A stretch of DNA of 64,000 bases from assembly GCA_964016885.1 (NCBI GenBank), contig OZ024741.1, positions 228,408,001 to 228,472,000 on the forward strand, read 5' to 3'. Numbering within the stretch: position 1 is the first letter of the stretch; each line of letters opens with the position of its first letter. Position numbers and translations under genes: made by a program. Under the pieces are notes generated by a model. It was given only the letters and a program-made list of their open reading frames with translations. It was not told where the DNA came from and ran no database searches. The DNA is from Eledone cirrhosa (lineage: Eukaryota). Positions 1 through 64,000 of the stretch are shown here, in pieces.

Positions 1-877
1 AAACTCCACCTTGGCGTTCTATAGAGGATTAGTGGAGGGGAAGAGCGACGACGTACTTGGAGAAACTCTAGGCGTCGACGAAAAATCAACTAGCCAATCT
101 CTTCGGAAGGACTTTCGGGCCGGGTCCTATGGACAACTTCCAGAAATACCTGGCCTGGCAGTGCTACCGGGGAGCTTTGCCAGTTCGGGATAAACTCTAC
201 AGGCATGGAGGTGCCGTCAGCCGGGCATGTCCGAGATGCGCGCAGGGCGACGAAACCGTCCTGCACGCACTCGTCCAGTGTCCGAGCATTGCTGACTAGT
301 GGGTTTATGTCGAACACCTGCTGTCACGTGTAGGACCGATCCGGCTATCAGCTGAGTCCATCGTGAGGATTGCCCCGCTGTCTTCCTTTAGCCGGGAAGG
401 GCAGGCAGTTTTTATCTGTCTGGTGGCCATGGCGAAAGAGATAGTATGGTGGACACGTTTGAAAGGGCTGAAGACGAGCACTTACCTCTTCGGTGATGCC
501 CTGATTAACTTTTTCAAATTTCATTTGAAAAGGAAAATCAGGGTAGAGAGGGAAGTGCTTTCTTCCCAGCATTTTGTTGAAATATGGGTGAGAGAAGCAG
601 GTATGGCCCGAAGCAGGTATGTGTCTGTAAATTAAAGGTGGAAAACTGGGAGACGGCACTTGCCCTGGTGGTCAGGGTCACTGTGGTCTTTTAATGGGCT
701 TTCTCCACAAATGTCCCTCGGAAGTCTCCCCCCTATTGGGGAATCTTTTCTTTGTTATTTTATTACATCCTCTGTTTTTTTTTACACGCAGAAATGCCCA
801 TTTGTACCGTCCTGTATTGTCCTGTACTGCCCTTAATGTCTATTTTATGTAAACCCTTGTGGTTAATAAAGAAAACA
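1..877 (+). mobile_element. 3' end of an L1/Tx1-type LINE (ORF2 C-terminal zinc-binding region, 3' UTR, A-rich tail), degenerate
   Basis: The frame at 228 reads CPRCAQGDETVLHALVQC (CCHC zf-RVT-like knuckle), preceded by WQCYRGALPVRDKL. An in-frame TAG lies at 297-299 and the frame continues into ORF 363-635. It ends with aataaagaaaa followed by (TTA)n. Confidence 0.8.
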
Positions 878-1169
878 TTATTATTATTATTAATATTATT
901 TACATTCCTTACATTAAACTACAACTATGTTGACAATCTTTAAATAATGTCTTCCTTGTGAAATGTGTGGTCTTGTTTTGCTTAACTAATGAATATTTCC
1001 AGCTCTGTGCACCTAACCTCTGCGTGAACCCAGCCACCTAGCTGCCTTCCACTGCATATTGCACATTGAGCACATGCCTTTACGCTTTTGGCTTCTAACT
1101 AATTCACCAATCTCTCTTCTCCTCTCCTATCTCCATCTCTCTCTTTAAGATTGGTTACTCTTGAACTGG

Positions 1170-1224
<55 letters not shown>

Positions 1225-1229
<5 letters not shown>

Positions 1230-1544
1230 CAACTAGAAATTGATTAACATATGAAACAATCACGGGATAATCTTTACAAATGTGTAAGCACACGTATCTA
1301 TTTTTGAAGTTCTAGTTAACTTTATTTAGTTACCTACCTAGCTATGTGTGCTTACACACTTGTAAAAATTATCCCCTGTGATTGTTTCATATGTTTATTT
1401 ATATGTTAATCAATTTCTAGTTGTTATAAAATGCTCGGACCTATTCATTATAATCTTGGAGCTTATTTTACGGGTGATATGGCGCATGCCTTTCTGGCAT
1501 GACACCCATAATTTTGATTTAGATTAAATTCATTTTGATTTATC

Positions 1545-1552
<8 letters not shown>
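1225..1552. repeat. Fold-back (inverted repeat) element with a single-copy tail between (TA)n tracts, PLE-pLTR-like architecture
   Basis: 1225-1296 is the reverse complement of ~1340-1428 (tataacaactagaaattgattaacat / atgttaatcaatttctagttgttata). (TA)n flanks both sides. Confidence 0.6.
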
Positions 1553-1603
<51 letters not shown>

Positions 1604-1608
<5 letters not shown>

Positions 1609-2677
1609 GATGTTTTTGCATTCTTGCAATAACATACACAACTGAATTCATTCGCCTGATATAGGGATTGCCTCCCTTGCCGATCCCCACGTGGCGTCAG
1701 TAACAGTCAGTCCTTGTATTAACATTGAACTAAAACCTGTTGAGAAAGTGGCTTCCTTGTTCAATAATCTTTCCAGAAGCCTAACATTATTTATGTAAGC
1801 GGACAGTATTTGATTTAGGAGCCGCAGAAACCCAAATGCTGGATTTTACCAACCTTCCAGGGGTACGGGTAAATTTTCAATCACAGATATTTTTTATTTG
1901 TTTGACCCGAATTACTTGATCGTTTTTTGGGCTATGCGAATGATTGTTTAACCATCGTCTCAGTGTGTTTGGCCTTTAACGTTTGTTATAGCTCTGGTTC
2001 ATCTGAATCATTGAGCACTTGCCACACATCTCGGAGGTTGTTTTTCGTTATTTCGTGGGCCGAAATGCGATTCTCGATAATTTATATTTATATTAATCTC
2101 CAAACTCTAGCTATTGACCAGTCAATTTTCTTGATTTTTAGTTGATTCTATTGACTGATGAATAGCTTGTTAATTTTAACCCTTCTGTTGAGAACTCTAT
2201 TCGATTTGTGATGTTTTTGCATTCTTGCAATAACATACACAACTGAATTCATTCGCCTGATATAGGGGTTGCCTCCCTTGCCGATCCCCACGTGGCGTCA
2301 GTAATAGTCAGTCCTTGTATTAACATTGTACTAAAACCTGTTGAGAAAGTGGCTTCCTTGTTCAATCATCTTTCCAGAAGCCTAACATTATTTATGTAAG
2401 CGGACAGTTTTTGATTTAGGAGCCGCAGAAACCCAAATGCTGGATTTTACCAACCTTCCAGGGGTCCGGGTAAATTTTCAATCACAGATATCTTTTATTT
2501 GTTTGACCCGAATTACTTGATCGTTTTTTTGGCTATGCGAATGATTGTTTAACCATCGTCTCAGTGTGTTTGGCCTTTACCGTTTGTTATAGCTCTGGTT
2601 CATCTGAATCATTGAGCACTTGCCACACATCTCGGAGGTTGTTTTTCGTTATTTCGTGGGCCGAAATGCGATTCTCG

Positions 2678-2680
<3 letters not shown>
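1604..2680. repeat. Partial tandem duplication (~601-bp unit, ~1.8 copies) between (TA)n tracts
   Basis: tttgtgatgtttttgcattc recurs at 1604 and 2205, and both copies run to ...attctcgataat. A related end occurs inverted at ~10725-10790. Confidence 0.85.
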
Positions 2681-2754
<74 letters not shown>

Positions 2755-2758
<4 letters not shown>

Positions 2759-5700
2759 CATATCCGCAAGGATACACAAAACAACTTCGACATAACCATG
2801 GTGTCTAGTGAATCGGCGCAGGTCACTGATTTGGTAGGTCTATATTTACTAAACGAAATCCATAAGGACCTTCCATACCTCAACGGTGGTTTGTACCGCG
2901 ACGATGCACTTCTCTTTATAGACTATAAAAAATTCAATATAGAAAGAACTAGAAAACTATTGCACAAGACTTTCAAAAACTATAACCTGAGTATCACCAT
3001 AGACAAAAACACTAAAAACGTTAACTTCCTAGATGCCACCCTCTACCTAGACTCTAGGATATATACACAATTCCCTAAACCTAACGAAAATCTGATTTAC
3101 GTAGATATCAAGTCTAACCACCCTAGATCAATATTAAACTCTATCTCTAAGGGAATATCCAATAGAATATCTAATCTATCTTATGACGAAAACATATTTA
3201 GCAAAAACTCGCAATATTATAATCAGGCATTAGCTAGATCAGGCCATAATAAGGAGATCGAGTTCCTACCTACAAAAACACATAGTTACAACATTATTTC
3301 GTACAATATGTCCATGCGGAAAAATAGTAATACGAATAACAACCACGCACACAGTAATACGAAGGATGGCAACAAACCTAACCCACACCACAGAAGTCAC
3401 CATAATACCATAAACGAAAGCATCTCACCAGTCATAAAAAACAAAAATAGAAGAAATAATACTTTTTTCAACCCTCCTTTCAATCTAAACGTCTCTACCA
3501 ACCTACCCAAGGCTTTCTTCTCACTCCTGGATTAAAACTTCCCATCTGGCCACAAGTACCATAGTCTTATAAACAAAAACATAATTAAAATCTCCTACTC
3601 TACCACGCCTAACATAGCATACCACATAGCTAGTAGCAATAAAAGAAAAATTAATACTTACTTCCAACAAACTAAAACACGACAGGGAGTAAACCTTCAA
3701 AATAACATTATATCTACTAACCCTGATATCAATAGTAATAATAGTAATACCACTAGTGTAAGCAATAACGCTGAGAGCGACAACCCCCATAGCCATAATG
3801 CAACAACTAACAAACAGACTTCTACACAACATAATAACCGGCAGGTTAACATCCAAAATAATTGTAACTGTAGATCTAATAGAACCTGCCCTTTAGATAA
3901 AAAATGCTTAATCAAGGATATCATATACTCATGCACCATCATAACTAGCAACTCTTCTGAAACCTATATAGGCTCTACTTCAAACTGTTTCAAAACCAGA
4001 TACAATTCGCACCTCCATTCTTTCAAAAAAACACAGTCTAGCCAACTCCACTTCACTATCTAGCGACATACACCATCTAAAAACTAAAAATAGATCTTAT
4101 ACACTTAAATGTAAGGCGGCATCGTACAAACCACCTAATAAATTTTGTAACCTCTGTCTACTAGAGACCCATACTATAATCTTCTCAAACCATAACCTCC
4201 TTAATAAAAAATCGGAAGTGTTCGCGTCGTGCCAGCACCGCTTCCGGCACTCCTCCCAAAACTTTAAACCCAATATATAGCAATGTCAGGCTTGAACCCA
4301 TCACCACTTCTAGCACTACACCTCAAGGGCACACCTTACACCTTACACCACAACTCCACACTCACTGATCCACCCTATCTTAACACAAATCGTTTCACCT
4401 ATCTATAACTTTATACACTAGAAATATCCTCATGTATACCTATTTTTAGTATAATTACTTTCAATTACTTATAATTATATAGTGATACAATACAGTCTAT
4501 GTAAACTTTAAATTCCAGATTCGACAATGGATTATTTGTGCAAATGTATTTCTATGTATGGAGTGCTATCATTGGATATATATAAATTTAATTTATTAAC
4601 ATAAGAGATCTGTATAACCTATATGTTGAGTGCAATGAATTGTGTATGAGTGGTATGTGAGTTATATATGCATGCATGGATGGATTAATGACATTGTAAG
4701 TGAGAGATGCTTTTTGGTCTGCCCTAGAGATGTATTTAGCTTTGCCGTGCAGTCAGCCATACGCTGCCCCAGAGCTTACCTGGGGTTATATAGACGTAGT
4801 TCTAATAGGTCCCCTGACAGGTACTGTGAGTAGACTACATTTGCAAAGATCTGTGATATAAAGATGTGGCTCTTTGTATGGAATATTCAGTTGTAGCACT
4901 CTATGATAGGGAGTAATCATCCTAATATAGATACCTTTAGTACTTCTTGATAGAGTAGACTGTAATTAAAAATAGGATACCTAAAATTGGAAACTGAATA
5001 TATAACCGTCTATATAAGGGACTCAATTGAGACACCTTATAATGTATGTTGGAATAATAAATTTAGTTATAGAAATCAGCTAGTTACCTCCCCTTACGCA
5101 TTAACTCCCCTTAATCACACACATACTTCCGGATAATAAACCGATGTAAATTCTCGCAACAGAAACAACTCGTTCTTTAAAATTGGATTAAAGAACACTG
5201 AGCCGCAGCAAGCTAAAATAAGTTAATTTAATGCATCAAACATCCAATACGGAATCATCGTTAATTATTTGAAGGATGTATAAACTATATATTACGTTTC
5301 TTGAATGTGAAAATGGTTGTGGATACAAAAACCATAACCTTCTTTTGCTTCTCCTTTATACTATTTTTCTGCACGCATACTTCTGTATCATATACAAAAA
5401 ATACCTTACCACTACAACCTCCATAATACTCTTACTTACCCGCTTTAAGTGCTTCTATTAAATGTAACACCCTGCCGCACAATAATCATATATAAATGAG
5501 ACACACGTGCATGCCCCACGCGTAACTAACGCATAAAATAACTAAAATAACTACTACATTTGACTAACAAACTATCCTCTTGCATTATCTATGTTAACTG
5601 CTGATTGTATTTTAATTTTGCTTTGATTTTGTTTTAATGTGATTTTGATTTTGAATTTGAATTGCTATACAGATAATATAATATATGTCACTCCACTGTA

Positions 5701-5886
5701 CATCAATATATACATATGTATCTGTATGTATCTTGCGTTGGAAAGGAGGTCAATCATGTGTACACACATTGAAAAATGGTCCGAAGACTCCAAGCCTAGA
5801 TTTGGATGAAACAATTGTAAGTGAATAAATGCTTTGAACATAGCTTTGATTCTTGTGAATTCTATATAACTGCTCTGTAGAACAAC

Positions 5887-5891
<5 letters not shown>
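2755..5891 (+). mobile_element. 5'-truncated Penelope-like element, Naiad-type (RT + GIY-YIG), inactivated
   Basis: RT motifs FDITM..SAQVTDLVGLYLL and GGLYRDDAL, then VNFLD and SNHP. In-frame TAA at 3533. Downstream: NFPSGHKY..KISYSTTPN, CNCRSNRTCPLDKKCLIKDIIY (3863) and TYIGST..FKTRYNSH. A +1 frameshift in the A-run at ~4025-4031 precedes CNLCLLE..LLNKKSEVFASCQHR, with stop at 4278-4280. Bounded by (TA)n on both sides; the 3' boundary is inferred from that. Confidence 0.88.
2756..4280 (+). pseudogene. Disrupted PLE RT/GIY-YIG ORF (Naiad-like)
   Basis: One premature stop (3533-3535) and one frameshift (~4030); catalytic YRDD retained. Confidence 0.85.
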
Positions 5892-5941
<50 letters not shown>

Positions 5942-5995
5942 GCCAAAACTAGAATTGAATAATCAAAACCGTAGCGGTATGTCACATATCAAATC

Positions 5996-6066
5996 ATATA
6001 TTTTGACTGATGAAAACGTACTTAAACATCATAGTACCTTTGAAATATATATAATAAAATATATAT
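5996..6066 (+). ncRNA. Minimal type I hammerhead ribozyme motif (PLE pLTR fragment)
   Basis: CTGATGA at 6007-6013, stem II gtact/agtac, GAAA at 6042-6045, then TATATA-TA. Stem I is atatattttg/taaaatatat with an A-A mismatch at the junction. Confidence 0.6.
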
Positions 6067-6351
6067 CTTGATTATGAGTATATTTTCATTTGTTAACATT
6101 TTGAATAATATTAAAAACTCCAGAAAAACATCGGGTGCGTGCTTCAAATGTATTGTAATATTGTATTCGTTGAGTAATCAAGGGACCATACTAATCTTTG
6201 GTTATATATATATATATATATGGAAAGTTATATTTAAATTGTTGGGTTACAACTAGTAAATATTTATAACTGATATAAAAGCACTCGACAAGTATTTGGA
6301 GTATATTTACGATATTAAATAAATGGAAACTATATTTATAAAACCATATTT

Positions 6352-6415
6352 ATTTCATTATATATATTTCAGGGATATCATATTAACAATATGCTATGCC
6401 TTCCTCAGACAAAAT
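6352..6415 (-). ncRNA. Minimal type I hammerhead ribozyme motif
   Basis: Minus strand: attttgt-CTGAGGA-aggcatagcatattgttaatatgatatccct-GAAA-tatata-TA^atgaaat. Stem I attttgt/atgaaat pairs with G-U wobbles. Confidence 0.7.
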
Positions 6416-6927
6416 ACAATATAGACAGTTTTATAGATAAATAGATTTGACATACCGTTCAACATCGACTTGTATTTGAAAAGTTGATTTGGCAGATCAA
6501 CTTTTGGCAAATCAACTTTTCAAATACACTACTGTGACATGAAAACTACGAACTGAGTCCTCCTGCCCGAACCATAACACCCCCGTGGGCACGCAGTATG
6601 AACAAACATCTGTGAACCAAATGTACACCGCAGACCATACTCGAACAAACATTAGTGAAGCAACATCCACTAAATAATAAATGTACACTCCAGACCCGAC
6701 CTGTACTGGCACTAGTGAAACAACACACATAACATAAAGATGCTAAACACCAGCATATGAACAGGCATTAAAATCCACATGGGACTGATTGCTTGAACAC
6801 CGGCCAGAGTTACTCCCCCTGCTCTGTGATAATAAAAACACATGCACGGAGGGGAAAATGAATGATGATGTTAATTTAACCGTAAATTCCCTCCTGGGTC
6901 CTATAATGAACATTATTTTGCTTTCCA

Positions 6928-6970
6928 TGCCCTTGATAATCCCGCCAAGGGCGAAACGTACGTAGGTGCA
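6928..6970 (+). ncRNA. Hammerhead ribozyme variant with U3-A8 core (UUGAUAA)
   Basis: tgccc-TTGATAA-tcccgccaagggc-GAAA-CGTACG-TA^ggtgca. Stem III loop is palindromic, stem II is ccc/ggg, stem I is 5 bp with one bulge. Confidence 0.65.
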
Positions 6971-7019
6971 CTATTATATAAACATCTTTTAACTGTTTTA
7001 AACTCTTTGTATTCATTTC

Positions 7020-7084
<65 letters not shown>

Positions 7085-7093
<9 letters not shown>

Positions 7094-7468
7094 TTCTTTC
7101 TTTCTTTCTTCTTGTAGCTCGACATTAACGCTGACTTTTCTTCTTCTTCGTTTTCTTCACCCTTCTTTCTGTCTTTTTTCGTGAAGCATGATATTAACGC
7201 TGACTTATCTTCCCCTCCCTTTCTATTTGACCGGGAGGGTAGTAGAATACTAAAAGCTTTACCCCACTCACCAGATGGCCTCAACACTTGAGGGCGACCT
7301 GCTAAAGTGAAAGATGCTAGATGGTCGGTCATCCTCCTGTTTTTGATTTTCAGCACCATGGATTTTACCTATTACATTCATTTATTGTATTTCGAATACC
7401 TGATGTTATCACCGGATTCATACGGAAGCCTGTCATTGAAATGCTCATAGTATAATAAACCTTTCATT

Positions 7469-7470
<2 letters not shown>
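7085..7470 (+). mobile_element. PLE pLTR fragment (family of 39200-40768) with a mutated HHR
   Basis: Homologous to ~40390-40730. HHR at ~7397-7453 reads CTGATGT...GAAA-tgctca-TA. Confidence 0.75.
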
Positions 7471-7521
<51 letters not shown>

Positions 7522-7524
<3 letters not shown>

Positions 7525-9435
7525 AGGAGGTTATAGTTCACTTGAAGCATTGTGTAATGAGGTATAAACGTTTGTATATGTATAATAAAGCCAAAACAAT
7601 GCAGGTATGGACATAGAATAAAGAATGCAAATGCAAAAGATATTGTTGACAATTAGTCTTTTACCTTAGATTTATTTAAATGTCCTTAATTTTCGAGATA
7701 ATATCTCTTCTTCGGAGGGAAGTAAAGCGGTTAAACCAGTGTTCTAAATAGCTTGCCATGTCATGCTGACAGGAAATGTATAGAGTATCTGTTCTATCTC
7801 TAATGTCAAAGACTTAAGGTTAGGTGGATAAAGAGTAGTCTCCGTTTAAAAGGTTTTTTTTTGTACATGCCTGTTTAAGTGTGTGGGAGAATGCATGAAG
7901 GTGTAAGTATGTGAGTGTGTGTGTGTGAGTGTGAGAAGATATGTCTATACGTAAATGTGGGGGATAGATGTTATCTCGTGTTAGAACTGATCTTTGTGTG
8001 TGTATGTGTGTGAGAGAGAATAAGTGGAGGTGTAAGCGTGTTGTGTGTGTGTGTGCGTGTGTGTGTGGACGCCAGTATAAAGTTCAGCATGGAACACCCC
8101 GATGACCGCGGATCCCTATCCATACTGGACTTCCAACTCAGGGTAACAGAGGAAGGCAACATCCACACCTGCTTCTATAAAAAAAGCCGCCAGCGGGACC
8201 TGTTCGTACATTTCAGATCGGCCCTCCCAGCCGGCGCTAAGTTCGGATACATAAGGAACGAACTAACACGTATCCGGAGCAAATGTACTGACACTAGAGA
8301 CCGAGACACACACACCACACATTTCCTGGAAGTACTCAAACTGAACGGATACACGACATCCACCACAAACCGTGCCAGAAAGAACAGAGGACACCACACC
8401 CGAGGCACTAACACTTTCTTCCTGAAGCTCCCACACTTCAGTGACGAAACAACAACAGCCATCCGCAGAGCTATCAGACGAGAGGGACTAGATATACAAC
8501 TGGCCCACTCAGGTCCTTCTCTACATGGACAGCTAACCAAAAGACACTCCACCAGACATGACAACTGCTGCAGGCTAGCCAACTACCCCATCAACGACAC
8601 AGACCTATGCCACCAGGCTTACGTCGTATACAGACTAGAGTGTGACAAATGCAGCAACTTCTACGTAGGTAGCACCACCAGACCACTCCACATAAGAATA
8701 AAAGAACACCTCAATACTAACGCTTCCTCATTTAAGAAACACATAGTTAAATGCAAAAACACCGACAAAACCATAACAGTTAGGATAGAAACTAAGGAAA
8801 GAAACCTCGGCAATCTTAGAATTAAGGAAGCACTAATTATAGACAAAACACAACCACCAATCAATAATAGACTAGAACTCAACACCCAATTTATAACTTC
8901 ATAGAGCTTCTAGCCCGATATTTACCCCCCCCCCCCACACACGCGCACACACACGCACACGACACGCTTACACCTCCACTTATTCTCTCTCACACACATA
9001 CACACACAAAGACCAGTTCTAACACGAGATAACATCTATCCCCCACATTTACGTATAGACATATCTTCTCACACTCACGCACACACACTCACATACTTAC
9101 ACCTTCATGCATTCTCCCACACACTTAAACAGGCATGTACAAAAAAAAAACCTTTTAAAGGGAGACTACTCTTTATCCACCTAACCTTAACTCTTTGACA
9201 TTAGAGATAGAACAGATACTCTATACCATTTCCTGTCAGCATGACTTGGCAAGCTATTTAGAACACTGGTTTAACCGCTTTACTTCCCTCCGAAGAAGAG
9301 ATATTATCTCCAAAATTAAGGACATTTAAATAAATTTAAGGTAAAAGACTAATTGTCAACAATATCTTTTGCATTTGCATTCTTTATTCTATGTCCATAC
9401 CTGCATTGTTTTGGCTTTATTATACATATACAAAC

Positions 9436-9438
<3 letters not shown>
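7522..9438 (+). mobile_element. 5'-truncated Penelope-like element with ~500-bp inverted pLTRs flanking the ORF, inserted in (TA)n
   Basis: ~7566-8065 is the reverse complement of ~8937-9437; the central ORF encodes RT thumb plus GIY-YIG; (TA)n lies on both sides. Confidence 0.9.
8066..8904 (+). CDS. PLE RT C-terminal region + GIY-YIG endonuclease (5'-truncated, open to stop)
   Basis: IKFSMEHP..LSILDF..FYKK..HFRSALP..LNGY, then VVYRLECDKCSNFYVGSTTRPLHIRIKEH..LRIKEALII..PPINNR. The N-terminal part of ORF 8038 is (GT)n translation. Confidence 0.88.
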
Positions 9439-9502
<64 letters not shown>

Positions 9503-9635
9503 GAGGTTATATTTAATTTGTTGGGATGTAACACGCAAAAAATTTTGATAACTGATATAAAGCACTCAACAAATGATTGGATTAAATATACAATATATTA
9601 ACAAAAATGGAAACTATATTTATAAAACCATATTT

Positions 9636-9699
9636 ATTTCATTATACATATTTCAAAGGCCACCAAGGCAAACTATGGTGCGCTTTCATCAGATAAAAT
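9636..9699 (-). ncRNA. Minimal type I hammerhead ribozyme motif
   Basis: Minus strand: attttat-CTGATGA-aagcgcacca..tggtggccttt-GAAA-tatgta-TA^atgaaat. It sits in a ~290-bp element (9500-9790) homologous to 6225-6510 and 57865-58140. Confidence 0.72.
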
Positions 9700-9873
9700 A
9701 TATTATGGGTTAGTTTTATAAATAAATATTGATATACCCTGAAAAAATGCAACCATTCTGGTTGGAATCTCCTGGATAGTGGAGTTATTAGATTTAGTGT
9801 TGGTTTATTATGCAAATTAGTGTCGGATTAAATAACAGTATATTTAAATTAAGCCGTTTCCATTTGTTAATAT

Positions 9874-9966
<93 letters not shown>

Positions 9967-10009
9967 GAAAGGTATAGAAAGTATTGTAGCAAGAAGCCAA
10001 CAGTATTCC

Positions 10010-10105
<96 letters not shown>

Positions 10106-10138
10106 CATATATGTATATATATATACATATATACATAG

Positions 10139-10188
<50 letters not shown>

Positions 10189-10206
10189 TTTTATATATAC
10201 ACAAGT

Positions 10207-10400
10207 GAAGGTGCATGGCTTAGTGGGTTGAGCATTAGGCTTTAGCAATCGAAAGGTTGTGAGTTCAATTCTCGGACCAGGTGATGTGTTGTTTCTTTGA
10301 GCAAGACACTTTATTTCACGTTGCTCCAGTTTGCGCAGATGTAGAAATGAGATGAAGAGGTACCGACCTGCCCGTCCAGCCAGTGGGATGGTGTAATCCT
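10207..10400 (+). mobile_element. tRNA-derived SINE (V-domain-like)
   Basis: A box tggcttagtgg, B box gagttcaattc, then tctttgagcaagacactt..tttcacgttgctccagt. Homologous to 45465-45780. Confidence 0.65.
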
Positions 10401-10790
10401 ATGGCTAAAACAGACGACGTGTTGTGTCCAGCGGCGCCGAATGGACGCCCGACGGACAGGGTGGTCAAGGTGATATATACAAATGTAAGTACAGCATATT
10501 CGGAGCTCGAGCTGCAGCTAAACCGACGAATGCAATCACAAGTGCAGCCAAGCAATCGATAAGGTATAAAACCTTAGAGTAATAACATACCGTTTAAAGG
10601 GCTTTGCAAATTGAAGATAGCGACCGGTAATTCAGCCGCGGGGACCGTAGCAACGAAAGAACTGACAACGAAAGAACTGACTCGCGAGAAAAAATACATA
10701 TATATATATATTTATATACAAATATAAATTAGCGAGAATCGTATTTCGGCTATTGGAAATGATCGAAAAACAACTTCCGAGAAGTGTGAG

Positions 10791-10871
<81 letters not shown>

Positions 10872-10880
10872 GTGTGTATA

Positions 10881-10916
<36 letters not shown>

Positions 10917-10921
10917 GACAT

Positions 10922-10965
<44 letters not shown>

Positions 10966-11023
10966 AATTAGCGAAAAACAACTTCCGAGAAATGTGTATA
11001 TATATGCGTGTGTGTATATATAT

Positions 11024-11195
<172 letters not shown>

Positions 11196-11216
11196 ATCTA
11201 TATATCTATATATATA

Positions 11217-11251
<35 letters not shown>

Positions 11252-11440
11252 GGCGGTGAATTGGCAGTATCGGTAGAGGGTTGGACGCCATGCTTTCTAG
11301 CATAGTTACGTCCCTTTACAGTCTGAGTTCAAATCCCGCCGAGGTTAACTTTGCCTTTCATCCTTACGGGGTTAATAAAATAAAGTACCAGTAATGTACT
11401 GGCTATTTGCTGGCCTTGTGCCTAAAGTAGAAACAATTAT
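11252..11440 (+). mobile_element. tRNA-derived SINE with Meta-domain-like core (dominant local family)
   Basis: A box tggcagtatcgg, B box gagttcaaatcc, core gcctttcatccttacggggt(cg)ataaaataaagtaccag, tail ggccttgtgcctaaagtagaaacaattat. Confidence 0.85.
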
Positions 11441-11611
11441 ATATATTTATATATATATATTTACATATTCCAGAATCAGATAAAGGATATAAATACTGTC
11501 GAAATCAGACAACATCCTCCCACTCCTACATCACCACCTCCTCCTTCGTCCTATACTCCAGCCTTCTGCTCCATCACTTTCATCATCCACTAGTATTATG
11601 ATCTCTTGTAG

Positions 11612-11800
11612 GGCGGTGGATTGTCAGTCTCGGTAGAGGGTCGGACGCCATGCTTTGACGCAAAGAGTTACGTCCCTTTACGATCTGAGTTCAAATACCC
11701 ACGAGGTTAACTTTGCCTTTCATCCTTACGGGGTCGATAAAATAAAGTACCAGTAATGTACTGGGTCTTTGCTGGCCTTGTGCCAATAGTAGAAACAATT
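11612..11800 (+). mobile_element. tRNA-derived SINE, same family
   Basis: Full-length match to 11252-11440. Confidence 0.85.
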
Positions 11801-12489
11801 ATGATCTCTTGTATTTATACCTCCCTCTTCCACGCTATTATACACACCCCACTCTCCCTTTTAAACATAATATTCTTTCTTTCCTTTTTGGGGTACATAT
11901 TTTTCTTTTTTCTCTCTTTGTGTGCTGGTGGCAGGCTTGTTTCTTCTTTCTTTCTTTCTTTCTTTCTTTTTTCTTCTTCTTCTTCTTCTTCTTCTTCTTC
12001 TTCTTCTTCTTCTTCTTCTTCTTCTTCTTCTGTGATTTCTAGTTCATCTCCCCTTTCCTCTAGTTCGCTATCTCCTTCGCTATCCCAATCTTCATATGTT
12101 ATCGCCACTCCCTTTCACTTCGACGTTACCTCCGTTTCTAAAGAGAAACATCAAGCAGCCAATCGCTGACCAATCGTGCTTCTACAACACAGGTCCGTAG
12201 TCACGCCCATAACAACGCCATTAACCACGCCTCCCAACTCTCTATCTTCACACACTGATTTTCATAAATTCTTGTTTACAACTTAATTCTTAGTTAAAGC
12301 ATTATGTCAAGCAGCTCTTAGGGAACAGGAGAGACGTTTTCAAATCTTAGTCGAAGCCATTTCGATTCACCTGCATTACTAAGAGGGGCGGTGGAAGCAT
12401 TTCTGAACTGATGGGGTGGGTGAGGCAAATTTGGTCAATTTAGTTGTAGTGATTAGTTTAGCTGTTATTATCAAATATCAATCAAGGGT

Positions 12490-12680
12490 AGTATCGGTAG
12501 AGGGTCGGACGCCATACTTTGCAGCATAAAGTTTCGGCCCTTTATGATCTGAGTTCAAATCCCGCCGAGGTTAACTTTGCCTTTCATCCTTGCAGGGTCG
12601 ATAAAATAAAGTACAAGTCACGCACTGGGGTCGATTTAATCGACTTTCCCCTCCCCTAAAATTGCTATAGGAAATCATTA
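12490..12680 (+). mobile_element. tRNA-derived SINE, same family (long variant with ggggtcgatttaatcgac hairpin)
   Basis: B box and core match. Confidence 0.8.
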
Positions 12681-13974
12681 TCAAATATCAATCAAGATAT
12701 AAAAACAAATTCGATATGCGATAAACGCAACATGTACATAAATTGTACTCTTACCATCCCCTCCCTTTCCTGATCTTTTGTTCTCTCTTTCTCTCTTTTT
12801 TTTTTCTTTCTATATTTCCCTATTCTTTCTTTCCTTTTGTTTCCCTTTTTTATTTTTTCTTACTAAATAAGGTTTGTTTTTTCACGAGATGTTAATAAAC
12901 ACATTGTAGCACATATACAAATAGATGAATACTGACTTAATGAATACTGGGGTGCTAGAAGGCATAAAACTAACACAATCTTAACCTCGACTGAGCCAAA
13001 GATCTGAATACACGAGTTAACAGAGGCGTTTAAGCGCTGGAGGAATTGCTTTGTGGTTGTTAATTTGGCTTCTTGCGTCATGTGTTCAAATGTTATCGAG
13101 GTCAGTTTTACCTTTCATTTTTTCTGGGTCGATTCTGGCAGAATTGCTAGAACGCTGGAGAGGATGCCTTGTGTTAAAAGCCCCACTTCCTCGCGTTCTG
13201 GGTTCAAATTCCACCGGTTCAACGCCATCATCTGACCCATGGACGCTTTTACTTGAGTTCACTTTGTTGCATGCATTCGAGTTAGGTCTCTGGCTTAAGA
13301 ATACTTGGCTAAACATTCATGGATGTCATGAAAAGAATCATGGGAATAATCCTCCCTTCTAATTAAACAATGAAAAAACGACAGTAGCTTGACCTGCTAG
13401 AAATTGCAACCAACTCTTCCTCCAAATAACACCCCACTATGTTAAAAAGAAAAAAATGATATATTAGATAAAGTAGTCCTAGATATATAAAGTTAAAAAA
13501 TGTCTGTCCCAACCCGGTTGTTTTTTAGGCCGGTGCTTATCCAATTTCATTGGTGTTAAGCCACTAAGAGTACAAGCCTCCTCACCTGAACAGGATGCTA
13601 ATCCATTACCTGGTTAACCCCCCAGATACTCCTGGTACTTATATGCAGCACCCTATCCAATAGGCCACGCGCCTCCCGACTAAACAATGAAAAAATATGT
13701 TACTTAACCTGCTAGATATAGCCGCCAACTCTCCCTCAGATAAAACCAAACCATGTTAAAAAGAAAGAATGTAACATTAGATAAAGTAGTCCTAGATATA
13801 TAATGTACCTGAAAATAGGATTGGAGAGGTATGTTCTACATGCCTGTTAGATAAGGACTGGGGCTACAACATCAGCAACAATTTACCTCAATCCCTTTAA
13901 ATCGGCTGAAGACCTACATCTAAGAACTAGCGATTCTGGGGAATTTATATTCCATATATTAATGGTCGTAAATA

Positions 13975-14160
13975 ATTGTTTCTACTTTTGGCACAAGGCT
14001 AGCAATTACCCAGTGCATTACTGGTACTTTATTTTATCAACCCCGTAAGGATAACAGGCAAAGTTAACCTCGGCAAGATTTGAACTCAGACTGTAAAGGG
14101 CCGAAAATCTTGGCTATAAAGCATGGCGTCCAACCTCCTACCGATACTTCCAATCCACCG
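13975..14160 (-). mobile_element. tRNA-derived SINE, same family
   Basis: Reverse-complement match. Confidence 0.8.
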
Positions 14161-14281
14161 TTTCAATTTTAGCGAAAGCATGAAAGCCACAACACCTTAT
14201 TCGAGTGTGTGTTATCTTTCTTCGTGTATATCATTTTTTTTTTACCTTGAACTGTATATATATGTATGTGTTTTGTGTGCT

Positions 14282-14523
<242 letters not shown>

Positions 14524-14644
14524 ATTTATATATAACAATGGTGATGGTGATGATGTGTGTGTACGTGTGTATCCGTACGAACATTTGTGTACTCTCGAGA
14601 TAACCACCAGAAATAGTTCACATGTGAAGGAAATTGAAATCTCC

Positions 14645-14782
14645 ATCACTGTCACTAACACCTCCACCACCACAACAACAACAACCGCCTACCAATATGT
14701 TAACTCTCGCCACCACCACGACCACCACAACAACCACCTACCATTATGCTAACTCTCATCACCACCACACCACCACCACCAC

Positions 14783-14813
<31 letters not shown>

Positions 14814-15012
14814 ACCTACCATTATGATAACTCTCACCACCACCAACACCACCACCACCACCACAACAACAACCACCTACCATTATGTTAACTCTCACCA
14901 CCACCACCACCACCACCGCAACAACAACAACAACAACCACCTACCATTATGTTAACTCTCCCCACCACCACCACCACAATAACAACAACCACCTACCATT
15001 ATGTTAACTCCC
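14645..15012. repeat. ~50-70-bp minisatellite (accacctaccattatgttaactctc + variable ACC/AAC runs)
   Basis: The anchor motif recurs about 6 times. Confidence 0.85.
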
Positions 15013-15419
15013 GCCCGCCCCCCCCCCCACCACTATCACCACCACCACGACCTTCAACATCATTACTCCTTCCCAGTTTCTTACATAGGTACCTACCTAT
15101 TAAGCCCCATTATCAATGCTACTTTTTGTACATATCCCCCGTTGCTTCGAAAAAGGCCATTTTACAAACAACGCCCCTAACAACAATGACAACAAGTGTC
15201 ACAACAACTACAATAACAACAGTAATTGTAAAAATAACCGCAATTGTAGAAACAACAAAAGCAACAGTAAACAAAACAACAAAATTAACCGTAACAACAG
15301 CAACAACAACAAAAGCAATCGTAACAACAGCAGCAACAGCATAAGCAAAAGTAACAACAATAACAACAACAGTAACGACAGCAAAGACGACAGTAACAAC
15401 AATCACAATAACAACAATA

Positions 15420-18400
15420 CGATTAACTGTATTAACAATAACAATAGGGTCGACTGTAACAACAACAACAATAGGATCACAGTAGCAACAAGAAGAGGAT
15501 CAACTTTAACAAAAAGGGGATCAATTATAACAACAAGAGGATCAACTATAACAACAAGAGGATCATCAATAACAACAAGAGGATCAACAACAATAACAAG
15601 ACGATCAACAATGACACCAAGGGCATCAACTATAACAACAAGAGGATCAACAACAATAACAAGAGGATCAACAATAACAACAAGAGGATCAACTATAACA
15701 ACCAGATGATCAACTATAACAACAACAGAAGATCAACTATAACAAGAAGGGGATGAACTATAACAAGAGGATCAACAATAAGAACAACAGGATCACAGTA
15801 TCAACAATAACGACAGGAGGATCAACTATAACAACAAGGGAATAACTATAACAACAAGAGGATCAACAATAACAAGAGGATCAACTATAGCAACAAGAGG
15901 ATCAACAATAACAAGAGGAACAACAATAACAACTACAAGAGGACCAACTATAACAACAAGAGGATCAACAATAACAACAAGTGGATCAACAATAATAACA
16001 AGAGGATCAGCTATAACAACAAGGGGATCAACTATAACAACAAGGGTATCAACAATAACACCTACAGGATCAACTATAACAACAAGAGGATCAACAATAA
16101 CAAATAGAGGATCAACAATAACAACAAGGGGATCAACTATAACAACGAGAGGATCAACTATAACAACAAGAGGATCAACAATAACAACAAGAGGATCAAC
16201 AATAACAACAAGGGAATGAACTATAACAAGAGGATCAACAATAACAACAGAAGATCACAGTAACATCAAGAAAAACAAGTGGATCAACTATAACAGCAAG
16301 AGGATGTACAATAACAACAAGAGAATCAACAATAACAACAAGAGGATCAACAATAACAACAACAGGATCAACTATAACAACAAGGGGATCAACAATAACA
16401 AAAACAGGATCAACTATAACAACAAGAGGATAAACAATAACAACACGAGGATCAAGTGTAACAACAAGGGGATCAACAATAACAACAAGAGGAACAACAA
16501 GAACAACTACAAGAGGATCAATTATAACAACAAGGGGATCAACTATAACAACAAGAGGATCAACAATAACAACAAGAAGATCAACAATAACAACAAGGGA
16601 ATGAACTATAATAAGAGGATCAACAATAACAACAGAAGATCACAGTAACAACAACAGCAACAAGTGGATCAACTGTCACAAAAAAGGTATCAACAATAAC
16701 GACAAGAGGATCAAATATAACAACAAGGTATCAACTATAACAACAAGAGGATCAACAATAACAACAAGAGGATCAACAATAACAACTAGAGGATCAACAA
16801 TAACAACAAGAGGATCAACTATAACAACAAGGGGATTAAACAATGACAACAAGAGGATCAACAATAACAACAACAGGATCAACTATAACAACAAGAGGAT
16901 CAACTATAACAACAAGAGGATCAAAAATAACAACACGAGGATCAACAATAACAACAAGAGGAACAACAAGAACAACTACATGAGGATCAATTATAACAAC
17001 AAGAAGATCAACAATAACAAAAACAGGATCAACTATAACAACAAGGGGATAAACAATAACAAGAGGATCAACTATAACAACAACAACAGGATCAACAATA
17101 ACAACAATAGGTTCAACTATTACAAAAAGGGGATCAACAATAACAAGAGGAACAACAAGAACAACTACAAGAGGATCAAATATAACAACAAGGGGATCAA
17201 CTATAACAACAAGAGTATCAACAATAACAACGAGAGGAACAACTATAACAACAAAAGGATCAACTATAACAACAGAAAGTCACAGTAACAACAACAACAA
17301 CAACAACAACAACAGGATCAACAATAACAACAACAGGATCAATTATAAGAACAAGAGGACCAAAAATAACAACAGGATCATCTATAACAACAAGACGATC
17401 AACAATAACAACAACAGGATCAACAATAACAAAAAGAGGATCAACAATAACAACAAAAGGATCAACTATAACAACAAGAGGATCAACAATAACAACAAGA
17501 GGATCAACAATAACAACAGAAAATCACAGTAACAACAACAACAACAAGTGGATCAACTATAACAAAATAGGTATCAACAATAACGACAAGAGGAACAACT
17601 ATAACAACAAGGTATCAACTATAACCATAAGTGGATCAACAATAACAATAAGATGATCAACAATAATAACAGGAGGATCAACAATAATAACAACAGGATC
17701 AACTATAACAACAAGGGGATCAACAATAACAACTACAGGATCAACAATAACAACTACAGGATCAACAATCACAACTACAGGATCAATTATAACAACAACA
17801 GTATCAAATATAACAACAAGAGGAACAACAATAACAACAAGAGGATCAACAACAACAAGGGGATCAACAATAACAACAAGAGGAACAAAAAGAACAAATA
17901 CAAGAGGATCAACTATAACAACAACAGGATCAACTATAACTAAAAGGGGATCAACAATAACAACAAGAGGATAAACTATAACAAAAAGAGGATCAACTAT
18001 AACAACAACAGGATCAACTATAACTAAAAGGGGATCAACAATAACAACAAGAGGATAAACTATAACAAAAAGAGGATCAACAATAACAACAACAGGATCA
18101 ACTATAACAACAAGGGGATCAACAATAATGACAAGAGGATCAACTATAACAAGAAGAGGATCAACAATAACAAAAACAGGATCAACTATAACAAAAAGGC
18201 GATCAACAGTAACAACAAGAGTATCAAATATAACAACAAGAAGATCGACAATAACAAAAAGAGAATCAACTATAACAACAAGGGGATCAACAATAATAAC
18301 AACGGGATCAACTATAACAACAAGAGTATCAACAATAACAACAAGAGGATCAACAATAACAACAAGAGGATCAACAATAACAACAATGGAATGAACTATA

Positions 18401-21400
18401 ACAAGAGGATCAACAATAACAACAGAAGATCACAGTAACAATAACAACAACAAGTGGATCAATTATAACAAAAAAAAGTATCAAAAATAACCACAAGAGG
18501 ATCAAATTTAACAACAAGGTATCAACTATAACAACAAAAGGATCAACAATAACAATAAGAGGATCAACAATAACAACAAGAGAATGAACAATAACAACAA
18601 CAGGATCAACTATAACAACAAGGGGAAAAACAATAACAACTAGAGGATCAACTATAACAACAAGAGGATCAAATCTAACAACAACATGATGAATTATAAC
18701 AACAAGAGGATCAACAATAACAACTACAAGATCAACTATAACAACAAGAGAATCAACTATAACAACAACATGATGAACTATAACAACAAGATGATCAACA
18801 ATAACAACTACAGGATCAAACTATAACAACAACAGGATCAACTATAACAGCAAGAGGATCAACTATAACAACACGATGATCAACTGTAAAAACAAGGGGA
18901 TCAACAATAACAAGAGGAACAACAAGAACAACGACAAGAGGATCAACTAATACAACGAGAAGACCAACAATAACAACAACAGGATCAACAATAACAACAA
19001 GAGGATGAAGAATAACAACAAAAGGATCAACTATAACAACAATAGGATCAATTATAACAACGAGAGGATCAACAATAACAACAAGAGGATCAACAATAAC
19101 AACAAGGGAATGAACTATAACGAGAGGATCAACAATAAAAACAGAAGATTACAGTAACAACAACAACGAGTGGATCAACTATAACAACAAGGTATCAACT
19201 ATAACAACAACAAGAGGATCAACAATAACAAAAAAATGATCTACAATAACAACAAGAGGATCAACAATAACAACAACAGGATCAAATATAACAACAAGAG
19301 GATCAACAATAACAACTACAGGATCAATTATAACAACAATAGGAACAACAATAACAACAAGAGGATCAACAATAACAATAAGGTGATCAACTATAACAAC
19401 AAGAGGATCAACAACAACGACAACAGGATCAACTATAACAAAAAGAGGATCAATTATAACTACAAGAGGATCAATTATAACTACAAGAGGATCAACTATA
19501 ACAACAAGAGGACCAACAATAACAACAAGGGGATCAACTATAACAATAAGGGGATCTACAATAACAAAAAGAGGATCAACTATAACAACAACAGGATCAA
19601 CAATAACAAAAAGGGGATCAACAATAACAACAAGAAGATCAACAACAACAACAAAAGTATTAACTATAATAACAAGAGGATCAGCTATAACAATAAGGGG
19701 ATCAACAATAACAACAAGAGGATCAACAATAACAACAAGAGGATCAACTATAACAACAAGAGGATCAACAATAACAACAACAGGAACGACTATAACAAGG
19801 AGATCAACAATAAAAACAAGAGGATCAACAATAACAACAAGGGGATCAACTATAACAACAAGAAGATCAACAACATTAATAATAGGATCAACAAAAACAA
19901 CAAGAGGATCAACTATAACAACCAGAGTATCAACTATAACAACAACAGAGGATCAACTATAACAAGGGAATGAACTATAACAAGAGGATCAACAATAACA
20001 ACAACAAGTGGATCAACTATAAGAAAAAAGGTATTAACAATAACGACAAGAGGATAAACTATAACAACAAGGGATCAACTTTAACAACAAGTGGAGCAAC
20101 AATAACAACAAGAGAATCAACAATAACAACAAGAGGATCAAAATAACAACAACATGATCAACTATAACAACAAGGGGATCAACAATAACAACTACAGGAT
20201 CAACTATAACAACGAGAGGATCAACTATAACAACAAGAGGAACATCAATAACACCAAGAGGATCAGCTATAACAACAAGGTGATCAACAATTACAACAAC
20301 AGAAGCAACTAGAAAAGCAAGGGGATCAACAATAACAACGCAGGATTAACTATAAGAAGATCACAATAACAACAAGAGGATCAACTATAACAACTAGGGG
20401 ATCAACTATAACAACAAGAGGATCAACTATAACATGGGGATAAACAATAACACCAAGAGGATCAACTATAACAAGAAGAAAATCAACAATAACAACAAGA
20501 ATATCAACAATAACAACAAGAGGATGAACTATAACAACAAAAGGATCAAAAATATGAACAAGAGGATCAACAATAAAAACAAGAGGATCAACAATAACAA
20601 CAACAAGGGGATCAAGAATAGCAACTACAGGATCAACTATAACAACAAGAGGATCAACTACAACAACAACACGATCAACTATAACAACAAGAGGATCAAC
20701 TACAACAACAACACGATCAACTATAACAACAAGAGGAACAAAAATAACAACAAGAGGATCAACAATAACAAGAGGATCAACTATAACAACAAGAGGATCA
20801 ACAATAACAACAAGGGAATGAACTATAACAAGAGGATCAACAATAAAAACAGAAGATGACAGTAACAACAACAACGACGAGTGGATCAACTATAACAACA
20901 AGGTATCAACTATAACAACAAGAGGATCAACAATAACAAAAAAGGATCAACAATAACAACAAGAGGATCAACAATAACAACAACAGGATCAACTATATCA
21001 ACAAGAGGATCAACAATAACAACTACAGGATCAATTATAACAACAATAGGAACAACAATAACAACAAGAGGATCAACAATAACAACAAGGGGATCAACTA
21101 TAACAACAAGAGGATCAACAACAACAACAACAACAGGATCAACTATAACAAAAAGAGGATCAATTATAACAACAAGAGGATCAACAATAACAACACGAGT
21201 ATCAACTGTGACAAGAAGGGGATCAACAACAACAACAAGAGGAACAACAAGAACAACTAGAAGAGGATCAACTATAACAACAAGAGGACCAACAATAACA
21301 ACAACGGGATCAACTATAACAACAAGGGGATCTACAGTAACAAAAAGAGGATCAACTATAACAAAAACAAGATCAACAATAACAAAAAGGGGATCAGCAA

Positions 21401-24400
21401 TAACAACAAGAGGAACAACAAGAACAACTACAAGAGTATCACGTATAATAACAACAGGATCAACAATAACAACAACAGGATCAACAATAACAACAAGAAG
21501 ATCAACAACAACAACAAAAGTATTAACTATAATAACAAGAGGATCAACTATAACAACAAGGGGATCAACAATAACAACAAGAGGATCAACAACAACAACA
21601 AGAGGATCAACTATAACAAGGAGATCAACAATAAAAACAAGAGGATCAACAATAACAACAAGGGGATCAACTATAACAACAAGAGGATCAACAACATTAA
21701 TAATAGGATCAACAAAAACAACAAGAGGATCAACTATAACAACCAGAGTATCAACTATAACAACAACAGAGGATCAACTATACAAGGGAATGAACTATAA
21801 CAAGAGGATCAACAATAACAACAACAAGTGGATCAACTATAAGAAAAAAGTTATCAACAATAACGACAAGAGGATCAAATATAACAACAAGGGATCAACT
21901 TTAACAACAAGTGGAGCAACAATAACAACAAGAGAATCAACAATAACAACAAGAGGATCAAAATAATAACAACATGATCAACTATAACAACAAGGGGATC
22001 AACAATAACAACTACAGGATCAACTATAACAACAAGAGGATCAACCATAACAACAAGAGGAACATCAATAACACCAAGAGGATCAACTATAACAACAAGG
22101 TCATCAACAATTACAACAACAGAAGCAACTAGAAAAACAAGGGGATCAACTATAACAACGCAGGATCAACAATAACAACAAGAGGATGAATTATAACAAC
22201 AAGAGGATCAAAAATATCAACAAGAGGATCAACAATATAAACAAGAGGATCAACAATAACAACAACAGGATCAAGTATAATAACAAGGGGATCAACAATA
22301 GCAACTACAGGATCAACTATAACAACAAGAGGATCAACTACAACAACAACACGATCAACTATAACAACAAGAGGATCAACTACAACAACAACACGATCAA
22401 CTACAACAACAAGAGGAACAAAAATAACAGGAGGATCAACAATAACAAGGGGATCAACTATAACAACAAGAGGATCAACAATAACAACACCGGGATCAAC
22501 TGTACAACAAGAGGAACAACAAGAACAACTACAAGAGGATCAACTATAACAACAAGAGGACCAACAATAACAACAAGGGGATCAAATAAAACAACAAGGG
22601 GATCAACAATAACAACAAGAGGATCAACTATAACAACAGGCTCAACAATAACAACAACAGGATCAACTATAACAAAACGGGGATCAGCAATAACAACAAG
22701 ATGAACAACAAAACAACTACAAGAGGATCAACTATAACAACAAGAGGATCAACAATAACAACAAGAGTATCAATAATAACAACAAAAGTATCAACTATAA
22801 CAACAAGAGGATCAACTATAACTACAAGAAGATCAACAATAACAAAAACAGGATCAACTATAACAACAAGAGGATAAACAATAACAACACGAGGATCAAG
22901 TGTAACAACCAGGGGATCAACAATAACAATAAGAGGAACAACAAGAACAACTACAAGAGGATCAATTATAACAACAAGGGGATCAACTATAACAACAAGA
23001 GGATCAACAATAACAACAAGAGGTAAAAAATAACAACAAGGGAATGAACTATAACAAGAGGATCAACAATAACAACAGAATATCACAGTAACAACAACAG
23101 CAACAAGTGGATCAACTGTCACAAAAAAGGTATCAACAATAACGACAAGAGGATCAAATATAACAACAAGGTATCAACTATAACAACAAGAGGATCAACA
23201 ATAACAACAAGAGGATCAACAATAACAACTAGAGGATCAACAATAACAACAAGAGGATCAACTATAACAACAAGCGGATCAACAATGACAACAAGAGGAT
23301 CAACAATAACAACAACAGGATCAACTATAACAACAAGAGGATCAACAATAACAAGAAGAGGATCAACTATAAAAACAAGGGGATCAACAATAACAACAAG
23401 AGGATCAACTACAACAACAAGGGGATCAACAATAACAACAAGAGAAACAACAATAACAACTACAAGAGGACCAACTCTAACAACAAGGAGATCAACAATA
23501 ACAACAAGAGGATCAACTCTAACAACACTATCAACAATAACAACAACAGGATCAACTATTCCAAAAAGGATATCAGCAATAAAAACAAGAGGAACAACAA
23601 GAGGATCAACAATAACAACAACAGGATCAACTATAACAACAAGGGAATCAACAATAACAACTACGGGATCAACTATAACAACTAGGGGATCAACTATAAC
23701 AACACGAGGATCAACTATAACATGGGGATCAAAAATAACAACAAGTGTTTCAACACTATCAACAAGAGGATCAACAATAACAACAAGAGAATCAACTATA
23801 ACAACAAGAGGATCAACTATAACAACAAGAGAATCAACAATACAACAAGAGGATCAACTATAACAACAAGAGGATCAACAATAAAAACAAGAGGATCAAC
23901 AATAACAACAAGGGAATGAACTATAACCAGAGGATCAACAATAACAACAGAATATCACAGTAACAACAACAACAAGTGGATCAACTATTACAAAAAAGGT
24001 ATCAACAATAACAACAACAAGAATCAAATATAACAACAAGGGGATCAACAATAACAAGTACAGAATCAACTATAACAAAAAGAGGATCAACTATAACAAC
24101 AACATGATGAAATATAACTACAAGAGGATCAATAATAACAACTACAGGATCAACTATAACAATAACAGGATCAACTATAACAACAAGAGGATCAACTATA
24201 ATAACAAAAGAATTAACAATAACAACACAAGGATCAACTGTAACAACAAGGGGACCAACAATAACAACAAGGGGATCAACTATAACAACAACAGGATCAA
24301 CAATATCAACAACAGGATGAACTATAACAAAAAGAGGATCAGCAATAACAACCAGAGGAACAACAAGAACAACTACAGGAGGATCAACTATAACAACAAG

Positions 24401-26830
24401 AGCATCAACAATAACAACAAGAGGATCAACAATAACAACAAGAGGATCAACTATAACAACAAGGGGATCAACAATAACAACAACAGGATCAACTATAACC
24501 ACAAGGGGATCAACAATAACAACAAGAGGAACAAGAAGACCAACTACAAGAGGATGAACAATAACAACAAGAGGACCAACAATAACAACAAGGGGATCAA
24601 CTATAACAACAAGGGATCAACAATAACAACAAGCGGATCAACAATAACAACAAGGGATCAACAATAACAACGAGAGGATCAACAATAACAACTCCAGGAT
24701 CAACTATAAAAACAACAGCATCAATTATAACACCAAGAGGAACAGCAAAAACAACAAGAAGATCAACAATAACAACAAGGGGATCAACTATAACGACAAG
24801 AGGATCAACAATAACAACAACATGATCAACTATAACAACAAGAGGATCAACTATAACTACAAGAGGATCAACAATAACAACACGAGGATCAAATGTAACA
24901 ACAAAGGGATCAACAATAACAACAAGAGGAACAACAAGAACAACTACAAGAGGATCAACTATAACAACAAGAGGACCAACAATAACAACAAGGGGATCAA
25001 CTATAACAACAAGGGATCAACAATAACAACAAGCGGATCAACAATAACAAAAAGGGTATAGCAATAACAACAAGAGGAACAACAAGAACAACTCCAACAA
25101 GAGGGGGTTTCAACTATAACAAGATGGGGATCAACTATAACAACAACATGATCAACTATAACAACAAGAGGATCAACTATAACAACAAGAGGATCAACAA
25201 TAACAACACGAGGATAAAGTGTAACAACAAGGGGATCAACAATAACAACAAGAGGTTCAACTATAACAACACGATCAACAATAACAACAACAGATCAACT
25301 ATTCCAAAAAGGATATCAGCAATAACAACAAGAGGAACAACAAGAACAACTACAAGAGGATCAACTATAACAACAAGAGGATCAACAATAAAAACAAGAG
25401 GATCAACTATAACAACAAGGGGATCAACAACAACATCACAGGATCAACTATTACAAGGAGATCAACAATAACAACAAGAGGATCAACAATAACAACTACA
25501 GAATCAACTATAACAACACGAGGATCAACTATAACAACAAGAGGATCAATAATAACAACACAAGGATCAACTGTAAGAACAAGGGGATCAGCAATAACAA
25601 CAAGAGGAACAACAAGAACAACTACAAAAGGATTAACTATAATAACAAGAGGATCAACAATAACAACAAGAGGATCAACAATAATAACAAGAGTATCAAC
25701 AATAACAACAAAAGGATCAACTATAACAACAAGAGCATCAACAATAACAACAAGAGGATCAACAATAACAACAAGAGGATCAACAATAACAACAAGAGGA
25801 TCAACTATAACAGCAAGGGTATAAACAATAACAACAAGAGGATCAACAATAAAAACAAGAGGATCAACTATAACAATAAGGGGATCAACTATAACAACAA
25901 GAGGATCAACAACAATAACAATAGGATCAACAATAACAACAAGAGGATCAACTCTAACAGCCAGAAGATCAACTATAACAACAACAGAGGATCAACTATA
26001 ACAACAAGGGAATGAACTATAACAAGAGGATCAACAATAACAACAACTAGTGGATCCACTATAACAAAAAAGGTATCAACAATAACGACAAGAGGATCAA
26101 CTATAACAAGAAGGGATCAACTATAACGACAACAGGATCAACTATAACAACAAGGGGATCAAAAATAACAACTACAGTATCAACTATAACAACAAGAGGA
26201 TCAACTATAAAAATAAGAGGAACATCAATAACAACAAGAGGATCAACAATAACAACAAGTGGATCAACTATAACAGCAATAGAATGAACAATAATAACAA
26301 GAGGATCAACTATAACAACGACAGGATCAACAATAACAACAAGAGGATCAACTATAACAACAAGGTGATCAACAATAACTACAACAGGATAAATTATAAC
26401 AACAAGGGGATCATCAATAACAACAAGAGAATCAACTATAACAACAAGAGGATCAACTATAACAACAAGAGAATAAAATACAACAAGAGGATTAACTATA
26501 ACAACACGGGGATCAACAATAAGAACACAGGATCAACTATAACAAGGAGATCAACAATAATAACAAGGGGATCAACTATAACGACTAGGGGATAAACTAT
26601 AACAACAAGAGGATCAACTATAACATGGGGATCAACAATAACAACAAGAGGATCAACTTTAACAAGAAGAGGATCAACAATAACAACAAGAGTATCAACA
26701 ATAACAACAAGAGGATGAAATATAACAACAAGAGGATCAACAATAACAACAAGAGGATCAATAATAACAACAAGAGGATCAACTATAACAACAAGAGGAT
26801 CAATAAAAAAACAACAAGGGAATCAACACT
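15420..26830. repeat. ~11.4-kb degenerate satellite, basic unit 21 bp ATAACAACAAGAGGATCAAC(A/T), with higher-order duplications
   Basis: Unit visible throughout; translations TRGSTIT / NNKRINY / DPLVVIV are frequently broken by frameshifts and stops. Confidence 0.95.
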
Positions 26831-27136
26831 AGCAACAATAACTAAAATCCCACAGAAACAAAGACAACAACAAAAGCAACAGCCTTAGGAACAGGAACAA
26901 AAACAATAAAAACGAGTTTTATCAGCAACAGCAACGATAGTAAAAAAAACACAATAACAACAACAACAACAACAACGAAGTAGGCCACACCGCACGTGTT
27001 CGCTCCGCTTGCTAGAAATAGCAGAAAAAACTCCCTCAAATCACATACACCATTCTCTTAAAATAAAGACACATTGGACAATGCGGGTTCCTGATATATA
27101 TTTTTAAAAAGACGGTTAGAATATCTTAGATTATAT

Positions 27137-28250
27137 AATTGTTTCTACTTTTGGCACAAGGCCAGCAATTAACCAGTACACTACTGGTACTTTATTTTAT
27201 CGACCCCGTAAGGATGAAAGGCAAAGTTAACCTCGACGGGATTTGAACTCAAACCGTAAAGGGACGTAACTATGCTAGAAAGCATGGCGTCCAACCCTCT
27301 ACTGATACTGCCAATTCACCGCCCTCGATAATTGTTTCTACTTTAGGCACAAGGCCAGCAAATACCCAGTGCATTACTGGTACTTTATTTTATCGACTCC
27401 GTAAGGATGAAAGGCAAAGTCAACCTCGGAGGGATTTGAACTCAGATCGTAAAGGGACGTAACTATGCTGGAAAGCATGGCGTGCGACCCTCCACCGATA
27501 CTGCCAATCCACCGCCCTTAACATTATATAATGCCGTGAAGTATGAATGAATATTGTAGAAATTTGTAGAAAAAAAACAAATTTCTACACATTTTATACT
27601 TGATGACCCAATAGTTTGCTTTTCATCCTTACGGGGTCGATAAAGTAAAGTACTAGTCATGCCCTGTGGTCGATTCAATCGACTATACCCGCCCCCAAAA
27701 ATTACTGGCCTTGAAGACATATTTACCTAGTTGATGTTTGAATTCCAATGAAAGAGTCTTGCGTCTATGTTAGAAACCGCCTCTCTCTCTCGGTAAAAAT
27801 TAATAAAATAATTGTTTAGCACAAGGCTAGCAATTACCCAGTACATTACTGGTACTTTATTTTATCGACCCCCGTATGGATTTGATAAAATAATGGTTTC
27901 TGATTTAGGCACAAGGCTAACACATTTGGGAAAGGGATGTCGATTATATCGACCCCGTAAGGATGAAAGACAAAGCTAATCTCAGCGGGATTTGAACTCA
28001 GAACGTAAAGGGACATAGCTCTACGCCACGAAACAGTGTCCGATGCTCTACCGATACTGCCAATCCATCGCCTTTATAAAATAAGGAAACCAGAAGAGCA
28101 AACATACATGATGATGATGATGGCTGCCCCCTCGTTATCGAGTATGGCCATTGCATGATATACCATTAATAATCATTAGTCGATAAAATAAAGTACCAGT
28201 AATGCACTGGGTAATTGCTGGCCTTGTGCCTAAAGTAGAAACAATTATTA
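27137..28250. mobile_element. Cluster of tRNA-derived SINE copies (27137-27324 -, 27330-27516 -, 27615-27712 +, 27812-27875 -, 27895-28072 -, 28178-28250 +)
   Basis: Each matches the 11252-11440 family. Confidence 0.8.
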
Positions 28251-28561
28251 ATTAATTCTATCGTGCAATGCCTGGGCGTGAAGATATTTTATAAAGTGAA
28301 GAAAGACTGTACACTGAGCCAATCCCACTCTCTGAGCTATAACCCGAAACGAAGAAAAGATCAACATCATCGGTAACAGGTTTTATATCGGAGTTATCCC
28401 AGTTTCCTGAGTTGCCTTCTCCTAGAAGAATGCCCTGACAAAGGCTAGGGGCCTTCACTCCCAGTGGTTTAACCGGGCGGTACATGTGTATATACATATT
28501 TACACACTTTTGGGTGGCCGTTGACTCTCATGAGTTCTTCCGCCCTATACATACATACATA

Positions 28562-29172
28562 CATGATGGCTGCCAACTCGTTTTCGAGTACAGCCACTAC
28601 TTTATATCCATGTAGGAGAACCCCTACCGATGCGCTGAACGAGTGTGACTTTTTAGTCCAGCCAGCGACTTGAAAACTCTGGTACAAACACTACACTTGT
28701 GACAATTATTGACACATAGTGCTTTACCTTTGGTACCATGTGACGACAAGTGCAGAGAGATCTCCAGATACAAAGCAATGCCTGTGCCATGAAGCTTTTA
28801 TAGTGAGCAAAGGCACTGCACAAAGCCAGTCCCACTCTCTTAACCAAGATGATATTTACCAAAAAGAAGAACAAGTCAACATCATTGGATACCATCAGGG
28901 TTGCAGGTGTTATATCAGAGTTTTCCTTCTCCTAGAATTCTGCCTTGACAAAGGCTAAGGGGTCATCTCTCCCAGTGATTTTGGATGGCCATTGACTCTT
29001 AAGAGCTCCTTTGCCCTTTGACAGGTTTTGTTTTTAGTCCTGCAGGATGTCCAAAGTCACCCTCCTCACCAAGAAACCTTGGTGGGGTTGCCAGTTTAGT
29101 CGCCAACGACCCGACCATGAGACAGGTTGTACTGGGATACATGTTACCAGTAGCACCAAGTGGTGACCTAGG
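28562..29172 (-). mobile_element. Non-autonomous RTE-derived retroposon with (TATG)n flanks
   Basis: The minus strand carries RTE 5'-UTR-like motifs (CTGGCAACCCCACC; CTAGGAGAAGGAAAACTCTGA). Near-identical copy at 32785-33391; partial relatives at 28105-28480, 31248-31445 and 32433-32690. Confidence 0.6.
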
Positions 29173-29551
29173 TCACATACATACATACATACATACGTAC
29201 GTACATACATACATACATACATACATACATACATACATACATACATACATACATACATACATACACATCCGTACTCATGCATCGCAGATGCATTAGGCTA
29301 TGTAACTACAGATTTAAATAAAAGCCTAGAAATCCAATCGATTAGCATTGTGAAAATTTGGAAGATTCGGAAGATATTCCAAAGATTCTCCATTTCCTGG
29401 AATGATGCACACAGCTACTAGATAAACGTTTTATATTTAGATACATTTTTAAACGTTGATTTATCTAGGTAAATTTCAATAGCTTATCAAGCCTTTTTAA
29501 TTGTAGGCCGTTTCATGAATTTGGTTAATATTTATTATTTCATGTAAATTG

Positions 29552-29765
29552 GGCGGTGGATTGGCAGTATCGGTAGAGCGTCGGACACCATGCTTCACAG
29601 CAGAGAGTTACCTTTACGTTCTGAATTAAAATCCTGCCAAGGTCAGCTGTGCTTTTCATCCTTACAGGGTCGATAAAATAAAGCACCAGTAATGTACTGG
29701 GGTAGAATTAATCGACCCCCCCCCCCTTCAAATTGCTGGCCTTTTCCCTAAAGTAGAAACAATTA
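29552..29765 (+). mobile_element. tRNA-derived SINE, same family
   Basis: Full match. Confidence 0.8.
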
Positions 29766-29897
29766 TTTCATGTAGTTTCGACTGTAATAGTTATTAGATT
29801 CAATATTCTTCATTTTATTTCTTTTTCAAGTTTTCTGGGTTTGACTTTTGTATTAAGCCTTTTAATAGTAGGTTATGTCTTACGCTTTTAGTAAATA

Positions 29898-30400
29898 CTA
29901 GCAGAGGTACCCGGCGTTGCTCGAGTATTAAATAACAGTTGTGTATACCATTTATGTCAATACTTCAGTGCTGCTTCGAAAACTATACGTTTACAAAATC
30001 ATTGGCTTTTTCCAAAAGGGGGTTCCTGCCCCCAGGGGTCCCCTACTCAATATGTGCCAATTCTGAGAGTTCACATTCATCTGTAGGACAAACGTAGCCC
30101 ATGTGTCAAGTTTTGTGAAAATCGGTTGCGAACTCCAGAAGTTATGACGTTTTGTTGCATTGCACTGCAGTGTTTCAGTCGACTCCAAGGAAGTGGTTAA
30201 AGAGGGGTTATCTGCCGGGAGGCCCTATAATCAATATCTAGAAAAATGAAAGTGCCCATGACCATAAGTAACCTATGTCTTAAGTTTGGTGAAAATGCTG
30301 TAGAAATGCATTAGGTTTAATCATACGCGCGCGCGCGCGTATGTGTGTGTGTGGGGGGGGGGTATGTATTTGTGTGTGCGTATGTATGTGTATGTCCGTC
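29898..30400 (-). mobile_element. Non-autonomous Helitron-like element
   Basis: The minus-strand 3' end is a GC-rich hairpin (ctcgagcaacgccgggta) followed by CTAG|T at 29898-29901. Internal aagttt(t/g)gtgaaaat motifs and a microsatellite occur toward the other end, whose position is approximate. Confidence 0.55.
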
Positions 30401-31641
30401 GGTTCATACGTATGTATTTTCCTAAATCTTCACTATTTACTTTTACTATTTTAATAACCTCTGTCATTTTCGTTTTCAATTTTATTTACATCATTCTTAA
30501 ACTCGGGGCTGGAAATCATTCTGTTATTTTAAATAGAATATTAGTCTAACGACTCCATTTATACCATGAACTTGGTCTTGTCTTTGCATGAAATTGTTCT
30601 TCTCGGTCCACATAAAGACATATTATCCTCGCTTTTTCCCGTTCATTGCTAGGGAACGTCTTCCCGAACCAAAATATCGTCTTCCTGTTTTCCTTCGGTT
30701 GCAACGTTTCTCGAAATATTTACTTCTGCATTCACAGATTAATCTCAGTTCAATTTGAATGGGAAATTCCTGTTTCATTGATTTTCTCCGTAAGCATGGA
30801 AGCTTGTAGCTTGAAAGTCGACCCAACGCCTCCTCGGGTCATGCTGCATAATTGTGTAAATTTTCGCTGCATTCCACCAAGCCGTTTCGACGTTTATCCG
30901 ACTACACCTACATATACAACGTCCGACCACTTCCAATTTATACAGTAGATTAATAATTTTACGTAGTTCAAGATAAGATTTGGATGAAGCTAATGAGTGA
31001 TTACAGAGGTTTCGGTTTGTAAAGTGGAATACCGGTTTTGGCTTAAATTAATCATTGTTTCCGGAGTTTAGGTCCGGTAGGTGTAGATTTTGATGTAGTG
31101 AGGTCGTAGTTATTATAGATTATAATAGTTTGTTGTTTTTTTAATACAGAAACTGCATTATACAATCGCAGCTTGATAATGTCTGCCCCCCTCATAGTAG
31201 TAACTGACGTGGATCCTTGGTTGGTTTACGAAATACATAATACATACATGATGGCTGCCCCCTCGTTATCGAGTATGGCCATTGCACAATATAACATTAT
31301 TAATAATTATTATTTAATTCTATCGTGCAATGCCTGTGCGTGAAGATTATTTTTAAGTGAGGAAAGACTGTGTACTGAGCCAATCCCGGTTTCTGAGCGA
31401 CAGTAGCTATAACTCGAAAAGAAGAAAAGATCAACATCATCGGTAACTACATACATACATGCATATGCGAACTTCAACCTGTTAGTAAAACAGTAAAAAT
31501 ATGCTGAAATTGTTTCTAAAGTCCAGTTTGTAACACTTTCTGATTTTGACATCTAAATTATAGCAATGGAGGTTTGTTTCTTTGTTACATACCTGCCTTT
31601 CCATTATAGATAATAATATAATGATTAAAATTAGAGAATAT

Positions 31642-31870
31642 ATAGGAGGAATTTGTAGTTTACTTGAAGCATTGTATATGGAATAAAGAAATCGACGTTT
31701 GAAAGCCACGACAATGTTAAATGGACGAATAAACAAACAAGTCGGGTGAAACAAGAAGTTTCTTTTTTTACCTTAATTTATTTATATGTACTGATATTTC
31801 GAGATTAAAATCTCTTCTTCTGAGGAAAATAAAAGGGGCTAATCCAGTGTCCGACGCAGCGTGCTATACC
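31642..31870 (-). mobile_element. PLE pLTR fragment homologous to 7522-7750
   Basis: Shares ggagga..tagt..acttgaagcattgt and tttcgagat..atctcttctt..gagg, a CAGAAGA-core HHR-like motif. Confidence 0.65.
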
Positions 31871-32024
31871 CTGCTGGTGGAAGTAGAGAATATATACATC
31901 CATATACGAACATGTATACATTGTGCGCACACATACATGCATACAGTCAATGTAGCAAGAACGATACAAGAAAAAAAGAAGATATCTACGGGCCATTGCT
32001 GAGTTGTTTGGTGATTCAATACGC

Positions 32025-32230
32025 GTTCAGTTTCGGTAGACCATCGGATACCATGCTTCGCAGTAAGGAGCTACGGCCCTTTCGTTCTGAGTTAAAATAC
32101 CGCCAAGATTAGCTTTGATTTTCATCTTACAGGGTCGATAAAATAAAGTACCAGTCGCACACTGGGGTCGACTTAATCGAATTTCCCTTTCCCAGAAATT
32201 GCAGGCCTTGTGCCTAAATCAGAACCCCTT
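32025..32230 (+). mobile_element. tRNA-derived SINE, same family (diverged)
   Basis: Core and tail match. Confidence 0.7.
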
Positions 32231-32784
32231 GTTATTGGAGCTACGGCCTGGTCCTTCTTAGTAGTGTGTTAGTGTTTGATGGACCAAAATTTTACTGAAC
32301 GTGGATTCTTGGAGAAATACAGATCCATACATGCAATGACGTCGATGCTTGTACACATACATATATGCATAGATACATACATATGAAAATAAATACATGC
32401 ATATATACACACACATACACATACATACATACATGATGGCTGCAAACTTTGCTAAGAGTATTGCAATCGCTTGACAGATTACAGAAAATGGTGCACTTTT
32501 AGGCTACGGCCAGCCACACTAAACTGTGCTTTGAAAGATTTTAAGTGGAGAAAAGCCTTGTACTCGACTAATCCCACTCTCTGAGCATCGAAAACATTAC
32601 CCGAAAAGGAGAACTGGTCAATATCATCGGATGCTTCCGAAGCCCCAGGTTTTTTTTTCCAGAGTTTTCCTCTATTAGAAAGGTGTTGTGACATACATAC
32701 ATACATACATACATACATACATACATACATACATACATACATACATACATACATACATACATACGTACTTATATACATACATAC

Positions 32785-33391
32785 ATGGTGGCTGCCAACT
32801 CATTTTCGAGTACGGCCACTACTTTATATCCATGTAGGAGAACCCCTACCGATGCGCTGAACAAGTGTGACTTTTTAGTCCAGCCAGCGACTTGAAAACT
32901 CTGGTACAAACACTACACTTATGACAATTATTGACACATAGTGCGGGGCCCATGGTACCATGTGACGACAGGTGCAGAGAGATCTCCAGATATAAAGCAA
33001 TGCCTGTGCCGTGAAGCTTTTATAGTGAGCAAAGGCACTGCACAAAGCCAGTCCCACTCTCTTAACCAAGATGATATTTACCAAAAAGAAGAACAAGTCA
33101 ACATCATTGGATACCATCAGGGTTGCAGGTGTTAAATCAGAGTTTTCCTTCTCCTAGAATTCTGCCTTGACAAAGGCTAAGGGGTCATCTCTCCCGGTGA
33201 TTTTGGATGACCATTGACTCTTAAGAGCTCTTTGCCCTTTGACAGGTTTAGTTTTTAGTCCTGCAGGATGTCCAAAGTCACCCTCCTCACCAAGAAACCC
33301 TGGTGAGGTTGCCAGTATAGTCGCCAATGACCCGACCATGAGACAGGTTGTACTGGGATACATGTTACCAGTAGCACCAACTGGTGACCTG
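32785..33391 (-). mobile_element. Non-autonomous RTE-derived retroposon, second copy, within (TACA)n
   Basis: Near-identical to 28562-29172. Confidence 0.6.
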
Positions 33392-33969
33392 ACATACATA
33401 CATACATATATACATACATACATACATACATATACATACATACGTACATACATACATACATACATACATACATACATACATACATACATACATACATACA
33501 TACATACATACATACATACATACATACATACCCGAGGCCAAATATTCACCTAACCTTTTATTTAGGGAAGGTTATCATTTGTTAAACGTACATTTAGTGA
33601 AAGAAGGGAGAAAATAATGAAAAAGGTGGGACACAACTTGAATAAATGAATGAATGAATAAATAGATAAATAAATAAATAAGGAGATAATAAATGAATGA
33701 GAGAAAGAAAGAATGAAAGAAAGAGAGAAAGAAAGGAGGAGGGAAAATGAGAAAAATAGTACTGAAAAGAAAAGATGTTACGCCTCACTGTTTAAAAAAC
33801 TTCACTGAACCAGAACAATACGCGTTTTGTATAGAAGAGATGAAACTAACGGTTAGTTGTGTCGTTGTCTCGGTTTCAATTCTTTGTGAGGGAGCTGCTT
33901 TAACCCTTTTGATACTAAACCACATGAAATCATTTCTGGTTCTACGATACAAAACTACTTATTTTAAAG

Positions 33970-34258
33970 CAGGCATGAGCAACCTTTTTCGAGAAGCGGG
34001 CCGCATGAGATATGGCTCATCATCAGGTGGGCCGTAAACGCTAATTTACATTCGAGCCCACATTAAAAAAGGGCGGTAACTCTGGTTGTTTTTATTTGTT
34101 TCTTCAAAATTCGTACAAGTTGTTTTCGTCGTTCGTAAAACTGATACAAAGATAAATTATGACTGAAAAGTTGGGGTAAAAAAATCAGAAAGATTTCACT
34201 TAGGTGACTTAGGCGAGCCATTCAGAAAGATTCGCGGGTCGCAGGTTGCCCATGACTG
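33970..34258. mobile_element. hAT-family MITE (289 bp)
   Basis: TIRs CAGGCATGAGCAACCT / AGGTTGCCCATGACTG; perfect 8-bp TSD TTTTAAAG at 33962-33969 and 34259-34266. Confidence 0.9.
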
Positions 34259-34867
34259 TTTTAAAGTGTTTATATTTATCTAAAATTCTTCCGTCATAAT
34301 TTTATCTAAGTACCCGTGTTAAGATATTTACCAAACACCAACTCAATTCTAAGGAAGTTATTTTACTAAATCCTAAAAAATACTTGTATTATCATCGACA
34401 GGTAGATAAACTGATTGGTGGACTGTGATCTGAGATTGAACCACGGTGATAGGGTACCTATCACTGACATTTAGTTGGACTGATTAGTGAGCTATGGTCT
34501 AAGGCTAAACCACTTTGATCTGTAGGGGTGACAATGTATGTTTGAATTTCCCAATATCTTTAATTGGATCTCAACTGAATAAGCATCGACAAAGACAATA
34601 AGAAAAATGACACCAATGCTATCATAAACATCAACAGTGGCGGCCAGAGCAACATTAACAAGAACCCCATTAGCATCAACGACAATAAGAGTACTTAAAC
34701 AATACCAACATTGACAACACCATCTATAACAACAAAAACATCTGCAACATCATTGTAAACATATATATATATATATATAGTAATAATAATAAAATTGAAG
34801 ACTAAAATCCAGAGAGGGCTCGATAAGGAAAATATATATCAAATATATAAGAACCGAAGAGCAAATA

Positions 34868-34947
<80 letters not shown>

Positions 34948-34949
<2 letters not shown>

Positions 34950-35407
34950 CAACAACAACTACAATAACAACAACAACAACTACAACAACTACAACAACAA
35001 CAACTACAACAACTACAACAACAACAAAAACTACAATAACAACAACAACTGCAAAAACAACAACCACAACAACAACCACAATAACAACAACAACACCAAT
35101 AACAACTACAATAACAACAACAACTACAATAATAACAACAACAACTACAACAACAACTACAATAATAACACAACAACAACTACAACAACAACTACAATAA
35201 TAACACAACAACAACTACAACAACAACAACAACTACAATAACAACAACTACAATAACAACAACAACTGCAATGACAACTAGAATAACAACAACTACAATA
35301 ACAACAAAACAACAACAACAACTACAATAACAACAATAACAACAACAACAACTACAATAACAACAACAACTACAACGACTACAACAACAACAACAACTAC
35401 AAAGACT

Positions 35408-35448
<41 letters not shown>

Positions 35449-35600
35449 AACAGTAATGAGAACAATAACAACCACTACAGTAACAATAACATCATCAACA
35501 ACAACATCAACAATAAGAACAACAATGCGAACTACTAAAATAACTATAGATTCAACAACAACAATAACAAACACTACAATAACAACAACATTATCAAACA
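34948..35600. repeat. Degenerate (AAC/TAC/AAT)n trinucleotide tract
   Basis: Direct. Confidence 0.9.
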
Positions 35601-36108
35601 AAGAATTTTGTAGGTTACATCATGTACACGAGAGGATAGCGGTGTCAACTCTATTAAATCTAATAGAGTTGACATTTGACCTGCTAAAGAGAGGGAGGTA
35701 ATAATGGGGGTGAATGTCACAGAGCGAGGGGGGGGGGGGGTAAAAAGAGAATGAGAGAAAGGAAGAAAGTGAGAGAAAACTAAAGAGAGGCATCTTCAGG
35801 TATAAATTGCGTAATAGAGGTATACCAACGGAATGATGGTAAACTTAAAGGAAACAAGCAATGAAAAACAAAACAGAAGAAAAAAGTTGTGTTTATGATT
35901 TTGACCCACAGACGAACGACGCATCGTGCCGCAACACTGCCTCAGAGACGACGAAGCATGGGCGATTGCTGGTCTTCCACAAACACACCTTGCCCAGACT
36001 TGTACCTCGGAAGGGAACTTGGGGGAAGTGGGAAAACGACACACACACACGATCTTCATTCTAATATGTGTGGTTTGTCATTTCTGTTTACTTTTTACAC
36101 ACACACGC

Positions 36109-36182
<74 letters not shown>

Positions 36183-36184
<2 letters not shown>

Positions 36185-37589
36185 CGGAGGAAATGTGGTA
36201 AGGAACCAGGTGAACCATAACGCACCAAAGTACTCAATACTTAGGGTAGTAGAGTGGGTAATAGGAACGAGTAGGAACCCGACTGCTGAGCTCAAGCCGT
36301 TTCGACGGCTAATTCTGGACTAAATGAAAATTTTTATCCTGGTATTTGAATAGCCGAGCTTCTCAAGGGGTAATTCCATATATGGTAAAGGTGATTGTCA
36401 CAAGGATTGGTCAAAAGTTTGTTGTTGAGACATAATAATTCTATGAAGGCAATTTGTGGAGGGAGGGGTAGCTGAACCTGTATTAGGAGAAAGAGGGAGA
36501 GGGGTGGAGGAGACCCAGTCATGCCTTGATAGTGCCGACTACAGCTGGGCATGAGGTCAAAGAAGATACTAGGAGGAGGAGGGGGAGGAAGTCGAAACAG
36601 TAAGTAAAACAATATGGCGTAAATATATAGAAAAATACCGAGAGTGTTAAAAAGCAATTAAATATTAAAAAAAAAAAAAAAAATTTCTGGTTACTACGAC
36701 CTAAGTCTCTCACTGGTACTGCTAGGCTAAAGAAAGGTTTAAAAGGTGGGACGGAATTATAATGAGACCCTTTTAAGAGGTATAAGTAATAAACCGAGTA
36801 TATCTTACGGTGACGGGTCAACAAGTGAGGGGCCAAAATACTAAAGAAACTACCACGAAATAATAAATAAAGGTTTCTACCCCAGGTACAAGGCCAGCAA
36901 CCACCCAGTGCAAAAAAGTAAACTAATACGAAATAATAATTCAGAATCCCGAAAAAGAATACTAATACTATCTCTAAGGGTGCCGCCACGATACAAAAGT
37001 TCTAGTGCAAACTACATAAATGCTCGTACGAAGTATATGTAAAATTTGATACGGAAAATTAATTCAGAATCCCCCCCCCCCCCCCCAACAAAAATACTGA
37101 TATACGAGAAAATTAAAGCAAAGATGCCACTAAGAAATATAGAAAGCACGGAAAAGGGGTAGCGGTCGGATAAGAAGGCAAGTATCTGGGATCTAACACA
37201 TCTGCTATAAAAAGCGGAGTCGGCCAAATCTATCATAGAAAAGGGGAAGGGGTGGGGGTACTGAGGCTACAAAGGACCGAGGGGCTGCCTCAGGTGGGCG
37301 AGAAAATGAAAAGGGCGACGACAAAGAAAGAGAACTGGGGTGGAAGGACTAGGGAGGGATGGGGGGGGAGAAGGAAATATAGAGGAAGCGATAAAAAGAT
37401 ATAAAAGAAGATCTTACGTCTACCTTTGCAAGCAGGGGTTACCCATTACAAAATCAGCAAGTGGGGTGTTATAGCCCTAGTCTACCCCCCCCCCCCGGGT
37501 CATTATGAGGTTTGAGGGCGAGGTTAGTCCTACGCAATCTGTGTTTACATGCAGTAACCAGTTCATCTTGTTTAGGAGTTGGTCCGTCG

Positions 37590-37592
<3 letters not shown>
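36183..37592 (-). mobile_element. 3' end of a second Naiad-type PLE family
   Basis: The minus strand at ~37590-37500 encodes DQLLNK..ELVTACKHRLRR, homologous to the Naiad C-terminus LLNKKSEVFASCQHR. Homologous to 54735-56590; (TA)n on both sides. Confidence 0.7.
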
Positions 37593-37623
<31 letters not shown>

Positions 37624-37628
<5 letters not shown>

Positions 37629-38542
37629 CAGGTTTAGCAAATAAGAAAAAGTTTCAAAATAAAATTTAAAAAATTAACTTTACTCACTATGGTTACCGTT
37701 ACCGAATCGGTTTCGAGTCTCAAAAATAAACGGACAGCCCATACGGCATCCGTTGCAAAGATAAACTCTCGTCAGAAGGATCTTTTCACTCGGTGAATAT
37801 AAAATTCCCGAGTTCAAATTACAAACTGGCGCTATTCAAAATTGTTCCGAGATGAGAATAAATGATGTGGGAGCAATTCCTTCAAGTGCCGTGTGTAAAG
37901 ATAGAAGCAAAGGCAGGGAGGTCAGTTTACTACCACTATAACTAGCAGCAGTCAGAACGACCACATTTTTTCTCGACCAAGATGAGAATAATAATAAAGT
38001 ATATATATCCCTACACGCACAAAGCGCTTAGGGAAACATGTATTGTCCAATCATATGCCAAAGTGGTTCAATGGCAGGTTAATAAATTAACGAGCCAGAA
38101 CATATATAATCAGGTTTAGCAAATAAGAAAAAGTTTCAAAATAAATTTTAAAAAATTAACTTTACTCACTATGATTACCTTTACCGAATCGGTTTCGAGT
38201 CTCAAAAATAAACGGACAGCCCATACGGCATCCGTTGCAAAGATAAACTCTCGTCAGAAGAGTGAAAAGATCCTTCTGACGAGAGTTTATCTTTGCAACG
38301 GATGCCGTATGGACTGTCCGTTTATTTTTGAGACTCGAAACCGATTCGGTAAAGGTAATCATAGTGAGTAAAGTTAATTTTTTAAAATTTATTTTGAAAC
38401 TTTTTCTTATTTGCTAAACCTGATTATATATGTTCTGGCTCGTTAATTTATTAACCTGCCATTGAACCACTTTGGCATATGATTGGACAATACATGTTTC
38501 CCTAAGCGCTTTCTGCGTGTAGGGATATATATACTTTATTAT
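37624..38542. mobile_element. HHR-bearing element: 482-bp partial tandem (minus strand) plus fold-back inverted copy
   Basis: The block at 37624 repeats at 38106; ~37994-38260 is the reverse complement of 38273-~38540; three HHR copies; (TA)n flanks. Confidence 0.9.
38269..38360 (+). ncRNA. Canonical type I hammerhead ribozyme with complete stem III
   Basis: gat-cctt-CTGACGA(38276-38282)-gagttt..acgga..tccgt..gagactc-GAAA(38337-38340)-CCGattCGG-TA^aagg-ta-atc. Predicted cleavage after 38351. Minus-strand copies at 37692-37782 and 38173-38260. Confidence 0.88.
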
Positions 38543-38555
38543 ATATATATATATA

Positions 38556-39159
38556 TTAAAGAGTTAAACAAGATTCAAAGAATGAGTTTTACAGTAGATT
38601 GGAAGCACTCTACAGTAAAAAATTATTTTCCAGAGTTATTAATATTAAAATACAAATATTAATAAAATAGATGTTCTTTTGATCAATTAAATTTTACTAT
38701 ACATATTTCAGAGGTACAACAGTACGTCCTCATCAGACAAAATATAATGATGCATGACATACCCTGAGATGTTAAATGGTTAAGATTTAATCAAGGTAGT
38801 GAGTAACCTAAGAGAAAACTCAACATTTATACCCTAATAATGAGAAAATGTGAAAACGTAATAAATTCAATAGAGGATGTATGAGTAAGAAAAACGTTGC
38901 TTAATGTGACAGCTATAGAGATTTTAAAATGTGGGATACTACAATTTATTACGTTTTCACATTTTCTCATTATTAGGGTAAAAATGTTGAGTTTTCTCTT
39001 AGATTAATCACTACCTTGATTAAATCTTAACCATTTAACATCTCAGCGTATGTCATGTATCATTATATTTTGTCTGATGAGGACGTACTGTTGTACCTCT
39101 GAAATATGTATAATAAAATTTAATTGATCAAAAGAACATCTATTTTATTAATATTTGTA

Positions 39160-39166
<7 letters not shown>
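38556..39166 (-). mobile_element. PLE pLTR fold-back element (~225-bp arms + tail) with two HHRs
   Basis: 38641-38867 is inverted at 38943-39166; the tail 38556-38640 is homologous to 43370-43465. Confidence 0.85.
39067..39119 (+). ncRNA. Minimal type I HHR (inverted copy at 38691-38743, minus)
   Basis: attttgt-CTGATGA-ggacgtac-tgtt-gtacctct-GAAA-tatgta-TA^ataaaat. Confidence 0.78.
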
Positions 39167-39199
<33 letters not shown>

Positions 39200-39200
<1 letters not shown>

Positions 39201-40768
39201 TCAGGTTTGAGGTTCACCACTGGATAGAGCTGGTCAATTCCGTATGGTCAATCTCAATGTAATAATATGGAGAGTACCCAACGTAAAGCAGTTCAACCGT
39301 CTTTGTTTTTGTAGTTGGTGGTGCTATTACGGGGTTAAATATTATAATGAAATGACAGGAGGCTGGATTTGTGTAAATCCTTGAAAGGTTTATTATACTA
39401 TGATCATTTCAATGACCGGTTTCCGTATGAATCCGGTGATATCATCAGGTATTCCAAATATAATAAGTGAATGTAATAGATAAAATCCATGGGGCTGAAA
39501 ATCTAAGACCCGCGGACGACCGCCATCCAGCATCTTCCACCTTTGCCGGTCGCCCTCGAGTGACGTGGTTAAAGCTTACAGTGTGCTACTACCGGTCAAA
39601 TAAAGGAAAACAGAAAGGGATAGGAACATAAGTCAGCGTTAATATCATGCCACAAGAAAAAAGAAAGAAAGAAAGAAAGAAAGAAAGAAGAGAGAAGAAG
39701 GGGGAAGAAAGAAAAAGAGAAGCCAGGGTTAATGTCAGAAGAAAGACAGAAAGAAAGAGGAGGAAAGGTCGGTATTACAGTCAGCCCAGGAATGTCGCGA
39801 AAACATTTTTATTCTAAGGGTCCCGTATCTTAACAACTACTGCCGGTCAAATATAGGCAAACAAAAAGGGGGAGGAAGATAAGTCAGCGTTAATATCATG
39901 CCACAAGGAGAAAGACAGAAAGAAGGGAGTAGAGAAGGAAGAAAAGGAAGAAGAAAAGTCAGGGTTGATGGCTACAAGAAAAAAAGATAGAAAGAAAGAG
40001 GAAGAAAGGTCGATATTAATGTCAGACTACAGTCAGGCCAGGAATGGCGCGAAAAAAATATTTTCAAAGGGACCCGTATCTTAGCAGAGGTAAATATAGT
40101 GGGGGTCAGTATGTTATAATGTGTGAGCAGAAGATTGGAACGTTACATTTTTGTTTAGACTTATAGGATGAAGTTAAAAAATTAATATTTAATATTAACA
40201 TTATAAAATTAATGAAATTAGAAAATTTAAAGTTAAACAGTTTAACATTTTTAAGGTTGCGAGGTTTAAGCAAAGAAAGAGTCTTTTATAAAGACATTTT
40301 ATTATAGAGTAAAGATTATGTCTTTGTTTAGCCGTCAAACAGCATGCGGCGACTACAAGCTTGTAGTCGCCGCATGCTGTTTGACAGCTTCATTAACCCT
40401 GGCTTCTCTTCTTCTTCCTTTCCCCTTCTTCTCTCTTCTTTCTTTCTTTCTTTTTTCTTGTGGCATGATATTAACGCTGACTTATGTTCCTATCCCTTTC
40501 TGTTTTCCTTTATTTGACCGGTAGTAGCACACTAAGCTTTAGCCACGTCACTCGAGGGCGACCGGCAAAGGTGGAAGATGCTGGATGGCGGTCACCCTCG
40601 GGTCTTTGATTTTCAGCCCCATGGATTTTATCTATTACATTCACTTATTATATTTCGAATACCTGATGATATCACCGGATTCATACGGAACCCGGTCATT
40701 GAAATGATCATAGTATAATAAACCTTTCAAGGATTTACACAAGTCCAGCCTCTTGTCATTTCATTATA
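39200..40768 (-). mobile_element. PLE pLTR element with ~390-bp inverted arms and two HHRs
   Basis: 39343-39734 is inverted at 40391-40768; tail at 39200-39340; (TA)n flanks. Confidence 0.85.
40659..40716 (+). ncRNA. Minimal type I HHR with palindromic TGATCA stem III (inverted copy at 39395-39452)
   Basis: atac-CTGATGA-tatcaccgg..ccggtcatt-GAAA-TGATCA-TA^gtat. Confidence 0.8.
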
Positions 40769-40782
40769 TATATATATATTAT

Positions 40783-43461
40783 TATTAATTCAAAATATTA
40801 ACAAATATAGACATTTGTGTGATCAAATATATTTTATTATACATATATTTCAGAGGTACTGAGCTATTTACAACAGTACGCCCTCATCAGATAAAATAAG
40901 ATGATGCTTGACATACCTTGACTATGTTGATGCTTAACATTCAGTCATGGCAGTGAATAAGTTAGGACAAAACTCAATATTTATATACCTTAAGATTGAG
41001 ACATGAACAAATTACATATAACACAGAGAGTGCGTGTGAGAAAGCTTATAAAGTTACATAATAATATATAACTACTAATATAATATAAACCTACATAACT
41101 GTTAGAAATTTAAATAATTTAAATAAAGTAATATATGGATAACATATTATTGTAGAAAGAGGAAGTGAAAGACAGAGAGAGAAACAGATGAGGAGAGAGA
41201 GACTGACTAGAAAGATAGAATATGTTATGCACGAAAGCAAAAGAAAATTGATTAAGGATAGAGAGAAGAGGAGAAAGAAAATAAGTTTTATAGTCTAAAA
41301 CACAGGGAGGGAGACTTGTATTGTCGTAGATAAACAGCGTATAATTAGATGATGTAAAAATATATATATAAATATATATTTGGGCATAGCTTGGTGAATG
41401 AATAATTTCGAATCGTTAAATCATTTAGAAATAGTCAATCAATCAAAATATCAAATATATATCTGGGTGTAGTTATATGACGGTTTATTTTCGAATCCCT
41501 AAGTTAATAAGAAATAGTCAATTAATCAAATATATATATCCCGGCGCATCCGGATGACCGTTAAATTTCGAATCTTTATGTTAGTTAGAAATACTGAATT
41601 AATCTAATGGCATAAGATTTCTGACTATAAAATTTATAAGGGTTTATATTATAGTATAATATCATATTTAAAGTATTTGCAAACATGAGAAAGAAAAGAC
41701 TTAAGATTTTCTTCATTCCGAAGGTAATCGAAATTAAATTATATTAAAAAATTTATATTAAAAAAATTTGATATTAAAAATAATCATTATATAATTTAGA
41801 AAATAATTACAATTATAAAGTTAAAATTAGAATGCTCTTAAGTATCCAAACGCCATATAAGTGTACTAATTTATACACATTTATACAAATTTATACAAAT
41901 TTATACAAATTTATACATGTTTGCAAACACCTTAAATATGATATTATACTATAATATAAATCCTTAACATTTTTTTTGTATTTTTAAATTATAAAGCTTA
42001 TATATTTGACACTTATATGGTCTCGTAAACCATTCATTTATTTATTTTGAATCCGTGTTTTATGATTCAAGAAGTTTGATTTGTATATTTATAGTATATA
42101 TGTATTACATGATCCTAGTTGAATAATTTTTTTAATATAATACTTGACGTAAAACTTTATTTTTAACACTATTAACAGTAATTATATATATTATATATAA
42201 CTGACTAATATCGTCTTAAACTTTAAACAATGTACTCTTTGTATAAATTTAGACAAATGCGTATATCTAGTTTAATAATATCCTTTTCAAGTACACTTAT
42301 ATGGCCTTTGGATACTTAAGAGCATTCTAATTTTAACTTTATAATTGTAATTATTTTCTAAATTATATAATGATTATTTTTAATATCAAATTTTTTTAAT
42401 ATAAATTTTTTAATATAATTTAATTTCGATTACCTTCGGAATGAAGAAAATCTTAAGTCTTTTCTTTCTCATGTTTGCAAATACTTTAAATATGATATTA
42501 TACTATAATATAAACCCTTATAAATTTTATAGTCAGAAATCTTATGCCATTAGATTAATTCACTATTTCTAACTAACATAAAGATTCGAAATTTAACGGT
42601 CATCCGGATGCGCTGGGATATATATATTTGATTAATTGACTATTTCTAATTAACTTAAGGATTCGAAAATAAACCGTCATATAACTACACCCAGATATAT
42701 ATTTGATATTTTGATTGATTGACTATTTCTAAATGATTTAACGATTCGAAATTATTCATTCACCAAGCTATGCCCAAATATATATTTATATATATATTTT
42801 TACATCATCTAATTATACGCTGTTTATCTACGACAATACAAGTCTCCCTCCCTATGTTTTAGACTATAAAACTTATTTTCTTTCTCCTCTTCTCTCTATC
42901 CTTAATCAATTGTTCTTTTGCTTTCGTGCATAACACATTCTATCTTTCTAGTCAGTCTCTCTCTCCTCATCTGTTCTCTCTCTGTCTTTCACTTCCTCTT
43001 TCTACAATAATATGTTATCCATATATTACTTTATTTAAATTATTTAAATTTCTAACAGTTTTGTAGGTTTATATTATATTAGTAGTTATATATTATTATA
43101 TCTTTATAAGCTTTTCACACGCACTCTCTGTGTTATATATAATTTGTTCATGTCTCAATCTTAAGGTATATAAATATTGAGTTTTGTCCTAACTTATTCA
43201 CTGCCATGACTGAATGTTAACCATCAACATAGTCAAGGTATGTCAAGCATCATCTTATTTTATCTGATGAGGATGTACTGTTGTAAATAGTTCACTACCT
43301 CGGAAATATGTATAATAAAATATACTTGATCACACGAATGTCTATATTTGTTAATATTTTGAATTAATATTAATAACTCCGGAAAACCATTACTGTGGAG
43401 TGGTTCTAATCTATTGTACAACTTTATTCATTGATTTATTCATTGAACCTGGTTTAACCTT

Positions 43462-43465
<4 letters not shown>
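40783..43465 (+). mobile_element. PLE-derived fold-back element with ~1.08-kb inverted arms, two HHRs and a 3' tail
   Basis: 40783-41867 is inverted at 42290-43368; HHRs at 40831-40897 (-) and 43257-43321 (+); same family as 38556-39166. Confidence 0.85.
43257..43321 (+). ncRNA. Minimal type I HHR
   Basis: attttat-CTGATGA(43264)-gg..cctcg-GAAA(43303)-tatgta-TA^ataaaat; perfect 7-bp stem I. Confidence 0.75.
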
Positions 43466-43530
<65 letters not shown>

Positions 43531-43536
<6 letters not shown>

Positions 43537-44005
43537 GAAAATAGAGAAATTAATGTGAGCAAAGAGCCAACAGTAATTCATGCATATAAGTCACTATTAC
43601 GTCAATATTTAACGTAAGATATGGAAAAATAATTCAATCTCAATTAAAAAAAAAGTCAAGACAGAAATTTTATCCACAGATTTTGTGTAATCCAGGGAAA
43701 AAAACCAATAGAATCTTAACTCAGAATAAAATTAAGAGTAAATACTTATCCTTCAATTTGGAAAAATCTACAAATGCTCTATATAGTCTTAAAAAGAGTA
43801 TTTTACGAAACTTTTCAGTGGGGTTAGTCACGGTTGGAGTCGTTCATCAGTAGATAACCAAATCCACTGCTAAAATATGCCAAAAGGGAATTTAAAAGCA
43901 GGCTAGTTACACCTCGTGTGGAATTAAGATAATAAACACACATGGAGAACAGGGCTAGTGACGTCAGAATGAGACGAATGACTGTTTACAAGAAACAGCA
44001 GTCAA

Positions 44006-44008
<3 letters not shown>
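43531..44008 (-). mobile_element. PLE pLTR-like fragment with degenerate HHR (43800-43857)
   Basis: Minus strand CTGATGA...GAAA-agtt-TC-gtaaaat; the terminal ~50 bp match the isolated tip at 9961-10012; (TA)n flanks. Confidence 0.55.
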
Positions 44009-44060
<52 letters not shown>

Positions 44061-44357
44061 GTGTGTGTGTGTATATATAGAGAGAGAGAGAGAGGGAGAG
44101 GGAGAGATATGTATGTGTGTATGTGTGCGTCACAATGTATCTTAATAGTGTAAAGAATGTGAATAATGTCAATAATTGTGTTATGTCAATTTACATAACT
44201 GTAAAATTGATTGTTTGTAGAGGACATGATGGTGGTAGTAGTAGAAGAAGGGAGAACTATGACTGGGTTTGTAAGAGGGGAAGAGATGATGAACTTAGAA
44301 GTAAAATGATATGGAGAGATGGTAGTGGCAGGTGGAGATGGAGAGGTGAGAATAGCT

Positions 44358-44608
44358 ATCTATCTATCTAGGGCGGATGAAATTCTCGAGATCCATGGAC
44401 GAGTTCTCTCCAGTGGTTTCTGTCCTCATCATCACCGCCATGTCCTGCGTCTCCAAGAAACCCGTGTCTGTCCTTAAGGCATCAACATATATCAACCTCG
44501 GTTTCCCTCTTTTAGTGTGTCCGTGTAGGGGATCCCACAGGAGCACTGAGTGCAGTGTCAACTCTGAATGTCGGTGAGCATGTCCATTTAACCTTAGTCT
44601 CCTCCCGT
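44358..44608 (-). mobile_element. 3' end of an RTE/RTE-X LINE
   Basis: RRLRLNGHAHRHSEL..SVLLWDPLHGHTKRGKPRLIYVDALRTDTG, then a short (TAGA)n tail. Confidence 0.8.
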
Positions 44609-44734
44609 CAGCTCAAAAGAATAGCTATGTCGCATATAAAAGATAAGAAAATACCCAGAGTCGTGCTCAGCCGAAAAACCAAATAGTAAGGTCGATGCTA
44701 ACACTTTAAATATCGTAAATCAAGTTATGATTAA

Positions 44735-44948
44735 TGGTTTCTAATTTAGGCACAAGGCCAATAATTTAAGAGGAGGGGAAAGTCGATTAAATCGACCCTG
44801 GTGCATTACTGGTGCTTTATTTTATCGATCCCGTAATGATGAAAAGCAAAGCTAACCTCGACGGGATTTGAACTCAGAATGTGAGGGGACGTAACTATGC
44901 CACAAAGGAAGGTGTCCGACGCTCTACTGCTTCTGCCAATCCACCGTC
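44735..44948 (-). mobile_element. tRNA-derived SINE, same family
   Basis: Reverse-complement match. Confidence 0.8.
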
Positions 44949-45464
44949 CTAAATCAAGAACCTGGGGCAGTCTGCGACTAACCCAGGCTCTGCTGCACTT
45001 CGGGCTGGGGAAGGTAAACTTTTCAAATATCGGTCACTCTCCGATAGGTTTTCAGTCGAGCCCGTAGCAGTGGAAACTTCTATTAATCAAAACTACTTCC
45101 TTGGTATGAGAAACAAAAATGATTAATTCAGTTAATTCTGGTGAAGAAGAACAGAAGAGACAGCCCAACGTTCTAATTAATCAAAAACATTATATGGAAA
45201 GTGCAGTTGGTTTGATCGTGCAGTTGGTTTGATCTTCGTAGGATGATGACAACTCCGGACAGAGATTTAATATATCCGAAATTGTTATCATCTTACGAAG
45301 TATAGTCACTTTTCATGCAAAGCACGTCAATGGTTATTTTCAGTAATTCATATTTTTAATTATCACAATCACACAATATTTATTCACACACAATCTAAAG
45401 ATTTCTCAAATCATATTTATCTGTCAGGACTGATGTAGACTTCATGGTAAATATAACATATGAA

Positions 45465-45780
45465 GGCACATGGCCTTATGGTTAGGGTATTCAGCTCACA
45501 ATCGTAAGGTCGTGAGTTCGATTCCTGGCGGCGCGCTGATTCCTTGAGCAATATACTTAATTTCACGTTGTTCCAGTCCACTGGAAAAAATGAGTTGTAC
45601 TTGTAATTCGAAGGGTCTTCCATGTCACATTCTGTGTCACGCTGAACTCACTGAGAACTACGTTAAAGTTACACGTGTTCGTGGAATGCTCAGCCACTTG
45701 CACGTTAATTTCACGAGCAGGCTGTTCCATTGATCGTATCAACTGGAACACTCGTCGTCGCAACAGACGGAGTGCCAGTT
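45465..45780 (+). mobile_element. tRNA-derived SINE (V-domain-like)
   Basis: A box tggccttatgg, B box gagttcgattcc, then tccttgagcaatatactt. Confidence 0.7.
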
Positions 45781-45867
45781 ATTTTTATAACATTTTGTAA
45801 TCATACTTAGAGTTTTATATGTTTGCTCTAATGTTGACAGGGTTTTAGAAAGCATTATAAATTAGCA

Positions 45868-46269
45868 TTTCCAGCATAGTTACGTCCCTTTATGATCTGA
45901 GTTCAAATCCCGCCGAGGTTGACTTTGCCTTTCATCCTTACGGGGGTCGATAAAATAAAGTACCAGTAATGCACTGTGTGATTGCTGGCCTTGTGCCTAA
46001 AGTAGAAACAATTATAAATTAGCATATTCTGATGGACCGTAGATATATGAACTTTAATAATGGTTTCTTATATAGGCATAAGGCCAACAATTGGAGGGAA
46101 ATCGATTAAATCGACCCCCGTGCGTGACTGGTACTTTATTTTATCGACCCCGTAAGGATGAAAGGCAAAGTTAACCTCAGCGGGATTTGAACTCAGATCA
46201 TAAAGGTCGGTAACTCTATGCTGGAAAGCATGGCGTCCGACCCTCTACCGATACTGCCAATCCACCGCC
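45868..46269. mobile_element. Two tRNA-derived SINEs tail-to-tail (45868-46015 +, 46060-46269 -)
   Basis: Family match. Confidence 0.8.
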
Positions 46270-47079
46270 TTTATATGAATTTTAATAATAAAAAAAAATA
46301 TTTTCGTAGTGAGTACAAATGCGCAAAACCTTTCTTGGTTATGTTATTGAAATAAACTTAATATTTGCCTTTTTAAAGGTGTGTGTCTTTAGATATATAT
46401 AGAGCTTACCCGAAAATATATATACTAGCAACATATTAATACATTCTGATACTCAGAATGACTCATTGCTACCTCACTATCTAAATATATCTGGAATGCA
46501 AAACGTTGATAATATTAACATTCATAATCACGAATGGTCTGTTATTGAACATGTGTTTCCTATACTAATGGTTCCATAAGTTATATTCCCTATTTCTTGG
46601 AGATATGTATTACCTATTACTGCATTTTGTTACTTTGTGACGGAATTGATGAAATTTTGTAGAATACAATTTTTCCCATACGATGACGCGTATGTGTATA
46701 TGTGTGTGTATGTGCATATGCATACATACATATGTATGAGTATATAAATATAAACGTGCAAACACAGACACACTTACAAAAATACACACTCAAACATACA
46801 TTCACGCAAACACACATACAGTCACACACAAACACACACACATACATTTACACAAACACACACATACACATACACTCACACAGCGTAGTTTTTTCAACAT
46901 CCCCTTCCTTCCTTTTACACACATATACATTCACGCAGGCAGCAGACGTAAATAGAGGAGTAGTATGAGGTAGCCAAACTACTCCTCTCTCTTTATGTGT
47001 TGTGACAGAATCGGAAACATTTATATATAGATATTTCCGACGCTACTTTTGGACATCTTTTCAACAGCCAGCAAGCTAA

Positions 47080-47430
47080 CATGTCATTTCTTAATGGAAT
47101 TTCCAAGCCCTTAAAGATGGTCCTGTATTTCAAATAAAATCACACATTTCCTTACAAAATACCATGTGGCACAAGGAAAGATTCTTCTTCTTGTCGTGTC
47201 CACAAGAGTGCTAGTTACAAAGTTTGGCGAGATGTGGTTCCGCCACAGCTGAACACATTGATGTCCTTTCTCATTAAACTCTGCCAAGACCAATGTTGTG
47301 CAGGGGTGTTCCAGCAGGGGGAGGGGCATATCAAGAGGTGCTGCGTAATCTGTGGTTCGAAGCCGCAGTCACACACAAGGAAAAGTAATGGGTGTATGAT
47401 TGTGACATAACTTCTTACGACTTCTAGGCA
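47080..47430 (+). mobile_element. Possible decayed piggyBac transposase 3' fragment
   Basis: Broken frames give KPLKMVLY, MWHKERFFFL and KRCCVICGSK..TRKSNGC, resembling the piggyBac C-terminus. Weak. Confidence 0.3.
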
Positions 47431-47514
47431 ATAATTGAAATCTTGATGTATATTTACAAATTATATTTCTATTTATTCGAATATTTTCCTATTATATTTG
47501 TATGTTGTTGCATT

Positions 47515-47875
47515 ATTGGCGGAATCGGTAGAGCATTGGACGCCATAATTTGTAGCATAGAGTTACGACCCTTTATGTTTTGACTTCAAATCCCGCCAAG
47601 GCTAGCTTTGCCTTTCATACTTACGGAGTCGATAAAATAAAGTACCAGTAATGTACTGAGGTCGATTTAATCGACTTTCCCCTTCTCTTCAAATTGTTGG
47701 CCTTATGCCTAATGTAGAAACAATTATTAGCAAAGCTAACCACCCGCCGAGGTTAGCTTTGCTATTCATCCTTATGGTGTCTATGAAATACAGTATCAAT
47801 AACGTACTGGGATCGATTTAATAGACTTTCCCTTCCTCCGAAAATTGTTGGCCTTTTGCCTAAATAAGAAACCCT
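47515..47875 (+). mobile_element. Two tandem tRNA-derived SINE copies
   Basis: Family match at 47515-47728 and 47745-47875. Confidence 0.75.
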
Positions 47876-48433
47876 TTTTTCAATCTGTTTAACAAACTCG
47901 GTTTGGGTGAACGTATGCGTATGTATGTGTGTGTGTGAGTGTGCGTGTTTATGTGTGTGGGTGTATGTGTGTGCGCGTGTGTGTGCATATGCGCGTGTGT
48001 GTGTGTGTCTGTGTGTACCTACAAATATACATGTATGATCTATCTTAGAATATTCTATGATTTGCCATTTTCGAAGGCAACCATCCATCAAGTACCCGAG
48101 TTTACACACATACAAACACGCAATCTCTCACAAACACAACCAAACACAAATACACACACACACACGAACATACACGCGCGCACACACACACACACGCACG
48201 CGCACCACATATACACCCTCACACACACGCGCACACACACATACATATATACACACGCCACACACAGACATATATATATATGCCACAACCACAGCCTATT
48301 ACAGACGTAACGCCAGTCAAACGGAGACGTAACATGATGCTTGTCACATGATTCGCACCTTAATTAGTAAATGGATTTAATTAGTAGGCGGCGGAGTGGG
48401 GGTGGTAAAGTACGGTGTAACATTTCATTTCCG

Positions 48434-48517
48434 TAGTAGTAGTAGAAGTAGTAGTAGTAGCAGTAGTGGTAGTAGTAGTAGTAGTAGTGGTAGTAGTAGT
48501 GGTGGTAGTGGTAGTAG

Positions 48518-48576
<59 letters not shown>

Positions 48577-48589
48577 TTACTACTACTAC

Positions 48590-48628
<39 letters not shown>

Positions 48629-48640
48629 CAGCAGCAGTAG
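48434..48640. repeat. (TAG)n-(TAC)n-(TAG)n compound microsatellite
   Basis: Direct; the central block is the reverse complement of the flanks. Confidence 0.95.
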
Positions 48641-49031
48641 AATATTTGTTGTTGTTTAATCCTAGCTCATTATTGGTCGAGTAACTCTAGTATGAAAGTC
48701 GTTGCAACCTTGAAAATAGTGCCATATCCTATATTAGAGAATACATTATCCAATGTGTCGTTCTTTGTTTAAGATGATTGGGTGTGATTTGGAGGAGATT
48801 TAGCTGCTATTTCAAGCAGAGCGAGTAACCTGGCACAGAACTCCACGTTGGTTTGTAGTACTGCATATGCCTGGAGGTGTTGTTATAGCTGAGATAGCTG
48901 TTGTCGTTGCTTGGCCGACGGCCAGCCCTGTTAGACCAGGCATATAATCAAAGACATTACAGCCAAGACCATCTCCTCTTATTTTCCAGACTGGAATATT
49001 CTAGAACTATCTATTTGTTTCGACACACGAT

Positions 49032-49775
49032 TTTAAAGACGTTGCGCGATCATTTTTGAAGTAGTGACTATATCACTTACTTCTTTTTTCGGCAAAGGAA
49101 GGGAGAGAAGCTGACAGATTCTGTTTCACACTGTTGGTGATCCTCAGAGCAACGTACTCCCCGCCTCTGCCGAAAATTATAGAGGCTGGATTCTTATAGA
49201 ATTCCAGTAATAATCAGCAACTGATTATACAGAGCGATTGCCGGTCCAGCAAAAATTAAAAATTAGGATTGGTTGCTCTGGGGATCACCAACAGTGTGAA
49301 ACAGAAACTGTCAGCTTCTCTCCCTTCCTTTGCCGAAAAAAGAAGTAAGTGATATAGTCAGTATTTTGAAAATGATAGCGCAACGTCTTTAAAAAGTTTT
49401 TAATTAAACAATCGGTATATTGCCAAATACATACATTCATATATACATCACTATTTCAGAGCACCAATCCTAATATATATATATGTTGCTGGACTGGCAA
49501 TAGCTTTATATAATCACATCCTGATTATTACTGGAATTCTATAAGAAACCAGCCTTTATAAATTTTGGCAGAGGATCACCAACAGTGTGAAACAGAATCT
49601 GTCAGCTTCTCTCCCTTCTTTTGCCGAAAAGAGAAGTAAGTGACATAGTCACTACTTTAAAAATGATAGCGCAAGGTCTTCAAAATGTTTTTAATTAAAC
49701 ATACGGTATATTGCCAAATATACTATACATACATTCAGGTATACATCTCTATTTCAGAGCACCAGTCCTAATATC
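49032..49775. mobile_element. HHR-bearing element: inverted copy + ~300-bp tandem
   Basis: 49032-49250 is inverted relative to 49272-49395 and 49485-49680. Confidence 0.8.
49110..49150 (-). ncRNA. Compact canonical type I HHR (GUC cleavage, closed stem III)
   Basis: Minus strand: gct-CTGAGGA-tcac-caaca-gtgt-GAAA-CAGaatCTG-TC^agc. Plus-strand copies at 49275-49315 (core mutated to CTGGGGA) and ~49570-49606 (5' deleted). Confidence 0.75.
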
Positions 49776-49855
49776 AAGTAAAGCAACGGAGTAATTGAAA
49801 ACACTTTCTACTGTGTTTTTCCTCTCTATAAGAGAAAAATTACTCCGTTGCTTTA

Positions 49856-49894
<39 letters not shown>

Positions 49895-49900
<6 letters not shown>

Positions 49901-50822
49901 GGAAAAAATGAAACGAAATTTCATTTCCCACTCTTAGTACGGCTGTTACTTAAATATAAGTATGTATACGTACATACATATATGTATACATACGTATAGT
50001 AGTATGTATATATGTATACATACATGCACACACATATATATGTACGTATGGATTCACCAAAAATTTATTATAATGCTCGGTGTGTTTGTAAACAAACATC
50101 CCGTATTAAGCCGCAGTGTCTAGCAACCACCGTTGCTCGTTTGTTCAACACTGACAAAGGAACGCTGTACTAGTTTCAAGCTTCTTAGCTATCGTCAGCA
50201 ACGTGTGCCTTCCTGCAAGATTGTTGAACGTCCGAAAGTATATACTTTCATTATGCACATTAACGGCTGAGTAGCCCAATTTGCATATCGAGTGGGTAAA
50301 TCGGCCGGGTGCACCGACAACGATAAACGGAAAAAATGAAACGAAATTTCATTTCCCACTCTTAGTACGGCTGTTACATAAATATAAGTATGTATACGTA
50401 CATACATATATGTATACAGACGTACAGTAGTATGTATATATATATACTTACATGCACACATATATATATGTACGTATGGATTCACCAAACATTTATTATA
50501 ATGCTCGGTGTGTTTGTAAGCAAACATCCCGTATTAAGCCTCAGTGTCTAGCAACCACCGTTGCTCGTTTGTTCAACACTGACAAAGGAACGCTGTACTA
50601 GTTTCAAGCTTGTTAGCTATCGTCAGCAACGTGTGCCTTCCTGCCAGATTGTTGAACGTCCGAAAGTACATACTTTCATTAAGCATATTAACGGCTGAGT
50701 AGCCCAATTTGCATATCGAGTGGGTTAATCGGCCGGGTGCACCGAAAACGATAAACGGAAAAAATTGAAACGAAATTTCATTTCCCACTCTTAGTACGGC
50801 TGTTACTTAAATATAAGTATGT
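49895..50822 (-). repeat. Retrozyme-like tandem array, 428-bp unit (~2.2 copies), one minimal HHR per unit
   Basis: HHRs at 50162-50204 and 50590-50632: acgttg-CTGACGA-tagct..agctt-GAAA-CTAG-TA^cagcgt. Homologous to 58190-61317. Confidence 0.88.
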
Positions 50823-50943
50823 TTGTATTTGAGCTTTATTATTGCAGGGTATGTTTATTGAGTATATAACTCTACATTATATAACTCTACATTATATATA
50901 TATATATATTATATATATAACTCTACATTATATATATATATAA

Positions 50944-51288
50944 AAGAGAAAACACAGTTAAGCATTAAAAAAAGGATTTTATACAGGTATTTACGACCGT
51001 TTCATTGGTTAAACGCAAACTTATATCGCTATGCTGCAAATAACTATTTGCAGTATAGCGATATAATGTTGCGCTTACCAATGAAATGGTCGTAAATACC
51101 TGGATAAAATCCTTTTTTTAATGCTTGCCTGTGTTTTCTCTTATATTGTTTATACTCCAAGAATGAACGGGATTTACTTACCAGATTCTTGCAAACTTGT
51201 GGAGTTAACCCTAAGCGTACGCTGGAAACCGTCCAAGAAACTGGCTATCGCAATTGGATTACAATAAGCAATTTTCTGCTTTCCTAAC

Positions 51289-51290
<2 letters not shown>
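50944..51290 (+). mobile_element. Fold-back pLTR-like element (~95-bp arms + tail)
   Basis: 50944-51040 is inverted at ~51047-51142; contains GAAA(c/t)ggTC^gtaaata. Confidence 0.65.
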
Positions 51291-51371
<81 letters not shown>

Positions 51372-51517
51372 TATTACTATGTATATATATACATAGTAAT
51401 AATAATAAATTTGAAGACTAAAATCCGAAGAGGGCTCGATAAGGATAAATATATATCAAATATATAAGAATCGTAGAGCAAAAATTTATTAAAATAACAG
51501 ATTAATATATGTATGTG

Positions 51518-51645
<128 letters not shown>

Positions 51646-51659
51646 TACATATATATGAC

Positions 51660-52215
51660 GCCGATGAATATGTTTTGCAAGGTTTTTGATATGAAATCGT
51701 GTGTCGAAACAAGTATTAATATTGCCAGAAATAAAAACAGATCACACTCACTGTTTGGTTTGGGTTGGTTTTCGCCTCTGTATCTTCTATATCTCCATAG
51801 TTAATTTAATTGGAAATCAATGTTTATAATTGATTGACTAACGGTTAAAAATACAGATATACATATATATATATACTCTATCAAAGTTCTTTCGTCACAC
51901 ACTTTTATTTAATTTATTTATAATAAATAAATAAAATAAAAATGGAGTAGACTTTATAACACAATGGGAAGAAAGACAGTAGTACCACTGATGATGTCGC
52001 AGATGTGTGACGAAAGAACGTTGATAGACTATATATATATATTCATATCTGTACTTTTAACCGTTGATCAATCAATGATAAACATTGATTGCCAAATAAA
52101 TTAACTATGGAGATATAAATAATACAAAAGCGAAAACCAACCCAAACCAAACAGTGAGTGTGTTCTGTTATTATTTCTGGCAATTTTATAACAACATGAC
52201 TCTCCTCAAGTATAA
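51660..52215. mobile_element. Non-autonomous fold-back derivative of the 61640-64000 PLE pLTR, with HHR at 51983-52026
   Basis: 51720-51900 is inverted at ~52005-52185; tacca-CTGATGA-t-gtcgca-gatg-tgtgac-GAAA. Confidence 0.75.
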
Positions 52216-52859
52216 CTATATATATATAAACTCTACTTTGGTATTGTGTACTCGTTCTCACATCCTTCAATATCACACACATATAGATAGATCATCAATA
52301 TCTTCTGGTTGGTGATGATGATGAGGATGATGATGGAGAATATGATGGTGATGATTATGGCATTCATGTTGACAATATTGTTACTATTGTTAAACTATCT
52401 GTCACTGTCCGCCAGTATTGTATCCAATTGTTAGATCGTCTGCAGGACTTGTTTTTGTCTCTTAATGTTCTTATGTTCCTCACTGAAGAAACATATGGTT
52501 TATCAAGCGATTAAAACAACCAGACTAACCCCGATACATCCAAAGTCACGGAAACGACCAAACCCTACCACAACCGACCACAACCGACCACAACCGACAA
52601 TAACCGACCACACACGACCAGACCCAAATACACACGACCACATCCAATCACACGCGACTACTGTAGTCCGAAGCCGATAGCTTCCAGTAATCGACTCGAA
52701 TAATTCTTACTTTCGGCGATTATGAAATTATCTCCCTTGGTCAACCACCTTCCAACACTAGCCCCCCCCCCCCGACTCTCTCTCGCTCTCTCTCATTTAC
52801 TGTCCGCTTCTCAGTCTTTCACACTCTCGCATTTTTATTCTCAGCTAATCACAATTTTA

Positions 52860-52917
<58 letters not shown>

Positions 52918-53394
52918 TTAAGAAACATAAATAAAGAAATATATCTATTTAAGAAACATATCTATCTATCTATCATATGTATTTATGTATTTATCCGCCT
53001 TTTTATTCATTTATGTATCCATCTATATGTCTCGCCCTCCCTATCTCTCTCTCCTCTCTCTCACACTCTCTCTCTCTAACTCTCTCTCTCTCTTTCATTA
53101 TATATATATATATAGCTGCCAGTATAATACTTCTGTGTTTCTGTTTATCTGTTTGTATGTCTATCAGTTTGTGTGTCTGTCATTATCGCCTCCATTTACA
53201 AATAACTTCCGGCTAGTTAATGTTATGTTAAATCAGTCCTGAAAACTTAGCCCTCTACATCGCCACCCCTAGGAGCCAGTGTGTGTGCACGTGTGTGCAC
53301 AACGCCAAGAACAAGTGCAAACTTAAAGACAGACACGTGCAGCGAAGCTCATGCGACAAGCAAATGTGTACATATGCACACGTAGATAGAAATT

Positions 53395-53468
53395 GACACA
53401 CACACACACACACACACACACACGCGCGCACACACACACGCACACGCACACGCACGCGCACACACACG

Positions 53469-53557
<89 letters not shown>

Positions 53558-53801
53558 CAAGTGATACAGATACATATATGTCGCATGTGCGCGTGTCCGT
53601 GTGTGTATGTGAAAATACGGATTTTCTGCGTATATGTATATATATACATATGAAAGTGTATGTATGTACGTATGTATTATGTATGTATGTATATATATGT
53701 ACATGTATGTATATATGTGCGAATGTATGTATATATGTATGTATATATGTGTTTGCGCATGTGTGTATGTATGTATATATGTATGTATGTGTGCATATGT
53801 G

Positions 53802-53833
<32 letters not shown>

Positions 53834-54350
53834 TGTATGTATGTATGTATGTATGTATGTATGTGCGTATGTATGAATGTATGTGTACATGTGTGAATGT
53901 ATGTATGTGTACATGTGTGAATGTATGTATGCATGTATGTATGTATATATACATGTATGTATGCACGTATGTATGTATGTATGTACGTATGTACGTATGT
54001 ATGTATGTATGTATGTATGTATGTGTACATGTGTGAATGTATGTATGTATGTATGTATGTATATATGTATGTATGCATGTATGTATGTATGTACGTATGT
54101 ATGTATGTATGTATGTGTACATGTATGTATATATATATGTATGTATGTATATATGTATGCATGTATGTATGTATGCATGTATGTATGTATGTATGTATGT
54201 ATGTATGTATGTATGTATGTATGTATGTATGTATGTATGTATGTATGTATGTATGTATGTATGTATGTATGCATGTATGTATGTATGTACGTATGTATGT
54301 ATGTATGCACGTATGTACGTATGTATGTATGTATGTATGTATGTGCACGT
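53395..54350. repeat. (CA)n and degenerate (TATG)n microsatellites
   Basis: Direct; source of the long spurious HTYI/MYVC ORFs. Confidence 0.95.
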
Positions 54351-54584
54351 GTGGTAAGTCTGTATATGGACGGATGTATTTGTTTGTGTGTGTATACATG
54401 ATGATACAGACAAACATAAATATATATCGTTTGAACAATCAGAAACGTGAAACTGTCGGAGTTACTATTCTAGTAGCTTCAGGTTCTAAGAATCTGTGTG
54501 TATGCATGTGTGAAACACACGCACACACATATATATATAGATGTATATATATATATATGTGTATATATGTATATATATATGAAC

Positions 54585-54625
<41 letters not shown>

Positions 54626-54684
54626 GAACTATATATATATAGTTCAAGAATAGACAAGACAAACATAGAGATGCAAAACATAGT

Positions 54685-54734
<50 letters not shown>

Positions 54735-54737
<3 letters not shown>

Positions 54738-56586
54738 CGAAGGAAATGTGGTAAGGAACCAGATGGACCATAATGCACCAAAGTACTCAATACTCAAGCA
54801 GTTTCGATGATTAATTCTGGACTAAATAAGAATTTTTAGCCTAGTAAATAAATAGCCGAACTTCTCAGGGGGTAATTCCATATATGGTAAAATAGTGATT
54901 GTCACAAGGATTTGTCAAAAGTTTGTTGTTAAGGCATATGATTCCATCATGGCATTTTGTGAAGGGTAGGGTAGTTGAACTTGCCGGTAGAAGAAAGAGG
55001 GAGAGGGAGTGGAGGAAACCCAGTCAAGCGTTGAAAGTGAAATCTATACAGCAGATTCTAAGGGTAGCGTATAGAAGGTCGAAAAAAGTGTACTAGAGAA
55101 GGGGGGGGGGGCAGTTGAAAAAATAGGTAAATCGAAAGGGAGAAAACAAAAAAGCCATCATAAAAATGAGGAAATGTATAAAAAATATAAAAAACAATTT
55201 CTGGTTACTACTCCAATTCCACAATCACCAAATCTCTCATTGGTATTGCTAAGCTATAGAAAAGTGTAATAGGTGGAGAAGAATACTAAATACGAGATGC
55301 TGTTTTCGAAGGACCAACTCCTAAACAAGAAAGACGAACTGGTAACTGCATGCAAACACAGATTGCGTAGGACTTACCTCACCCTCAAACCCCATAATGA
55401 CCCGGGGGGGGGGGGGGGGGGGTAGACAAGGGCTGAAACACCTCACTTGCCGACTTTGTAAGGGGTAACCACTGCTTACAAAGATAGACGTAACTTTTTT
55501 ATATTTTTTATCTTTTCCTCTATATTTCCTTCTTCCCCCATCTCTTCCTAGTCCTTCCACCCCAGATCTCCTTCCTTGTCGTTCTTTTTTTTTTCACCTT
55601 CTCGCCCACCCGATGCAGCCCATCGGTCCTCTGTAGCCTCAGTGCCCCCCTCTAATTTTAAGATAGAATTGGCCGATTACGCTTTTTATAGCAGATGCGT
55701 TAGACCCCAGATAATTGCTTTCTTTCTTTCTAGTTGCTGCCCCATTTCCGTGATTTCTAAATTTCTTGGTGGTATTTCTGCATTAGTTTCTTGTTTATTA
55801 GTATTTATCTTTTGGGATTCTGAATTAATATTTCGTATTAGTTTTGTTTATATATATTGTATTAGTATTTATGTATATTGTATTAGTATTTATGTATTGT
55901 ATTAGTATTTATATATATTGTATTAGTATGTTTTGGGATTCTGAATTAATATTTCGTATTAGTTTTCTAGTATGTTTGACCTCAACTTATTAACCTGTCA
56001 TTGTAAGATAGCATTGGCTGATTACTACTAACTATAGTAGTGGTGTTAGACCCCCTGTAATGATGGCTTTATAAAATTCTTTCACTACAATCTCGTCTTT
56101 CGTATTCCTCTCCACCTATTAAAGTTTTCTATAGCTTAGCAATACCAGTGAGAGATTTGATGATTGGTGATGGTTTTTATATTTTTTATACAATTCCTCA
56201 TTTTTATAATGGCTTTTTTATTTACTCCCTTTCGATTTACCTATTTTTCACCCCCCCTCCCCTTCTCTAGTACACTTTTTTCGACCTTCTATAGAATCTG
56301 CTGTATCTATTTCACTTTCAACGCTTGACTGGATTTCCTCCACTCCCTCTCCCTCTTTCTTCTACCGGCAAGTTCAGCTACTCCTATCCTCCACAAAATG
56401 CCATGATAGAATGATATGTCTTAACAACAAACTTTTGACCAATCCTTCTGACAATCACTATTTTTCCATATATGGAAGTTTCCCTGAGAAGTTCGGCTAT
56501 TTATTTACCAGGCTAAAAATTCTTATTTAGTCCAGAATTAGCCGTCGAAACGGCTTGAGCTCTGCCGTCGGGGTCATACTTGTTCC

Positions 56587-56590
<4 letters not shown>
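54735..56590 (+). mobile_element. 5'-truncated Naiad-type PLE with inverted pLTR
   Basis: 55288-55405 encodes KYEMLFSKDQLLNKKDELVTACKHRLRR; 54800-55278 is inverted at 56109-56550; (TA)n flanks. Confidence 0.75.
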
Positions 56591-56622
<32 letters not shown>

Positions 56623-56932
56623 AGTGAGTGTGTGTGTGTGTGTGCATATGCATACATATATATGTATATGTATGGATATGTATATATATATATATATATA
56701 TATACATATATACTATATTGTATAGAGATATATGGCAAACCTTCCTAGGAATACGAAGTTTCCCGAATCAAGTTGATTTTGCCTCGTTCCTCAGCCGTAT
56801 CCAGATAATTACTGCCGGTGATACTTCCGTAAAATCCCCTCTGAAAAACCATCCCTCGGAGATATGTGTATTTGTGTGTGTGGGTATATATATATATATA
56901 TATATATACACCCACACACACAAACACTCACA

Positions 56933-57260
56933 TCTCATTTGGCAAAGCCTTTGCGCACTCTATATTTGTGTAATTTGCCTAAAGGCAAAACTTGTCTCTA
57001 ACTGTTTTGTTATGTTCCAATGTACACTAGAATGAACGTTAACGTCCTTAATGTACCAAAACCATAGTGATTTCTAGAAGCTGATTGTACATTGGGACAT
57101 AACAAAACAGTTAGAGACAAGTTTTGCCTTTAGGGAAATTACACAAATATAGAGTGCGCAAAGGCTTTGCCAAATGAGGGAAAGTATATAAAGGAAAGAA
57201 ATAGTATAAAAGAAGAGGAAGAACTGTTGTCCAACGGGCAGACAGAGAAGGCCACTGTGG
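56933..57260. repeat. Fold-back element (~92-bp arms)
   Basis: 56933-57025 is inverted at 57086-57178. Confidence 0.75.
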
Positions 57261-57430
57261 CATAGAAAAGGTACACACACACGCACACACACACACGCAC
57301 ACACACATACACACACACATAAATATATATTAAGACCTTCTTCCTGCTATATCAAGCGTTAACTTAATATACACCTTCCATATACTGTACCGATTGTATT
57401 ATTATTTCTGTTTACCTTTTACATACATAT

Positions 57431-57464
<34 letters not shown>

Positions 57465-57478
57465 TATATATATATATA

Positions 57479-57781
57479 CAGTGTATCCACAGCATCCGCG
57501 GTCGCAGTTATTCGCGGGAATTTCCTTAGTAGCTAACGAATAATTGTTCGCGGAAACCGCTGCATATTTACGGAATCGTAAATATCTTCCGCATTTTTTA
57601 ATATCTTTTCGTAGCAATATATATATTTTTTAACGCTAAATTATTAATAACAATATAACGTATATTTTACGTTATATTTTGACGTTTATATGCCTTTTTA
57701 TGAGCCACGTCCAATATTTGCAGTTTTCCACACATTGTGGGTGTTCTAGAAGCGTAACCGCCGCGTATATTGGGCGACAAC

Positions 57782-57783
<2 letters not shown>
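57479..57783. mobile_element. Tc1/mariner (Tigger/pogo-like) MITE in (TA)n
   Basis: Imperfect TIRs TA|CAGTgtatcc..atccgcgg and ccgcgtatattgggcgacaACT(A)|TA. Confidence 0.5.
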
Positions 57784-57865
<82 letters not shown>

Positions 57866-58034
57866 AAAGTTCTATTTAAAATTGTTGGGATACAACAAGT
57901 AAATATTTTTATAACTGATATAAAGCACTCGACAAGTATTTGGAGTAGATATACTATACAGATGGCTTCCAAAAATAATGGTTGCATTTTAATAGGGTAC
58001 GTCAAAGCTTATTTGTAAAACTGTTATATATTGT

Positions 58035-58097
58035 ATTTTGTCTGATGAAGGCATACCATAATTTAATTTGGTATCCCTGAAATATGTATAATGAAAT
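58035..58097 (+). ncRNA. Minimal type I HHR (family of 6352 and 9636)
   Basis: attttgt-CTGATGA(58042)-aggcatacca..tggtatccct-GAAA(58079)-tatgta-TA^atgaaat. Confidence 0.78.
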
Positions 58098-58137
58098 AAA
58101 TATGGTTTTATAAATATAGTTTCCATTTATTAATATC

Positions 58138-61411
<3,274 letters not shown>

Positions 61412-61878
61412 AAGGTCAAAAACAAACAAATCGACATCGATTGAATGCACTCTGAAGAATGGTATAGCTTCAAAACATATGCGTGTGTATGTGATTGTAT
61501 GTGTTTGTCTGTGTTCGGGATTGCGTTTATTGTTTGTTTAAGTCCTATAACTTAAGTCCTATAACTTAGAATTCGAATAAAAAAAGGATCACACTTGAAA
61601 AAATATGCCGCCTAATAATTGAAATTAATAATGAATTTTGTGAGGCTTTTGATATGAAATCGTGTGTCCAAACAAATATTGTTATACTTGGGGAGGGTCA
61701 TATTGTTGTTATAATATTGCCAGAAATAATAACAGAACACACTCACTGTTTGGTTGGTTTTCGCTTCTGTATCTTTTATATCTCCACAGTTAATTCATTT
61801 GGTCCTCAACGTTTATCATTGACTGACGAACGGTCAAAAATACAGATATAATATAGATATAAACACATATATAAAGTC

Positions 61879-61922
61879 TAACAAAGTTCTTTCGTTGCAC
61901 ATTTGCAACATCATCAGTGGTA
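61879..61922 (-). ncRNA. HHR motif in PLE pLTR (second copy 62140-62183)
   Basis: tacca-CTGATGA-t-gttgca-aatg-tgcaac-GAAA-gaac-TT^tgtta. Stem II is perfect and covaries with the 51983 copy; stem I is weak. Confidence 0.65.
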
Positions 61923-62419
61923 CTATTATGTTCCTCCTGTTGTTATACGTGGGGAGGGTCATATTGTTGTAATAAAATTGCCAGAAATTATAACAGAACA
62001 CACTCACTGTTTGGTTGGTTTTCGCTTCTGTATCTTTTATATCTCCACAGTTAATTCGTTTGGTCCTCAATGTTTATCATTGACTGACGAACGGTCAAAA
62101 ATACAGATATAATATAGATATAAACACATATATAAAGTCTAACAAAGTTCTTTCGTTGCACATTTGCAACATCATCAGTGGTACTATTATGTTTCTCCTG
62201 TTGTAGTGTATGTCTACGCCATTTTGATTTTTATTTTATCTGTTTATTTATTTATTTTTGTCTTCTTCTCTGCGCATGCGTTTGCGTGTGTGTATAGTGT
62301 TTGGTGTGTGTTCGCATTTGGGTGACTGTGTTTTGGTTATTGTATTCTATCTTAGTTTACTAGTGTGTATTTATATGTGTTTGTTGTTATTGTGCTTATG
62401 TATATATTTATTTATTTAT

Positions 62420-64000
62420 TTATATTTCTCTTAAGTCAGTATTGTTTCTTTGGGTGTTGTTATTCCATTCATTTTTTCTGTTTAGCTTTGGCCTTCTAAG
62501 CTCTATTTCGCTTGCCTCTCTGATTTGCTTATCCGCTGAATCATTTCTATGTTTAGATATTATTTTAATTTCTATGTTGTCTATGTTACCGTCATGTTGT
62601 CTGGCGTGTTCGTATTGTACTGAACCGTTTTTTCGTCCTTTTAGTTCCCCCCAGTGTTGGGCTATCCTTTCTCCTACGCTACGAGCTGTGTCGCCTATGT
62701 ATGTTTTTGTCATGTTTCTGCAAGTACCCTTTGTATATCTTATGCTATAGACTACGTTTCTAGTTTTACAGTTTATCCGGGGGGTTTACTTTATAACACA
62801 TTTCCTATTAGTACAGTTCATTTTCTTAAAAGGGTATGTTTTGCTGATCATAGATTTTATGGTAGTTCCTGGCTTTTCTACCACTTTAATCTTTAAGTGG
62901 GTCTTTCTCAGGGCCTTTCTACACTGGTTAGCTAATTTCCCTCCACGGGTAGCGTCCACGAACATGACACTCTGATATCCCTGGTTGTCGTACCATAAGG
63001 TGGCTTTTCCTATCTTATGTTTAGTCCTATCTAAGCTATTCTATGATTTGCCTCTGTATAATGGGCAAATTCCTTTCATGTCCAGTTCTATGAGGGTCTT
63101 ATACTTCTCCGTGGCTCCTTTGTATACTCTGATTCTGTCTCTTTGGTTGTAGCCAGAGAACTGCATGCGGTTAATGAAGTGTTGGATGTGTCTTTCCATT
63201 TCTGTTGGGTCGCACATGCGGGACACGTTCTTCATCACTCGTACCAAGTCTGCGATCAGAATATTAAACTTAGCACTACTGGACAATGCTGAGTTTTTGA
63301 GTATCAGGTATTTGGAGTCCATGGGTTTAGCGTAGTGTAAGTGGAGAATTTGGGCCTTCTCGCCTATAGTGTTAATCCAGAGTTCCGTGTCTAATACAGG
63401 TAGTGTACTGTTAGGGTGTTTGGAAGGGCAGTCAATAGTTACAGTTATACTCTGGTGTATCGAGTTAGCTATCTGCTGGATGCTTTCCATTGTACTACAT
63501 TCTAAATCATACTTGTTAGTACTCTCTTGTGGGGGTGTCCTTATTACTATATTGATATCGTCTACATAACGAGAGTACATGATGAGGTCTATGGAGCTCT
63601 CACCAAGGAGATCTTTGAGTCTCCTTTCCCACCATACCATAAAAAGGTTGGCAACGTCCCCAGCTATGCTGACGCCAGTGGCTGCTCCCTCATTTTGGGT
63701 GTAGATCTTTTCGTTGAATTTGAATATGTGGCCCTTTAGGCTAGTTTTAATACTAGCCCCTATTGCATGCGCGACCATTTTTCTTACCTGATCATTGTTT
63801 TGGGGGTCCGTATTGCTTTGGTCCACCCAATCTACCTTCCTATGGGAGTCGTTTTTGCCATTGAATTTATGGTGTGGGGGGGGGGGGGGGTTACCTCTTA
63901 TGGGTCTACTGGGGCAGAAACGGCTAAGGTCTTGGCTGTCTAGGTAGTCGTCGGTGTCATAGGTAAGTCTAAGTAGGAGGCCCAGTTCATCTGTGTCGAC
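62420..64000 (-). pseudogene. Disrupted PLE RT/GIY-YIG ORF
   Basis: ORFs 63041-63826 and 62420-62713 are separated by a TAG (likely W) and further stops or frameshifts. Confidence 0.85.

Follow-up and report, generated by a model that had tools for sequence, protein, structure and literature searches.

The window, the whole 64,000-nt stretch of Eledone cirrhosa DNA analysed here, contains a 5'-truncated insertion whose two arms are joined head to head (5' to 5') at 38259/38260, with 1-nt microhomology. Its boundaries lie near 37620 and 38542, within (TA)n runs at both outer ends: the (AT)n target microsatellite at 37592-37626 marks the left 3' end, and the (TA)n target microsatellite at 38539-38555 the right one. 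The left arm (37620-38260, minus strand) is a 5'-truncated tandem of ~1.3 units terminating at the main priming site; 637 nt of it are mapped (as L001, q328-482 plus q1-482, where unit positions q run along window 37624-38105 on the minus strand and the cut falls between q406 and q407). This arm includes a hammerhead copy that retains its leader and has an A-to-C change in stem I (37692-37789, minus; predicted cut between 37700 and 37699), an internal copy of the second AT-rich priming site (37991-38005, minus; unit position ~106-115), the minus-arm copy of a conserved bulged hairpin, GUUC-UGGC...GCCA-UU-GAAC-CAC (38063-38101, minus), and a further hammerhead copy (38174-38260, minus; predicted cut between 38182 and 38181) that is truncated at the inversion junction and has no pseudoknot leader. 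The right arm (38260-38542, plus strand, 283 nt) is likewise 5'-truncated, terminates at the second priming site and holds a 'tail' of ~110 nt. It carries a type I hammerhead motif (38272-38355, plus), the main priming site at which most insertions of the family meet (TA)n (..GAUUAUAUAU; 38420-38431, plus) and, directly 3' of that site, the conserved bulged hairpin (38432-38470, plus), a candidate RT-binding element.

The two arms form an inverted repeat of 270 bp (37991-38260/38273-38542; 99%), and the minus-strand copies, 482 bp apart, share 159 nt at 98%. Since the arms differ at only 2 of 270 positions and the minus copies at 3 of 159, the insertion is presumably young. An earlier sequence-only reading of this DNA had described two minus-strand copies at this spacing; the spacing holds, and both copies are impaired, one being without its leader and the other altered in stem I. 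Its statement that the element lacks an ORF is borne out, as no ORF of at least 120 aa overlaps the element in the window. In folding of a read-through transcript of the locus, the hammerhead lies 122-127 kcal/mol above the minimum for the two junction copies and 6.3 kcal/mol above it for the third copy, the one with the stem I mismatch. The inverted repeat is thus predicted to hide two of the three ribozymes by >120 kcal/mol in such a transcript, and the head-to-head locus is probably a dead end.

A second, unrelated hammerhead family is present in the window at 38637-38867 (minus) and 38943-39173 (plus), 40765-41000 (minus) and 43160-43380 (plus), with further sites at ~6000-6410, 9640-9690 and 58040-58090. 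Its members have a weak palindromic stem III (GAAA-UAUGUA-UA), a stem I of 7-8 bp and a stem II of 20-36 nt, occur as inverted pairs and end at (TA)n; they are likely the pseudo-LTRs (pLTRs) of another Penelope-like element (PLE) family. Remnants of 5'-truncated PLE ORFs with a C-terminal GIY-YIG, belonging to two families, are located at 2507-4063 (plus; Pfam E 0.0066; broken by a stop at 3533-3535) and 8014-8904 (plus; Pfam E 2.3e-6). The window also contains an 11.4-kb array of ~540 copies of a 21-bp AAC-rich unit (15458-26838) and large nested inverted repeats at 39343-40768, with a perfect palindrome near 40334-40385 at its centre, and at ~41000-43200, the other fold-back being centred near 42050.

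The hammerhead and its predicted pseudoknot

The type I hammerhead that the sequence-only reading had placed at 38269-38360 stands in sequence and coordinates, and its core is matched family-wide. On the plus strand it consists of CCUU (38272-38275), CUGACGA (38276-38282), a 54-nt stem II insert (38283-38336), GAAA (38337-38340), CCG-AUU-CGG (38341-38349), UA (38350-38351) and AAGG (38352-38355), which is the type I order CUGAnGA...GAAA...UH. The core spans 38276-38351, with a predicted cut after 38351; stem I is formed by 38272-38275/38352-38355, the proximal and distal parts of stem II by 38283-38288/38331-38336 and 38297-38302/38317-38322, and stem III by 38340-38343/38347-38350. A 22-nt stretch of the core has 683 exact matches in the genome, and a pattern for the intact core with an insert of 35-65 nt has 964; both reversed controls gave 0, so the motif is not a product of chance. 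The Rfam hammerhead model, proposed earlier as a check, yielded no match at the gathering score or at E<=10, a failure probably caused by the long stem II insert; the other Rfam matches were fold-back miRNA artefacts.

Among 106 distinct copies, pairs 1-4 of stem I are formed in 103, 103, 98 and 100, while 53 copies form pair 5 and a single one forms pair 6; pairs 1-6 of proximal stem II are formed in 98-106; the corresponding counts for stem III are partly fixed by the search pattern. Judged from these copies, stem I is 4-5 bp long. The bulged stem I suggested earlier, closed by a distal gat/auc pairing, cannot be upheld: it rests on a rare variant (among 97 aligned segments, 3 have T and 93 have C), and the pair is not conserved. 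The bases of the proposed bulge would be better explained as a strand of the pseudoknot described below. In 12 copies picked by hand to span the subfamilies, six pairs change on both sides, a score reached in 0 of 500 shuffles under a control that ignores relatedness, and stems I and II covary between subfamilies. Variation between subfamilies affects 1 of 66 sites in the hairpin, the core and stems I and III taken together, as compared with 108 of 416 in the remainder of the unit (p=3.6e-7).

Stem III forms a full palindrome in several subfamilies and in the sister families introduced below (CCGAUCGG, CCGUACGG, CCGCGCGG, CUAAUUAG and CUGUACAG), and for the stem III of the window folding gives a possible dimer helix of -14.3 kcal/mol; cleavage as a dimer is for these reasons also possible. 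For an isolated 38260-38370 transcript the hammerhead fold lies 0.7-2.0 kcal/mol above the minimum in a model that does not include the pseudoknot, and monomer cleavage of this transcript is plausible on such energies. Over 74 copies, nearest-neighbour folding, in which both the pseudoknot and the core fall outside the model, assigned the hammerhead P>0.1 in none, with a median of 4.4 kcal/mol above the minimum. The 5' ends of insertions show only a weak excess at the cut site (3-4 of 92 against ~1 expected), which was set aside as evidence. We regard it as quite likely that the ribozyme is active in the source copies.

The tip of stem II (window 38305-38312) is CC-GUAA-GG or CC-GCAA-GG, a GNRA tetraloop, in many copies of the family, here called A, and GUAU takes its place in the subfamily of the window. 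Some folds pair the stem II loop with the cut site in a 'decoy' helix; it was not accepted as a conserved switch, as subfamily variants break it and its median probability is 0.01.

Family A and three sister families, B, C and D, all show complementarity between the leader 5' of stem I and the 5' strand of the internal loop in stem II. In the window, the leader strand GAAAAGAU (38264-38271, plus) would pair with the loop strand AUCUUUGC (38289-38296, plus) with one A.G mismatch, which occurs in 7 of 12 aligned copies, the subfamily of the window included. The leader/loop pairs are GAAAAGA/UCUUUUC and GAGAAG/CUUCUC in family A, UGAGAAU/AUUCUCG and UGAAAAG/CUUUUCA in family B, and GGAAAAU/AUUUUCC and AAUGGAAA/UUUCCAUU in families C and D, where 17 of 18 hammerheads show the complementarity and the remaining one is without its leader, which was lost at an inversion. 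The mean length of the longest Watson-Crick helix in 121 distinct combinations is 5.64 pairs with the own leader against 4.90+/-0.09 with permuted leaders (0 of 200), in a test that is not phylogeny-aware and on sequences that are purine- and pyrimidine-biased; the within-family means for own and permuted leaders are 5.75 vs 5.53 in A and 5.37 vs 5.06 in B. Only one pair of the pseudoknot changes on both sides in the 12-copy alignment. Based on this complementarity and on compensation across the families, we consider a pseudoknot between the leader and the stem II loop probable. A hammerhead of this form in animal retrozymes is unreported in the titles and abstract openings of the papers listed; the supplement of PMC7229834 may show similar invertebrate hammerheads, in which case the form would be less new.

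Copies, insertion ends and sister families

The unit of family A is a 482-485 bp repeat without ORF that is present in more than 1,000 dispersed copies. In the 3-Gb genome, a search at the DNA level turned up 2,693 candidates, and 40 of these were scored; exact 3' junctions between the unit end (q482) and (TA)n number 1,235, and those of one q115 variant 96, with 0 in the reversed control for the former and 0 in the control for the latter. The counts of 683, 964 and 1,235 are lower bounds on copy number. The repeat is also seen, along with its variants, in three contig runs that belong to a single study. The unit has a GC content of 37%, and its circular fold is more stable than that of shuffled sequences (z -3.9 and -3.5, 25 shuffles each). 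The sequence-only reading had left the choice between a retrozyme-like family and the pLTR of an undescribed PLE. Its first half agrees with our data, since the repeat is a short non-coding tandem unit of low GC with one type I hammerhead each and no internal region, as in non-LTR retrozymes; its second half finds no support, as the repeats are ORF-less tandems of 457-556 bp and no copy in the loci fetched forms the terminal repeat of an ORF. The genome-wide search that it suggested, for the unit and a linked RT ORF, recovered the unit in high copy, and no cognate ORF in the loci fetched.

The 3' ends of 76 contiguous runs from 53 loci, counted after seven overlapping loci had been dropped, fall at ~q482 in 47 cases, at q104-120 in 23 and elsewhere in 6; the share of q482 is favoured by the choice of 25 of the 53 loci for a full-length match. 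Insertions thus end at two AT-rich internal sites and not at the ribozyme cut. Nearly all 3' ends enter (TA)n through AT-rich microhomology, and this location masks any target-site duplication, so that none longer than 4 bp can be discerned. The 5' ends are scattered: on the 5' sides of 92 insertions we found TA in 41, an inverted copy in 30 and other sequence in 21. In some divergent subfamilies the 5' ends are underestimated with the reference used. A cluster of 5' ends at q375-378, where distal stem II has its 3' base (6 of 92 against ~1 expected), possibly reflects stalling of the RT at that hairpin; its nominal p of 0.0006 is not robust over the ~120 windows scanned. The combination of 5' truncation, partial tandems, inverted 5' copies, a tail and a bias for microsatellites is that of a PLE-mobilised element, and we hold with high confidence that the family is a non-autonomous one.

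Families B, C and D were found in the flanks of family A copies. Their units of ~457-556 bp are unlike in sequence and of the same design, with a long stem II, the predicted pseudoknot and the hairpin as in A, and across the families no ORF lies between the tandem repeats. The unit is ~520-556 bp long in family B, which forms arrays of up to 4-5 units, ~457-467 bp in C and ~470-525 bp in D (L116:3695-4441, L152, L148, L102:3339-4050, L072:5400-5830, L302 and L310). In all families the hairpin, GUUC-UG.. ..CA-(UU/UA)-GAAC, stands directly 3' of the main insertion end, and it covaries across them, with inner pairs UGGC/GCCA in A, UGCA/UGCA in B, UGGUA/UGCCA in C and UGGUA/UACCA in D; insertions of C and D end just 5' of the hairpin or ~100-110 nt 3' of it. 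Patterns for the hairpin have 3,513, 5,029 and 1,852 matches in the genome, in overlapping sets. By analogy with an anole PLE, for which reverse transcription begins internally at two sites and needs RNA to ~55 nt 3' (PMC11167929), the hairpin may serve as a protein-binding element.

Further hammerhead families with stem II inserts of 33-58 nt were noted at L162:1715-1800 (plus), L232, L306, L094:278-341 (minus), L034/L041/L098 and L056. At L162, the hammerhead and family B meet head to head with no TA spacer in between, possibly as an insertion from two templates.

Template, candidate helper and alternative explanations

The template of copying was evaluated on the first 92 of the 1,235 junctions listed, all from contig C1. 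From the cut downstream to the main priming site the distance is 76 nt, so that copies of a linear monomer, once cleaved, could be no longer than 76 nt. The insertions have a median length of 330 nt; 81 of the 92 were scored as crossing the cut site (~80 after removal of L262, an alignment artefact), 24 exceed one unit, 12 reach at least 639 nt (for example L005, L013 and L072) and 2 exceed two units. With ~80 copies across the cut and 24 longer than one unit, the template was either circular (ligated) or uncleaved. Copies within one insertion differ at 8.7% of 76 diagnostic sites, as compared with 47% for copies from separate loci (75 inverted and 89 direct pairs; removal of overlaps left 172 of 230 loci), and the sharing of subfamily alleles within an insertion fits a single template lineage, as expected.

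An uncleaved linear multimer, or an RT that jumps between templates, is the strongest competitor of a circular template; the ribozyme would then be slow, protein-assisted or dispensable for copying. The ~80 of 92 cDNAs that cross the cut fit uncleaved RNA equally well, unprocessed RNA predominates as the substrate of the anole PLE, whose insertion is unaffected by hammerhead mutants (PMC11167929), the hammerhead is the minor state in folding (P>0.1 in 0 of 74 copies), and only one of nine Xenopus dimers was cleaved in vitro (10.64898/2026.07.22.740005). Against this, the core, both strands of the pseudoknot and stems I and III hardly vary across subfamilies or else covary, circles are made by related retrozymes of coral, mussel and axolotl (PMC7229834), and linear copying with 5' truncation should be unable to lengthen arrays, yet insertions have a median length of 330 nt and in some cases are longer than two units. 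We judge the uncleaved or template-jumping route unlikely but by no means negligible. The analogy with retrozymes and the argument from array length favour circles, and we lean towards a circular template rather than an uncleaved multimer; the insertion ends suggest that a PLE enzyme likely copies the repeat from circular RNA.

A possible source of this enzyme is an autonomous Neptune-type PLE family in the same genome, which has (TA)n ends, a tail and inversions like those of family A. Two of its copies on contig C3, L285 and L286, have near-full-length open frames of 1,238-1,257 aa. These frames contain a long insert rich in asparagine, which recalls the N-rich inserts that Penelope elements of rotifers have. 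The 1,238-aa frame of L286 contains the motifs YVDD, CIDKKCITC and YIGET, has no Pfam match and gives a weak GIY-YIG match in PDB (E 0.29). The label Neptune-type follows the CX2-5CXXC linker as described in PMC8557442 and is qualified by the presence of such a motif in Nematis as well. The Neptune pLTR has a minimal hammerhead; neither sequence homology to the unit nor the hairpin motif was found in it, and 9-mer words common to the unit and Neptune pLTRs were treated as chance.

Of 77 non-TA flanks listed, with duplicates and self-flanks included, four independent ones join Neptune-type sequence. At L014, family A stands head to head with a 5'-truncated Neptune-type copy, with 6-nt microhomology and (TA)n at both outer ends; at L158, the usual 3' end of family B is fused to a truncated Neptune-type ORF with 4-nt microhomology; at L028, a Neptune tail is fused to family A; and at L053, family A is followed by ~19 nt of filler and a Neptune-type ORF. 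The flank of L029 joins another PLE family, and that of L151 is ambiguous. Given the 5.8% share of Neptune sequence in flanking DNA, four such junctions are not a significant excess (P ~0.06-0.4). Their geometry suggests co-insertion; deletion between neighbours is a possible origin as well. We give a Neptune-type helper about even odds.

If, alternatively, the unit were the pseudo-LTR of an autonomous PLE, its ORF-bearing copies would lie outside our sample. The tail, the inversion and the targeting of (TA)n are PLE signatures (PMC8557442, PMC3846280), 24 of 57 Xenopus retrozyme families match known transposons, with 21 of 22 matches being to PLEs, at their termini (10.64898/2026.07.22.740005), and the genome matches listed are the top or first ones, mostly from contig C1. 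In the loci fetched, however, no copy of families A-D is placed as the terminal repeat of an RT and GIY-YIG ORF, the few contacts with ORFs involve 5'-truncated ORFs of families that have their own unrelated pLTRs, and the units close on themselves at 457-556 bp. Searches for an autonomous parent through paired copies 1.5-10 kb apart, divergent subfamilies and hairpin patterns gave only further non-coding families, and a profile and descriptor search over the loci gave only non-coding families among the matches listed. An identity with a Naiad pLTR, raised by the 'HHR_half_core' description, was set aside and kept as a lead, since no ORF with an N-terminal EN is linked to any fetched copy. Judged from the loci fetched, an autonomous element with this unit as its pLTR is improbable. 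A minisatellite with a vestigial ribozyme that spread as DNA, whether by gene conversion, by helitron-like copying or through repair, would suit the tandem occurrence, and local tandem amplification has been proposed for vertebrate retrozymes (10.64898/2026.07.22.740005), but the polarity (3' ends fixed, 5' ends ragged), arrays of non-integer length, microhomology at the head-to-head inversions, junctions with PLE ORFs and selection on RNA structure make it very improbable.

The family is most likely a non-coding tandem hammerhead retroposon, a non-LTR retrozyme mobilised in trans by a PLE, and we assign this overall explanation a probability of about 0.7. In the proposed mechanism, transcripts of arrays with two ribozymes would self-cleave, with the leader-to-stem II pseudoknot standing in for the usual contact between loops 1 and 2, and a host ligase would circularise the cleaved monomer. 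A PLE protein with RT and GIY-YIG domains, most likely of the Neptune type, would attach close to the conserved hairpin and nick (TA)n, with priming on the UAUAU that adjoins the hairpin or else at the second site, ~110 nt downstream; the RT would then copy around the circle, and priming off both nicked strands would yield the head-to-head form seen in the window. A wider version of this model is tentative: at least four retrozyme families with several thousand copies might form a superfamily, in which a pseudoknotted long-stem-II hammerhead is combined with a hairpin landing pad that places a Neptune-type RT by UAUAU, and a rolling form of target-primed reverse transcription would copy circles into (TA)n. 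If true, this superfamily would provide the cis-element and the helper that animal retrozymes have so far lacked.

Comparison with known systems

Animal retrozymes make abundant circular RNAs, for which the copying enzyme and its priming have only been hypothesised. The hairpin by the priming site, the two priming sites, the junction-crossing cDNAs and the PLE chimeras provide handles on the question of the helper and, together with the existing in vitro PLE system (PMC11167929), allow the model to be tested directly. As Rfam does not detect this form of the hammerhead, families of the kind may go unnoticed in other genomes. The variant also bears on the 'half-core' motifs with 35-50 nt spacers described for Naiad PLEs (PMC8557442).

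With the metazoan non-LTR retrozymes described in PMC7229834 and 10.64898/2026.07.22.740005, the family shares short non-coding tandem units with one type I hammerhead each, a GC content below 50%, a self-paired unit and coexistence with PLEs. Its unit of 482-485 bp (457-556 bp in the sister families) compares with 150-450 bp in PMC7229834 and falls within the 51-972 bp of 10.64898/2026.07.22.740005. Where non-LTR retrozymes are described as having a 4-bp stem with loop-loop contacts, stem II here has an insert of 48-55 nt that includes an internal loop and the predicted pseudoknot, and the arrays here are short and without discernible target duplication, whereas those of metazoan non-LTR retrozymes are described as long. 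A conserved hairpin is present here at the priming site, in contrast to the retrozyme repeats that PMC7761336 describes as having no conserved motif that points to a helper.

The pLTRs and minimal hammerheads of EN+ PLEs (PMC4209133, PMC8557442, PMC11167929, PMC3846280) resemble the family in 5' truncation, partial tandems, the inverted 5' copy, two internal 3' ends defining a tail, AT-rich or (TA)n targets, and a short helix I (4-5 bp) with a longer helix II; the inverted ends and tails match those of PMC3846280. The differences are the absence of an ORF, a helix III of 3-4 bp where those hammerheads have none, a tail of ~100-110 nt instead of 30-40, and 3' ends with target microhomology, whereas the anole element starts at a non-homologous site (PMC11167929). 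Non-autonomous PLEs of Chlamys such as MRC1 (PMC8557442) are likewise derivatives with head-to-tail multicopy insertions; they resemble their autonomous partners at the 3' end and are mostly without hammerheads, whereas no such homology was found here. Pseudoknots are predicted for ~40% of hammerhead representatives and for all three types, and in them, as predicted here, base pairing that joins stem I to stem II replaces the loop-loop contacts (PMC3088659); the partner strand here would be one strand of the internal loop of a long stem II in an animal retroposon, and constructs of type II are among those tested in PMC3088659.

Most likely, then, the element works like a non-autonomous PLE, as has been proposed in 10.64898/2026.07.22.740005, PMC7761336 and PMC4209133. 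Relative to these systems, the long stem II with its predicted pseudoknot, the conserved hairpin at the priming site and the end statistics appear, from the sequence comparisons made here, to be new.

Follow-up and report, generated by a model that had tools for sequence, protein, structure and literature searches.

A tandem repeat at 49895-50822 of the window (the whole 64,000-nucleotide stretch of DNA analysed here) ends in a TA microsatellite, and the question raised by this locus is what kind of element it represents and by which machinery it was inserted. We consider it to be a tandem, 5′-truncated insertion of an animal non-LTR retrozyme, a non-coding type I hammerhead repeat of high copy number whose insertions have two fixed end sites, likely copied into (TA)n by a Penelope-like reverse transcriptase (RT) with a GIY-YIG nuclease; we give this reading a probability of roughly 0.78. 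TRF reported a period of 428 and 2.2 copies at 49895-50822 on the minus strand (array A, subfamily A), in a microsatellite-rich host genome of 3.0 Gb. The parts of the array are as follows, L and S denoting the two 3′ end sites described below.

49858..49897, no strand: (TA)20 target tract, met by the L end at 49895 with TAT microhomology
49895..50322, minus strand: 3′-terminal unit of array A, 428 bp, longest ORF 76 aa
49906..49926, minus strand: predicted hairpin immediately upstream of the L 3′ end
49948..49961, minus strand: small CUUA/UAAG hairpin whose loop contains the S end site, where array A does not end
50162..50204, minus strand: second hammerhead copy, loop 2 AAGA, predicted cleavage between 50168 and 50167
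50323..50750, minus strand: second unit, 16 substitutions relative to the 3′-terminal unit
50569..50658, minus strand: predicted extended helix I with an internal loop, around the core (z = -2.93, 0/200 shuffles)
50590..50632, minus strand: type I hammerhead motif, predicted cleavage after GUA, between 50596 and 50595
50751..50822, minus strand: third unit, 5′-truncated, 72 bp

The unit is non-coding and has no LTR (longest Met-initiated frame 76 aa in the doubled unit), and the GC contents of the units were 0.386, 0.347 and 0.356, where retrozymes are expected to stay below 45-50%. Loop 2 reads AAGA in one of the two hammerhead copies of array A and AACA in the other. The octamer ATGCAAAT was observed at window 50708-50715 on the minus strand, about 80 nt upstream of the hammerhead core. 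An snRNA-type promoter is present in newt satellite 2, according to the available part of PMC2220036; as a promoter here the octamer was rejected, its distribution being patchy, with presence in A, B and C and in only one of three E units.

A second array of the same kind lies in the window at 58.2-61.3 kb.

58188..58594, minus strand: inverted arm of array B, one hammerhead unit, S end into (TA)n
58595..61318, plus strand: forward arm of array B, five hammerhead units, L end into (TA)n

The preliminary description had taken the 428-bp unit to be homologous to a unit at 58-61 kb on the opposite strand, and TRF and alignment agree with it: the array A unit matched the five plus-strand units and the one inverted unit at about 73-75%, and units of subfamilies A and B align end to end. 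The sequence changes that it had reported were also recovered, helix I being ACGTTG/CAGCGT in A and ACGGTG/CATCGT in B, and the core differing only at N7 (CTGACGA in A, CTGATGA in B). As had been claimed, helix II and the CTAG loop are unchanged, but the divergence ascribed to the flanks is uneven, the 3′ tail (46/53 identical) and 5′ flank (77/92) being almost as conserved as the ribozyme (30/31). Similarly, both arrays do run into (TA)n with homologous ...TTAT ends, at 49895 and 61318, but the inverted arm of array B stops at a second fixed site, about 58 nt short of that position.

The predicted hammerhead consists of a 6-bp helix I, CUGACGA, a helix II formed by a U·U pair plus 4 bp, GAAA, and a helix III of 1 bp with a palindromic CUAG loop, and helix I is predicted to extend beyond an internal loop as a long stem. 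Although Rfam at the gathering score gave no match to the array A motif, judged by its sequence the motif fits the canonical animal type I hammerhead, which is defined by a helix I of 6 bp, helix II of 4 bp, helix III of 1-2 bp and a palindromic loop, and which acts as a dimer (PMC4209133); it does not fit the minimal Penelope type. For the monomer, the canonical fold was predicted at -1.3 kcal/mol, compared to -8.1 kcal/mol for a competing minimum-energy fold. Because of this competing fold, the weak helix III and the U·U pair, the monomer may cleave poorly. Dimers of Xenopus retrozymes showed no cleavage in vitro in 8 of 9 cases, according to the available text of bioRxiv 10.64898/2026.07.22.740005.

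Selection on the ribozyme fold had been proposed from the differences between A and B; the conclusion stands, but the evidence offered for it is weak, and the strong support came from sister family E. Between A and B, the core was identical at 30/31 positions compared to 182/227 in the non-microsatellite flanks (p=0.013), and at p=0.13 when compared with the tail alone, a modest excess of conservation. The G-U to U-G swap in helix I is weak evidence of selection because this position tolerates A-U and U·U as well as U-G and G-U among copies. Plain-sequence conservation of the ribozyme above its flanks fails when A is compared with family E (23/31 vs 70% overall). The catalytic bases are the same at 11/11 positions in A and E at 70% overall identity (0.02 by chance), a figure that is not independent because E was retrieved by a pattern fixing those bases. 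In comparison, across 11 hand-picked and mutually related variants, D and E among them, pairing holds in 94.7% of cells and 7 of the 12 helix I and II pairs have changed on both sides, while slid frames gave at most 2 such pairs. None of 500 shuffles matched the covariation score, and 63 of 500 matched the pair count. This compensatory change shows that the predicted ribozyme fold has been maintained by selection.

The repeat copies are dispersed and high-copy. A tight hammerhead pattern had 24,033 exact matches genome-wide and its reversed control had 0, while leaving helix II free gave 28,412 matches. Excluding the U·U pair gave 10,936, which among the matches listed were mostly sister family E and a minor variant, D. 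Variants of helix II length were rare (100 and 82 matches, mostly mutated copies). The family E unit (466-469 bp) is colinear with A and about 70% identical to it over aligned columns; unit lengths are 428 bp here and 479 and 466 in relatives. Contigs from three sequencing runs repeat both the L end and the high copy number. Additionally, two runs from two other organisms (X4 and X6) contained pieces 80-95% similar to the unit in low-depth contigs, and a single 14-kb array (G000:C1:5738326-5752444) was observed to contain about 31 units of family E, spaced at 466 bp, plus an inverted arm.

To tabulate the 3′ ends we used 55 loci out of the first 100 pattern matches on contig C1, chosen regardless of their ends, with 9 of 81 terminal arms left unclassed for want of a tail anchor. 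Of 141 tail regions, 62 continue and 79 end, 38 of them at L, 40 at S and 1 between; S lies about 55-60 nt upstream of L in this sample, and the spacing overall is about 55-75 nt. Of 22 head-to-head pairs, 21 combined one L with one S end (p=5e-7 on 21) and the other combined S with a truncated tail, two of the 22, both in L121, being probably one duplicated event. In family E, for which 25 loci were partly picked for visible inverted pairs, all 37 ends fell on the fixed sites (19 L and 18 S, 69-74 nt apart) and all 12 head-to-head pairs were L+S. Pooling both families, 33 of 34 pairs were L+S, and none was L+L or S+S; the L+S combination also holds for array B in the window. The junctions are fixed rather than random, with 78/79 and 37/37 ends on L or S. 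The claim of independent insertions with a defined 3′ end holds, except that there are two fixed sites instead of the single one supposed.

The S site is located inside the loop of the CUUA/UAAG hairpin, which is common to A, B and E, and the L site comes after a longer predicted hairpin. TA-rich sequence follows 72 of the 79 ends, and both sites overlap the target by TAT. In six copies viewed for target duplications, all three with an L end outside (TA)n had one, of 10, 13 and 13 bp, and none was seen in the three ending in (TA)n.

Copies are truncated at the 5′ side to varying extents, inverted 5′ copies occur, and 81 5′ ends were scattered along the unit; placement was poor within the TA-rich spacer, and array A's own end was misplaced. 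Near the hammerhead 5′ ends at first seemed to cluster, an effect that disappeared when subfamily references were used. The sequence just past the predicted cleavage site was matched 100 times, and in no case did the copy start at that site; the template was therefore either a ligated circle or an uncleaved multimer. In L182, 11 units have no substitution between them, but this is not decisive for rolling-circle copying because subfamily B is young. L116 (G000:C1:19313000-19318800) has a Z-Y-X-Y-X order with two-unit periodicity, X and Y differing by 11 substitutions in the core window with 0 within each class; the periodicity is weaker in L128 and L091. It could reflect a dimer circle or one tandem duplication, and since the latter explains L116 equally, higher-order repeats were rejected as proof of circles.

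Two fixed ends, one at each end of back-to-back insertions, constitute the footprint of Penelope-like elements and therefore likely name the mobiliser. The genome contains 10,596 GIY-YIG candidates, of which 150 were scored and 50 loci read. Open frames among them reach 938 and 1096 aa, and among three long frames Pfam found RT plus GIY-YIG in two and RT in the third; near-intact RT+GIY-YIG elements were seen in L161, L163 and L169. The frames carry a CX4CxxC linker of the type that the available part of PMC8557442 associates both with microsatellite targeting and with Neptune and Nematis elements. From this linker, rather than from a tree, we infer that the RT+GIY-YIG elements of this genome are Neptune-type. 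Family N1 has two end sites 64 nt apart in (TA)n and 3/3 inverted insertions of the L+S kind, with more of the element, in two tandem copies, beyond the L site; family N2 has 1/1 inverted insertion of the L+S kind, with a tail of about 46 nt. The CUGANGA pattern was not found in family N1, near whose end there is a look-alike, CAGAAGA...GAAACCGGTA. In the family N2 hammerhead (L164, L165, L168, L175 and L176), helix II is short with a basal U·U, and helix III is a single pair capped by a palindromic GUAC loop, an odd build shared with the retrozyme. Retrozyme tails compared with N1 or N2 tails were similar only within the range of shuffles. No autonomous parent sharing the unit was found in the sample searched through GIY-YIG loci, with tblastn and with patterns of altered helix II length: 2 of 50 GIY-YIG loci carry the unit, both as separate insertions (one read fully, one by coordinates), and 5 of 217 other loci had RT/EN similarity, with a clear pLTR arrangement in none. 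Broken coding remnants of Penelope-like elements occur in the window itself.

2507..4063, plus strand: broken Penelope-like coding remnant, GIY-YIG E 0.0066
8014..8904, plus strand: broken Penelope-like coding remnant, GIY-YIG E 2.3e-6

The window holds further CUGANGA...GAAA motifs of several families, at 6007, 6408, 9692, 38736, 39074, 39448, 40663, 40890, 43264, 49147, 51988, 56794, 58042, 61917 and 62178. Helix II is long in most of them, resembling the minimal Penelope type of hammerhead, and the window is dense in such ends. Two 261-bp tandem units at 61679-62204 each contain a minus-strand hammerhead-like motif, which belongs to another family than array A and is related to the motif at 51988. 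At 15458-26838 an AAC-rich unit of 21 bp is repeated about 540 times over 11 kb.

The likely mechanism is that an enzyme of the Penelope type copies RNA, either circular or multimeric and uncleaved, beginning at two internal sites. In the fuller form favoured here, retrozyme arrays would be transcribed as multimers, the hammerheads would cleave as dimers through a palindromic ACUAGU helix III, and the monomers would be ligated into circles. The Neptune-type protein would nick both strands of AT-rich DNA, each nick starting cDNA at one of two internal sites, S in the small hairpin loop and L 55-75 nt further 3′. Copying would circle the template and stop randomly, and the two cDNAs would join head-to-head, the survival of a single arm leaving a one-armed array such as 49895-50822. 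A more tentative account, to which we give somewhat less than even odds, has the Neptune-type enzyme copy retrozyme circles as a dimer, with priming from the two nicked (TA)n strands at two sites that the structure of the same RNA defines. Such a process would produce the strict rule of one long and one short end and, from heterodimer circles, XYXY arrays, and the start sites would be kept by structure while sequence likeness to the helper is lost.

The same element and enzyme might instead use a linear, uncleaved multimer as template, with the ribozyme dispensable for insertion, which we regard as a real possibility with the odds against it. Read-through of the cleavage site fits such a template equally well, the ribozyme mutants of an anole Penelope element insert unimpaired in vitro (available part of PMC11167929), and adjacent units 11-17 changes apart, as in L116, would be expected from a transcript of an old mixed array. 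However, the 11 units without substitution in L182 and the array of about 30 units at 466 bp suit a rolling circle, the compensatory change places the fold under selection, and related repeats form abundant circles in coral, mussel and axolotl, as the available part of PMC7229834 describes. An autonomous Penelope-like element with an overlooked ORF, of which the copies would be solo pseudo-LTRs or 3′ fragments, appears improbable, although all the end features are Penelope-like and the search for a parent was small. Against it, the tail of the previous unit was found upstream of the unit start in the 30 loci examined, the long head-to-tail arrays are free of ORFs, and a 4-5 bp helix II with a long helix I is canonical, while the minimal Penelope type has a helix II of 7-8 bp.

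LINEs, too, yield 5′ truncation, inversions and target duplications of 10-13 bp. All of these are compatible with mobilisation by a LINE (e.g. RTE) in the manner of an ordinary SINE, but the chance of this is slim, as the 3′ ends fall on two fixed internal sites, a different one at each end, the outer ends are both 3′ ends of the element, and the co-resident RT+GIY-YIG elements follow the same rule. The least probable reading is a satellite spread by recombination with a vestigial hammerhead, its short ends made by later deletion between TA tracts. Long homogeneous arrays, two-unit periodicity and the position of the S site at the end of a TA-rich spacer would suit it, but random deletion predicts L+L and S+S pairs, of which there were 0/34, and fixed ends, target duplications and tens of thousands of dispersed short copies also oppose it, so that the data on ends, pairs and duplications largely refute it.

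The class of element, the animal retrozyme, is already known, and the insertion footprint is the new part; the preliminary description had named neither this class nor the probable mobiliser. Its mobiliser has so far been argued from co-occurrence and pLTR similarity, whereas here the Penelope tail footprint was counted in the insertions of two diverged families and in protein-coding elements that share their genome. The paired-end rule is valuable because insertion scars tie the retrozyme to the Penelope machinery; it also makes the tail rule of Penelope-like elements more precise, with one site per DNA end, and a direct test is made possible with a near-intact RT+GIY-YIG frame, a template of 430-480 nt and two predicted start sites. 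We found no published report of a Penelope end footprint for a retrozyme in the texts consulted, on which their supplements may bear.

Animal retrozymes were defined, with Penelope-like elements proposed as candidate mobilisers, in PMC7229834, and the Penelope link was argued from co-occurrence and pLTR trees in bioRxiv 10.64898/2026.07.22.740005, whose main text contains neither 'tail' nor 'junction' by term search. The following comparison is with the parts of these sources that were available. As in the present case, non-LTR retrozymes are tandem, low-GC, non-coding units of 150-450 bp with one canonical type I hammerhead each, occur in thousands of copies, co-occur with Penelope-like elements and have target duplications of >4 bp. 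Units range from 51 to 972 bp in the preprint, and the 428-480 bp found here lie at the upper end of 150-450. Neither the two-site end rule nor head-to-head insertions are described in those parts. Of 57 Xenopus families in the preprint, 21 match Penelope entries, while no pLTR relative was found here. In HHR_Amex1 of axolotl, helix III is one pair long and carries a palindromic tetraloop, and in HHR_Amex2 helix II has a U·U at its base, as here, and both cleave well only as dimers (PMC7229834). Unlike either, the present motif joins both weak features in one ribozyme, while in family E, unlike A, a G-C pair is restored at the helix II base. Newt satellite 2 and the axolotl repeats are unrelated in sequence as far as compared (no Rfam match).

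EN+ Neptune-type Penelope-like elements likewise have 5′ truncation, partial tandems, an inverted 5′ copy, a tail at one end, microsatellite targets and a hammerhead in the repeat, according to the portions available of PMC8557442, PMC3846280 and PMC11167929. In contrast to them, the retrozyme has no RT or GIY-YIG ORF, has a canonical hammerhead and forms pure head-to-tail multimers. A tail at one inverted end is a Penelope trait (PMC3846280, PMC8557442 and PMC8969392, available sections), the tail being 55-75 nt here compared with the 30-40 nt quoted there for Penelope-like elements. Two internal RT start sites were also observed in vitro in the accessible part of PMC11167929, where priming reportedly proceeded without target homology, whereas both sites here share TAT with the target.
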